From NCBI GenBank assembly GCA_964016885.1, contig OZ024742.1, positions 303,242,001 through 303,306,000 on the forward strand: 64,000 nucleotides of DNA, read 5' to 3'. The notes under the pieces are model-generated. The model made no database searches. It had not been told where the DNA came from and saw only the letters and a list, made by a program, of their open reading frames with translations. The position numbers were made by a program, and so were the translations under genes. This document shows, piece by piece, positions 1-64,000 of this stretch (its first letter is position 1; the number at the start of each line of letters is the position of its first letter). The DNA comes from Eledone cirrhosa (taxonomy: Eukaryota).

Positions 1-438
1 TATGATGGCCATAGTTGAAATACCTATGAACATAATACGTATACCAACATTAAGGAATAATTTAACACTTGTAAAACAAAAATGATGCGTATTAGATTTC
101 AACGTAAGCTTTTAATATAATAGAGATTTGAAAGACATTGTTACAATTATATTTGAAAATATACTTATCTAAACGTATTAATGTGACACGTCAAATGTGC
201 TTAGTGTTAATTCTATCTTATATTTAATGTAGTTGCTTAGGTGTAAGTCAGCTCTGATCGGCAACACTTATGACTACTGAAACTTCTATGTTCAATCTCC
301 CTCTCTCTCTCTCCCACCCTCTCTCTCCCCCCTCTCTCTCTATATATATATATCTATCTCTATATCTATCTCTGTCTCTTTCTTTCCCTAACTTCATATA
401 TATAAACACACACACACCACACACATGCGCGCGCGCGT

Positions 439-516
<78 letters not shown>

Positions 517-735
517 GCATAATGATTTCATCTGAGCTCTGATTATTTCATACGAATGCAACAGTTCTAGTTAAGTAAAAGTCATTTCTTTATTTCTATA
601 TTATTCTCTATTCATTATAAACTAAATATGCTTCTTCTCTACTAACCTATTTGAATACCTTATTTAACTGTGATGTCACGTCCTCTTCGGAAAACCACCC
701 TTAAATATATATACCTATATATATATATATATATG

Positions 736-1190
736 CAGAGGTTATATTTAATTTGTTGGGATTCAACAGGCTTAAACATTTTTATAACTGATATAAAGCA
801 CTCAATAGTTTAGTGGAGTAAATACACAATATATTAATAAATAGAAACTATATTTATAAAACCATATTTATTTTATTATATATATTTCAAGGGCAACCAA
901 TACAAAGTTATGATTGAGTATGCAAATGAGTGTCCGAAATGAATTTCGAACACTCATTTGCATACTCAATCATAACTTTGTATTACCCTCAATACAATAT
1001 TATCTCCACTATCCAGGAACCTCTAACCGTTAAAGTTGTCTTTTTTCCGGGTATGTCAATATTTATTTATAAAACAAATCTGCATTTTATCTGATGAAAG
1101 CGCACCATAATTTGCCTTGGTTGCCCTTGAAATATATATAATAAAATAAATATGGTTTTATAAATATAGTTTCTATTTATTAATATATTG
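736..1190. mobile_element. Head-to-head (fold-back) PLE 3'-terminal fragment, family E, flanked by (TA)n
   Basis: About 830-900 is the reverse complement of about 1118-1190. The left arm (736-900, minus) matches the tail of the Hydra-like element at 32390-32540. An internal hairpin pairs 899-932 with 950-984. Confidence 0.75.
1084..1147 (+). ncRNA. Type I hammerhead ribozyme (family E)
   Basis: attttat-CTGATGA-AAG..CTT-GAAA-TATATA-TA-ataaaat. Stem I has 7 bp and stem III is palindromic (dimer-type). Confidence 0.75.
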
Positions 1191-1268
1191 TATATATATA
1201 TATGTGAAGTAATTCCATTGGAAAAGTCCAGGAAAAAAGAGTGCTCTATGTAGGCAACAGAGCTTAAT

Positions 1269-1342
<74 letters not shown>

Positions 1343-1347
<5 letters not shown>

Positions 1348-2051
1348 TGAAAAATAGAGGGAGAAACGGGACTGTCCATCATCAGTGATCTTCTGACTAT
1401 CATCGATATTTCTTCGCATTAAAGACCAGATACCTCAAAATCAGTGCGGGCAATAACTAAAATAAGTTATTGGGACAAAACGAATTGGGTGGAGAAAGAG
1501 GGACAGTAAACAAACAAAAGTAGTAATGCAATGTAAAGAGAGGAAATGAGTTCGACCAAATCAACGACGAGAAGACGGCAGACGCGTCCGAAACCTGCGA
1601 AATGTGAGCAAGAAAAGGATTTCACACAGGTCAGACGGGGTGAAGTGAGAGAGGAGGAGCACTCACTCTCTGCTGCACCCCCTGTCTAACTTCCTCCCGT
1701 CTGACCTGTGTGAAATCCTTTTCTTATTCACATTTCGCAGGGATCGGACGCGTCTGCCGTCTTCTCGTCGTTCATTTGGTCCAACTCATGTTCACACGTA
1801 TCATTGACTTGTCTCTCATTTTCTCTCTTTACGTTGTATTACTACTTTTGTTTGTTTATTGTCCCTCTTTCTCCACCCAATTCACTTTGTCCCAATAACT
1901 TATTTTAGTTATAGCTCGCACTGATTTTGAGGTATCTGGTCTTTAATGCGAAGAAATATCGATGATAGTCAGAAGATCACTGATGATGGACAGTCCCGTT
2001 TCTCGCTCTATTTTTCATTCATATATATCAGACTCGCAACAACGCAGCACG

Positions 2052-2060
<9 letters not shown>
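1343..2060. mobile_element. Head-to-head pair of non-coding family F repeat between (TA)n tracts
   Basis: 1343-1645 is an imperfect reverse complement of about 1690-2022. Homologous to 59341-59871 (shared blocks cttcctcccgtYtgacctgtgYgaaatc and gcaacaacgcagcacgc). Confidence 0.7.
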
Positions 2061-2090
<30 letters not shown>

Positions 2091-3049
2091 CATAATTAAA
2101 CATTACATGTATGAAAAAGAAGCTAAACAAATCCACAGAGTCGTTTCGATCGTGTTACCGATTAAACAATCTCACCTAGCAGGATATCATTAAGTATTTC
2201 CTATAGCAAGATATAGAATTTTTGGTATAAATATCTGCTGTCAAAATATAGCATAGAAGAAGAAAATGTTAAAAGATAATTCATAATTCATACGTTGTCT
2301 TGAGGAAAACGAACGTCAGAATTTTAAATGAAGATGCGATACTATATTACATTGAATATTACAAGAAGTGGTCTAACCTGCTGACTGGCGAATTATTTCT
2401 GAACAAAGTGAGATAGCATGTTAAACATGAAGTTGCAAGCAGAGGCATTTATAACTAATTTGAATGAGAAATGAACTTCAACTCACTGACATGTATGTAG
2501 TAATGTAGGCACTTGTCAAATCATAGGTATGCATTTCGAGTCTTCCGCTTTCACTTTGTGTATATCAAGATATAGTGTTCAGTATATACAACCACATAAA
2601 TACATACAGACATACACACATTTAAATATACACACACGTTACTTCAATATAAAATGAACTCAGACCGTTTCCAACCTCTCTTTCGACTGGTAACAAGCAA
2701 AAGACACACTTCGTTATATGCTGATTAAAACCTAAGAAAGGTAAACTAGACTTAACTATGTCAATATTTTCAACATTTACATCACAGAGAAGTTCGTCCA
2801 CCATGGACATTTGGGGGTTGACACTAATAAAAGGCAATATGCGAAGCAGTGACCTCACTGGCCGAAACCTTATTAAAATGTCATTGCAATTCTAACAGTC
2901 GAAAGGAAAGATTTCAAAAACTGTTCCTGATCAATTACATATCTATAAATGTGCATGTGTATTTTAATGATACATCTACATGTGATGCCACAATAGATGT
3001 TCTGCAGCCTATATGTATGCATCAACACGTAATTTCTGGTAGAGTTGTT

Positions 3050-4880
3050 GGCGCACTGTAGTGACATACTGCGTTTCTCGAAATCTCTCCCAGAGTAAGG
3101 AAAGAGAATGATAGATTGGAAGTCAGAAAGAGATATAGAGGAAGAACTGTAGAAAAGTCTTAAAAGCACAAAAGCACAAAAGTCTTTTTAACAACCTTCC
3201 TCAATAAATGCAGCTTTAGGTAGTCCTCCAGAAATTTAGTAGATGAAATTATAGTAACATACATACACATTTCAACAGTTGCGGCAGTTATCAATAACTG
3301 TTGTAGAATAAAAGATTTCTGGATCAAAATATATTGCTAGGCATATGCTATTTAACAATTGTAGTAACATTGGATACTACACCAAAGTATTTTGATCTGC
3401 ACAGTCTACAAATTCGGAAGTAATCATTATAGCTGCACATTCTGCTACCTACCTCATTTTACATCAACAGCTGCTATAGAATTATATCCAAGGCATAAGC
3501 AGATATAGGAAAATATATCCTAGGCACTAATGGATACAGAAAGCTCAGAAAACTACTTAAAAAAAAAAGAAATCATAATCAGACACAAAGATATATCCAG
3601 TTACCTCTTTTACTTCAAATCTTATTAGAAAGTGTAAAGCCAGTGTGGAATGTTCAAATGATTATCATAAATGTGTGAAATCCTGTTGCAGATCTTTGAT
3701 ACCATGTCAACCTAGGACAAAATAGTCTCAAAGAATATTTTTTGTTGTGATTCAATTTGGTGGGACTATTTATGGCTCCGGTCTTATTATTTCTTCTGTC
3801 CCAACTTCTCTCTTTACTAATCATACTATGGTTTTTGCTTTACTTTCTTCTTTGTTTAATAATCCTGCTACTGATTGCAAACACAGCTAAACAGTGTTAT
3901 TTTGATGATTAGAATCTACACAGTTTGAAACAACAAGGTTGCTGCTAAAGCTGGTTATTATTGAAGAGAATAAATCTACATGAAGGGTTCAGGTGTTGAG
4001 GACATCTGGCGATAATTATAAGAAATGTCTGGGTTGGATATTTTCAAATAAATTCCTATACCGTTAATAGATGCTTATTCTCTACTAAATATTGATCAGA
4101 TGGTTGAGGATATGGCTCAATATAATGTCTACAGTACACTTAGCCTACGACGTGGTTAACACGTAGGGCAGCCAAAAGAAGAAGAGTAACCGTACACTGT
4201 ATTTGAGGCTGATCATCACTTGTACCAATTTCAATGAATTCTATTTGCAATCATAAGCTGCGTCGTTAGCTTTCAGTGTATAAGTAATGACATTATTGAA
4301 AAATAACTTCCAGCCACCTTTGCAAATATCAGTAATTGTTTGCGTTTATAATCAGAGTGATCATGGTCATAACTTAAAGAAATTCTTAGATGTAGTGAAT
4401 AAGTAAAACCCTACTTTAAACAAAGGAAAGTCCACTCCCTTCCTAAAGCTAATCATCTAGTTGACTACACGCTGGATTTCAGTATCAGAACTACACAATA
4501 AAATCACAAGGAAACGAACAATCAGAACGATACCATAGAATCATTTGAAGAACGATATAATTGGTCTTGAGCAGTTTAGAATGGGAAATAGTTCTTGACG
4601 ATTCACTGCACTGAATTCGTTCACTACTCTCATTTTCAACAAATTGCACTCAAGGTGAATGTAGTTAGGTCTATCAGAACAAATATCCTAAGCAGGTCGT
4701 CTACTCTTTCATAGCTGCCATTTCTGTCTAGCAATATGTTCTTGAAGAATCAGAACCACCAAAGTAAATATGGCGCTTTAACGGAGGAAGTGGAACTGTT
4801 GAATCTGACACCTCAGTTTGTGTTAATCAGGCTCTCTGGAGGTCAAGACTCTATTCGGGTAATGTCTCATCAAAACTAGT
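3050..4880 (+). mobile_element. Highly decayed Ty3/Gypsy LTR-retrotransposon pol remnant (RT and integrase C-terminal region)
   Basis: Frameshifted translation gives DAYSLLNIDQMVEDMAQYNVYSTLSLRRG..PYTVFEADHHLYQF..DHGHNLKKFL..TLNK (Gypsy RT) and WEIVLDDSLH*IRSLL..EEVELL (integrase tail). Many stops; boundaries approximate. Confidence 0.7.
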
Positions 4881-5705
4881 ATCTAAATTAGTCTTATCAC
4901 AACGCTGCTTGCTGATTCAGCATAATGAACCTGTTAATGACATATGCATCTAAAGAAACTTCAGTCACTTATAGGTTACTTCCACGAATAACTGAATTGT
5001 CATTGTCTAGGCCTACGTAGGATAGAGAAAGTTGAAGAAACTGTGATGGCTTCTTATATTTAATTTATTGAAAACAAGGGAACGTGGTTTCTGAGTGTCT
5101 ATTCTTCACTGCTTGAGGCATCATGTTGATGAAAGACCAATACGGCGGAAGCTAATTCATGATGTATGCATCGATATTGAAAACCAGAAGACAAGAAGAA
5201 GAAAAGGGAGACACGACACAATAACAGACCATATCGACTAATAAAATGAACAGACTCCGTCATGCTATTAATACAGAGATTCTTTTGTATATATGTATAT
5301 GTGTATATATATATGACTAAATGGAATGACTGCTTGCATATTCGGCTGAAACTGATCTTGTGAATTGTTGTTTGCCCGTATCGGGACTCAGAGAAGTGGT
5401 ATTCTAGTGAATATTCAGTACAATAAGATTCTGTTTTGTGATATTCGTCACAGATGTACAGCAATCAGCGTGACTACTGTGATGATGCAAATGATAATGG
5501 CATTAATTATAATGGTGATAAATTGATCTTATAAGATGGGTAGTGTTTCTATTAGAGATGTTGATCGAGCTGAAGAAGGTCGATACACAAACAATTTCAA
5601 TTACAAAAACTAATTTCTCATTTCAAATATCTTCATCACGGAAATTGATGATAATTCTGACAGGATTACTGCGAAATTATGATAGACAGATGTACGGAGA
5701 GTCGT

Positions 5706-5807
5706 ACGTACGTACGTACGTATGTATGTATGTATGTATGTATGTATGTATGTATGTATGTATGTATGTATGTATGTATGTATGTATGTATGTATGTATG
5801 TATGTAT
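5706..5807. repeat. (TATG)n microsatellite
   Basis: Direct reading. Confidence 0.95.
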
Positions 5808-6460
5808 GACACCTTAACCTTTGTCAAGGCAGAATTCTAGGAGAAGGAAAACTCTGATATAACACCTGCAACCCTGATGGTATCCAATGATGTTGACTTG
5901 TTCTTCCTTTTGGTAAATATCATCTTGGTTAAGAGAGTGGGACTGGCTTTGTGCAGTGCCTTTGCTCACTATAAAAGCTTCACGGCACAGGAATTGATTT
6001 ATATCTGGAGATCTCTCTGCACTTGTCGTCACATGGTACCATGGGCCCAGCACTATGTGTCAATATTTGTCACAAGTGTAGTGTTTGTACCAGAGTTTTC
6101 AAGTCGCTGGCTGGACTAAAAAGTCACATTCGTTCAGCGCATCGGTAGGGGTTCTCCTACATGGATATAAAGTAGTGGCCGTACTCGAAAACGAGTTGGC
6201 AGCCACCATGTCTGTATATATATATGGATGTATGTATGTGGCAAGGAATGTGCTAGCATGGGAGGTCTTAAAAGACACATGAGGACACACAGCCAGATCA
6301 AAGCAATAGAAAGTCCCGAAGAAGCCTACAGTTGCTATATATGTGCCAGAGGGTTCAAAGAGCCACATTTGTGCCTCACATCATTGAGCATTTTATCATG
6401 CGATGGCAGTACTCGAACACGAATTTTCAGCCATCATCATGTATGTATGTATGTATGTAT
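5808..6460 (+). mobile_element. Non-autonomous RTE-like element with C2H2 zinc-finger remnant and (TATG)n tail
   Basis: 5810-6209 matches 35610-36003. Encodes VCGKECASMGGLKRHMRTH and CYICARGFK. The 3' end gcgatggc..ctcga..cagccatcatcatgtatg resembles RTE 3' termini and the minus copy at 44585. Confidence 0.65.
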
Positions 6461-7884
6461 GTTTTTATCTATACATACATGCATATATATATATATATAT
6501 ATGTGTGTGTATGTGTGGTTAACTGGTGAGTCTTATTCTTCTTAGGCTTCACATCGGTACGCTGTGAATAATCAAACTGTGACAGTACAGGTCAAACTCA
6601 AGAGTAACTAGTCTCAAAACTAACGGATGTATATATATATAATGAACAAACAGGAAAGCAGCGCTATATGATACACACGGATAAAACCTCTCGTAGTCAT
6701 AACTCCTATACTAACATACTAACAACCATTTGTGGCGCTTCCCCCCTATTGGGGATTTCGATTGTTATAATTGTTTGTTTCAATATTTTTACACGACTGT
6801 ATGTAAAATCCCCGGCATGTGTCGTTGTATTGTCGCCTTTTCTTATGCGACCTTGTGGCAAATAAAGAAATAAATCATGATAGATATGAAGGTTTCAGCA
6901 CAATTATGGCATATAAATTTAGTCATCTGTTCTATTAGATTTAGCTGTACACCTTAACTCGTGTATTCAAACAACGGGGTACAAATTGTATTCTCGTATT
7001 CCTTAATGTAGGAGTTCACCTGTTGAGGTTACACTGTATTACCATACGAAACGTATGTTAGAAATTCAATTACAGCGGTATGGAATGCTTTTCATTGTTG
7101 TTCAATGCCTACGGAGAACCACCGGGAGACATCCCGCTTTCTTGTATTTTTTAACCTCATTGTTGATGTAATTTATTATTCCTCAATAGACCCAGTATCT
7201 ATCTCAATTAAAGCGAGGGTCAATTCTTATTGTATAATGTCAATTTGATGATATAACAAACCGATTTATATATTACTAAAAATCAATATATATTACAGCA
7301 ATTGTTATATACTGGCATATTTGATAGGAAGCTATTTTAAAAACTGACGTACTAAATACCGACGAGAAATCAAATATCTGGGGGAGAAATGTAGCTGTAC
7401 ATTTTCCATAGACTCTGAGAGAATGAAGCTCATAACTGTTAGACAAACACATTCTGGAAAGGAATATGTATAGGGACTTAAAGAAACACAAAGATAATAA
7501 GTCATGTAAAATTCTGTTCATCACTTTCTGGGAGATATCTCTTATTTGATAAACTTTACCATTATTCGTTACCGTTATTCCACTTGCATGGTGAGACCTA
7601 AAACTGAAGCTTAATTGATAACTTCTTCACATTTTTAGCCACGAAGTACTCTCCTGGTTGAAATAGCACCGAGTTAAATATTATGAGGAGTGAATAATAA
7701 TTTTTCAATATATCCTAAATTGAATTACCGCATAGTTGGACAGATAGTAAAATCTAATATGATTTCTTAACATCTTCTGATGTGAAGGCTTTGTACAATG
7801 ATTTCATCAAATAATGCTCGGATATTTTTATCAAAATATATATCGAGCGAATGTTCGACATTTAATAAATTTGCATATATATAT

Positions 7885-7945
<61 letters not shown>

Positions 7946-8338
7946 ATCATTTTATTGAATAAATTGTAAATAAACAAAACTGATTTTATTATGATAAACA
8001 AAATGATATATTCAGAACTATAAATGAAGAAAGACCCCACATACACACACAGGTCAGCCTGCAAAGTTAATACCCATATCTCCATATATAAATGTAGATA
8101 TACATACACATGAATATATAAACACCGACACACATATACTTTTATATATATATATATATATATATACCAAAAGAGAAAATAGATTTGAAGTCACATTCAT
8201 AATGAACAGAACTACTGTACTCTTTAATATATAATTAGTATCTATACATAAATCTATGGATGAAACCACTGAGAACAACAGACCGTAATATTTCGCATCT
8301 TATAGTTTAGATATTGCAGGGATGCCTATTCTAATTGC

Positions 8339-8393
<55 letters not shown>

Positions 8394-8430
8394 CACACAC
8401 ATATATATATATATATAATTTGTATAAACA

Positions 8431-8616
8431 AAGAAAGTGTGGTAAGAAACCAGGTGGACCATAACGCACCAGAGTACTCGATACTTTGGGTAGTAGAGTG
8501 GGAAAAGAGCCAGGATCCCGACGGCCGTTTCGACAGCTAAGCTAGATCCGAACTAACTTAGTTCGGATCTAGCAGTCGAAACGGCCGGAGCTCTGCCGTC
8601 TGGGTCCTTACTGTTC
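8431..8616. mobile_element. Family D fold-back palindrome (hammerhead 3' half plus tail)
   Basis: Pivot ctagatccgaactaa-c-ttagttcggatctag. The right arm reads GAAA-CGGC..GCCG-TC. Homologous to 33680-33950 and 38751-38955. Confidence 0.7.
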
Positions 8617-8805
8617 ATATATATATATATATATATATACGTATATGTATACATATCAATATGGAGGTGACGGCTAGGAGGAATTAGTACTCAATACCGA
8701 AGTAGCCATTAAATATTTATATTATTAATTTCCTGTCTGATTTTCCCTAGAATAAACTCGCGAAACACCAGATTAACAAAGCTCTCTATTTAGCCTTAAT
8801 AAAAT

Positions 8806-8876
<71 letters not shown>

Positions 8877-8978
8877 CTTATATATGTATATAATAGTAGA
8901 ACACTCAGTAGTGGTAGAGCACTCAGTCCGTTGGACGAGTTTGGTAGAAGTAGTCCCACAACAGTTAGTTCATCATAC

Positions 8979-9017
8979 CCAGAACAAATGTTTCACCTTA
9001 TTCGGATCATCAGCTCG
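8979..9017 (-). ncRNA. Minimal type I hammerhead inside a fold-back palindrome (8948-9080)
   Basis: Minus strand: cgag-CTGATGA-T-CC-gaataa-GG-T-GAAA-CA-tt-TG-TT-ctgg. Confidence 0.6.
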
Positions 9018-9081
9018 AGGATCCGAATAAGGTGAAACATTTCTTCTCGGTATGATGAACTAACTGTTGTGGGACTACTTT

Positions 9082-9396
<315 letters not shown>

Positions 9397-9542
9397 ATAC
9401 TTTGGGAGGGTCATGTTGCCAATAAGAAACACACGCACCAATTGCTTTCACTTCAATTTATTATAATAAATTTATAAATTTAGGAATTTATAAATTTCTG
9501 GTTGGTTGGTTGGTTCCACAACCAGATAATTCTTTATATATT

Positions 9543-9585
9543 GTCAAAGTTCTTTCGTCACACATTCTGTGACCCTCTTCAGTGA
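9543..9585 (-). ncRNA. Type I hammerhead (PLE family A)
   Basis: gtca-CTGAAGA-gg-GTCACA-gaatg-TGTGAC-GAAA-GAAC-TT-tgac. Confidence 0.65.
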
Positions 9586-11012
9586 CTGGGGATTCTTTTC
9601 TTTGTTTTTGTGCCTCTCCTTTGTTCTGTCCTACGCCATCTTGTTTTTGTGTGTGTGTTGTGTGCTTAGTTTGCGCATGTGTTACATCCGGGTGTCTGTG
9701 TGTGTTTATATTCGTTTATTTATTTGTTTATTTACATGTTACTGGTTGCTTGTTTGTTCTATGTGCGTGTGTGTTTTCATTTTGTCCTTAATTGTAAGTT
9801 GTGATGTTGCTGTTCCACTCATGTTTTCTATTTAATTTTGGTTGGAGTTCATTTATGTTTATTGCCTCTGTGATTTGTCTAAACATTGCGTCTTTTCTGT
9901 GTGTAGATTCTATTTTTATTTCTATGTTCTCTAATTTACCCTTATGTTCTATTTTAGCATGTTGGTAGAGTACAGATGATTCTTTACTATCTTGAAGGTC
10001 TCGCCAGTGTTCATTTATCCGTTCCCCTATACTACGAGCTGTCTCGCCTATGTACACTATATTTTTATCTCTACATTGTCCTTCAGTACATCTTATGCTA
10101 TATACTACAATTTGCTCCTCTACAAGGGGCAGGTCCTATTTGTGTCGTTATTTTCCATTTTTTTCCATTTGGTTCTGGCTCCTCAATAGAGGAGCCAGAA
10201 CCAAATGTATTGGAGCAAATTTTGGAATAGAATAGAAAGAACTAGGAATAAGGCTAATAGAATAAACTCATGGTATGATAGCAATAAATACCAGAGTGTA
10301 ATGTTCATCGATACAACCCCTAGAGGTGAATTAGCTTACAAATTTAGAAGGGCCCTAGATAAACATAAACTCAATATTAAGATAGTAGAAAGACTAGGTA
10401 CCTCCATAAAAACACTTATTAGCAATACATACCCTTTTCAAAGACCTCCCTGTATAGATAAGAAATGTATAATCTGTAAATTAAGCCCCCATATTAACTG
10501 TAAAACTAGAAATGTAGTATATAGCATAAGATGTACTGAAGGACAATGTAGAGACAAAAATATAGTGTATATAGGTGAGACAGCTCGTAGTGTAGGGGAA
10601 CGGATAAATGAACACTGGCGAGACCTTCAAGATAGTAAAGAATCATCTGTCTTTACCAACATTCTAAAATAGAACATAAGGGTAAATTTGAGAACATAGA
10701 AATAAAAATAGAATCTACACACAGAAAAGACGCAATGTTTAGACAAATCACAGAGGCAATAAACATAAATGAACTCCAACCAAAATTAAATAGAAAACAT
10801 GAGTGGAACAGCAACATCACAACTTACAATTAAGGACATAGAACAAACAACCAACCAGTAACATGTAAATAAACAAATAAATAAACGAATATAAACACAC
10901 ACAGACACCCGGATGTAACACATGCGCAAACTAAGCACACAACACACACACAAAAACAAGATGGCGTAGGACAGAACAAAGGAGAGGCACAAAAACAAAG
11001 AAAAGAATCCCC

Positions 11013-11056
11013 AGTCACTGAAGAGATCACAGAATGTGTGACGAAAGAACTTTGAC
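11013..11056 (+). ncRNA. Type I hammerhead (PLE family A)
   Basis: gtca-CTGAAGA-GaTCACA-gaatg-TGTGAC-GAAA-GAAC-TT-tgac. Confidence 0.65.
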
Positions 11057-11247
11057 AATCATCTGGTTGTGGAACCAACCAACCAGAAATTTATAAATTC
11101 CTAAATTTATAAATTTATTATAATAAATTGAAGTGAAAGCAACTGGTGCGTGTGTTTCTTATGGGCAACATGACCCTCCCAAAGTATAACAATATCGGTT
11201 TCAACACACGTTTGCAGATAAAGAATCTTGCTAAACAAATTCAGAAA

Positions 11248-11331
<84 letters not shown>

Positions 11332-11684
11332 GTGTTTGTGTGTGCGTGTGTGTGTGTGTTGATTCGCAGAAAGGTTAGCTGGTTACGTCCTAGAACAAGA
11401 CAATTTATTTCACATTTATTTCACTTATCTCTCAAGAATAAGTAGCGAGAACCCCGGTGTCAATGTCTTTCACGTATACTCTTGTTGAGAAGAGAGGCTA
11501 GCCTGATGTAGCATACCTATTACCAAAGTGTTCCATTCATGATCATTCTTATTTACAGAAAATGTATTCACAACGACATAACATATTTTATAATGATATC
11601 TGTATTATTTCTTATTTGTAGCTACGTGGGTGTGCGCAATCTCTATACTTCTAACTGCTACCGCTTCTAAATTATTATTTAGCC

Positions 11685-11732
<48 letters not shown>

Positions 11733-12444
11733 ACAATTTTGATATGTACATATGTTGTCTCACTGTGTAAATATATTGTCCGCATCAATTTGAGAAGTCT
11801 AGGCAACTGAGATTTCGCGTCGTGTGACTAGGTTCCTATTTTGTTAGTAAATTACAAACTTCAAGGCAGGTTGTCAACGGATTTTGTTTACGCTAATAAT
11901 ACCTGATTTAATTTCTCTTCTTGTTTAAGCTTTTGTCTACGTAAACTCGATCTATGCGTTGCAAGGTACGTGATCCCAGGTTATCTTTAAGAAATAAAAG
12001 ACTAGTTAGAGCCTTTAAAAGAAATATTCATTCTTGGACTTGCAATGTTTATCATATACTATACCACCGGTGACCCGTTGGATCATTTATAAATATTTTG
12101 TAAAATCATGTTCAATTAAAAATAATTTTTAAATAATTAAAATATATACAGACATGTACATAACGTAACATGAAATTTTCATTCTACTCTCTCACAACCA
12201 CTATCACTTGCTCTCTATATTTCTCTCTCTCTATTTATGAAGGTAGCCGTAAAAAACCCATATCTCGGGATCCATGCTCCAATTTACGCGAAACTTGTTT
12301 TATTCCATTTGTATTCCCATTTCAGGGGCAACTTACTTTCAAAATATTTTCCCATTATGCGCCGTTTTGGCTGTATTAAATAACAGCCAAGCACACAATC
12401 ACAGAGTTTTAGTAGTATATAGCTAGATTGGTGGTTACGCCAGT

Positions 12445-12659
12445 GGATACGCAGTAATGGTAGAGCGTCGGAAAATATGTTTATGGCATATAATCACGTC
12501 CCTTTAAGTTCTGAATTCAAATCCTGCCAATGATAGCTTTTCCTTTCATCCTTACGGCGTCGATGAAATAAAGTACCAGTAACGCACTGGGCTCAATTTT
12601 AATCGACTTCCCCTACGCCGAAAAGAATTGTTGGCCTTGTTCCTAAATCTGAAATCATT
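12445..12659 (+). mobile_element. tRNA-derived SINE (Nin/Deu-like central domain), diverged copy
   Basis: B-box-like gaattcaaatcc; central cctttcatccttacggcgtcgatgaaataaagtaccag. Confidence 0.7.
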
Positions 12660-12676
12660 ATATATCTATAGATAGT

Positions 12677-12864
12677 GGGTGAATTGGCAGCATCGGTAGA
12701 GGGTCGGACGCCATGCTTTGACGCATAGAGTTACGGCTCTTGCCATTCTGAGTTCAAATCCCGCCGAGGTTAACTTTGCCTTTCATCCTTACGGGGTCGA
12801 TAAAATAAAGTACCAGTAATGTACTGGGTAATTGCTGGCCTTGTGCTAATAGTAGAAACAATTA
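12677..12864 (+). mobile_element. tRNA-derived SINE (Nin/Deu-like central domain)
   Basis: A-box tggcagcatcgg, B-box gagttcaaatcc, central gcctttcatccttacggggtcgataaaataaagtaccag. At least nine related copies in the window. Confidence 0.8.
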
Positions 12865-13751
12865 TATATCTGTAGGTGAATACTCGTATTGATTTTCTCC
12901 TGATTATTTTAATCTATTGCGTGATGCTCACTGTGATGTTTATTGTATCAGGAAAAACATCGTCTATCAGTTCTAATATATTTCTGTCTCACATATTTCA
13001 TATTGGTTTTTGGTTTAACATCACCTCGCACGTTTCTTACTTCATTGTATTTCTCCATCATTTTAAGTCTCATTAACGAGTTCTTTCCGTGTTTATTTCT
13101 TCAGCCCAAATAACTTTTGAACTACTCGGCTATGTATTCCACTATAAAGATGAGTCTGGACAATTGATATTAATTTAATTATATTTACAACCCTAGAAAA
13201 GTTCAATATTTTCCATCCAAGCCCTGTCTCATATAGATATAGAATACAACCTGATAGAAATAAATGTACGTGGAATGATCTTCGCCTAAAAAAATTACCC
13301 CAATAAATTAGAATAAAATTCTACCGTCGATTGCTGATATCAACATCAATCAATCATATACTTTTAAAGTTTGATAATAAAACGTGGATAAGTTAAATAA
13401 TAAAACGTGGAAAAGTTCTTATAGATTCTCTTTCGATTTGTGTTTGTACGAGCTGACTCCAAGTCACACGCAGTAACCTCAATAAGTAGCAAGTTATAAG
13501 ATCAAACGGGCATTATGACTAGGATAGTTGATAATTGCCATTTTGGGTGGAAAGATGCAGTTCGGTGATAGGAATATGTTTTAATTGTGTGCCTTGTGTG
13601 CTAGAGAATTATTGTTCTAGAAAATGCCGTTCTGGAAACTAATAAGCTGGTTTGATACTAAACTGAAAGTATGACAATAAAATAACGATAAAAGATATTT
13701 CTTATATGTAATTTAACAAAGTTGTTAATACTATATGACGGAAAATTGCTT

Positions 13752-14110
13752 TTACATAGACTGGATATTTCGTAGGATAAAAGCAGTCTCCATGAGTACT
13801 ATTTTCTGAATAACTTCCATGTTTGGATTCCTTGGATTTGAGAGGCAATTATCAACCCCTTTGGTATTTTTCCTAGGGCACCTACAACCACGGTTATTGT
13901 TTTCGTCTTGAATTTTGCCAGGTTCTATTTCAATATCTTTGTACATATCTAATTTTTGGTGGATCTTGACAGATACATTTATATTGATTCGGACAGTCAT
14001 GTCATTGAGGTGCAGGTCATTTCTCTGAAAACCTTCAAAATAATGTCTATTTTATTTGCATCTATCTTTCTGTCACTTTTAACTAAAAAGTTCCATAGGA
14101 GTGAGATATT
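13752..14110 (-). mobile_element. Decayed R4/Dong-type (restriction-like endonuclease) non-LTR retrotransposon C-terminus
   Basis: Translation LLWNF..SDRKIDANKIDII..NVSVK..KLDMYKDIEIE..VVGALG..IQKIVLMETAFILR matches the R4-clade REL end. Confidence 0.65.
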
Positions 14111-14399
14111 TTTCAAACTCTATAGTCATATATAATATTTTTAAATGTAAAATAAAATTATTATTTAATTCTCCAGCTGCTGTATCAATATGAATCACAA
14201 TAAAATTTCGCCGGAGATAGATTAACAAAATTGAATGAGCGGATGGGGATGGGGCATCTGAAAAATTAGTAAGTGGAGGAACGACAATTATTCAAGACCT
14301 GATAGTACGTGGTAGAGTGGCAAACCGCTAAAGACGGAGGTTACGTTGTCAGAGCTAGGACGCTGTCCCTTAGACACGAGGGGTCGAAAGCCATTTGAT

Positions 14400-14780
14400 G
14401 GTCCAGAGTGGCTTAGGTGAGGTCTAGCAACAAAGTCATAATTTGGTGCTTGCCGTCGGTGATCTTGTAGGGAGGAGAATATATGCGTTATTCCCGACAG
14501 ATCTATCCACGATATCATCTACCTCATGCGATAAATCATATTGAGGGTGGTTAAGGAACCTGGTACAGGTGAGAGCCCTAATCAATTTTGATCATATGAA
14601 ATCTTTCGATAGGGTCTACCATCGCAGCCTTACGGCAGTCATCAAAGCAGCGGGCTTGGGACCAGTTTTCAGTGGCTGGATCACAGCAATGCACAGCGAC
14701 ATTTGCTCAGTGGTCAGAGTGAATGTCCTCTCTCGAAACCATTCTACATCACTCACTCTGTTCGCCAATGTCTTCTCCTC
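14400..14780 (+). mobile_element. Decayed Tx1/L1-clade LINE reverse transcriptase fragment
   Basis: CVIPDRSIHDIIYLMR..ALINFDHMKSFDRVYH..GLGPVFSGWITAMH..VRVN resembles L1/Tx1 RT domains 2-3. Confidence 0.7.
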
Positions 14781-14948
14781 TCGTTCTTTTTGTTTGTATT
14801 TGTTATATGGGCATGTGTGCGTGTGTATTTTTATCTGATATAATTTTGACTTGACAAGGAAACAAAACAAATATCTACAACCAAACGCAAGGAAACAAAC
14901 AAACAACACACAAATGTAGGTAGGTACCCAAGGAGGAATATAGAGATT

Positions 14949-15140
14949 AATTGTTTCTACTTTTGGCACAAGGCCAGCAATTATCCCAGTGGTATTACTG
15001 GTACTTTATTTTATCGACCCCGTAAGGATGTCAGGCAAAGTTAATCTCGGTGGGATTTGAACTCAGACCATAAACGGCCGTAACTCTTTGCTGCAAAGCA
15101 TGGCGTCCGACCCTTTACCGATACTGCCAATCCACCGCCC
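14949..15140 (-). mobile_element. tRNA-derived SINE
   Basis: Reverse complement of the 12677-12864 family. Confidence 0.8.
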
Positions 15141-15539
15141 TATATAGATATTAACACGAGTTAGTTCGGGCAATAGCCTTGGAATTAATAAAGTTAATAG
15201 ACGGAGAAAATACGAAACACGGTGACTATGTTAGCTGTCAAATTAAAAGTAGATGAGGAAGAAGTTTGATGGGGATGCTGTAGATATAGGAGTTAAGAGA
15301 GTAGTAAGCTCCTCTGAAGGTATAACAAACAGTGAAAGACAGAGAGAAGGAGAAAGAGAAAGTGTGAGAGAGACGAGCAAGAAAAAGAGAGAAAGAGATA
15401 GATAGAAATAGAGGTAGATAGATACATACATAGATAAATAGATAGGTAGAGAGAAAGACAGAAAGAGAAATAAAGAAGGGGAAAGACAGAGAGTGAGAGA
15501 AAGAGAAAGAGAGACATAGATCATAGATAGATAGATAAA

Positions 15540-15650
<111 letters not shown>

Positions 15651-15722
15651 ATTCTTGGGGATGGGCATATTTGTGTAATAATATTTACACAAATTTTATT
15701 TGTGTAATAATATTTGTGTAAT

Positions 15723-15912
15723 AATTGTTTCTACTTTTTGGCACAAGGCCAGCAATTACCCAGTTCATTACTGGTACTTTATTTTATCGACCCCGTAAGG
15801 ATGAAAGGCAAAGTTAACTTCGGCGGGATTTGAACTCAGAATAGCAAGGGCCGTAACTCTATGCATCAAAGCATGGCGTCAGACCCTCTACCGATACTGC
15901 CAATCCACTGCC
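15723..15912 (-). mobile_element. tRNA-derived SINE
   Basis: Reverse complement of the 12677-12864 family. Confidence 0.8.
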
Positions 15913-15959
15913 TTTGTGCCATTTGTGTAATAATATTTACAGATTAAGTGCCTTTAAAG

Positions 15960-17118
<1,159 letters not shown>

Positions 17119-17272
17119 GATAAGCAGAACAAGTAAAATTCAATCAATTCTTTAAAATACATTAAAAAATATAATATAAATATTTACCTCTCCTAGTGGC
17201 CCTTACTGATCAGTTTCGCTTTGTAAAACCTCATAAACCCGATGGATGTTTAGCCCTAGGAAAGGAAAATGC

Positions 17273-17351
17273 TTCTCTGATGAGCTTTGGTTTTCCATCA
17301 GAAATCCATCGGATTTATGAGGTTTTACAAAGCGAAACTGATCAGTAAGGG
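17273..17351 (+). ncRNA. Type I hammerhead in a fold-back PLE/retrozyme fragment (17112-17545)
   Basis: ttct-CTGATGA-GCTTTG..CAAAGC-GAAA-CTGATCAG-TA-aggg with palindromic stem III. 17112-17247 is an inverted copy of the 3' half. Confidence 0.8.
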
Positions 17352-17541
17352 CCACTAGGAGACGTAAATATTTATATTATAATTTTTAATGTATTTTAAA
17401 GAATTGATTGAATTTTACTTGTTCTGCTTATCTTAATATTAAAGTTCTGGTGTATCAAATTAATACCATTGAACAACCTTGAATCATAGACAACTTATGT
17501 ATTTCTAGGGGTACCTAGTATCCTTGGACATATTAACTTCA

Positions 17542-17613
<72 letters not shown>

Positions 17614-17774
17614 CAGCAGGAGAAGTAATTTGGATTTCACAATGATACCTATGGTGTTGTTCATAAACATATAAATCTGATACTAATCTGAACGGGTAGC
17701 TAAACTGCTCTCAATGCAAGAGTAAGTTAGGCAGTTAATATAAAGTTATCACACACACACATTTATATAAGTCT

Positions 17775-17995
17775 AAAGTCTGTCTCATCAGGCCAGTGCT
17801 TATCCCTGTGTCTGTGGCATGAAGCGACTGAGAGTACAAGACTCTTCTTTGAACAGCACGCCGGTCCATCGTAGGCTTAACCCCGAGCTATTGCTGGTAC
17901 TCATTATCAGCTGAATATGCGGGAGCAACGTGAACTGAGGTGTTTTGCTCAAGAACACATCATGCAACCCAGCCCAGGAATCAAACCCACGATAT
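17775..17995 (-). mobile_element. tRNA-derived SINE (CORE/Deu-like)
   Basis: Minus strand B-box gtgggtttgattcctgg and gtgttcttgagcaaaacac core motif. Confidence 0.55.
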
Positions 17996-18132
17996 TATGT
18001 TTCCGAATGAAACAGTTCTAGTCCTGTAGAAGCCATTTCTATATTAAATATTTATACTCTGCTATGTATTGAGTATCTTATTTACTGTGGTTACCCCCGA
18101 TTGAACCCGGGATAAATTTATATATATATATA

Positions 18133-18792
18133 TATTATATTTTGAGAATAAACTCTCAGTCATTTACAATAATTAAGCTCCAGGAAGGGTCTCTTCCGAG
18201 CAGTTAATACATTTAAAGTTTACGATAAACACGAAATGTGTTTACATTGCAACAGACAAAGTTAGCTATTAATGAAATAAACTAATAAAAGTGAATACAA
18301 TTTGTCTGTCTCGATATAAGTCAATAAAGACAATATTGTATTGGCAACAGCCATGATTCCTGGACATATTTAAATTTCAAAATTCAAACCTGTTCTGTAG
18401 ACGAATTTGAACCTCGAAACCCAAATAAGTTTCGCAACGGTGGAATGTGAATTGAAAAATAAAGAGAATCGAAATGGGATAGAAATAAAAGAGTGAAATA
18501 CCCATATCTTCTGTGCTTATCAACAGGAATCCAGTAAGATTAGTATATCACACATCAAAAATTTTGCAAGACTGACTACACGTGGGTAGGCAGGCCAGAA
18601 CTAGCTATCCCACATTCACGGTGCTAGAAATAACAGCCGCTTATGCAGGATTAAGGATCAGCTCATACAATAAAGGAGCAATACATTATATTATATTTTG
18701 AGAATAAACTCTCAGTCATTTACAATAATTAAGCTCCAGGAAGGGTCTCTTCCGAGCAGTTAATACATTTAAAGTTTACGATAAACACGAAA
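18133..18792 (-). mobile_element. 556-bp retrozyme-like repeat, about 1.2 monomers
   Basis: Terminal direct repeat with 556-bp period; reverse complement of 20160-20935 but differently permuted; 3' end runs into (TA)n. Confidence 0.8.
18355..18531 (-). ncRNA. Extended type I hammerhead, U3-A8 core variant
   Basis: Reverse complement of 20611-20787. Confidence 0.75.
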
Positions 18793-19120
18793 CTCGGGAC
18801 TCACAAAAGAACCCAGCCCACCCTATAGTGGTCATGTAGGCGTCATGACAAAAGTGAGCATCCAGTCCACACTGTAAAGTGGTCGTGTAGATGCCACAAC
18901 AAAAAGCACCCAGTCCATGTTGTAAAGTGGTCGTGTAGGCAACATGGCAAAAAGCACTGTAAATGTGGTTGCCACCAGGAAGGGCATTCAGCCATAGAAA
19001 CCAAACCAAAACTAGTTCTGTATGAGCAAATCATGGTCCTCCAACCTGATCCCTCACAAAAAGGACAGCCTGTCCTACCCATGCTAGCGTGGAAGATGGA
19101 TGTTAAACGATCATGATGAT
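18793..19120 (+). mobile_element. SINE 3' part with internal ~40-bp tandem repeats and RTE-like tail
   Basis: Repeats of cagtccacactgtaaagtggtcgtgtag..aaaagca; aggaagggcattcagcc; tail cccatgctagcgtggaagatggatgttaaacgatcatgatga. Confidence 0.55.
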
Positions 19121-19335
19121 ACACACACATATATATGTATATATCTTTTTTTGTTAATGGAATAATTATATTGTGTTGTTTATAATGTAATTGAATAGCT
19201 CTGTACTATACATAGACCACTCCTCTTTCCTTTACCTTTTCTATGGAAATACTCAACACATATATATATATATATATTTTTTTTTTTCTAATTCCAACCC
19301 GTCCGTCCCCTCAATCTATTTTAATTCTCATTCTT

Positions 19336-19371
19336 TCTTCTGATGAAGGACTAGGATCCGAAACGTTAAGA
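19336..19371 (+). ncRNA. Minimal type I hammerhead (PLE-type, dimer-dependent)
   Basis: tctt-CTGATGA-a-GGA-ctagga-TCC-GAAA-CG-TT-aaga. Confidence 0.7.
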
Positions 19372-19477
19372 CCCTCTTCCTGCTATATCAAGCGTTAACC
19401 TAATATATCCCTTCTCACTTTCATATAGATTATATATTTAAAAAAAAAATCCACTGTCAATAAATACACCAGGATTT

Positions 19478-19537
19478 TTTCATTCTGATGACTGAAGCAA
19501 ATTTTGTTTGCTTTCAATAAACCACTGGTAAATGAAA
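19478..19537 (+). ncRNA. Hammerhead family C, mutated copy (G12>T)
   Basis: tttcatt-CTGATGA..TAAA-CCACTGG-TA-aatgaaa; homologous to 36153-36213 and 40965-41025. Confidence 0.6.
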
Positions 19538-19799
19538 TAATTATCTTATGTTGTTTATTACATAACTATATATATATATATATATTGAAATAGAAATAGA
19601 AGGCTTCGTTGAACATTTGACTAAATATAATAGTCTAATGGTGGGGCGTATAAACCCACTGAACGGAAAAAGATGGGTATCAGCACACATGGGAGTCAAA
19701 CCCACAGCACTCGTTTGCTGGATGAGTAGACTGCCATATATTTTTTCTATTATTGTAGGGAAAAACGGACATAAAATGATGATGATGATATATATAATA

Positions 19800-19960
19800 G
19801 GTAGCGAATTGGCAAAGTCATTAAGATATCGGATAGAATGCTTTACAGTATTCGTCCCACCTCAGTGTGCGCTTTGAGTTCAAATCCCACCGTGGTCAAC
19901 TTTACCTTTCATCCTTTCGAGGTTGATAAAAAAAAGTACCAGTCCGTTAATAGGGTCGAT
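19800..19960 (+). mobile_element. tRNA-derived SINE
   Basis: gagttcaaatcc B-box; acctttcatcctttcgaggttgataaaa..gtaccag. Confidence 0.7.
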
Positions 19961-20159
19961 TTATTATTTTTTTTTTTTTCTTTTTTCCCCTCTATAAAAA
20001 ATATCGGTTGTGTTCAGACCTGGAGAGGGTTGGACTCTGCCAGGTTTAAAAGTGCCCTAGACACACTGTATCATGATGCCTCTACGACTCCACAAGAAAT
20101 TATGGGATATTTATCCTTTTATCTTTATATACAGTATATCGAATAATAAAAAGCAAAGC

Positions 20160-20929
20160 ATTTGGGTTTCGAGGTTCAAATTCGTCTACAGAACAGGTTT
20201 GAATTTTGAAATTTAAATATGTCCAGGAATCATGGCTGTTGCCAATACAATATTGTCTTTATTGACTTATATCGAGACAGACAAATTGTATTCACTTTTA
20301 TTAGTTTATTTCATTAATAGCTAACTTTGTCTGTTGCAATGTAAACACATTTCGTGTTTATCGTAAACTTTAAATGTATTAACTGCTCGGAAGAGACCCT
20401 TCCTGGAGCTTAATTATTGTAAATGACTGAGAGTTTATTCTCAAAATATAATATAATGTATTGCTCCTTTATTGTATGAGCTGATCCTTAATCCTGCATA
20501 AGCGGCTGTTATTTCTAGCACCGTGAATGTGGGATAGCTAGTTCTGGCCTGCCTACCCACGTGTAGTCAGTCTTGCAAAATTTTTGATGTGTGATATACT
20601 AATCTTACTGGATTCCTGTTGATAAGCACAGAAGATATGGGTATTTCACTCTTTTATTTCTATCCCATTTCGATTCTCTTTATTTTTCAATTCACATTCC
20701 ACCGTTGCGAAACTTATTTGGGTTTCGAGGTTCAAATTCGTCTACAGAACAGGTTTGAATTTTGAAATTTAAATATGTCCAGGAATCATGGCTGTTGCCA
20801 ATACAATATTGTCTTTATTGACTTATATCGAGACAGACAAATTGTATTCACTTTTATTAGTTTATTTCATTAATAGCTAACTTTGTCTGTTGCAATGTAA
20901 ACACATTTCGTGTTTATCGTAAACTTTAA

Positions 20930-20935
<6 letters not shown>
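20160..20935 (+). mobile_element. 556-bp retrozyme-like tandem repeat, about 1.4 monomers
   Basis: 20161 and 20717 start identical sequence (period 556). Non-coding, one hammerhead per unit, 3' end into (TA)n. Confidence 0.8.
20611..20787 (+). ncRNA. Extended type I hammerhead, U3-A8 core variant
   Basis: gattcctg-TTGATAA-GCA..TGC-GAAA-C-(24-bp helix with 8 G.U)-G-TC-caggaatc; stem I is 8 perfect bp. Confidence 0.78.
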
Positions 20936-20963
<28 letters not shown>

Positions 20964-20987
20964 AAAAAGAGAGAGAAAGAGAGAGAA

Positions 20988-21046
<59 letters not shown>

Positions 21047-21787
21047 GAGGTAAAATCCCGACTGCTGCGCCAAGTGGTTTCAGGATTTTATTATACCCAG
21101 TCTGTGTTTCTCCAAAATTAAGTAACAAAAACAGGGTGGGTAGGGGTAAATGAGGACAGATCTGGTTCTATACGGAAGGACTATAAATGACATAAATGAG
21201 AAGAAAATGAGGGAGAGCGCAAGGACTGTTAAGCAAAGGAGAAAGAGGGGGAAATTGGAGAGATTGACAGACACTACACCTAGGTTGGGTCAGTGTTTCG
21301 GTTTTATTTTGTACTAGTAGCCACAGCTAGTTTTGCTGTTGTTGTTCCTGGTTTTTGTTGTCAGACCACCCAACACAATCATCGGGAGATTTGAAACACA
21401 CGTGTATCAGTACCATTCAATCAATCGAATGTAAAGATAAACAACTCCTAATGTGAAAGCGAATCCTTACAACTACAAATATCTAAAGTACTGAGCGTTT
21501 TTTGAGCTGTTGGCATCATACACCTATATGCCCCATCTCTAAAACATCTACATTATAGGGTCAAATAAACCTTTAAACAAAAATGGAATGACCAAGAAGA
21601 TGAGTAGAAATTAACCAATAGTATTGAATGAACACCCGTCCCCATATGGTGTCAGCTACAGAATTTTATGTTGAATCTATATGTCAGCTGGGCGTTGGAG
21701 TAGCTACATCAAAACCCACCCTGGAAATATCTCACATTGAACACAATATTACTCAGTCGCTGTCTGATAAGGTCGTAATTATAACAT

Positions 21788-21973
21788 AATTGTTTCTACT
21801 TTTGGCACAAGGCCAGCAATTACCAGTGTATTACAGGTACTTTATTTTATCGACCCCATAAGGATGAAAGGCAAAGTTAACCTCGGCGGGATTTGAACTC
21901 AGAATGGCAAGGGCCGTAACTCTATGCGTCAAAGAATGGCGTCCGACTCTCTACCGATACTGCCAATCCACCG
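21788..21973 (-). mobile_element. tRNA-derived SINE
   Basis: Reverse complement of the 12677-12864 family. Confidence 0.8.
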
Positions 21974-22180
21974 ATTATAACATAATAGATACCACATATA
22001 ACAAAAAAAAAAATGTAAATGATATGTTTCAAGCTCCTTTTTGCTTTATTATATTAATACTCCTTGTAAAACTGCGTTGGGTGCTTATGATGTTTAGTTG
22101 ATTAACGATTACATCTTGAAAAGGAACATCTGATTCCCTAACACCAAAGAACTATATATGAACACACACACATATATATT

Positions 22181-22240
<60 letters not shown>

Positions 22241-22243
<3 letters not shown>

Positions 22244-22440
22244 ATAATAACAAATGTGAAGACTAAAACCCAAAGAGGGCTCGATAAGGATAAATATATA
22301 TCAAATATATAAGAACCCTAGAGCAAATATTTATTAAAGTAACAGATTAAAGTTTAAGCAAAGAATCGCTGCTTTCACCCTTAACGAAATCTGAAAGCAG
22401 CGATTCTTTGCTTAAACTTTAATCTGTTATTTTAATAAAT
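22241..22440. mobile_element. Fold-back PLE-tail-like fragment in (TA)n
   Basis: Hairpin pairs about 22328-22376 with 22392-22440; homologous to 41120-41335. Confidence 0.6.
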
Positions 22441-22466
22441 AAATAAATATATATATAATCAGGTTT

Positions 22467-22505
<39 letters not shown>

Positions 22506-23079
22506 TTCTACTACTAATAAAAAGGACGATTTGCTAGCTCCTCATTATATATATATATACTCTTTTACTCTTTTACCTGTTTCAGCCATCCGGCTGAGGC
22601 CATGCTGGGGCACCGCCCTTGATATATATATATATATATTAGAAAGTGAGGGTTTTTTTACAAAATGAAAAATAACCTAGGTGTCCTACACGAGTGAAAG
22701 TATAAAGAAAAAAAGATGAAATCGAAAATGCAACTGGAGTCTTATTTAAAAAAATATATATATATTTATTTGGTTCCATATATATATGAAAGTATGTATA
22801 TGCAACTCATCTGTTTATATACTTGTATATATTTTAAGATAATATCGAAGAATAGGAAAAGATTGCCAGATCTAAGATCACATATACTCATAAAAACGTA
22901 CACGTAGTTATGTAGGAAAACATTTCATTGTGGAGGGGGTGTATTTTGCGTATATCTTTGAAATAGCTAAACCAATAAGACTAAACATTTCACCTGCATT
23001 TATATGTAGGCTCCCTATTGTCATATTAACATTTTAATCAATAAATATACAGAATTACGTTCGTAAGCAAATATATTCC

Positions 23080-23207
23080 TAAATCTATCTATCTATCTAT
23101 CTTTACACACACATATATATTTACATATGCTATATATATGAGTTTATATATATATATATATATAAATATATACGTATATATATTTATTGTATGTATCTTT
23201 ATATATT

Positions 23208-23247
<40 letters not shown>

Positions 23248-23346
23248 TATATATATTTATATATATATATATATATATCATATACATTACATATATGCAT
23301 ATATATATATATACATATTTACACACACATGTCTATATATTATACT

Positions 23347-23383
<37 letters not shown>

Positions 23384-23648
23384 TATGCGTTTATATAATA
23401 TATATTATGTATATTATATAAATAAATATACTGATATATATATACACATACATATATATGTGTGTGAGTGTGTGTTTATGTGTATGTGATGTGTGTGCGT
23501 GTGCGCGTGTGTGTGTGTGCGCACACACATACACAAATATATAAAATATGTATGTATATATATATATACATACATACAGACAGACATATATATATATGTA
23601 TGTATATATCTATCGTATATTTTCATATACATACTATATAATATACAT

Positions 23649-23717
<69 letters not shown>

Positions 23718-23854
23718 ATATATATATATATAATATATATATATCGTATATTTGTATATTTTCATATATATACTATATAATATATATTAAGTATATATAT
23801 ATATATATATGTTTTATATATATATAAATTACATTTATTATGCATTTTTATAAT

Positions 23855-23937
<83 letters not shown>

Positions 23938-23985
23938 ATATATATGTGTGTGTGCGCGTGTACATATATTCACATGAATACATAA
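23080..23985. repeat. Degenerate (TA)n/(TG)n/(CA)n low-complexity block
   Basis: Direct reading. Confidence 0.9.
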
Positions 23986-24208
23986 TTTGAAAGATTCATA
24001 TGGACTACAAGAGCAGGTGCATTTTTTCTTTTTAGTCAGAATCTTGGAAATATAATGCAGTATCGGGGCGGAGAGGAGGCAGCGACAAAAGAAGAAACAT
24101 TTTCAGATCTTAATTCATTCCTCCTGATGTTCATGACTACGTTGGTGTCGACAATGTCGACGACGTTGACTTTGGTGGTGGTTATTATAACATTGATGAC
24201 GATATTAG

Positions 24209-24246
<38 letters not shown>

Positions 24247-24471
24247 ACTAAAATGACATTGAGATTGTGATTATGATAATTACAACAATAAACGAAACAG
24301 CGACGAAGTTGATTTCCTATGGTGATGATCATGATAATGACGACAATGATGACGATGGTTTTGCTGCTGATAATAATAACGATGATTTTATTGAAGAAAT
24401 TGCTGTAGTTGCTACGAGAAGGTAGTTATTTACTGTTGATGGTGATAAAGAAGTTATAGTCTTTATTAAGC

Positions 24472-24708
24472 AAATACCGGGGATTGTCTGACCCCTTCAT
24501 CTCGGCACCAGTCGCCATCGAGACCTCACGCATACTTGCACCCCGTACTGTCGCGCTCCTCCGGTAGATTAGAACGTAGGCGGCCTGTCTGAGGAAAGAG
24601 ACCCGCAAGATAGGGTGGCTGTTGCAGCGGGAGTCGCTGGCCATTGTCCGCGGGAATGCTTTTGCGGTCTTGTCCGAGGAAAGTAGCCCCATTACTAGCG
24701 TGGCCTAG
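24472..24708 (+). mobile_element. CRE-clade non-LTR retrotransposon C-terminal (REL endonuclease) fragment
   Basis: KYRGLSDPFISAPVAIETS..LLR*IRT*..WLLQRESLAIVRGNAFAVL matches the CRE C-terminal pattern P-x-A-I-E-T / QR-x-S-x-AI-x-RGNA; two stops. Confidence 0.7.
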
Positions 24709-25497
24709 GCCCAGAGCACAATCACCCTCCCCTCCTCTCCCTATTTCTGTGACACTAGAGCCCTTGCCATTCCCTTGCTCTTCCGTTCATTTTTATATTT
24801 TCTTATTTTACATTCCATTCTTTCTTCTCAATCTAAACTTCCCTTTTTCCCTTTTCTATTAAATTATATTCATAAATTATTACAACGAATATATAAGGTT
24901 TTACTACATCTTAGGTATCGTATAATGTCCTACAATGTGTTGTTACTTTGATCGTCAGTGAGTTAACTGATAGGACCCCTTCAACATACATCGCAAATTG
25001 TATCGTTAATAGGTAGGCAAAAATATATTGCAGTATCTTTTCCGACTTTGTGATATGCGTTCATATCCTTTTGAATCCATCCTTTCGGGTTAGAAACATA
25101 TAATAGCCATTTACAGACTTGGATTGACAGAAGTTTTAAAGGATCAGACGAAATGTTCCCTGGTAATTGTATATATCCCTGTTGCACACTGATTTCATCA
25201 AATATCAAATCCATAATTAAATAATAAATCTGACGATGCATACTGTAGGGAATAGACACAAAGACTATAACATCAAGATCATGCTGTATCGTTTAACATT
25301 GTTCTACAACCACTGCTTCAAAGAAAAATTAAGATATCTGCTGGAAGTCCTTTGATCATAGGTCAAATCAACGAGGGCTAATTTAGGGTTAAACAATATA
25401 AAACGATCCACAGCACATAATCTACATATTAATAAAATAACACAAATCCTTATATAATGGACCCTCAATACTGGGACCCCAATAAATCAAACAGCCC

Positions 25498-25655
25498 GGC
25501 GCCATGCTTTACAGCAAAAGAGTTACGGCCCTTTATTATCTGAGTTCAAATACCGCCGAGGTTAACTTTGCCTTTCATCCTTACGGGGTCGAGAGAAAAA
25601 AGTACTAGTAATACACTGGAATAATGGCAGGCCTTGTGCCAAAAGTAGAAACAAT
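25498..25655 (+). mobile_element. tRNA-derived SINE, 5'-truncated
   Basis: Same family as 12677-12864. Confidence 0.75.
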
Positions 25656-26557
25656 TAAATACAAATACCATTCAATTGTTTAACACAATCCATACTTCGC
25701 ACATTTTCGGTAAACAAGCATCGATGAAAATAAAATATGTAGGAAATGCAAAACCCTTTTAAAAATACACCTGTTGGTCTTTTTAGAAACTTACATGAAA
25801 CTCTTGAAAAGGTAAGCAATATAATGCAATAAGATGTATATTTACGACCAGGTTTAGTGGTGAGAGGTCATGAGATGGGGAAAACCGAAACCATCTAGGT
25901 TTATTCATGACAATGGTGATCTATTAGGACACATTTGAAAGGACATAACGTAACAGCTGGACTTATTGTATTACATGAACGATGTATAAAACTGAGTGAG
26001 TTGAAGAAAAAACATTCAATACAAAAAAAACAAAAAAACTAAAACAAATCAGGCCTGGAAACAACAGTTTAGAAAAGGAAAGAAGCGAAAATATGCAATC
26101 AAGGAACTACGCAAATACAGGGTTGCCCTGAGAATAAAGGATAAATGCTATCAGTGAATAACAGATCAAGAGATGTATGTGTCTTTGTTTAAACCATACT
26201 AATAACTGCCTTCTACCTGTCAGCAAATTTACTGCTTAATGCTTCCCTCACCCAAATTCCCCATTACATTCATCGCTAATGAGAACATGAAGTAATTCGT
26301 GAGGGTTTGACTGAACAGGAAAATCTATGTTGAATGTCTTTTTTCTAGCTTGTCTAACATGCAATCTTTTTCGATGCTGCAACCAGAGGAAAACTGCTTG
26401 AGAACCGTGACCAAAGAAACATGAAGATTCCGTATTGCGATGAACAAGCCTGTCATCCGGATGCATCAAACCCATGCCAATAGCTGTTTGATAGTGCTCT
26501 ACAGATATCTGAATATAATAGACAGGACCAGATTGACCCGACTCCCATGCCTGCAGC

Positions 26558-26630
<73 letters not shown>

Positions 26631-26653
26631 CATATATATATATATATAATATA

Positions 26654-26725
<72 letters not shown>

Positions 26726-27092
26726 CTCAATACCAGGAAATCAGAGATAGAAAATACCTTTAATGAATTGACAAAGGAACTCAAGAAAAGTAAAACAAAT
26801 GTTAAGGGACGCAAAATATAATAGTAGTGATAATTTTAATAAGTGAAATGATTGTTTATTTTGTTTCGTTTTAACTCAGATCTTATCCCGTTTTCTTCTC
26901 TTATATAATGTGCAATTCATTACCGTGGGTGTGTTTCTTCGTTAAAGATGAAAAGGACTAGGTTGAAAGGAATTCGACGACAACGTCAGAAAGATAGGTT
27001 GTCGTTGGTTTGATCACACAGTAGGTGATCAGAGAAAATGATAAGTGATGAAAATAATTATTAAAAGCCATTGATACCACATAGATCAAAAT

Positions 27093-27705
<613 letters not shown>

Positions 27706-28529
27706 TAAGAAAATGCGAAGTAGTTTCAGATGTTAAAGTCCTTTATTGATAAGTTATTGATAAGGCTGTGATAAATATTTCAATGACGACAGTGGCCACG
27801 AGATTAAAACGATAGGGAACGGACAAAGATGATGTTCTTGAAGCCTTCCCCCGTTCCCTCGTGAGCCCTAATTCCCCTCCACAGCTTTGCGCAGGCGCAA
27901 ATGTGAAGGAAGTTGTCCCTCTAACTACTACAACGAAACTAGCTCAGGCAACCACCCAGCTCCAAATCAATCAAACACCCCATACTGGCCGCTTACGGTG
28001 ACACGGTCATAGAATTCACACCCGCCACTAAGTTATAATTTACTGCTAGTCCCAGATCTAACAGTAGCCGACCAAATCTGTGTGTGGTAGTGGTGAAGTA
28101 TAAGTTTCAATAAGTTTCAACACTACCCCTAATTTATGCTTGGACAATAGAATTGACCATCACCGGCGCAAAGAATATAAACTTAATTCTAGGGTCTGGA
28201 TTATTGTTTCACAATGGAAATTAAAATTGGTAATAAGATTGAAAATTAGAAATTAAATGTTATATCTTGAATGAAGTTAAAAAAAAGTAAATAGGAAGAT
28301 GTTTAATTATAGTTAGAAAATATGAAAAGGGGATCAATATTGGATATTACAGATATATTATCCATATATTGAACGATAGTACCTTAACGAAGAATAGAAG
28401 ATAAATTTAAGGTATAGGACGCAATAATTAAACAAACAATTAGTTAATATCTTCGTCTATAACATGAACTAAAAACAAAAAAATACATAGATACAAAATG
28501 AGAGAGGAAAAAGTATATGAGAAAAAACA

Positions 28530-28571
<42 letters not shown>

Positions 28572-28696
28572 ATGTATGTTTAGTATATTTGGCAATATAC
28601 CGTACGTTTAATAAAAAACATTTTAAAGACCATACGCTATCGGTTTTAAAGTAGTGACTATGTCACATACTTCTTTTCGGCGAAAGAAGGGAGAGA

Positions 28697-28738
28697 AGCT
28701 AACAGTCTGTTTCACGGTGTTTGGCGATCATCAGAGCC
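28697..28738 (-). ncRNA. Minimal type I hammerhead
   Basis: ggct-CTGATGA-T-CG..CG-T-GAAA-CAG-a-CTG-TT-agct. Confidence 0.65.
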
Positions 28739-29090
28739 ACGCACTCCCTGCTTCCGCCGAAAATTATAGAAGCTGGATTCTTATAGAATTCCAGTAATAA
28801 CCAGGAGCTGATTATACAGAGCGATTGCCGGTCCAGCAAAAATTAGTTATTAGGACTGGTGGGTGCTCTGAAATAGCGATGTAGGTCTTCAAAATATTTT
28901 TAATTAAACATATGGTATATTGCCAAATATGCTATACATACATTCATGTATACATCACTATTTAAGAGCACCAATACTAATACCTTATTGTTGCTGGACC
29001 GGCAATCGCTCTGTATAATCACCTCCTCATTATTACTGGATTCTTTAAGAATCCAGCTTCTATAATTTTCGGCTGAAGATGGGAGTGCGT

Positions 29091-29132
29091 GGCTCTGATG
29101 ATCGCCAACCAGTGTGAAACAGATGGTTAGCT
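29091..29132 (+). ncRNA. Minimal type I hammerhead
   Basis: ggct-CTGATGA-T-CGC..GTG-T-GAAA-C..G-TT-agct. Confidence 0.6.
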
Positions 29133-29294
29133 TCTCTCCCTTCTTTCGCCGAAAAGAAGTAAGTGACATAGTCACTACTTTAAAACCGATAGCGTATGGT
29201 CTTCAAAATGTTTTTAATTAATTAAACCCACGGTATATTGCCAAATATACTATATATACATTCATGTATACATCGCTATTTCAGAGCACCAATC

Positions 29295-29440
<146 letters not shown>

Positions 29441-29480
29441 GATATTAAATAAATGGAAACTATATTTATAAAACCATATT

Positions 29481-29546
29481 TATTTCATTATATATATTTC
29501 AGGGATATCATATTAACAATATGTTATGCCTTCCTCAGACAAAATA
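29481..29546 (-). ncRNA. Type I hammerhead (family E), inverted pLTR copy
   Basis: Reverse complement of 32345-32410. Confidence 0.72.
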
Positions 29547-29797
29547 CAATATAGACAGTTTTATAGATAAATAGATTTGACATACCGTTCAACATCGACT
29601 TGTATTTGTAAAAGTTGATTTGGCAGTGAAAAATTGTAAACAGAAAGAAAGAAAGAGAGAAAGAAGGAAAGAAAGAAAACGAAGAAAAAGAACAAAAAGA
29701 AGAAATGCATGCAACAAAATACATGCAACAAAATAGAGAGATGGAAAGATAGATAAAGAGAAGAACTTCATGTAAAGAAACAGAGAGAGATATATAT

Positions 29798-30948
29798 ATG
29801 CTTTTACTTATTGATAATAATAACTCTGAACTAAATAGAAAAAGAAAACAAATTACACAATTTTTTAATTACTTTAATCTAAAAATAGAAATTGAGAACA
29901 ACCATAGAATAGTCAATTTCCTAGATATAACATTAAATCTCAACACATGTCTTCACTATCCTTTTCACAAGTTGAATGAAAACTTAAACAATGTCAGCTT
30001 TAACTCTAACCACCCCAGATCTGTCAAAAACACTATAGTAAACTCTGTTCAAAAACGTATCTCTAGAATCTCGTCTAATAGAAAGATTTTCGACGAAAAA
30101 GCCCAGTACTACAATGAAGCGTTAGCTAGAGCAGGATATAGTGATAAGATTATGTACATAGATAATGATAGACAAACTAAACAAAATAACAACTATTTTA
30201 ATTACGGCCACAACCTTAGCAACTATAATAGAAAGCATTACAATAATTCCAAAAGCCAAAAAAGAAATAGAACTAGGAACATAATATGGTTTGCCCCCCC
30301 CCCTTTCTCACTAAACATTAAAACCCACATCGCTAAACTATTTTTTAAAGCTCTTGATAATCGCTTCCCTAGAACACATAGGTATCACTCAATTTTCAAT
30401 AGACATACTATAAAATTAACCTACTCATCCACCAAAATTTAGCACAAAATATTAATAGAATAAATAATAGGAACTTAAAACCTAGCGATAATAGCATAAA
30501 TAATATACAAGTTAACAAATGTAACTGTAGAGATAGATCTAAATGTTCGTTAAATAACAACTGCTTAGTTAAAAATATAATATACAACTGTATTGTTAAA
30601 ACGGACTCTAATTCTTTTAACTACGCCGGTTCCACATCGACGGAATTTAAACTTCGCTATAATAACCACAAGAATTCTTTCACAGATCCAAGCAAAAAAT
30701 CTTCAACAGCACTATCAGGCGTACTCTGGCAACTTAGGCAAGATAACGTTAGATATTCGACGGCTTGGAATATAGTCTCAAGAGGGATTCCTTTTAATTC
30801 ATCCTCTGAGACATGTGACCTCTGCGCGGAGGAGATATTCTTTGTACTAAAATCTAATAATTCCCTTAATCTACGGACAAATTTATTCAGTTGCTGCAAA
30901 CATAGATTGAACTCAACTTTTAAATATAAATTTAAATTTAAAATGTAG
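29798..30948 (+). pseudogene. PLE RT C-terminal half plus GIY-YIG endonuclease (frameshift near 30440)
   Basis: VNFLDITLNL..SNHP..RISRISS..IIWFAPPPFS..IFNRHTIKLTYS, then CNCRDRSKCSLNNNCLVKNIIYNC..YAGST..CDLC..CKH. Confidence 0.85.
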
Positions 30949-31422
30949 TATATTTAGTTTGATTTATAAGTATTTGGGAAACTAGCCGATAAATCTTTCG
31001 ATTTCTTCTTTTTATTCTTCTTTTTATTTTTATTTTTATTTAAACATTCTTCATGAAAAATTAAACTACCCTAAAAGTTGATGCTCCAAATATTTCGAAT
31101 AAACGTTACACTAGATAAACTTCTATATTAAATATAAGAACATATGTAGACCAAATGGGCATCCTAAACTTTTTGAAATGATTTCTGCTAGACGCGACTT
31201 GGTAAATAATTTTTAGCTTTATCTGTTTTCGACTCTGATGCTTATAATGAACTTGGCAATATATTGTCAATTAATTTTGAAGGGTTGATCTTTGTGGTCG
31301 ATTTGCGTGGCATATTATGTTTCTATTATGTTTTTATTTTTTTTATTTTAATATTTTTTAATATTTTTTATATTTTTATTTTTAATATGTAATATTTTTT
31401 AGTTTTCTATTTTATTTATTTG

Positions 31423-31424
<2 letters not shown>

Positions 31425-31497
<73 letters not shown>
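31425..31497. repeat. (ATT)n microsatellite
   Basis: Direct reading. Confidence 0.95.
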
Positions 31498-32344
31498 TTT
31501 GTTTTTGTTTCTGATATTTTTTATTAATATATTGAAATCTGTTCTCTATTTCTGCTTGATAGATAATCATGTAGAGTAAAGACAAGAATAGTATTGTTAA
31601 AATTAATATAGACTCTATATTACACATATATGTATACTTAAATTTTTATAGCACAATGAGAATGTTCTCCGTGTGAAATAGGGGTTTGCAGAGTTGATCA
31701 CGTAAATTCACATCGATGTTTGTAGTTATCATATAAACATATGAATTTTTAAAACTAGACATAAGATCATTACTTTTCACACATTATGGATACGTGTCTC
31801 ATTCAGGAATACTGATATTTACATTATAGTGCCTGGTTTTTATACGAACTAATATTTCTACATTAAAACATAGGGTTTTTAAATTCTGCCTCGCCTATGT
31901 CTGGTTACTTTTCATTTTTCTCTCTATATAACGGCTGGTTTCTTTCCTAACCACATATATCTCCCTTACATTAATACTAGAGCTAAATAAATAAATAAAT
32001 AAATAAATGTATCATTGATACGTTCATTCAACGGATGTTCAACTACCTACTTTTCTCTATATATATCTATCTCTATCTATTTCCTCTCTCTCTATATATA
32101 TCTCTCTCTGTTTCTTTACATGAAGTTCTTCTCTTTATCTATCTTTCCATCTCTCTATTTTGTTGCATGTATTTTGTTGCATGCATTTCTTCTTTTTCTT
32201 CTTTTTCTTCGTTTTCTTTCTTTCCTTCTTTCTCTCTTTCTTTCTTTCTGTTTACAATTTTTCACTGCCAAATCAACTTTTACAAATACAAGTCGATGTT
32301 GAACGGTATGTCAAATCTATTTAATAATAAAACTGTCTATATTG

Positions 32345-32410
32345 TATTTTGTCTGAGGAAGGCATAACATATTGTTAATATGATATCCCTGAAATATATA
32401 TAATGAAATA
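32345..32410 (+). ncRNA. Type I hammerhead (family E) in the H1 pLTR
   Basis: tattttgt-CTGAGGA-AGG..CCT-GAAA-TATATA-TA-atgaaata; stem II covaries with the 1084-1147 copy (AAG/CTT). Confidence 0.75.
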
Positions 32411-32537
32411 AATATGGTTTTATAAATATAGTTTCCATTTATTTAATATCGTAAATATACTCCAAATACTTGTTGAGTGCTTTTATATCAGTTATAAATA
32501 TTTACTAGTTGTAACCCAACAATTTAAATATAACTTT

Positions 32538-32593
<56 letters not shown>

Positions 32594-32598
32594 AAGCC

Positions 32599-32643
32599 CT
32601 GATGATTTCTCCCGAATGAAACAGTTCTAATCCTGTAGAAGCC
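32599..32643 (+). ncRNA. Hammerhead lacking the 5' strand of stem I (truncated element 32591-32730; related 3' half at 18001-18120)
   Basis: CTGATGA-T-TTC-tccc-GAA-T-GAAA-CAG-ttctaatc-CTG-TA. Confidence 0.55.
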
Positions 32644-32728
32644 TTTTCTAAATTAAATATATATACTCTGCTTTGTATTGACTAGCTTACTTACTGTGGT
32701 TACCCCCGATTGAACGCGGGATAAACTT

Positions 32729-32762
<34 letters not shown>

Positions 32763-33011
32763 AAGTTTATCCCGGTTAGAAAAATGATATTTATCCGACA
32801 GTGTCTAACGCCTAATAATAAGGATTTCTAATGTAGACATTAATTTGTGGAGTTAGGCATGGAAGTCATTTAAATCGACTCAAGTTCTTGACTACTACTA
32901 CCATATTAACGGCAGCTGAATTATGAAAATCAAGTTGACTTCGGCAGGATCTCAACGTATAAAGCCGAAAAATATACTACAAAGTTTTTATCTGACACTA
33001 ATAACAATCCC

Positions 33012-33297
33012 TTCTAACATTGGTACAAGGCGAGCAATTTGGTGTAAAGGTGAAAGTCGATTATATCGACCCCAGAGATTGACTGGTATTTATTTTATCC
33101 CCCACAGAAGGATGAAAGGCAAAGTTGATCTCGGTAGAATGTAACGGGTTCTAACTCCTGCCAATCCACGCCTTTGTTTGCTATATTAAAAATAATTGTT
33201 TCTACTTTTGGCACAAGGCCATCAATTATCCAGTACATTACTGGTACTTTATTTTATCGACCCCGTAAGGCTGAAAGGCAAAGTTAACCTCGGCGGG
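33012..33297 (-). mobile_element. Two adjacent partial tRNA-derived SINEs
   Basis: Two copies of actggtaYttatttTatc..ccc..aaggNtgaaaggcaaagtt. Confidence 0.7.
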
Positions 33298-33428
33298 AAA
33301 AAAATAATAGTAACATATTATATATTCTAATATTTCCTTCAGTGTGACACATGTGTGCGACACACATACAGACACATACACACGCACACAAACACGCACA
33401 CACACACACAGACACACACACGCACACG

Positions 33429-33507
<79 letters not shown>

Positions 33508-33679
33508 ACACACACGGCGAGATAACTAAATAGATATATAGATAGGTATTTAGGAAAGTTAGTACCTACCTAGATACATAGAAGTCTCACCCATACATGC
33601 CAGTTTCCCCCCTTGAAGTCATACAATTTCAAACACGCATCAACACACACACACACATATATAGATATATATATATAGA

Positions 33680-33955
33680 GAGAGAATAAAGACGATGTGG
33701 TAAATACCAGGTGGACCATAACACACCAGAGTAATCGATAATTAGGGTAGTAATGTGGGTAATAGGGAAAGAGTCAAGACCCCGACGGCTGAGCTCCGGC
33801 CGTTTCGGCAGCTAGATTCGAACTAACGTTAGTTCGGATCTAGCCGTCGGGGTCCTGATTATTTCCCTATTACCCACTCTACTACCCTAATTATCGAGTA
33901 CTCTGGTGCGTTATGGTCCACCTGGTATTTACCACATCGTCTTTATTCTCTCTCT
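33680..33955. mobile_element. Family D fold-back palindrome
   Basis: About 270-bp near-palindrome centred on gaactaacgttagttc; TA/GA repeat flanks. Confidence 0.75.
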
Positions 33956-34090
33956 CTTTCCCTATATATATATATATATATAAGGAAGAGCTCTGCCGTG
34001 GGGTCAGACCTTTTCCTATGTGTGTGTATATATATACGTATATGTATGTGTGTGTGTATTTGTGTGGTTGTGTGTGTATGTATATATATG

Positions 34091-34121
<31 letters not shown>

Positions 34122-34430
34122 ATGTATATGCATAATCACATACAGTGATTTAATGCTTATTTTCATTGATCATTTGCTCCAGGAACTTGTTGAGTGCTCT
34201 AAATCAGCTATAAACATTTATACCCTTTTCTAATTATTTTTTTTAAATCCATTATTTGTCGTATTCCCAACTTTTTATTTTTATTTTTATTTTTATTTTT
34301 ATTTTTATTTTTATAATATTTAGGTTTTTTTATATATATGATATTTATGTTCTTTCTTATATATATATATAATTATACATGTGTGTGTGTGTGTATGTAT
34401 GCATACGTATGTGTATGTATACGTGTGTGT

Positions 34431-34480
<50 letters not shown>

Positions 34481-35068
34481 GTATATATGTGTATATATAT
34501 ATGTATATATATATTTTAGAGTTAAACAAGGTTCCTATGAATACATCATGAGTTTTACACACATATATATGTGTGTGTTTGTATTTGTATGTGTTTGTGA
34601 TATGTATATATATGTATGTGTTTGTATGTATGGATATGTATGTATGTATATATATATATTTATATATATATTTATGTGTGTGTATATATGTATATGTGTA
34701 TGTGTATGCGTATGTATGTGTATATGTATTTGTATATGTACGTGTATGTGTGAGAGTGTGTATGTATTTATTTTTACGTATGTATGTGTACGTGCAATTG
34801 TGTGTATTGCTTACCACGTGTGTTTGTTCATTTATTTGTTGCCTGTATCGCTGTCAAGGCTATAATAATCTTTATATTCATTTTTATTCTTATGTGACGG
34901 TATTTTTATTATTATATATTTTTTTTAATATTTATTTGTGTGTGTGAGTATGTAGGTGTGTGTACATATTTCTATATTTGTGCATGCGTATGTATGCGTG
35001 TATATATGTGTGTATGTATGTGTATGTATGTACGTGTGTATATATATATGATTTATGTATATGTATGC

Positions 35069-35146
<78 letters not shown>

Positions 35147-35400
35147 ATATATATGTATGTGTGTGTATGTATGCATATATGTGTTTATGTATATATATAT
35201 GCATGTATATACGTGTGTGTGTGTGTATGCACGTTTGTGTATTTGTATGTATATGTATGGATGGATATGTTGATAATTATGTGTGTATGTATGTATGTAT
35301 GTGTATATGTATGTGTATGTATATATATACACATATATATGTGTGTGTGTATGTGTATGTGTGTGTGTGTATGTATGCGTGTATGTATATATATATATGT

Positions 35401-36003
35401 CAGGTCACCAGTTGGTGCTACTGGTAACATGTATCCCAGTACAACCTGTTTCATGGTCGGGTCGTTGGCGACTAAACTGGCAACCCCACCAAGGTTTCTT
35501 GGTGAGGAGGGTGACTTTGGACATCCTGCAGGACTAAAAACAAAACCTGTCAAAGGGCAAAGGAGCTCTTAAGAGTCAATGGCCATCCAAAATCACCGGG
35601 AGAGACGACCCCTTAGCCTTTGTCAAGGCAGAATTCTAGGAGAAGGAAAACTCTGATATAACACCTGCAACCCTGATGGTATCCAATGATGTTGACTTGT
35701 TCTACTTTTTGGTAAATATCATCTTGGTTAAGAGAGTGGGACTGGCTCTGTGCAATGCCTTTGCTCACTATAAAAGCTTCATGGCACAGGCATTGCTTTA
35801 TATCTGGAGATCTCTGCACTTGTCACATGGTACCATGGGCCCAGGACTATGTGTCAATAATTGTCACAAGTGTAGTGTTTGTACCAGAGTTATCAAGTCG
35901 CTGGCTGGACTCAAAAGTCACACTCATTCAGCGCATCGGTAGGGGTTCTCCTACATGGATATAAAGTAGTGGCCGTACTCGAAAACGAGTTGGCAGCCGC
36001 CAT
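35401..36003 (+). mobile_element. RTE-like non-autonomous element (5' part) inserted in the H2 5' pLTR
   Basis: Absent from the 3' pLTR copy (about 40820); matches 5810-6209 and, inverted, about 44995-45090. Confidence 0.7.
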
Positions 36004-36152
36004 ATATATATATATGTGTATGTATATAATTGTGTGTGTGTGTGTTTGCTTGTGTGTTTATTTTTCCTTTCCTTCTTCCTTTTCCAGCCTCACTTTCATA
36101 TAGATTATATTTTTGTTTTTAAAATCCAATGCCAATAAATACACCAGGATTT

Positions 36153-36213
36153 TTTCATTCTGATGATTGAAAGCAAAATTTGTTTGCTTTTAAGAAGCCA
36201 CTGGTAAATAAAA
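36153..36213 (+). ncRNA. Type I hammerhead family C (GAAA>GAAG mutated)
   Basis: tttcatt-CTGATGA-TTGAAAGCAAA..TTTGCTTTTAA-GAAG-CCACTGG-TA. Confidence 0.6.
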
Positions 36214-36424
36214 TAATTGCCTTATGCTGTTTATTACATAACTATTAAGCTCTGTTACCTACATAGAGCACTCTTTTTTCCTGGACTTTTCCGACGGAAA
36301 TACTTCATTTATACAGCTCCAACCGGGATTGATTGAAGCATATTTTATATTACATATACGATTGGCACTTTCCAGCCCGATTAGTTGAGCACTCTACAGT
36401 TTTCAGGAATAACCAACATACACC

Positions 36425-38553
36425 ATGGACCTTTATGAATTGGATTATTCAATAAAAAATATACCTACTCCTTCCAACACAACTTATACCAAAATGCTTA
36501 TAGATAAAATCGAACAAGTCGTTAAAAGAATGAGATGGAAGGCAATGGTTTACGATGGACTATTCAGTGCTGATACTAATGATTGTTTTGACATAAAATC
36601 CCGTAAATATCCACCTAGAATTAAAGACATGGCCAACTTCCAATTAGACCTTGTTAATTTAATTAGTGATATCAAATTTCGTAAGTACAATAATAATTTT
36701 CAAACTAAACTGTCTAACGATATTTCTAATTTTAAAAATTCTACAAACACTTTTGTTCTTTCCGATAAAACTGAAAATCTCTTTGAAGTTAATAGTATTT
36801 TGTATAACCAACTTTTAACTAATCACCAACAAATATCAATTAACTAATAATAATACCTACAATACTATTAATAAAGAAGCTAAAGAACTAGCTTGTTCTT
36901 TAAAAATACACAACCGGATTGAAAGCCTAGCTAAGGGTAAAGCATATATTACCCTTAAAGACCATAAATTAGACTTTACTAATCGACCTAGTTGTAGACT
37001 GATTAACCCGGCTAAATCTGAAGTTGGCCTTGCAAGTAAAAAAATCTTAAGAAAAATAATTCTCCAAATTAGAACTATGACTGACCTATCACAATGGTTA
37101 AATACATCCTCTGTTATTTCTTGGTTTAATAATATACAAGATAAAAATAAGTGTAGATTTACCCAATTTGATATTGTTGATTTTTACCCCTCTATTACTG
37201 TTTCCTTATTAACTAATGCCTTAGAGTTTGCAAGACCCTTCATTAATATTTCTAAATTAGAAGAAGACATTATCTTTCATGCTAGAAAAACTTTACTCTT
37301 TACTAATGAAAGTATTTGGGTTAAAAAGTCAAACCCTGAAAACTCTTTTGATGTTGCAATGGGTTCATATGACAGTGCGGATGTGTGTGACTTAGTAGGA
37401 TTATTCCTTCTCCACACCCTCAAAGAGAAATTTCCTTCCCATAATATCGGTTTATACCGTGATGACGGATTGGCAGTTTCTCATACCACCAACGGCCATA
37501 ACCTTGATAAATTCTGTAAAGATTTAATCAATACTTTTGCTAATCTTAACCTTAAAATTACTATAGATAAGAACCTTACCAATGCTAACTTTCTTGATAT
37601 TAATCTTGATCTACTTACTGCCTCTTTTAAACCTTATCATAAACCTAACGAAAATCTTAGATATATACACAAAGAGTCTTGCCATTCCCCTATAGTCTTT
37701 AAAAATCTTATTCCCAACATTAGCCGTAGGATTTCTACCTTATCTTCGTCTCTAGACATTTTAATAAAGCCGTTCCTTATTATAATAAAGCCCTTAATAA
37801 AAGCGGATTTACAGAACAAATTAATTATTTATCTACTCCCCCCCCCCTAAAACTAACCACAATAATAGGGAAAGGAAAATTATTTGGATTACACCCCCCT
37901 TCTCTCTAACTGTCAAAACTAATGTAGGAAGGAAATTCCTTGACCTCTTAGATAAACATTTTCCTCCTAATCATAGATATTATAAGATATTTAATAGAAA
38001 TGTAGTTAAGATCAGTTACTCTTGTTGCCCATCAATGAAGTCTAAGATCACTAATTCAAATCGTGCGAGAACAAATCCAGGATGCAGTTGTAGGAAGTCG
38101 GATGAATGCCCATTACAGGGCAAATGTAACACCAAATCCGTTGTTTATGAGGCCAAAGTGACACCTTTAATCAACAACCTGCCAGCCAGGAGTGAGCGAT
38201 ATGTTGGCATGACCCAGGACAGGTTTAAAACCAGGTTTTATGCACATGTGGCTTCTTTTAAGCACTCCGATAAAAGAAGAGCAACGGCCCTCGCAAGTAA
38301 GGTGTGGGAATTCAAGGATAAAAACATCCCGTACTCTATCGATTGATCTATTCTAGACCATTCGAGGGAGTACCAAAGCGGCACAAAGAATTGTTCTTTG
38401 TGTACCACGGAAAAATATAGAATTTTACAAAACTTGAAAGTCACTTCTGCTTGCCTGAACTCAAAGACCGAGATCTTCAGATGTTGTCCTCACCTGAAAT
38501 CACACCTGATCTGTAACTGGATTGACGTTCTGACGATAACTCAACCACCTTGA
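36425..38553 (+). pseudogene. PLE ORF (RT plus GIY-YIG endonuclease), disrupted by frameshifts and a stop
   Basis: YSIKNIP..KRMRWKA N-terminus, SDKT, QFDIVDFYPSI, FDVAMGSYDSA, GLYRDDGL, CSCRKSDECPLQGKC..VVYEA..YVGMT..CSLC..CPH. Confidence 0.9.
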
Positions 38554-38750
38554 ACTCCTTTCCTGCTCTTTACTTCCACTACGGGTTTTTTACCTGCTGA
38601 ATCCACGTTTTGTACTCTCGTATTCTCTTTCTCACTTATCTCCCCTTATAAACCCAATTTTTTTATTTTTAGATATTTATTTTTGTGTGTGTGCGTGTGT
38701 GTTGCGTATATGTGTGTATATGTGTATGTATATATATATATATATATATA

Positions 38751-38953
38751 TAGGAACCAGTAAGACCCCGACAGCTGAGCTCAAGCCGTTTCGACGGCTA
38801 ATTCTGGACCAGAATTAGTCCAGAATTAGCCGTCGAAACGGCTTGAGCTCAGCTGTCGGGGTCTTACTGGTTCCTATTACCCACTCTACTACCTCAAGTA
38901 TTGAGTACTTTGGTGCGTTATGGTCCACCTGGTTCCTTACCACATTTCCTTCG

Positions 38954-38955
<2 letters not shown>
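38751..38955. mobile_element. Family D fold-back palindrome nested in the H2 3' UTR
   Basis: Arms about 38751-38809 and 38818-38876 contain GAAA-CGGCT-tgagctc-AGCTG-TC-ggggtc. Confidence 0.7.
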
Positions 38956-39031
<76 letters not shown>

Positions 39032-39136
39032 ATATGTATATGTGTATGTATATGTGTGTGTATGTTTATATTTATCTCTATGTATATGTATATGTATATA
39101 TAACTGTATATTATATACTTCTGTTGTATTTGTGCG

Positions 39137-39258
<122 letters not shown>

Positions 39259-40506
39259 CATGTCTGTATGTATGTGTGTATATATAGATTTAATGTGTGT
39301 GTGTGGACGTGTGTATATTTGTGCGTGTATATGTATTTTTATATAATGCTTTTGTGTGTATATATATAATAGCCTCAGAAACGGCTAGAGCTCTGCCGTG
39401 GGGCTAGACTTTTTCCTATGTGTGTGTATATATATACGTATATGTATGTATGTGTGTATTTCTGTGGTTGTGTTTGTGTGTGTTTGTGTGTATGTATATA
39501 TATGTATATATATATATATATGTATGTGTGTATGTATATGCATAATCACATACAGTGATTTAATGCTTATTTTCATTGATCATTTGCTTCAGGAACTTGT
39601 TGAGTGCTCTAAATCAGCTGTAAACATTTATACCCTTTCTAATTATTTTTTAAATTTATTATTTGTCGTATTCCCAACTTTTTATTTTTATTATTATTTT
39701 TATATATACAATATTTAGTTTTTTTTATATATATAATATTTATGTTCTTCCTCATATATATATATAATTATATGTGTGTGTGTGTGTATGTATGTATGCA
39801 TACGTATGTGTATGTATACGTGTGTGTAGGTATATATATATATATATATATATATGTGTATGTATACGTATATATGTGTATATATATATATATATTAGAG
39901 TTAAACAAGGTTCCTATGAATACATCTAAGAATGAGTTTTACACACATACATATGTGTGTGTTTGTATTTGTATGTGTTTGTGATATGTATATATATGTA
40001 TGTGTTTGTATGTATGGATATGTATGTATGTATATATATATATATTTATATATATATATATATATGTGTGTGTATATATGTATATGTGTGTGTGTATGTA
40101 CGTGTATATGTATTTGTATATGTACGTGTATGTGTTAGAGTGTGTATGTATTTATTTTTACGTATGTATGTGTACGTGCAATTGTGTGTATTGCTTACCA
40201 CGTGTGTTTGTTCATTTATTTGTTGCCTGTATCGCTGTCAAGACTATAATAATCTTTATATTCATTTTTATTCTTATGTGACGGTATTTTTATTATTATG
40301 TATTTTTTCTTATATTTATTTGTGTGTGTGAGTATGTAGGTGTGTGTACATATTTCTATATTTGTGCATGCGTATGTATGCGTGTATATATGTGTGTATG
40401 TATGTGTATGTATGTACGTGTGTATATATGTATGATTGTGTGTATGTATGTATGTATGTATGTATGTGTATGTATATATGTATGTATATGTATGTATATA
40501 TGTATG

Positions 40507-40583
<77 letters not shown>

Positions 40584-40964
40584 CTATATATATATGTGTG
40601 TGTATGTATGTATATATATGTTTATGTATATATATATATATATGCATGTATATATATTTGTTTTTGTGTATGCACGTTTGTGTATTTGTATGTATATGTA
40701 TGTATGGATATGTTGATAATTATGTGTGTATGTATGTATGTGTAAATGTATGTGTATGTATATATATACACATATATATATGTGTGTGTGTGTGTGTATG
40801 TATGCGTGTATGTATATATATATATGTGTACGTATATAATTGCGTGTGTGTGTGTGTTTGCTTGTGTGTTTATTTTTCCTCTCCTTCTTCCTTTTCCAGC
40901 CTCACTTTCATATAGATTATATATTTGTTTTTAAAATCCAATGCCAATAAATACACCAGGATTT

Positions 40965-41025
40965 TTTCATTCTGAAGATTGAAAGCACAATTTGTTTGCT
41001 TTTAAGAAACCACTGGTAAATGAAA
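40965..41025 (+). ncRNA. Type I hammerhead family C (intact core)
   Basis: tttcatt-CTGAAGA-TTGAAAGCA..TGCTTTTAA-GAAA-CCA-c-TGG-TA-aatgaaa; 7-bp stem I. Confidence 0.8.
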
Positions 41026-41055
41026 TAATTGCCTTATGTTGTTTATTACATAACT

Positions 41056-41123
<68 letters not shown>

Positions 41124-41329
41124 TAATAATAATAAATTTGAAGACTAAAATCCAAAGAGGGCTCGATGAGGATAAATATATATCAAATATATAAGAACCG
41201 TAGAGCAAATATTTATTAAAATAACATTAAAGTTTAAGCAAAGAATCGCTGCCTCACCCTTAACGGGATCTTCTGAAACGCTTTCACCCTTAACGCGATT
41301 CTTTGCTTAAACTTTAATCTGTTATTTTA

Positions 41330-41416
<87 letters not shown>

Positions 41417-41749
41417 CAGATATATATATTTATATATATACACAAACGTTTGTTATCTTTTATGTTATTTGTATGTATAGTGACTTGCCCAAGGTACCAC
41501 GCAGCAGAACTGATCCAAGACCTAACTAGTTACCAATCGAAATCCTATGACATTTGACCATGCTCGCACCTACATTGAATATATTTTAAAAGTAAAAGTT
41601 GAGATATTTCTATACTCTCTAACTGATAATTCCTAGTCTCTTTAATCTGCAGTGGAAGAATTGACGTCAGTAATAGGGGTGGAGTTACTTGCATATTTGT
41701 TAAATACATTCAGCAGAGACAAAACTGGCGATGGGAGGAGACGTTACTA

Positions 41750-43905
<2,156 letters not shown>

Positions 43906-44584
43906 GACATTTAAAAATAAGTTTCTCTATGTACGTAGGAGCATGTAGGAAACAGTCATAATGTATGATATTTCAGAAGTTAAGTTTAAATCAGTCGTAC
44001 ATAGTGATATGGGGTTATATCTAAAGACTACACTATGTTTGAAATACAATTACCTGGGACACTGAGAATACGGGCCTGCTAACATACATAATTACATACA
44101 AGCATACAATCATACATACATACATACACACATACATACATACAGCTAGGCTTCACAGGAACAAGGCAATTACAAGTACAATCCATTAATGGAACAGTAA
44201 AAATATGTAAAACATTCCAACAATTTTGCATCTAATAACTGCATATATACATATACAGATACTGAGCAAAACATCAACATACAAACATTCAATAACATAC
44301 AATACTAAAACCATCCACATACACACACACAATAACATCCATATCTACACATGCATCCATGCAGACATACATACATATCTACCTAGTTGATGCTGTGTAA
44401 ATTCCAATGAGAGAGCCTTGTGTCTATGTTAGAAACCGACTCTCTCGCTATTGGCAAACATTTCTGAAATAATTGTTTCTACGTTTTGGCAAAAGGCCAG
44501 CAATTACCCAGTGCATTACTGGTACTTTATTTTAACGTGCGCAATAATAAAACCAGAAGAAGATACATACATACATACATATCT

Positions 44585-45140
44585 ATACATACATGATGAT
44601 GGCTGCCCCCTCGTTATCGAGTTTGACCATTGCACGATACACCTTTATAAATAATTATTAATTAATTCTATCGTGCAATGCCTGTGCGTGAACATTTTCT
44701 AAAGTGAGGAAAGACTGTGCACTGAGCCAATCCCACTCGCTGAGCGACAGTAGCTATAACCCTAAAAGAAGTAAAGATCAACAACATCGGTAACTACTGA
44801 GCCGCAGGTTTTATGTCGGAGTTATCACAGTTGCCTTCTCCTAGAAGAATGCCCTGACAAATGATAGGGTCCTTCACTCCCAGTGATTTAACCGTGCGAT
44901 TTGGTATCCAGCCCGAATTTTCTATGTACGTGCGCATATACATACATATACATAGATATACATATATATGTACACATGTACATATATTTACACATTTTTG
45001 GATGGCCGTTGACTCTTATAGGTTCTTCCGCCCTTTGTCAGGTTTTGTTTTTTGTCCTGCAGGGTGTCCGAAATCACCCTCTTCACCTTGAAGGTGCATG
45101 ATCCCAGAGAGGGGAAACGGGCATGCATAGGTGACACTTC
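44585..45140 (-). mobile_element. RTE-like non-autonomous element (related to 5808-6460 and 35401-36003)
   Basis: Minus strand shares ggtgatttcggacaccctgcaggac..aagagtcaacggccatccaaaa, ttctaggagaagg..aactc and the 3' end cagccatcatcatgtatg. Confidence 0.6.
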
Positions 45141-45175
45141 TATCTATCTAGCTACGTATGAACCTACCCAAATGC

Positions 45176-45300
<125 letters not shown>

Positions 45301-45386
45301 GAAAAATTGAACAGGGACAGAACAGAGAGGCAGTACGATAAATGTTTATTAAATTCACGCTCAGGAGAGTGGGGGTTAGGTGGGGG

Positions 45387-45418
45387 ACGACGTTTCAGGC
45401 ATAAGCCCTTCTTCAGGT
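45387..45418 (-). ncRNA. Minimal type I hammerhead in a C/A-rich PLE-like 3' UTR (45300-46020, minus)
   Basis: ac-CTGAAGA-AGGGCTTATGCCT-GAAA-CG-TC-gt, the minimal PLE pattern with palindromic ACGT helix III. Confidence 0.7.
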
Positions 45419-46020
45419 AAGAGTTCAAAAGGTGTGTAAGGGAGTGGTGGAGAGACATATAGCGAAAGGAAACGGTGCGAATGAAAAATTAACAAATAAA
45501 GACAAACATATAATAAATAATAAATAAAAATAAAGCATGATCAAAATACAAGGAATGAGAAAATTTAAAAATAAAGGCATGATCAAAATAAACTGAAATT
45601 AAAAGGGGGGTAAACAGATGGTGGAAGGGTGTGGGGTGGGTAGAGGTGATGGCGGGTGGAGTGGGGAGAGGGAGACGGGGTGTCCGAGCGGGGAGGGCTG
45701 AAGGTGGTGTGTGTGGTTAGGTGTGTGTGTGTGTATGTGTGTATGTGAAAGTGAGGGTTGGGGGAAGAACGGGGTTGCATGTTCAGGAAGGTGTGTGTGG
45801 GGGGTGTTTTGTGGGTCGGAGGGTCTGTGCGTGTGTGGATAGGGGGGTGGGGTGGGGGGAAAGGAATCAGGGGGCTGAGGGTGTAAATATGTGGTGGGAA
45901 GCACGTGTGTGTGGTTTAAGCGTGTTGTGGGTGTGGGTGGCGTGTGGATAAAAAAAAATTTTGGGGGGTGTGTGTGTGGGTGAGTTATATAGGTGGTGGT
46001 GTAAGAGGATGGTTGAAAAT

Positions 46021-47150
46021 ATAGTACTGACCCGTTTTTTCGTCCTTTTAGTTCCCCCCAGTGTTGGTCTATCCTTTCACCTATGCTACGAGCTGTCTCA
46101 CCTATGTATAAAGGTGGTAGAAAAGCCAGGAACCACCTATGAATAAAGGTGGTAGAAAAGCCAGGAACCACCATAAAATCCCTGATCAGCAAAACCTACC
46201 CTTTTAAGAAAACCCACTGTACCAATAGGAAATGTATCATATGTAAGGTGAACCCCCGGATAAACTGTAAAACTAGAAACGTAGTCTATAGCATAAGATG
46301 TACAGAGGGTACTTGCAGAAACACGACAACAACATACATAGGTGAGACAGCTCGTAGCATAGGTGAAAGGATAGACCAACACTGGGGGGAACTAAAAGGA
46401 CGAAAAAACGGGTCAGTACTATACGAACATGCTAGACAACAACATGACGGTAACATAGACAACATAGAAATTAGAATAATATCTAAACATAGGAATGACC
46501 CAGCAGATAGGCAAATCAGAGAGGCCAGTGAAATAGAAATTAGAAGACCAAAGCTAAACAGAAAGAATGAGTGGAACAACAACAACACCCAAACAAACAA
46601 CACTGACCTAAGAGAAGTATAAATAAGTAAGTAAATTAAATAAAATAAAATAAGATAAATAAATACATACACAAGCACATAAACACACACTAGTCACCCA
46701 GCAGACACAACACTATACACACTAGTCACACATCACACATAACACTATACACACACGCAAACGCATGCGCAAAGAAGACAAAATAAAATAAGATAAACAA
46801 ACAAGCAAATAAATAAATAAATATATAGACAGACTGAACAAAAAAAAATGGCGTAGACATACAACACAACAGGAGGAACAATGAATATAACACCACTGAC
46901 GATGTTGCAGATGTGCAACGAAAGATTTATGTAAATTATGTAAACTATATATATATGTGTTTGTCTATATTGTATCTGTATTATTTTTGACCGCCGGTCA
47001 GTCAATGGCAACATTGAGGACCGAGTAAGTTAGATCGCAGATATATATATATAAAAGACAGCGAGAAGCGAAAACCAACCAAACAGTGAGTGTGTTCTGT
47101 TATTAATTCTGGCAATATTACGCAAATATGACCCTCCCCAAATATAACAA
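46021..47150 (+). mobile_element. Penelope-like element family B, 5'-truncated, with a short inverted and duplicated 5' junction
   Basis: ORF 46149-46622 NVVYSIRC..YIGETARSIGERIDQH..R..EA..LNRKNEW; 46021-46108 is an inverted copy of about 46335-46422. Confidence 0.9.
46894..46931 (+). ncRNA. Type I hammerhead (PLE family B)
   Basis: ca-CTGACGA-t-GTTGCA-gatg-TGCAAC-GAAA-GATT-TA-tg; stem II covaries with family A. Confidence 0.65.
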
Positions 47151-47171
47151 TATATATATATATATATATAT

Positions 47172-48095
47172 ATTTCGTTTCTGAATTTGTTTAGCAAGAT
47201 TCTTTATCTGAAATCGTGTGTTGAAACCGATATTGTTATACTTTGGGAGGGCCATGTTGCCAATAAGAATCACACGCACCAGTTGCTTTCACTTCAGTTT
47301 ATTATATATTTATAAATTTACAAATTTATAAATTTATCAATTTCTGGTTGGTTGGTTGGTTCCACAACCAGATAGTTGTTTATATATAATCATAGTCTTT
47401 TCGTCACACACTCTGTGACCTCTTCAGTGACTGGGGATTCCTTTCTTTGTTTCTGTGTCTCTCCTTTGTTCTGTCCTACGCTATTTTGTTTCTGTGTGTG
47501 TGTGTTGTGTGCTCAGTCTGCGCATGCGCCACATCCGGGTGTCTGTGTGTGTTTATGTTCATTTATCTATTTGTTTATTTATTTATTTATTTACATGTTA
47601 CTGGTTGGTTGTTTGTTCTATGTGTGTGTGTGTTTTCATTTTGTCCTTAATTGTAAGTTGTGATGTTGCTGTTCCACTCATATTTTCTATTTAATTTTGG
47701 TTGTAATTATTTTATGTTTATTGCCTCTGTAATTTGTCTAAACATTGCATCTTTTCTGTGTGTAGATTCTATTTTTATTTCTATGTTCTCTATTTTACCC
47801 TTGTGTTCTATCTTAGCATGTTGGTAGAGTACAGATGATTCTTTATTATGTTGAAGGTCTCGCCAGTGTTCATTTATCCGTTCCCCTATACTACGAGCTG
47901 TCTCACCTATGTACACTATATTTTTGTCTCTACATTGTCCTTCAGTACACCTTATGCTATACACTACATTTCTAGTTTTACAGTTAATATGGGGGCTTAT
48001 TTTACAGTTTATACATTTCTTATCTATACATGAGGGTCTTTGAAAAGGGTATGTCTTGCTAATAAGTGTAACACTTGCTAATAAGTGTAACACTT
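47172..48095 (-). mobile_element. Penelope-like element family A, 5'-truncated (GIY-YIG region; hammerhead at 47388-47432)
   Basis: ORF 47707-48093; tail matches 56473-56530; tail-to-tail with family B across a short (TA)n. Confidence 0.9.
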
Positions 48096-48220
48096 ATAAA
48101 TATATATATTTAAAAAAAAAATAAGACTCCAGTTGCATTTTCGATTTCATCTCTTTTTCTTTATACTTTCACTCGTGTAGGACACCTCGGTTATTTTTCA
48201 TTTTGTAAAAAAACCCTCAC

Positions 48221-48261
<41 letters not shown>

Positions 48262-48817
48262 TAAAAAAATAATGAATAAAACAATGAAACAGTTCCTTAT
48301 ATTAAACAAAAAAAGTTCATTATTTAACGATCGTTTCTAGGACATATATGTGTTAGAATTGGCATGCATATTCAAAAGATCTACGTACAAAATTATACAA
48401 AATTATACAAACTATCAAATAGAATATACATACCAACACATACATATGCCGTCTTCAGAAATAATGAAGTATATTTATTGATAATAACAACAATTCAAAA
48501 TTACAGGTCTGTTTGGGAACAGATTTTAAATAGACCAATGAAATACATAAAAATACATCAAGAAAATACAGTTAGGTGTGTGTATATATGCAAGTAACTT
48601 CGTTCACAGATATGCATAAAAATGTATGTTCACATGCATACGCATATCGAAAAAGTGTATGTAAATACAAAAATTCAGGGCTAATGTCTCTGTATGTTTA
48701 CAATCCACAGACAAAATACACATACGTATACATACATATATACACTCATATATACACACATATACATACATTCATACACACACACGCATATACACATAAA
48801 CATACACATACCCACGA

Positions 48818-48850
<33 letters not shown>

Positions 48851-49081
48851 CACATACGTATATATTATTATTATAACTATATGGATATTGAGGCGCACAC
48901 ATAAACACGGCCACATACACTTACATCCAGATGCAGAACTAACAATAGGTAAGGGAGTAAGTAATTACAGAGGGTGTCAGACTCAGCATATTTATAAAAA
49001 TGTATCTATAAATTTAGAAATAAAAAGAAATATATTAAAAGAAATAAACAAGTAAAACATATACTCATACATATAAATACA

Positions 49082-49165
<84 letters not shown>

Positions 49166-49494
49166 TACATATATATATATATACATATACACATACACAC
49201 ACACATATATATACACACATACTCACAACACACATATACATATATGTGAACACACACATACACACATACATACACATACATATATATATACATATACATA
49301 CATATATATATACACACATATATATACACACATATAAGTATATATACATACACACACATACCCATGTATATATATACACAACCACACACTCACACACAAC
49401 TCAGACATACATAAATATAGAGACATACATACACACATATATATATATATACATATATACATACATATAAATATATATATACACACATATATAT

Positions 49495-49530
<36 letters not shown>

Positions 49531-49626
49531 ATAAATAAATACACACAGTCAGACAATTATGCACATATATACACATACATACACACATCTCTACAAATAC
49601 ATATACATACACATACATACATACAC

Positions 49627-49676
<50 letters not shown>

Positions 49677-49899
49677 TCATACACACTTATTTACATGCGC
49701 ACATATGTATTTTTATACTCACATACAAACACACAAACATACATACATACTTACATACACATACATACATCCACGCTTACAAATACGAATAATTATAGGG
49801 GGGGGAGGGGGATTAAAATTATTAGTGGGAAATAGTAAATATAGGTTTCAAGGAACATAGAATATTAATCTGCATTTAGATCATAATATGTGTTTACAT

Positions 49900-50860
49900 A
49901 GTAGTGTCAGTATTAGGAAATGTAAGAAAGAAGGCAAAATTATGCATTTTAATATAAGTAGACTATTAATTATAGGTTAATTAAAGTAAAAATAGTTAAT
50001 ATATTAATTTCTAAGGTGTATACTACTTAGGTTTATAATATTTACAGCGGAATTTTGAAATTAAACAGTAGTAGAGTATTAATTATAGCATAACTAAATT
50101 AAAAATATTAACATGATGGTATCAATTTTAGGAAATGAATTTAGTAATAGGGAAAGCCAAATCAAGTATTTCATCGGTAGTAGAATATTAATTATAGGTT
50201 AACTAAATTAAAAATTATATATTAATTTCTATAGTATATGTTAATTAGGTTTATAATAATTAAAGCAAATTTTGTATTTTATCTATAGTAGAATATAATT
50301 ATAGGTTAACTAAAAGTAAAATTAATCTATATATTTATTTGTAAAGAATATATTAATTAGGTATATATTTAAAATTTTTTCTCAGTTTATGATTACATGA
50401 TATTCTGCAATCCATCTGTATTAGAATTTTAATTTTAAGCTAACTAAATTAAAATTATAGGTTAAGTAAATTAAAATTAATTTATAAATTAATTTCTAAA
50501 TTGTACATTAATTAGGTTTATAATATTAAAAAGTATTTCTCTGTTATTGATTACACGATATTTTGTTATATTTCATCTGTAAAGGAATTTTAATAAAAGG
50601 TTAAATAAACTAAAATTAATCTATAAATTAATTTCCAAAGTATATATTAATTATGTTAATAATATTTAAAAGTTTTTCACAATTTATGATTACACAATAT
50701 TTTTTAATTTCATCTGTAGTAGAATTTTAATTAAATTAAAGTTATAGGTTAACTACATTTAAATTAAATTATATATTAATTTCTAAAATATATATTATTA
50801 ATTAGGTTTATAATATTTAAATGTTTTTCTCAGTTTACGATTACACGATATAATTAATTC
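49900..50860 (-). repeat. Degenerate AT-rich tandem array (about 110-155 bp units) in the 3' UTR of PLE H3
   Basis: Recurrent attaggtttataatattt..ttacac and aattataggttaactaaa motifs near 50026, 50244, 50356, 50511, 50651 and 50801. Confidence 0.65.
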
Positions 50861-51310
50861 CTGTCGCTTATTTAATAGGATATCCTTAGATTTCATTATT
50901 TCAAATAGTTCTTGGGAACACAATCTACATTCATTTCTATTATTTTGATAAGGGGTGGCTCTTTTGAGCACACTCCAGGTCATATCATATTCTATATTCT
51001 TATTTCTATAACTATTAATTTTTTCTGCTAGAGATGTTGTATTAGCCAGTGCGGCATTTTTAAAACTATGTTTGTGGGTATTAAACCTTACCTTAATATT
51101 GTTAGAAGTAGCTCCTATATATGAGCAAATAGAATCTTTAGTTTTAACTTTACATTTATAAACTATGTTGTTAACAAGACAATTTCCTTTTAATGGGCAG
51201 TTTGCTTTGTTTCTACAGTTACAACCTTTCGTTAATTCTGTATTTGAGGAGATATTATGGTTAGTTTGATGCATTGGTGGTATACTTATGGTTTTTTTAC
51301 ATTTATATGC
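50798..51310 (-). pseudogene. Hydra-like PLE H3, GIY-YIG endonuclease domain only
   Basis: [53 protein letters not shown]; the upstream part of the ORF call is (TA)n. Confidence 0.85.
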
Positions 51311-51447
51311 ATTATAGGCACTTATATTTTGTTTTATGTTTTTGGTTTTTGAGTATATATATATATTGAGTATATATATATATATACATATATATATACA
51401 TATATACATATATATATATATTTGGTTGTTGAGTATATATATATTGA

Positions 51448-51776
<329 letters not shown>

Positions 51777-51932
51777 TTGTTATACTTTGGGAGGGTCATG
51801 TTGCCAATAAGAAACACACGCACCAGATGCTTTCACTTCAATTTAATTTATTAAATATTTATAAATTTACAAATTTATAAATTTCTGGTTGGTTGGTTGG
51901 TTCCACAACCAGATAGTTGTTTATATATATAT

Positions 51933-51977
51933 AGTCATAGTTCTTTCGTCACACACTCTGTGACCTCTTCAGTGACT
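51933..51977 (-). ncRNA. Type I hammerhead (PLE family A)
   Basis: agtca-CTGAAGA-g-GTCACA-gagtg-TGTGAC-GAAA-GAAC-TA-tgact. Confidence 0.72.
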
Positions 51978-52282
51978 GGGGATTTCGTTCTTCGTTTCTG
52001 TGTCTTTCCTTTCTTCTATCCTACGCCATTTTGTTTGTGTGTGGGTTGCGTGCTCAGTTTGCGCATGCGCCACATCCGGGTGTCTGTGTGTGTTTGTGTT
52101 CATTTTTCTATTTATCTATTTATATTTTTCTATTTGTTTGTTTATTTATTTATTTATTGTTGGTTGGTTGTTTGTTCTATGTGTGTGTGTGTTTTCATTT
52201 TGTCTTGTGTGTGTTTTCATTTTGTGTGTGTTTTCGATTGTAAGTTGTTTGTTCTATGTGTGTGTGTGTTTTCATTTTGTCC

Positions 52283-54506
52283 TTAATTGTAAGTTGTGAT
52301 GTTGCTGTTCCACTCATATTTTCTATTTAATTTTGGTTTTAATTCTTTTATGCTTACTGCCTCTGTAATTTGCCTAAACATTGCGTCTTTCTTGTGTGTG
52401 GATTCTATTTTTATTTCTACGCTCTCTAATTTACCCCTGTGTTCTATCTTAGCATGTTGGTAGAGCACAGATGATTCTTTACTATCTTGGAGGTCTCGCC
52501 AGTGTTCATTTATTCGTTCCCCTATACTACGAGCTGTCTCACCTATGTACACTACATTTTTGTTTCTACATTGTCCCTCAGTACATCTTATGCTATATAC
52601 TACATTTCTAGTTTTACAGTTAATATGGGGGCTTATTTTACAGGTTATACATTTCTTATCTATACATGAGGGTCTTTGGAACGGGTATGTCTTGCTAATA
52701 AGTGTTTTTACGGAGGTACCAGGTCTTTCTACTATCTTAATATTGAGATTATGTTTCTTTAGGGCCCTTCTAAATTTGTAGGCTAGTTCGCCTCTAGGGG
52801 TTGTATTGATGAACATTACACTCTGGTATTTATTGCTATCATACCATGAGTTTATTCTATTGGCCTTGTTCTTAGTTCTTTCTATTCTATTCCAAAATTT
52901 GCTCCTATACAAGGGGCAGGTCCCATTTATGTCATTATTTACCATTTTTTCCCAGTTGGTTCTGGCTCCTTTATACACTCTGATTCTATCTCTCTGATTG
53001 TAGCCAGAGAACTGCATACGGTGGATGAAGTGTTGTATGTGTCTCTCTAGTTCTTCGGGGTTGCACATGCGGGACACATTTCTCATCACCCGTACCAAAT
53101 CCGCAATCAGTATGTTGATTTTGGTATGGTCCGAAATGGCCGAGTTTCGGTGGATCAGATGTTTGGAAGTCATGGGTTTGGCATAATGGGAATGGAGGAT
53201 TTGTTTTTGGTTGTTAATAGTATCTAACCAGAGCTCTGTGTCTAGTACAGGTAATCGATGGTTGGGGTGTCTACTTGGGTAGTCTATAGTAACTCTAATG
53301 CTCTGGTGGATGGAGTTTGCTATTTGCTGGATGCTTTCCATTGTGTTTTTCTCTAGTTCCTGACTGTTCTTTAGTGGGGGTGTCTTAACTACGATGTTTA
53401 TATCATCTACGTAGCGGGAGTACATTATCAGGGTTAAGCTGTCTTCTAATTGTTCATTAAGTTTTTGTTTAAGTCTACTGTCCCACCATACCATGAATAA
53501 GTTAGCTATGTCGCCTGCAATGCTAACACCAATGGCTGCTCCTTCCTCTTGGGCATATGTTTTACCATTAAATTTGAACATATGTTCCTTAAGGGTTAGT
53601 TTTATGCTGGCCCCTACCGCATGTGCAATCATTTTCTTCAGTTCATCGTGGTTTTCGGGTGTCCGTATGGCTCTGGTCCACCCGTTCCATCTATCTGTGT
53701 GGGTTTTCTTGGCCATTGAGGTAATGGTAGGTGGTCTGCCTCTTGCTGGTCTTGTAGGGCACAGGTTGCTAAGGTCATAAGTGTCTAGGTAACTATTACT
53801 ATGGGTAAGCTTAAGTAGAAGTCCCAGCTCACTGGTATCAATCCCACGGAACTCAACCTTGCTCTCGCTGATCATTTCGACGCATTTCTCTACAGCAAAA
53901 TCCACGTCAATAGATGGATACAGGGACACAACATCCATACTGCCTATTATGCAGTTTGTTAGGTCCCCAGATCGGTTACCCGCGCCGATTCTGCTGAGGA
54001 GGTCCTCCGTGCTGTCACACACATCTGGGGACATCTCAATGATGGGGCGTATGATCAGGGAGAGGAAGTAGGACAGTCTGTAGTTACTAGCAATGTTAGC
54101 CCCACAGACTGGCCGTGTTGGTGGTCCCGCGACAGGGTCCCAGCCCGTTTTATGGTCTTTACGAAGCCCATACAACGCCGGCACGTCATTGTTCCAGGCC
54201 TGGAAGTTGTTGGCAGTCCTTTTGTTGGGCTGCATTATATTTGTCCACATCACCATATGGGCATTGAGGGTTTTTTCTCTATCCTCATGCTCCTGTGGTG
54301 TTACCTCTCTTATGTTAGTGATGTGGGGTTGCATTGCCTGGATGTAGTTTGGCAGGCTGTCAACCGACATTCTGCCAGACTTGTCTGTTGGAAAGCATGC
54401 TATCTCTCCATTACGCGAGCGCTGCATGAGCTTACGCAAGCCATTTGCAGATTCTTCTCCCAGTTGCTGGGCCTCTATTCTATTATGCTTCTTGCTATAC
54501 TGTTCT
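52283..54506 (-). CDS. PLE reverse transcriptase plus GIY-YIG endonuclease, open frame but N-terminally truncated
   Basis: PTDKSG, GSMDVVSLYPSI, QEEGAAIG..ANLFM, YSRYVDDI, LPVLD, Cys-rich linker, NVVYSIRC..YIGET..R..EH. The first ~83 aa of the 824-aa call are antisense read-through of the other arm. Confidence 0.9.
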
Positions 54507-55967
54507 AGAGGCAGACCACCTACCATTACCTCAATGGCCAAGAAAACCCACACAGATAGATGGAACGGGTGGACCAGAGCCATACGGACACCCGAAAACC
54601 ACGATGAACTGAAGAAAATGATTGCACATGCGGTAGGGGCCAGCATAAAACTAACCCTTAAGGAACATATGTTCAAATTTAATGGTAAAACATATGCCCA
54701 AGAGGAAGGAGCAGCCATTGGTGTTAGCATTGCAGGCGACATAGCTAACTTATTCATGGTATGGTGGGACAGTAGACTTAAACAAAAACTTAATGAACAA
54801 TTAGAAGACAGCTTAACCCTGATAATGTACTCCCGCTACGTAGATGATATAAACATCGTAGTTAAGACACCCCCACTAAAGAACAGTCAGGAACTAGAGA
54901 AAAACACAATGGAAAGCATCCAGCAAATAGCAAACTCCATCCACCAGAGCATTAGAGTTACTATAGACTACCCAAGTAGACACCCCAACCATCGATTACC
55001 TGTACTAGACACAGAGCTCTGGTTAGATACTATTAACAACCAAAAACAAATCCTCCATTCCCATTATGCCAAACCCATGACTTCCAAACATCTGATCCAC
55101 CGAAACTCGGCCATTTCGGACCATACCAAAATCAACATACTGATTGCGGATTTGGTACGGGTGATGAGAAATGTGTCCCGCATGTGCAACCCCGAAGAAC
55201 TAGAGAGACACATACAACACTTCATCCACCGTATGCAGTTCTCTGGCTACAATCAGAGAGATAGAATCAGAGTGTATAAAGGAGCCAGAACCAACTGGGA
55301 AAAAATGGTAAATAATGACATAAATGGGACCTGCCCCTTGTATAGGAGCAAATTTTGGAATAGAATAGAAAGAACTAAGAACAAGGCCAATAGAATAAAC
55401 TCATGGTATGATAGCAATAAATACCAGAGTGTAATGTTCATCAATACAACCCCTAGAGGCGAACTAGCCTACAAATTTAGAAGGGCCCTAAAGAAACATA
55501 ATCTCAATATTAAGATAGTAGAAAGACCTGGTACCTCCGTAAAAACACTTATTAGCAAGACATACCCGTTCCAAAGACCCTCATGTATAGATAAGAAATG
55601 TATAACCTGTAAAATAAGCCCCCATATTAACTGTAAAACTAGAAATGTAGTATATAGCATAAGATGTACTGAGGGACAATGTAGAAACAAAAATGTAGTG
55701 TACATAGGTGAGACAGCTCGTAGTATAGGGGAACGAATAAATGAACACTGGCGAGACCTCCAAGATAGTAAAGAATCATCTGTGCTCTACCAACATGCTA
55801 AGATAGAACACAGGGGTAAATTAGAGAGCGTAGAAATAAAAATAGAATCCACACACAAGAAAGACGCAATGTTTAGGCAAATTACAGAGGCAGTAAGCAT
55901 AAAAGAATTAAAACCAAAATTAAATAGAAAATATGAGTGGAACAGCAACATCACAACTTACAATTAA
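54507..55967 (+). CDS. Second, shorter inverted copy of the PLE RT (motifs B-C onward) plus GIY-YIG
   Basis: Protein identical to the minus copy from RGRPPTITS to the C-terminus. Confidence 0.85.
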   Translation, partial: RGRPPTITSMAKKTHTDRWNGWTRAIRTPENHDELKKMIAHAVGASIKLTLKEHMFKFNGKTYAQEEGAAIGVSIAGDIANLFMVWWDSRLKQKLNEQLEDSLTLIMYSRYVDDINIVVKTPPLKNSQELEKNTMESIQQIANSIHQSIRVTIDYPSRHPNHRLPVLDTELWLDTINNQKQILHSHYAKPMTSKHLIHRNSAISDHTKINILIADLVRVMRNVSRMCNPEELERHIQHFIHRMQFSGYNQRDRIRVYKGARTNWEKMVNNDINGTCPLYRSKFWNRIERTKNKANRINSWYDSNKYQSVMFINTTPRGELAYKFRRALKKHNLNIKIVERPGTSVKTLISKTYPFQRPSCIDKKCITCKISPHINCKTRNVVYSIRCTEGQCRNKNVVYIGETARSIGERINEHWRDLQDSKESSVLYQHAKIEHRGKLESVEIKIESTHKKDAMFRQITEAVSIKELKPKLNRKYEWNSNITTYN

Positions 55968-56170
55968 GGACAAAATGAAAACACACACACACATAGAACA
56001 AACAACTTACAATCGAAAACACACACAAAATGAAAACACACACAAGACAAAATGAAAACACACACACACATAGAACAAACAACCAACCAACAATAAATAA
56101 ATAAATAAACAAACAAATAGAAAAATATAAATAGATAAATAGAAAAATGAACACAAACACACACAGACAC

Positions 56171-56226
56171 CCGGATGTGGCGCATGCGCAAACTGAGCAC
56201 GCAACCCACACACAAACAAAATGGCG
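56171..56226 (+). promoter_or_regulatory. Candidate pLTR promoter cassette (ETS-like CCGGATGT, NRF1 GCGCATGCGCA, YY1 AAAATGGCG)
   Basis: Motif matches; the NRF1 and YY1 motifs are retained in divergent family B while the flanks differ. Confidence 0.45.
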
Positions 56227-56272
56227 TAGGATAGAAGAAAGGAAAGACACAGAAACGAAGAACGAAATCCCC

Positions 56273-56317
56273 AGTCACTGAAGAGGTCACAGAGTGTGTG
56301 ACGAAAGAACTATGACT
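56273..56317 (+). ncRNA. Type I hammerhead (PLE family A)
   Basis: Mirror of 51933-51977. Confidence 0.72.
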
Positions 56318-56549
56318 ATATATATATAAACAACTATCTGGTTGTGGAACCAACCAACCAACCAGAAATTTATAAATTTGTAAATTTATAAATATTTAAT
56401 AAATTAAATTGAAGTGAAAGCAACTGGTGCGTGTGTTTCTTATTGGCAACATGACCCTCCCAAAGTATAACAATATCGGTTTCAACACACGATTTCAGAT
56501 AAAGAATCTTGCTAAACAAATTCAGAAACGAAATATATATATATATATG

Positions 56550-56653
<104 letters not shown>

Positions 56654-56887
56654 TTAGAAGCACACAGATACATGCGGACACACACATATATACATGAATG
56701 CATCCGCACCCAACTGTGAGTTAAGGGTGCCAACTTCACCGATGTTGCTCAATGAATGACTGGGACAGACTAATTCAGTTTGAACCAGACTGAACCAGTA
56801 TCAGAGTTAAAAATACATTATGAAGAGAGAAGAAACATTTAGATATAATTAGTAATAAAATGTATCATACCTAAACTGTTCCTAAAT

Positions 56888-56975
56888 TCCTCGACTACGT
56901 AGTTTCGTGGCATAAACAAAAACAATATATCCAAGATATAGAGTCCTTGCGAGGTCTGCCGACTTATCAAGAGGA
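56888..56975 (-). ncRNA. Type I hammerhead, U3-A8 core variant
   Basis: tcctc-TTGATAA-GTcGGCA..TGCCAC-GAAA-CTACGTAG-TC-gagga. Confidence 0.75.
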
Positions 56976-57478
56976 TACCTCATTTTACTAGTCTCAAGAA
57001 CGCGTCTACACGACGTGAGAAAAAATCCCAAAAGGCGGAGGGGGAGACAGTCACGCGATATAACGGTCGAGAAACAGAGCTAAGCCTCTTATAACCACGA
57101 AGAAAATACCACGGAGGCGGAGGGGGTATTCATATCGAGGCCGTAGAAGAGGTAGTGAAGAAGGCGAGAAGTATGAGTAATGGAAGCTTTCCAGTTGTCC
57201 CCACACTTCAAAGATTGCTCGACCAGAGGGAGTTATTAATATATTTAGAAACACACAGATACATGCGGACACACACATATATACATGAATGCATCCGCAC
57301 CCAACTGTGAGTTAAGGGTGCCAACTTCACCGATGTTGCTCAATGAATGACTGGGACAGACAAATACAGTTTGAACCAGACTGAACCAGTATCAGAGTTA
57401 AAAATACATTATGAAGAGAGAAGAAACATTTAGATATAATTAGTAATAAAATGTATCATACCTAAACTGTTCCTAAAT

Positions 57479-57566
57479 TCCTCGACTACGTAGTTTCGTG
57501 GCTTAAACAAAAACAATATATCCAAGATATAGAGTCCTTGCGAGGTCTGCCGACTTATCAAGAGGA
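57479..57566 (-). ncRNA. Type I hammerhead, U3-A8 core variant (second monomer)
   Basis: As 56888-56975, with one stem II substitution. Confidence 0.72.
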
Positions 57567-57609
57567 TACCTCATTTTACTAGTCTCAAGAACGCGTCTAC
57601 ACGACGATA

Positions 57610-57658
<49 letters not shown>

Positions 57659-57674
57659 ATATATATATATATAT

Positions 57675-57761
<87 letters not shown>

Positions 57762-57924
57762 GTTGAGAAGGTAACACACCAGAGAGAGATATATAGTGCG
57801 CTATCAATAATACAGGGAAAAAACCCACCAGTGTATGGAATCTATAACCTATGAAAGGCAGACTATAGACACGATAATTAAAAATATAAATTAAAGCGTA
57901 AATAAATACCTTTATAACTATATA

Positions 57925-58005
57925 ACACACGTACAAATCCAAAGATATGTTTCACCAAAAAATTTGTTGAAAGAAATGGTCTAGTCTCGGTTCATCAGCG
58001 TGTGT
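57925..58005 (-). ncRNA. Type I hammerhead, canonical core
   Basis: acacacg-CTGATGA-ACCGAGA..TTTTGGT-GAAA-CA-tATC..GATt-TG-TA-cgtgtgt. Confidence 0.85.
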
Positions 58006-58468
58006 AAGGCCATACATTTCAGACAACACTAAGAGAATTTTACAATTGACTGTCCAGCTACACGTGGGAGAGAGAGGTCACAGCGTGTTTAAGGGCAGTG
58101 AACCAGTGGCCTCTGAGAGACGAACTGCTAGAAAGGGCAGCCCCCCAAGCCACTCAGAGAAATGTGCTCAACCAAACAGAGATAGGAAAGACTGTTGTTA
58201 GGAGCGAAATATCACGATAAATTAACGGAGGTATAGGCCGTCGTTATTCCCTGTAAATAATGTGCTCAAAGGGGAAGAGATCCTGAGCCCTTTAAAATAT
58301 AATATGTTGAGAAGGTAACACTCCAGAGAGAGATATATAGTGCGTTATCAATAATACAGGGAAAAAAAACACCAGTGTATGGAATCTATAACCTATGAAA
58401 GGCAGACTATAGACACGATAATTAAAAATATAAATTAAAGCGTAAATAAATACCTTTATAACTATATA

Positions 58469-58549
58469 ACACACGTACAAATCCAAAGATATGTTTCACC
58501 AAAAAATTTGTTGAAAGAAATGGTCTAGTCTCGGTTCATCAGCGTGTGT
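58469..58549 (-). ncRNA. Type I hammerhead, canonical core (second monomer)
   Basis: Same as 57925-58005. Confidence 0.85.
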
Positions 58550-59185
58550 AAGGCCATACATTTCAGACAACACTAAGAGAATTTTACAATTGACTGTCCA
58601 GCTACACGCGGGAGAGTGAAGTCACAGCGTGTTTAAGGGCAGTGAACCAGTGGCCTCTGAGAGACGAACTGCTAGAAAGGGCAGCCCCCAAGCCACTCAG
58701 AGAAATGTGCTCAACCAAACAGGGATAGGAAAGACTGTTGTTAGGAGCGAAATATCACGATAACTTAACGGAGGCATAGGCCGTCGTTATTCCCTGTAAA
58801 TAATGTGCTCAACGGGGAAGAGATCCTGAGCCCTTTAAAATATAATATGTTGAGAAGGTAACACACCAGAGAGAGATATATAGTGCGTTATCAATAATAC
58901 AGGGAAAAAAACCACCAGTGTATGGAATCTATAACCTATGAAAGGCAGACTATAGACACGATAATTAAAAATATAAATTAAAGCGTAAATAAATACCTTT
59001 ATAACTATATAACACACGTACAAATCCAAATTTTTTCCCTGTATTATTGATAACGCACTATATATCTCTCTCTGGTGTGTTACCTTCTCAACATATTATA
59101 TTTTAAAGGGCTCAGGATCTCTTACCCTTTGAGCACATTATTTACAGGGAATAACGACGGCCTATGCCTCCGTTAATTTATCGTG

Positions 59186-59334
<149 letters not shown>

Positions 59335-59340
59335 CATACT

Positions 59341-59871
59341 TTTGCAACAACGCAGCACGCCATTTTATAATATATTTATATATTTTCCTCCGCTGTCTGT
59401 TTCTTTCTTACTGCTTCTCCATTCTCTGTATCTCTCACTTTCTTTTTACCCCCTCTGCCAGTCACTCTCAGTTAGCCTCTTCCTCACAGTTTCACTGACC
59501 CACTCTCTGCTACTCCCTCTCCATCACTTCCTCCCGTTTGACCTGTGCGAAATCATTTTCTCGCTCACATTTCAACCAGGTTTGATGGTCTTTATCTCTC
59601 GTCTACGATTTCACAGATCTTATGTTCTTCGATTTCAGGGAATTGACTCCTTCTTCCTCACTTATTGTTGCATTACCATCTTTGTTTGTTTACATGTCTC
59701 ACTCGTTCCCTCTATTTACGTGTCGCAACGACTTTGTTTAGCCGTTGTTCGCACCAACCAGAGGTATATGATCTTTAAAACGATGAAATACCAATGAAGG
59801 CTGGAAGATCATTGATGAAGGACTAATTTTATTTATATGTAACCCATTTGCAACCACGCAGCACGCCATTT
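59341..59871 (+). mobile_element. Family F non-coding element, 506-bp monomer with about 25-bp terminal redundancy
   Basis: tttgcaacMacgcagcacgccattt at 59341 and 59847; homologous to 1343-2060; TA flanks. Confidence 0.65.
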
Positions 59872-59874
59872 ATT

Positions 59875-59927
<53 letters not shown>

Positions 59928-60036
59928 CATAGACACACACATATATATATATATATACACACATATACATATACACACATACACATACACACACGCATAC
60001 ATATATATATATATACAAAAATATACACACATATAT

Positions 60037-60126
<90 letters not shown>

Positions 60127-60142
60127 GCACACACACACACAC

Positions 60143-60173
<31 letters not shown>

Positions 60174-60529
60174 AATATATATATACACATATACATATAT
60201 ATGTACATATATTTATATATATAGATATACATACACACCAACATACACAAACATGCCCATATGGAGGTACATGTGAACGCACGTACACACAGCGATATGC
60301 ATACAAACGAACGGCCACTCATACAAATACATACAAACATGTACTCATAAATATAAGCATATCCAGAGGCACATAAAACAGCTCTACAAGCAGAAAATGC
60401 AGATAAGTAAGAGGTACTTACATAACCATTGTGCGATGTTTCAGGTTGAGTAGGGGTAGGGGTGGCTGGGCAGGAGGTAGAGGGGCTATTTTGTCGGCTG
60501 GCGTTTAAAAAAAAAGGGGGAAGTCGTTT

Positions 60530-62160
60530 TTAGCCATCGGGCATTAACACTGGCTTAGGGTATTTGAAAGTTGTAAAGTTTTTGTGCATGCAGTTCGGGC
60601 AGTGTTCAGAGAGTTTGTTCAGTAGTGGGCCCTTGGCGAATAAAATTTCGTAGCTCTCTGAGATACAAAGGTCGCAGCACTTGTGACCTCCGTTGTATGA
60701 GCGCGCTTTCTGGAGTATTTTCCATTTAAGCGTGAAAGGGGCGGAGTTCCTTTTGAGGTCCTAAACATAGGAGGAGAGTGTCGTCTGGTTTGATTTGTCC
60801 GATCTACTGAAGGAGTGGGTATGAGCATACCACAGGGTCTTAAAATTATTGGAAGTCATGCCGATGTAAGTCTTTTTGTTGTTGCAATCATGGGTGCCTG
60901 AGATGACATCGCATTTGTATACTATATCATTTGTCAGGCATTTGTTTTCAAGTGAGCAGGCTTCCTTATTTAGGCAATTACACAAGGCCCCAGTCTGGGG
61001 ATTGGGTTCGGAGGTGGTTGGCTTATTTAATTTTTTAGAATTGTGATTGACTATATTCCTAGCTAGGTTAGGTGTGGTGGAGTAGGAGAGTCTTATTGTA
61101 TTCTTATTAAAGATGGTGTAGTACCTATGTTGTATGGGGAAGTGTGTGTTCAGCAAAGTGAAGATAGTCCTAGCTATAGGTGTAGAGACCTCTCTATTGA
61201 GGGGAGGGTTGTACCAGCTATGCCTATTCCCCCCATGCAGTCTTGCGGTGGATTCTAGGTAGGTTATCTTTTCTTTAAATCCGCTGCGGGCAAGGGCGTC
61301 ATTGTAGTAGGAGGCAGAGGCGTTAAAAATATCTTCATTGGCAAAGAGGCCAGAGATTCTAATAGAGACGCTTTTTACTAAGTTATCAGTGATTTTTTGG
61401 GGTGGTTAGAATTAACATTAATATATCTAAGGGAATCATTAGGTTTGTGGTACGGGTAATAGAAGGAAGTATCTAGGTCGAGAGTGACATCTAATAACAA
61501 GTTGGCCCTAGTCATATTAGATTCTATAGTTATAGTAAATCCTAGATTACGGAAGAACGAGCTTAAGTTTCTCCGAAACCCATCGGTGGTTCTGGGGTTA
61601 ACATTGTGCAGGGCGAAGAGGCCGTCGTCTCGGTATAAACCTTGTTCAGGGGGCAGAGACCGTCGTCTCGGTATAAACCTCCGGTTGGGCCATAAAGAGG
61701 TTCTTCAGGTGATGTAAAATGTACAGGCCCACAAGGTCGCTAATTTCAGCCGAGTCACTCGCTCCCATGCTGACGTCAAATGGGGTCTGAAACTTCTTGT
61801 TGATCCAGTAAGATCCATCGTGGTATAGGAAGGTCTTACGGGCATGGAGGATAACATCTTGCTCAGCATCGGTTATGGTGGTAACATTCCTGGTAAAGGT
61901 AATTACGTCCTTCAGGAGGGACTCCTAGATAGAAGCATAGTAGTTTTCTATGTCGAGTTGCAGGAAGCGAGTGTGGCGTTTGTCGGGTAATTCTTGGAAC
62001 CAAGATATTGCCTCAGATGTTCTGCTCCAGAGTGGGAGTTGTGAGGCAACCCGCATTGGTGGTAGAACTCTATCTAGGATCTTCTTACTGATAGACCAGA
62101 TGTCCGAACGAGTGGGGTTGATAAATCTGACTGGTGGTTTGTTGAGGAAGTTTCCCTTCT
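60530..62160 (-). pseudogene. Hydra-like PLE H4, RT plus GIY-YIG, 5'-truncated and frameshifted
   Basis: RFINPTRSD..QLDIENYYASI..FDVSMGASDSAE..GLYRDDGL (locally duplicated)..IFNKNTIRLSYST..CNCLNKEACSLENKC..YIGMT..CMHK. Confidence 0.85.
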
Positions 62161-62161
62161 A

Positions 62162-62842
62162 GAACAAAAGGGCAACGATGGTTGCTAAACACTGTACGGC
62201 TAAAATTTGGGATGTTTGTTTACAAACAAACCGATCATTATAATAAATGTTCGGTAAATCCATACGTACATATATATATGTGTGCATGTATGTATATATA
62301 TACATACTACTGTACGTCTGTATACATATATGTATGTACGTATACGTACTTATATTTAAGTAACAGCCGTACTAAGAGTGAGAAATGAAATTTCGTTTCA
62401 TTTTTTCCATTTATCGTTTTCGGTGCGCCCGGTCGATTAACTCACTCGATATGCAAATTAGGCTGCTCAGCCGTTAATATGCATAAGGAAAGTATATACT
62501 TTCAGACGTTCAATCATCTGGCAGGAAGGTATACTGTGCTGACGATAGCTAATAAGCTGGAAACTAGTACATCGTTCCTTTGTCAGTGTTGAACAAAAGG
62601 GCACCGATGGTTGCTAAACATTTTACGGCTTTATTCGGGATGATTGTTTACAAACAAACCCAGCATTATAATAAATGTTCGGTAAATCCATACGTACATA
62701 TATATATGTGTGCATGTATGTATATGTATACATACTACTGTACGTCTGTATACATATATGAATGTACGTATACATACTTATATTTAAGTAACAGGCGTAC
62801 TAAGAGTGAGAAATGAAATTTCGTTTCATTTTTTCCATTTAT
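62162..62842 (+). mobile_element. 429-bp retrozyme-like tandem repeat, about 1.6 monomers
   Basis: gaacaaaagggca at 62162 and 62591; hammerhead in the unit; ends in (TA)n. Confidence 0.78.
62523..62579 (+). ncRNA. Type I hammerhead
   Basis: agga..actgtg-CTGACGA-TAGCT-aata-AGCTG-GAAA-CTAG-TA-catcgt-tcct; palindromic helix III, bulged helix I. Confidence 0.75.
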
Positions 62843-62991
62843 ATATATATATATATATATAGTATATTAGGGAGAGGATCAGGGGTGTATAACACTCCAC
62901 TTATCCAACAGGCAGTATAAGGTTAGCTCGATGTCTGAGGACAGAGCCGTGATATAATCAACAACAAAGAACGCCTATAGCATATGCATAT

Positions 62992-63049
62992 CTTTACTTG
63001 CTAACATTGTTTCATCCGCACTATAAGTGGGACTCATCAGAGCATAAAG
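62992..63049 (-). ncRNA. Type I hammerhead in the 3' region of an element continuing beyond the window
   Basis: cttta-tgct-CTGATGA-GTCC-CACT-tat-AGTG-c-GGAT-GAAA-CA-a-TG-TT-agca-ag-taaag. Confidence 0.78.
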
Positions 63050-63434
63050 GTTGATTACATATCACACAAGCAATAACAAATCCAAGACATTGAAGAAATA
63101 AAGAATAAAAAATAATAAAAGATAAAAAATATTGAGGAAGTAAAAATAAAAATAAACATTGAAAAATAAACATTGAAAAATAAACATTGAAAAATAATTG
63201 AAAAATAAGGGGTGCTATCAGTCACAGTTGGGCGTGGTGCTGTCAACATATAGTTACATACAAGCATACACATGGATAAGAGAACAGACAAGAATAGATA
63301 AGATAGATAGGATTAGGTAATAATAGATAAAAAATAGGTGAAAAATAGGTAAAAAATAGACATATAATATATATAAGAAAATATAAAAAACATACATATA
63401 AAATATACAGATAATAGTGATACAGGGTAAGGAA

Positions 63435-63670
63435 TGAAATAAAATAAAATAAAATTAAATTATAATTAAAATTATATAAAATAAAATATAATATAATATA
63501 ATAATAAAATAAGATAAAATAAAATAAAATAAAATAAAATAAAATAAGATAAACTAAAATAAAATAATATAATATAAGATATAATTAAATAAAATTAAAT
63601 AAAATTAAATAAATAAAATTAAATAAAATGAAATGAGATAAAATAAAATAAAATAAAGTAAATTGAGATA
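63435..63670. repeat. Degenerate (TAAAA)n pentanucleotide repeat
   Basis: Direct reading. Confidence 0.9.
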
Positions 63671-64000
63671 AGATATATATTTTTTTAGAATATATTTCTT
63701 GAATATATATTTTTTTAGAGTATATTTCTTGAATATATCAGGGGCCCACGAAGGCCCTAAGTGTCACAGTTATCAGCATCACTTGACCATTGCAATGCAA
63801 TGGAGACGTCCCAGGTTGGGCAGTCTCAAAAGTTCACTCGAAAGTCACGGGTGTGCATTCACACAGTTGAGCGGTGGGGTAATCACAAACCGGTTCACAC
63901 CCGGGCAGGAGTCCAATGGTCAACAGAGGTACATCGAAGGAAGGTAGGAGAATTCACGTGCAGCAGCAAGAGGCAGACAAGTGGGCCCAAAGCAAGCAGG

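Follow-up and report, generated by a model that had tools for sequence, protein, structure and literature searches.

The 64-kb window, that is, the whole stretch of DNA analysed, contains two insertions of a repeat that we refer to as family F, with three copies of a hammerhead-like motif and a second conserved stem-loop.

1337–2058, no strand: insertion 1, two 5′-truncated 3′ ends with a head-to-head joint near 1660, flanked by (TA)n runs
1372–1478, minus strand: third motif copy, in the inverted arm; predicted cut after 1429
1698–1750, plus strand (59520–59588 in copy 2): second conserved stem-loop of family F; folding z −2.1 and −2.5, 43 of 56 positions identical between copies
1887–1993, plus strand: whole predicted ribozyme in the right arm of copy 1, with four-way junction and S-G-C core
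59344–59871, plus strand: insertion 2, a 506-bp ORF-less unit with a 22-nt terminal repeat (59344–59365 and 59850–59871), flanked by (TA)n
59720–59825, plus strand: motif copy 2; predicted cut after 59768; U3 and mismatches in Pa and Pb

A sequence-only reading had described the host as a 506-bp, terminally redundant, TA-flanked fold-back element. Only copy 2 combines 506-bp spacing, a terminal repeat (21 of 22 positions identical) and (TA)n flanks, copy 1 being an inverted pair of 5′-truncated 3′ ends, and the fold-back character was unsupported, the folding of the monomer (z = −0.17) ruling out a rod-like structure. The (TA)n target, the inverted 5′-truncated copy and the tail at one end are insertion traits of Naiad and Penelope elements and are common to other Penelope groups. 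Inverted truncated copies and tails are known for Penelope-like elements (PMC8557442), as is internal priming with a tail (PMC11167929); the tail is 22 nt in family F versus 30–40 bp in the accessible text of PMC8557442. An ORF of the Naiad type (N-terminal GIY-YIG, CxC motif and C-terminal RT) was absent from the unit and from the window, where the Penelope ORFs place the endonuclease after the RT. Family depth peaks at 1689–1716, across subfamilies, over the second stem-loop, which is a candidate promoter or protein-binding signal.

The window also contains many other Penelope pieces, which bear hammerheads of the ordinary type I. Some twenty hammerhead-like motifs of this C-G-S type lie in other repeat families, none at the Rfam gathering score.

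Position and strand, first half of the list: 1091+, 9013−, 9582−, 11018+, 17277+, 19340+, 19485+, 28734−, 29095+, 29538−, 32353+
Position and strand, second half of the list: 32599+, 36160+, 40972+, 45416−, 47427−, 51972−, 56278+, 57998−, 58542−, 62539+, 63040−

The Penelope element at 51774–56476 has an 850-codon frame (52283–54835, minus strand) with weak RT and C-terminal GIY-YIG matches, and its 1970-nt perfect inverted duplication reflects either recent insertion or a fold-back created in assembly. Immediately upstream of copy 2, positions 57753–59139 hold a tandem repeat of about 544 bp with one minus-strand type I hammerhead per unit (57998 and 58542), which is a putative conventional retrozyme-like array. 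Near-perfect inverted repeats of 300–590 nt at 18131–20935 and 29432–32459 resemble inverted copies of Penelope insertions.

The S-G-C core and its copies

The three strands a, b and c reported by the sequence-only reading are present at 1931–1987 and 59763–59819, separated by linkers of 8 and 11 nt in both copies. In copy 1 they form three blocks on the plus strand, in the order site, GAAA and CUGA (S-G-C).

1931–1944: block S, with helix III arm (1931–1935, paired with 1956–1960), H17 (1936; cut predicted on its 3′ side from the numbering) and helix I arm (1937–1944, paired with 1972–1979)
1947–1960: block G, with Pb 3′ arm, G12-A13-A14 (1953–1955) and helix III arm (1956–1960)
1972–1993: block C, with helix I arm (1972–1979), CUGAUGA (C3–A9, 1980–1986), variable base 1987 and Pa 3′ arm

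Helix I is paired at 8 of 8 and helix III at 5 of 5 positions in both of these copies. The differences between them within the two helices are pairing-neutral (G.U to A-U and G.U to G-C), the 1952/1987 positions change from A-T (copy 1) to T-A (copy 2), and position 3 of copy 2 is U, all as had been described. Both copies are therefore real, but a further copy on the minus strand had been overlooked; its CUGAUGA starts from 1385 within the inverted arm of copy 1, and it again shows 8 of 8 pairs in helix I and 5 of 5 in helix III, so that all three copies are fully paired. The S-G-C block order is likewise common to the three. Copies 1 and 2 agree at ten of the 11 core positions checked, U3 in copy 2 being the sole exception. 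The core, consisting of CUGAnGA, GAAA, A15.1-U16.1 and a non-G H17, is complete in both arms of copy 1, and in copy 2 apart from U3; H17 is C or A across window copies and reads. Hammerhead numbering retains the predicted cut positions, 3′ of 1936 and of 59768. Copy 2 has probably decayed, and individual copies of this kind are probably dead. The absence of an ordinary hammerhead from family F also stands, since no match in C-G-S order or a circular permutation of it fell at 1980, 59812 or 1385 among the best 45 descriptor matches.

An S-G-C descriptor with helix I of at least 7 bp and helix III of at least 5 bp returned three sites in the window, all of them in family F, and none in 100 block-wise dinucleotide shuffles of the window; a looser form (at least 5 and at least 4 bp) returned 0.03 sites per shuffled window. 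A covariance model built from the three copies revealed no fourth one in the window, where the next-best match had an E of 0.75. Rfam gave no family at gathering score anywhere in the 64-kb window, and over 1340–2080 no hammerhead family at E ≤ 10, the only matches there being weak hairpins, none on the motif. The full structure pairs 89% of cells versus 30–53% for slid registers. Covariation over the three copies was not significant (43 of 500 shuffles match the score), and helices I and III show no two-sided change among them; with only three sequences and such a score, the window alone is insufficient proof of the fold. As a nested structure the motif folds no better than shuffles (z = 0.15 and −0.54). 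Between the arms of insertion 1 there are 2 differences over the 107 motif positions and 18 over 208 positions elsewhere (Fisher p = 0.026), a similarity that gene conversion could explain too.

Family data over 1661–2060 comprised 891 (X1) and 867 (X2) contigs from one sample and 2652 raw reads (X5). Summed depth at family F, which is not the same as copy number, reached up to about 48,000, far above the depth of 5–19 of single listed contigs, and family F is therefore a high-copy repeat. Among the 40 listed variants of 152, seven fall within 1931–1991 and none of them alters a core base. Four lie in the 11-nt linker, and the others are H17 C>A, 1987 T>A and 1959 T>C, which turns a G.U pair of helix III into G-C. 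Among the same 40 there is no variant at 1952, and 1913 A>T restores one Pc pair. The G>A substitution at 1889 is in the majority in X1, in X2 and in one of the read directions of X5, and it would cost one Pa pair unless the partner or the register shifts. A second host, from organism B, was considered and dropped, as one contig over 1881–1984 was too little to name one.

An upstream strand and a predicted four-way junction at the place of helix II

The sequence-only reading had given the motif an extent of 57 nt and a helix II consisting of a lone base pair, and neither was borne out. The motif spans about 107 nt, including an upstream strand (1887–1920) with which both arms expected to form helix II pair instead. 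Direct comparison of block G with block C yields at most 1 bp, with no C preceding GAAA. A helix II with a 3x3 loop between these blocks was dropped in favour of the upstream pairing, which consists of three helices on the plus strand.

1887–1892: Pa 5′ arm, partner 1988–1993, in the tail that follows CUGAUGA; both the descriptor and the centroid fold give 6 bp
1893–1914: Pc hairpin, 7 bp with an 8-nt loop; paired at 6 of 7, 7 of 7 and 6 of 7 positions in the three copies
1916–1920: Pb 5′ arm, partner 1947–1951 (the arm 5′ of GAAA), at the place of helix II; from pairing and centroid fold

The centroid fold of copy 1 yields exactly Pa, Pc and Pb, unprompted. Five of five tested Pa pairs form in each arm of copy 1 and three of five in copy 2; Pb is paired at 5/5, 4/5 and 3/5 positions in the three copies, the lowest count being that of copy 2. 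Copy 2, which also has U3, misses the junction descriptor. In copy 2, two pairs of Pc have changed on both sides. From copy 1 to copy 2, conservation extends four bases beyond 1987, to 1991, and then ends, and the depth of contigs and reads peaks over the block 1885–1912. The base just before G12 has no upstream-strand partner in any of the three window copies. A helix joining stems I and II, formed between the G-to-C linker and the 3′ tail, amounts to a 3-bp possibility that is broken in copy 2 and competes with Pa; the 11-nt G-to-C linker is the most variable segment of the motif. All helices close inside the 107 nt of one copy.

Published hammerheads and the 3′ ends of Naiad elements

The a-b-c order noted by the sequence-only reading is present, but the order itself has already been published and validated by cleavage as type SGC (PMC10085705). 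The accessible text of that work names six hammerhead block orders and reports in vitro cleavage of type SGC at the site predicted, with rates of 0.007–0.13 per min; according to the supplement, all of its data come from assembled metatranscriptomes. Cleavage of the published SGC RNAs (HRIMA-1, SGC variant; Eckert et al, 2023), whose linker from helix I to helix II is similarly short, takes place as single units are being transcribed (PMC10085705). Family F resembles type SGC in block order, core bases, crossing helices I and III and, by analogy, cut site, as well as in the shortness of the segment that leads from helix I to the arm before GAAA (7–8 nt to GAAA), and its helices I and III, of 8 and 5 bp, exceed the 4-bp minimum of the type. 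Published type SGC forms its helix II directly between blocks G and C, in contrast to family F, and has a further helix that connects stems I and II; unlike the metatranscriptome examples, the host of family F is a genomic repeat. The published search pattern specifies a G after CUGAUGA or CUGAUGAU, a C before GAAA and, beyond this closing pair, 2–6 bp of helix II (PMC10085705); because at most one pair forms between its G and C blocks, family F falls outside this pattern. The linker from helix I to Pb is 2 nt in family F and 1–6 nt in the Naiad cases described below, compared with typically 3 nt in published SGC (PMC10085705).

Short, non-coding, Penelope-dependent units with the core near the 3′ end also characterise non-LTR retrozymes and the minimal type I hammerheads of Penelope pseudo-LTRs (PMC4209133; bioRxiv 10.64898/2026.07.22.740005). 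Ribozyme type and the lack of tandem units aside, family F agrees with a non-autonomous element as understood in the bioRxiv preprint. The hammerheads of these systems are of type I (C-G-S), often with a helix III of 1–2 bp and in tandem arrays, whereas family F has the S-G-C order, a 5-bp helix III and single units or an inverted pair, with no tandem array in the window.

Naiads are said to lack canonical hammerheads, although some hold core words (PMC8557442; Craig et al, 2021). The accessible text flags these words as ‘HHR_core’ and ‘HHR_half_core’ only, and describes eight Naiad cases in which a second half-core lies on either side at 35–50 nt. We inspected File S5 of that paper (54 records, 584,131 characters) for permuted cores, pairings being judged by eye, without alignment or score. 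The word searches covered ctgatga at places 1–55 of 62, cgaaac at 1–30 of 81 and ctgaaga at 6–35 of 43, with words across line ends escaping them; parts 12, 19 and 25 were also inspected. Records were named by their own header (Plae, EuTe), by the header that follows, or by file order alone (Ppac, Parc, Hcon, Asuum and the spider record). On this basis 19 records hold a permuted core and seven are negative or unclear, the count covering 26 of the 54.

As judged by eye, the S-G-C core with the complete junction occurs in eight records from five lineages (coral, box jellyfish, acanthocephalan, clam shrimp and octopus), namely, Naiad_Plae, Naiad_EuTe, Naiad-2_Movir, Naiad_Amil, Anas, Aacu (with two mismatches), Obim and Ovul. 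Base pairs counted by eye in Pa/Pc/Pb/III/I are as follows.

Naiad_Plae: 5/8/6/6/6
Naiad_EuTe: 5/8/6/10/6
Naiad-2_Movir: 5/9/6/6/4
Naiad_Amil: 8/6/6/8/6
Naiad_Obim and Naiad_Ovul: 4/7-of-8/6/5/6

By the same visual inspection, H17 is invariably A or C in these cases, and the helix arm sequences are unrelated from lineage to lineage. Pa, Pc and Pb are contiguous in Plae, EuTe and Amil, with no unpaired base between them, Pa beginning directly after A9 and Pb stopping directly before G12. The bases adjoining A9 and G12 appear non-complementary in all six Naiad lineages compared, and in several cases a further helix extends helix III. Partial S-G-C motifs were discerned in Naiad_Bfor (helix I of 2 bp), Naiad_Esco (Pa and Pb hard to make out) and one spider record, whose periphery differs. 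All eight nematode Naiad consensuses show, by eye, a C-S-G hammerhead with full helices I–III near the 3′ end; publication of type CSG had rested on two sequences. We discerned no motif at the inspected ends of seven records, these being Dcar and Adux (both incomplete), Dst-4, Ppla, Scon, Skow-1 and Skow-2; the Skow-2 record has G at position 17. The 3′ ends of Naiad_Scon, Naiad-1_Skow and Naiad_Ppla display other hairpin-rich motifs, with no hammerhead discernible by eye.

The nearest Naiad ends to family F are those of Naiad_Obim and Naiad_Ovul, with, by eye, the same permuted core and junction about 70–80 nt before the (TA)n end. An 11-mer spanning the Pc loop of copy 1 has exactly two matches in the accessible File S5, both in the Pc hairpins of these octopus Naiads; three further family F words (one in two spellings) have no match in its Naiad records. 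Family F shares with Naiads the (TA)n target, the inverted truncated copy and the tail and, with the two octopus records, this 11-mer; it is unlike Naiads in its 506-bp length and lack of an ORF. Since the window holds no Naiad ORF, it is the ribozyme region and the pattern of insertion that connect the two, and family F is regarded as Naiad-related by its predicted ribozyme, not as a demonstrated Naiad member.

A pattern scan of metagenome contigs (60 of 64 parts) returned 119 loci, none of them a family F relative and none with an S-G-C site with helix I of at least 5 and helix III of at least 4 bp. Among viral contigs (29 of 64 parts, at least 120 loci) and prokaryotic genomes (31 of 64 parts, at least 120 loci), 0 of 240 loci combined helix I of at least 5 bp with a helix II or junction; these loci are the ones carrying core words, and scans of this extent say little on absence. 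One metagenome locus (L007:380–760) and nine related loci from two data sets were rejected as chance word matches within a transposase coding end, which we take to be the C-terminal coding end of a hAT-type transposase. The literature covered, mostly open papers, gave no report of a split helix II or of permuted hammerheads in Naiads or animal genomes; published SGC alignments lie outside this coverage and could include similar variants. In its accessible part, PMC13725137 merely cites the 2023 SGC paper.

Predicted ribozyme, rival readings and significance

A pseudoknotted, non-circularly permuted hammerhead, as the sequence-only reading had proposed, is upheld as the best reading of the motif. 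We consider it likely that family F is a Naiad-related, non-autonomous Penelope-like element whose 3′ end encodes a cis-cleaving hammerhead of type-SGC order. It also appears rather probable that many Naiads carry active non-circularly permuted hammerheads, comprising the S-G-C form with an upstream-strand four-way junction (coral, box jellyfish, acanthocephalan, clam shrimp, octopus and family F) and the nematode C-S-G form. The S-G-C order is already known; what is new here is the predicted replacement of helix II by a junction and the apparent occurrence in animal retroelements. From the 506-bp ORF-less unit and its Penelope-type ends, we infer that family F depends on Penelope machinery.

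Hammerhead catalysis uses G12 as the base and the 2′-OH of G8 as the acid. In the proposed structure, Pb would stack beneath the G12.A9 pair, the usual seat of helix II, and the 2-nt linker would tie Pb to the far end of helix I, while Pa and Pc would stack on each other as the other arm of the four-way junction. The standard core would then cut 3′ of H17 (1936). A cut about 100–120 nt before the 3′ end of the insertion could free unit-length RNA from read-through or multimeric transcripts, and a similar role has been proposed for the hammerheads of other Penelope pseudo-LTRs. A Penelope-type protein acting in trans may copy this RNA into (TA)n, starting inside the RNA; such an internal start would leave the 22-nt tail and the inverted truncated copy.

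The motif could alternatively be a hammerhead-derived but non-catalytic 3′ structure, kept as a binding signal for the Penelope protein or as a start signal for reverse transcription. For one Penelope element, the accessible text reports that hammerhead cleavage required protein, that insertion in vitro did not need the hammerhead, and that no RNA-seq reads ended at the cut site (PMC11167929). These observations fit such a role, as do U3 in copy 2 and the abundance of Naiads without canonical hammerheads (PMC8557442), but a binding site would not require the catalytic bases and the non-G H17, which by eye are retained in all complete cross-species cases inspected while all helix sequences have changed; we regard this alternative as unlikely. 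Still less probable is a ribozyme functional only between two RNA copies, that is, in a dimer or tandem transcript, with strands from both copies combined in a canonical order. Dimers are held to be the active form of the minimal type I hammerheads in animal Penelope elements because helix III is only 1–2 bp there (PMC4209133), and three mutually crossing helices may be hard to reach alone. Helix III of family F, however, has 5 bp and is non-palindromic, copy 2 stands alone as one unit, copy 1 has an antisense twin, and single-unit published SGC RNAs cleave during transcription (PMC10085705). Assembly between two monomers, as the sequence-only reading had contemplated, is not needed because every helix can form within one copy.

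A minimal 57-nt SGC hammerhead closed by the lone 1952–1987 pair, with the upstream helices incidental, would account for the A-T to T-A swap between copies 1 and 2 and for the unpartnered base 5′ of G12, and this pair may form within the junction in family F. As the whole explanation it is very improbable, given the conservation reaching 1991, the read depth peak over the upstream block, the two-sided changes in Pc, and the non-complementarity, by eye, of the equivalent two bases in six of six Naiad lineages compared; the occurrence of 1987 T>A with no change at 1952 points the same way but, among 40 of 152 variants, is not conclusive. Finally, we would give hardly any credence to chance complementarity in a conserved repeat, or to a K-turn or C-box motif. 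The window offers only two independent copies, without significant covariation, and several GAUGA-like words; against this stand the 0 of 100 shuffles and the same architecture, as seen by eye, in five other lineages. The C box consensus has a purine before UGAUGA. A pyrimidine precedes UGAUGA in family F, the G of the second GAUGA word is not constant, differing in copy 2 and among reads (1961 G>A), and no snoRNA family matched the motif, so that the K-turn or C-box alternative offered by the sequence-only reading found no support.

The preferred reading, that of a permuted hammerhead with a four-way junction, suggests an answer to why Naiads seemed to lack the hammerheads known from other Penelope-like elements: the order of their ribozymes would not be matched by standard descriptors. 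It would move non-circularly permuted hammerheads from metatranscriptome contigs into animal chromosomes, and would present a core whose A9 and G12 enter two different helices, an architecture barred by the published SGC search pattern. Because that pattern excludes the junction, ribozyme surveys, Rfam and repeat annotation would miss a class. The many natural variants would provide material for structural study of one catalytic core under different wiring. If many Naiads do carry active permuted hammerheads, the three-block hammerhead model would need a fourth block, and non-circular permutations would be common chromosomal ribozymes of invertebrates and not rarities of viroid-like RNAs.
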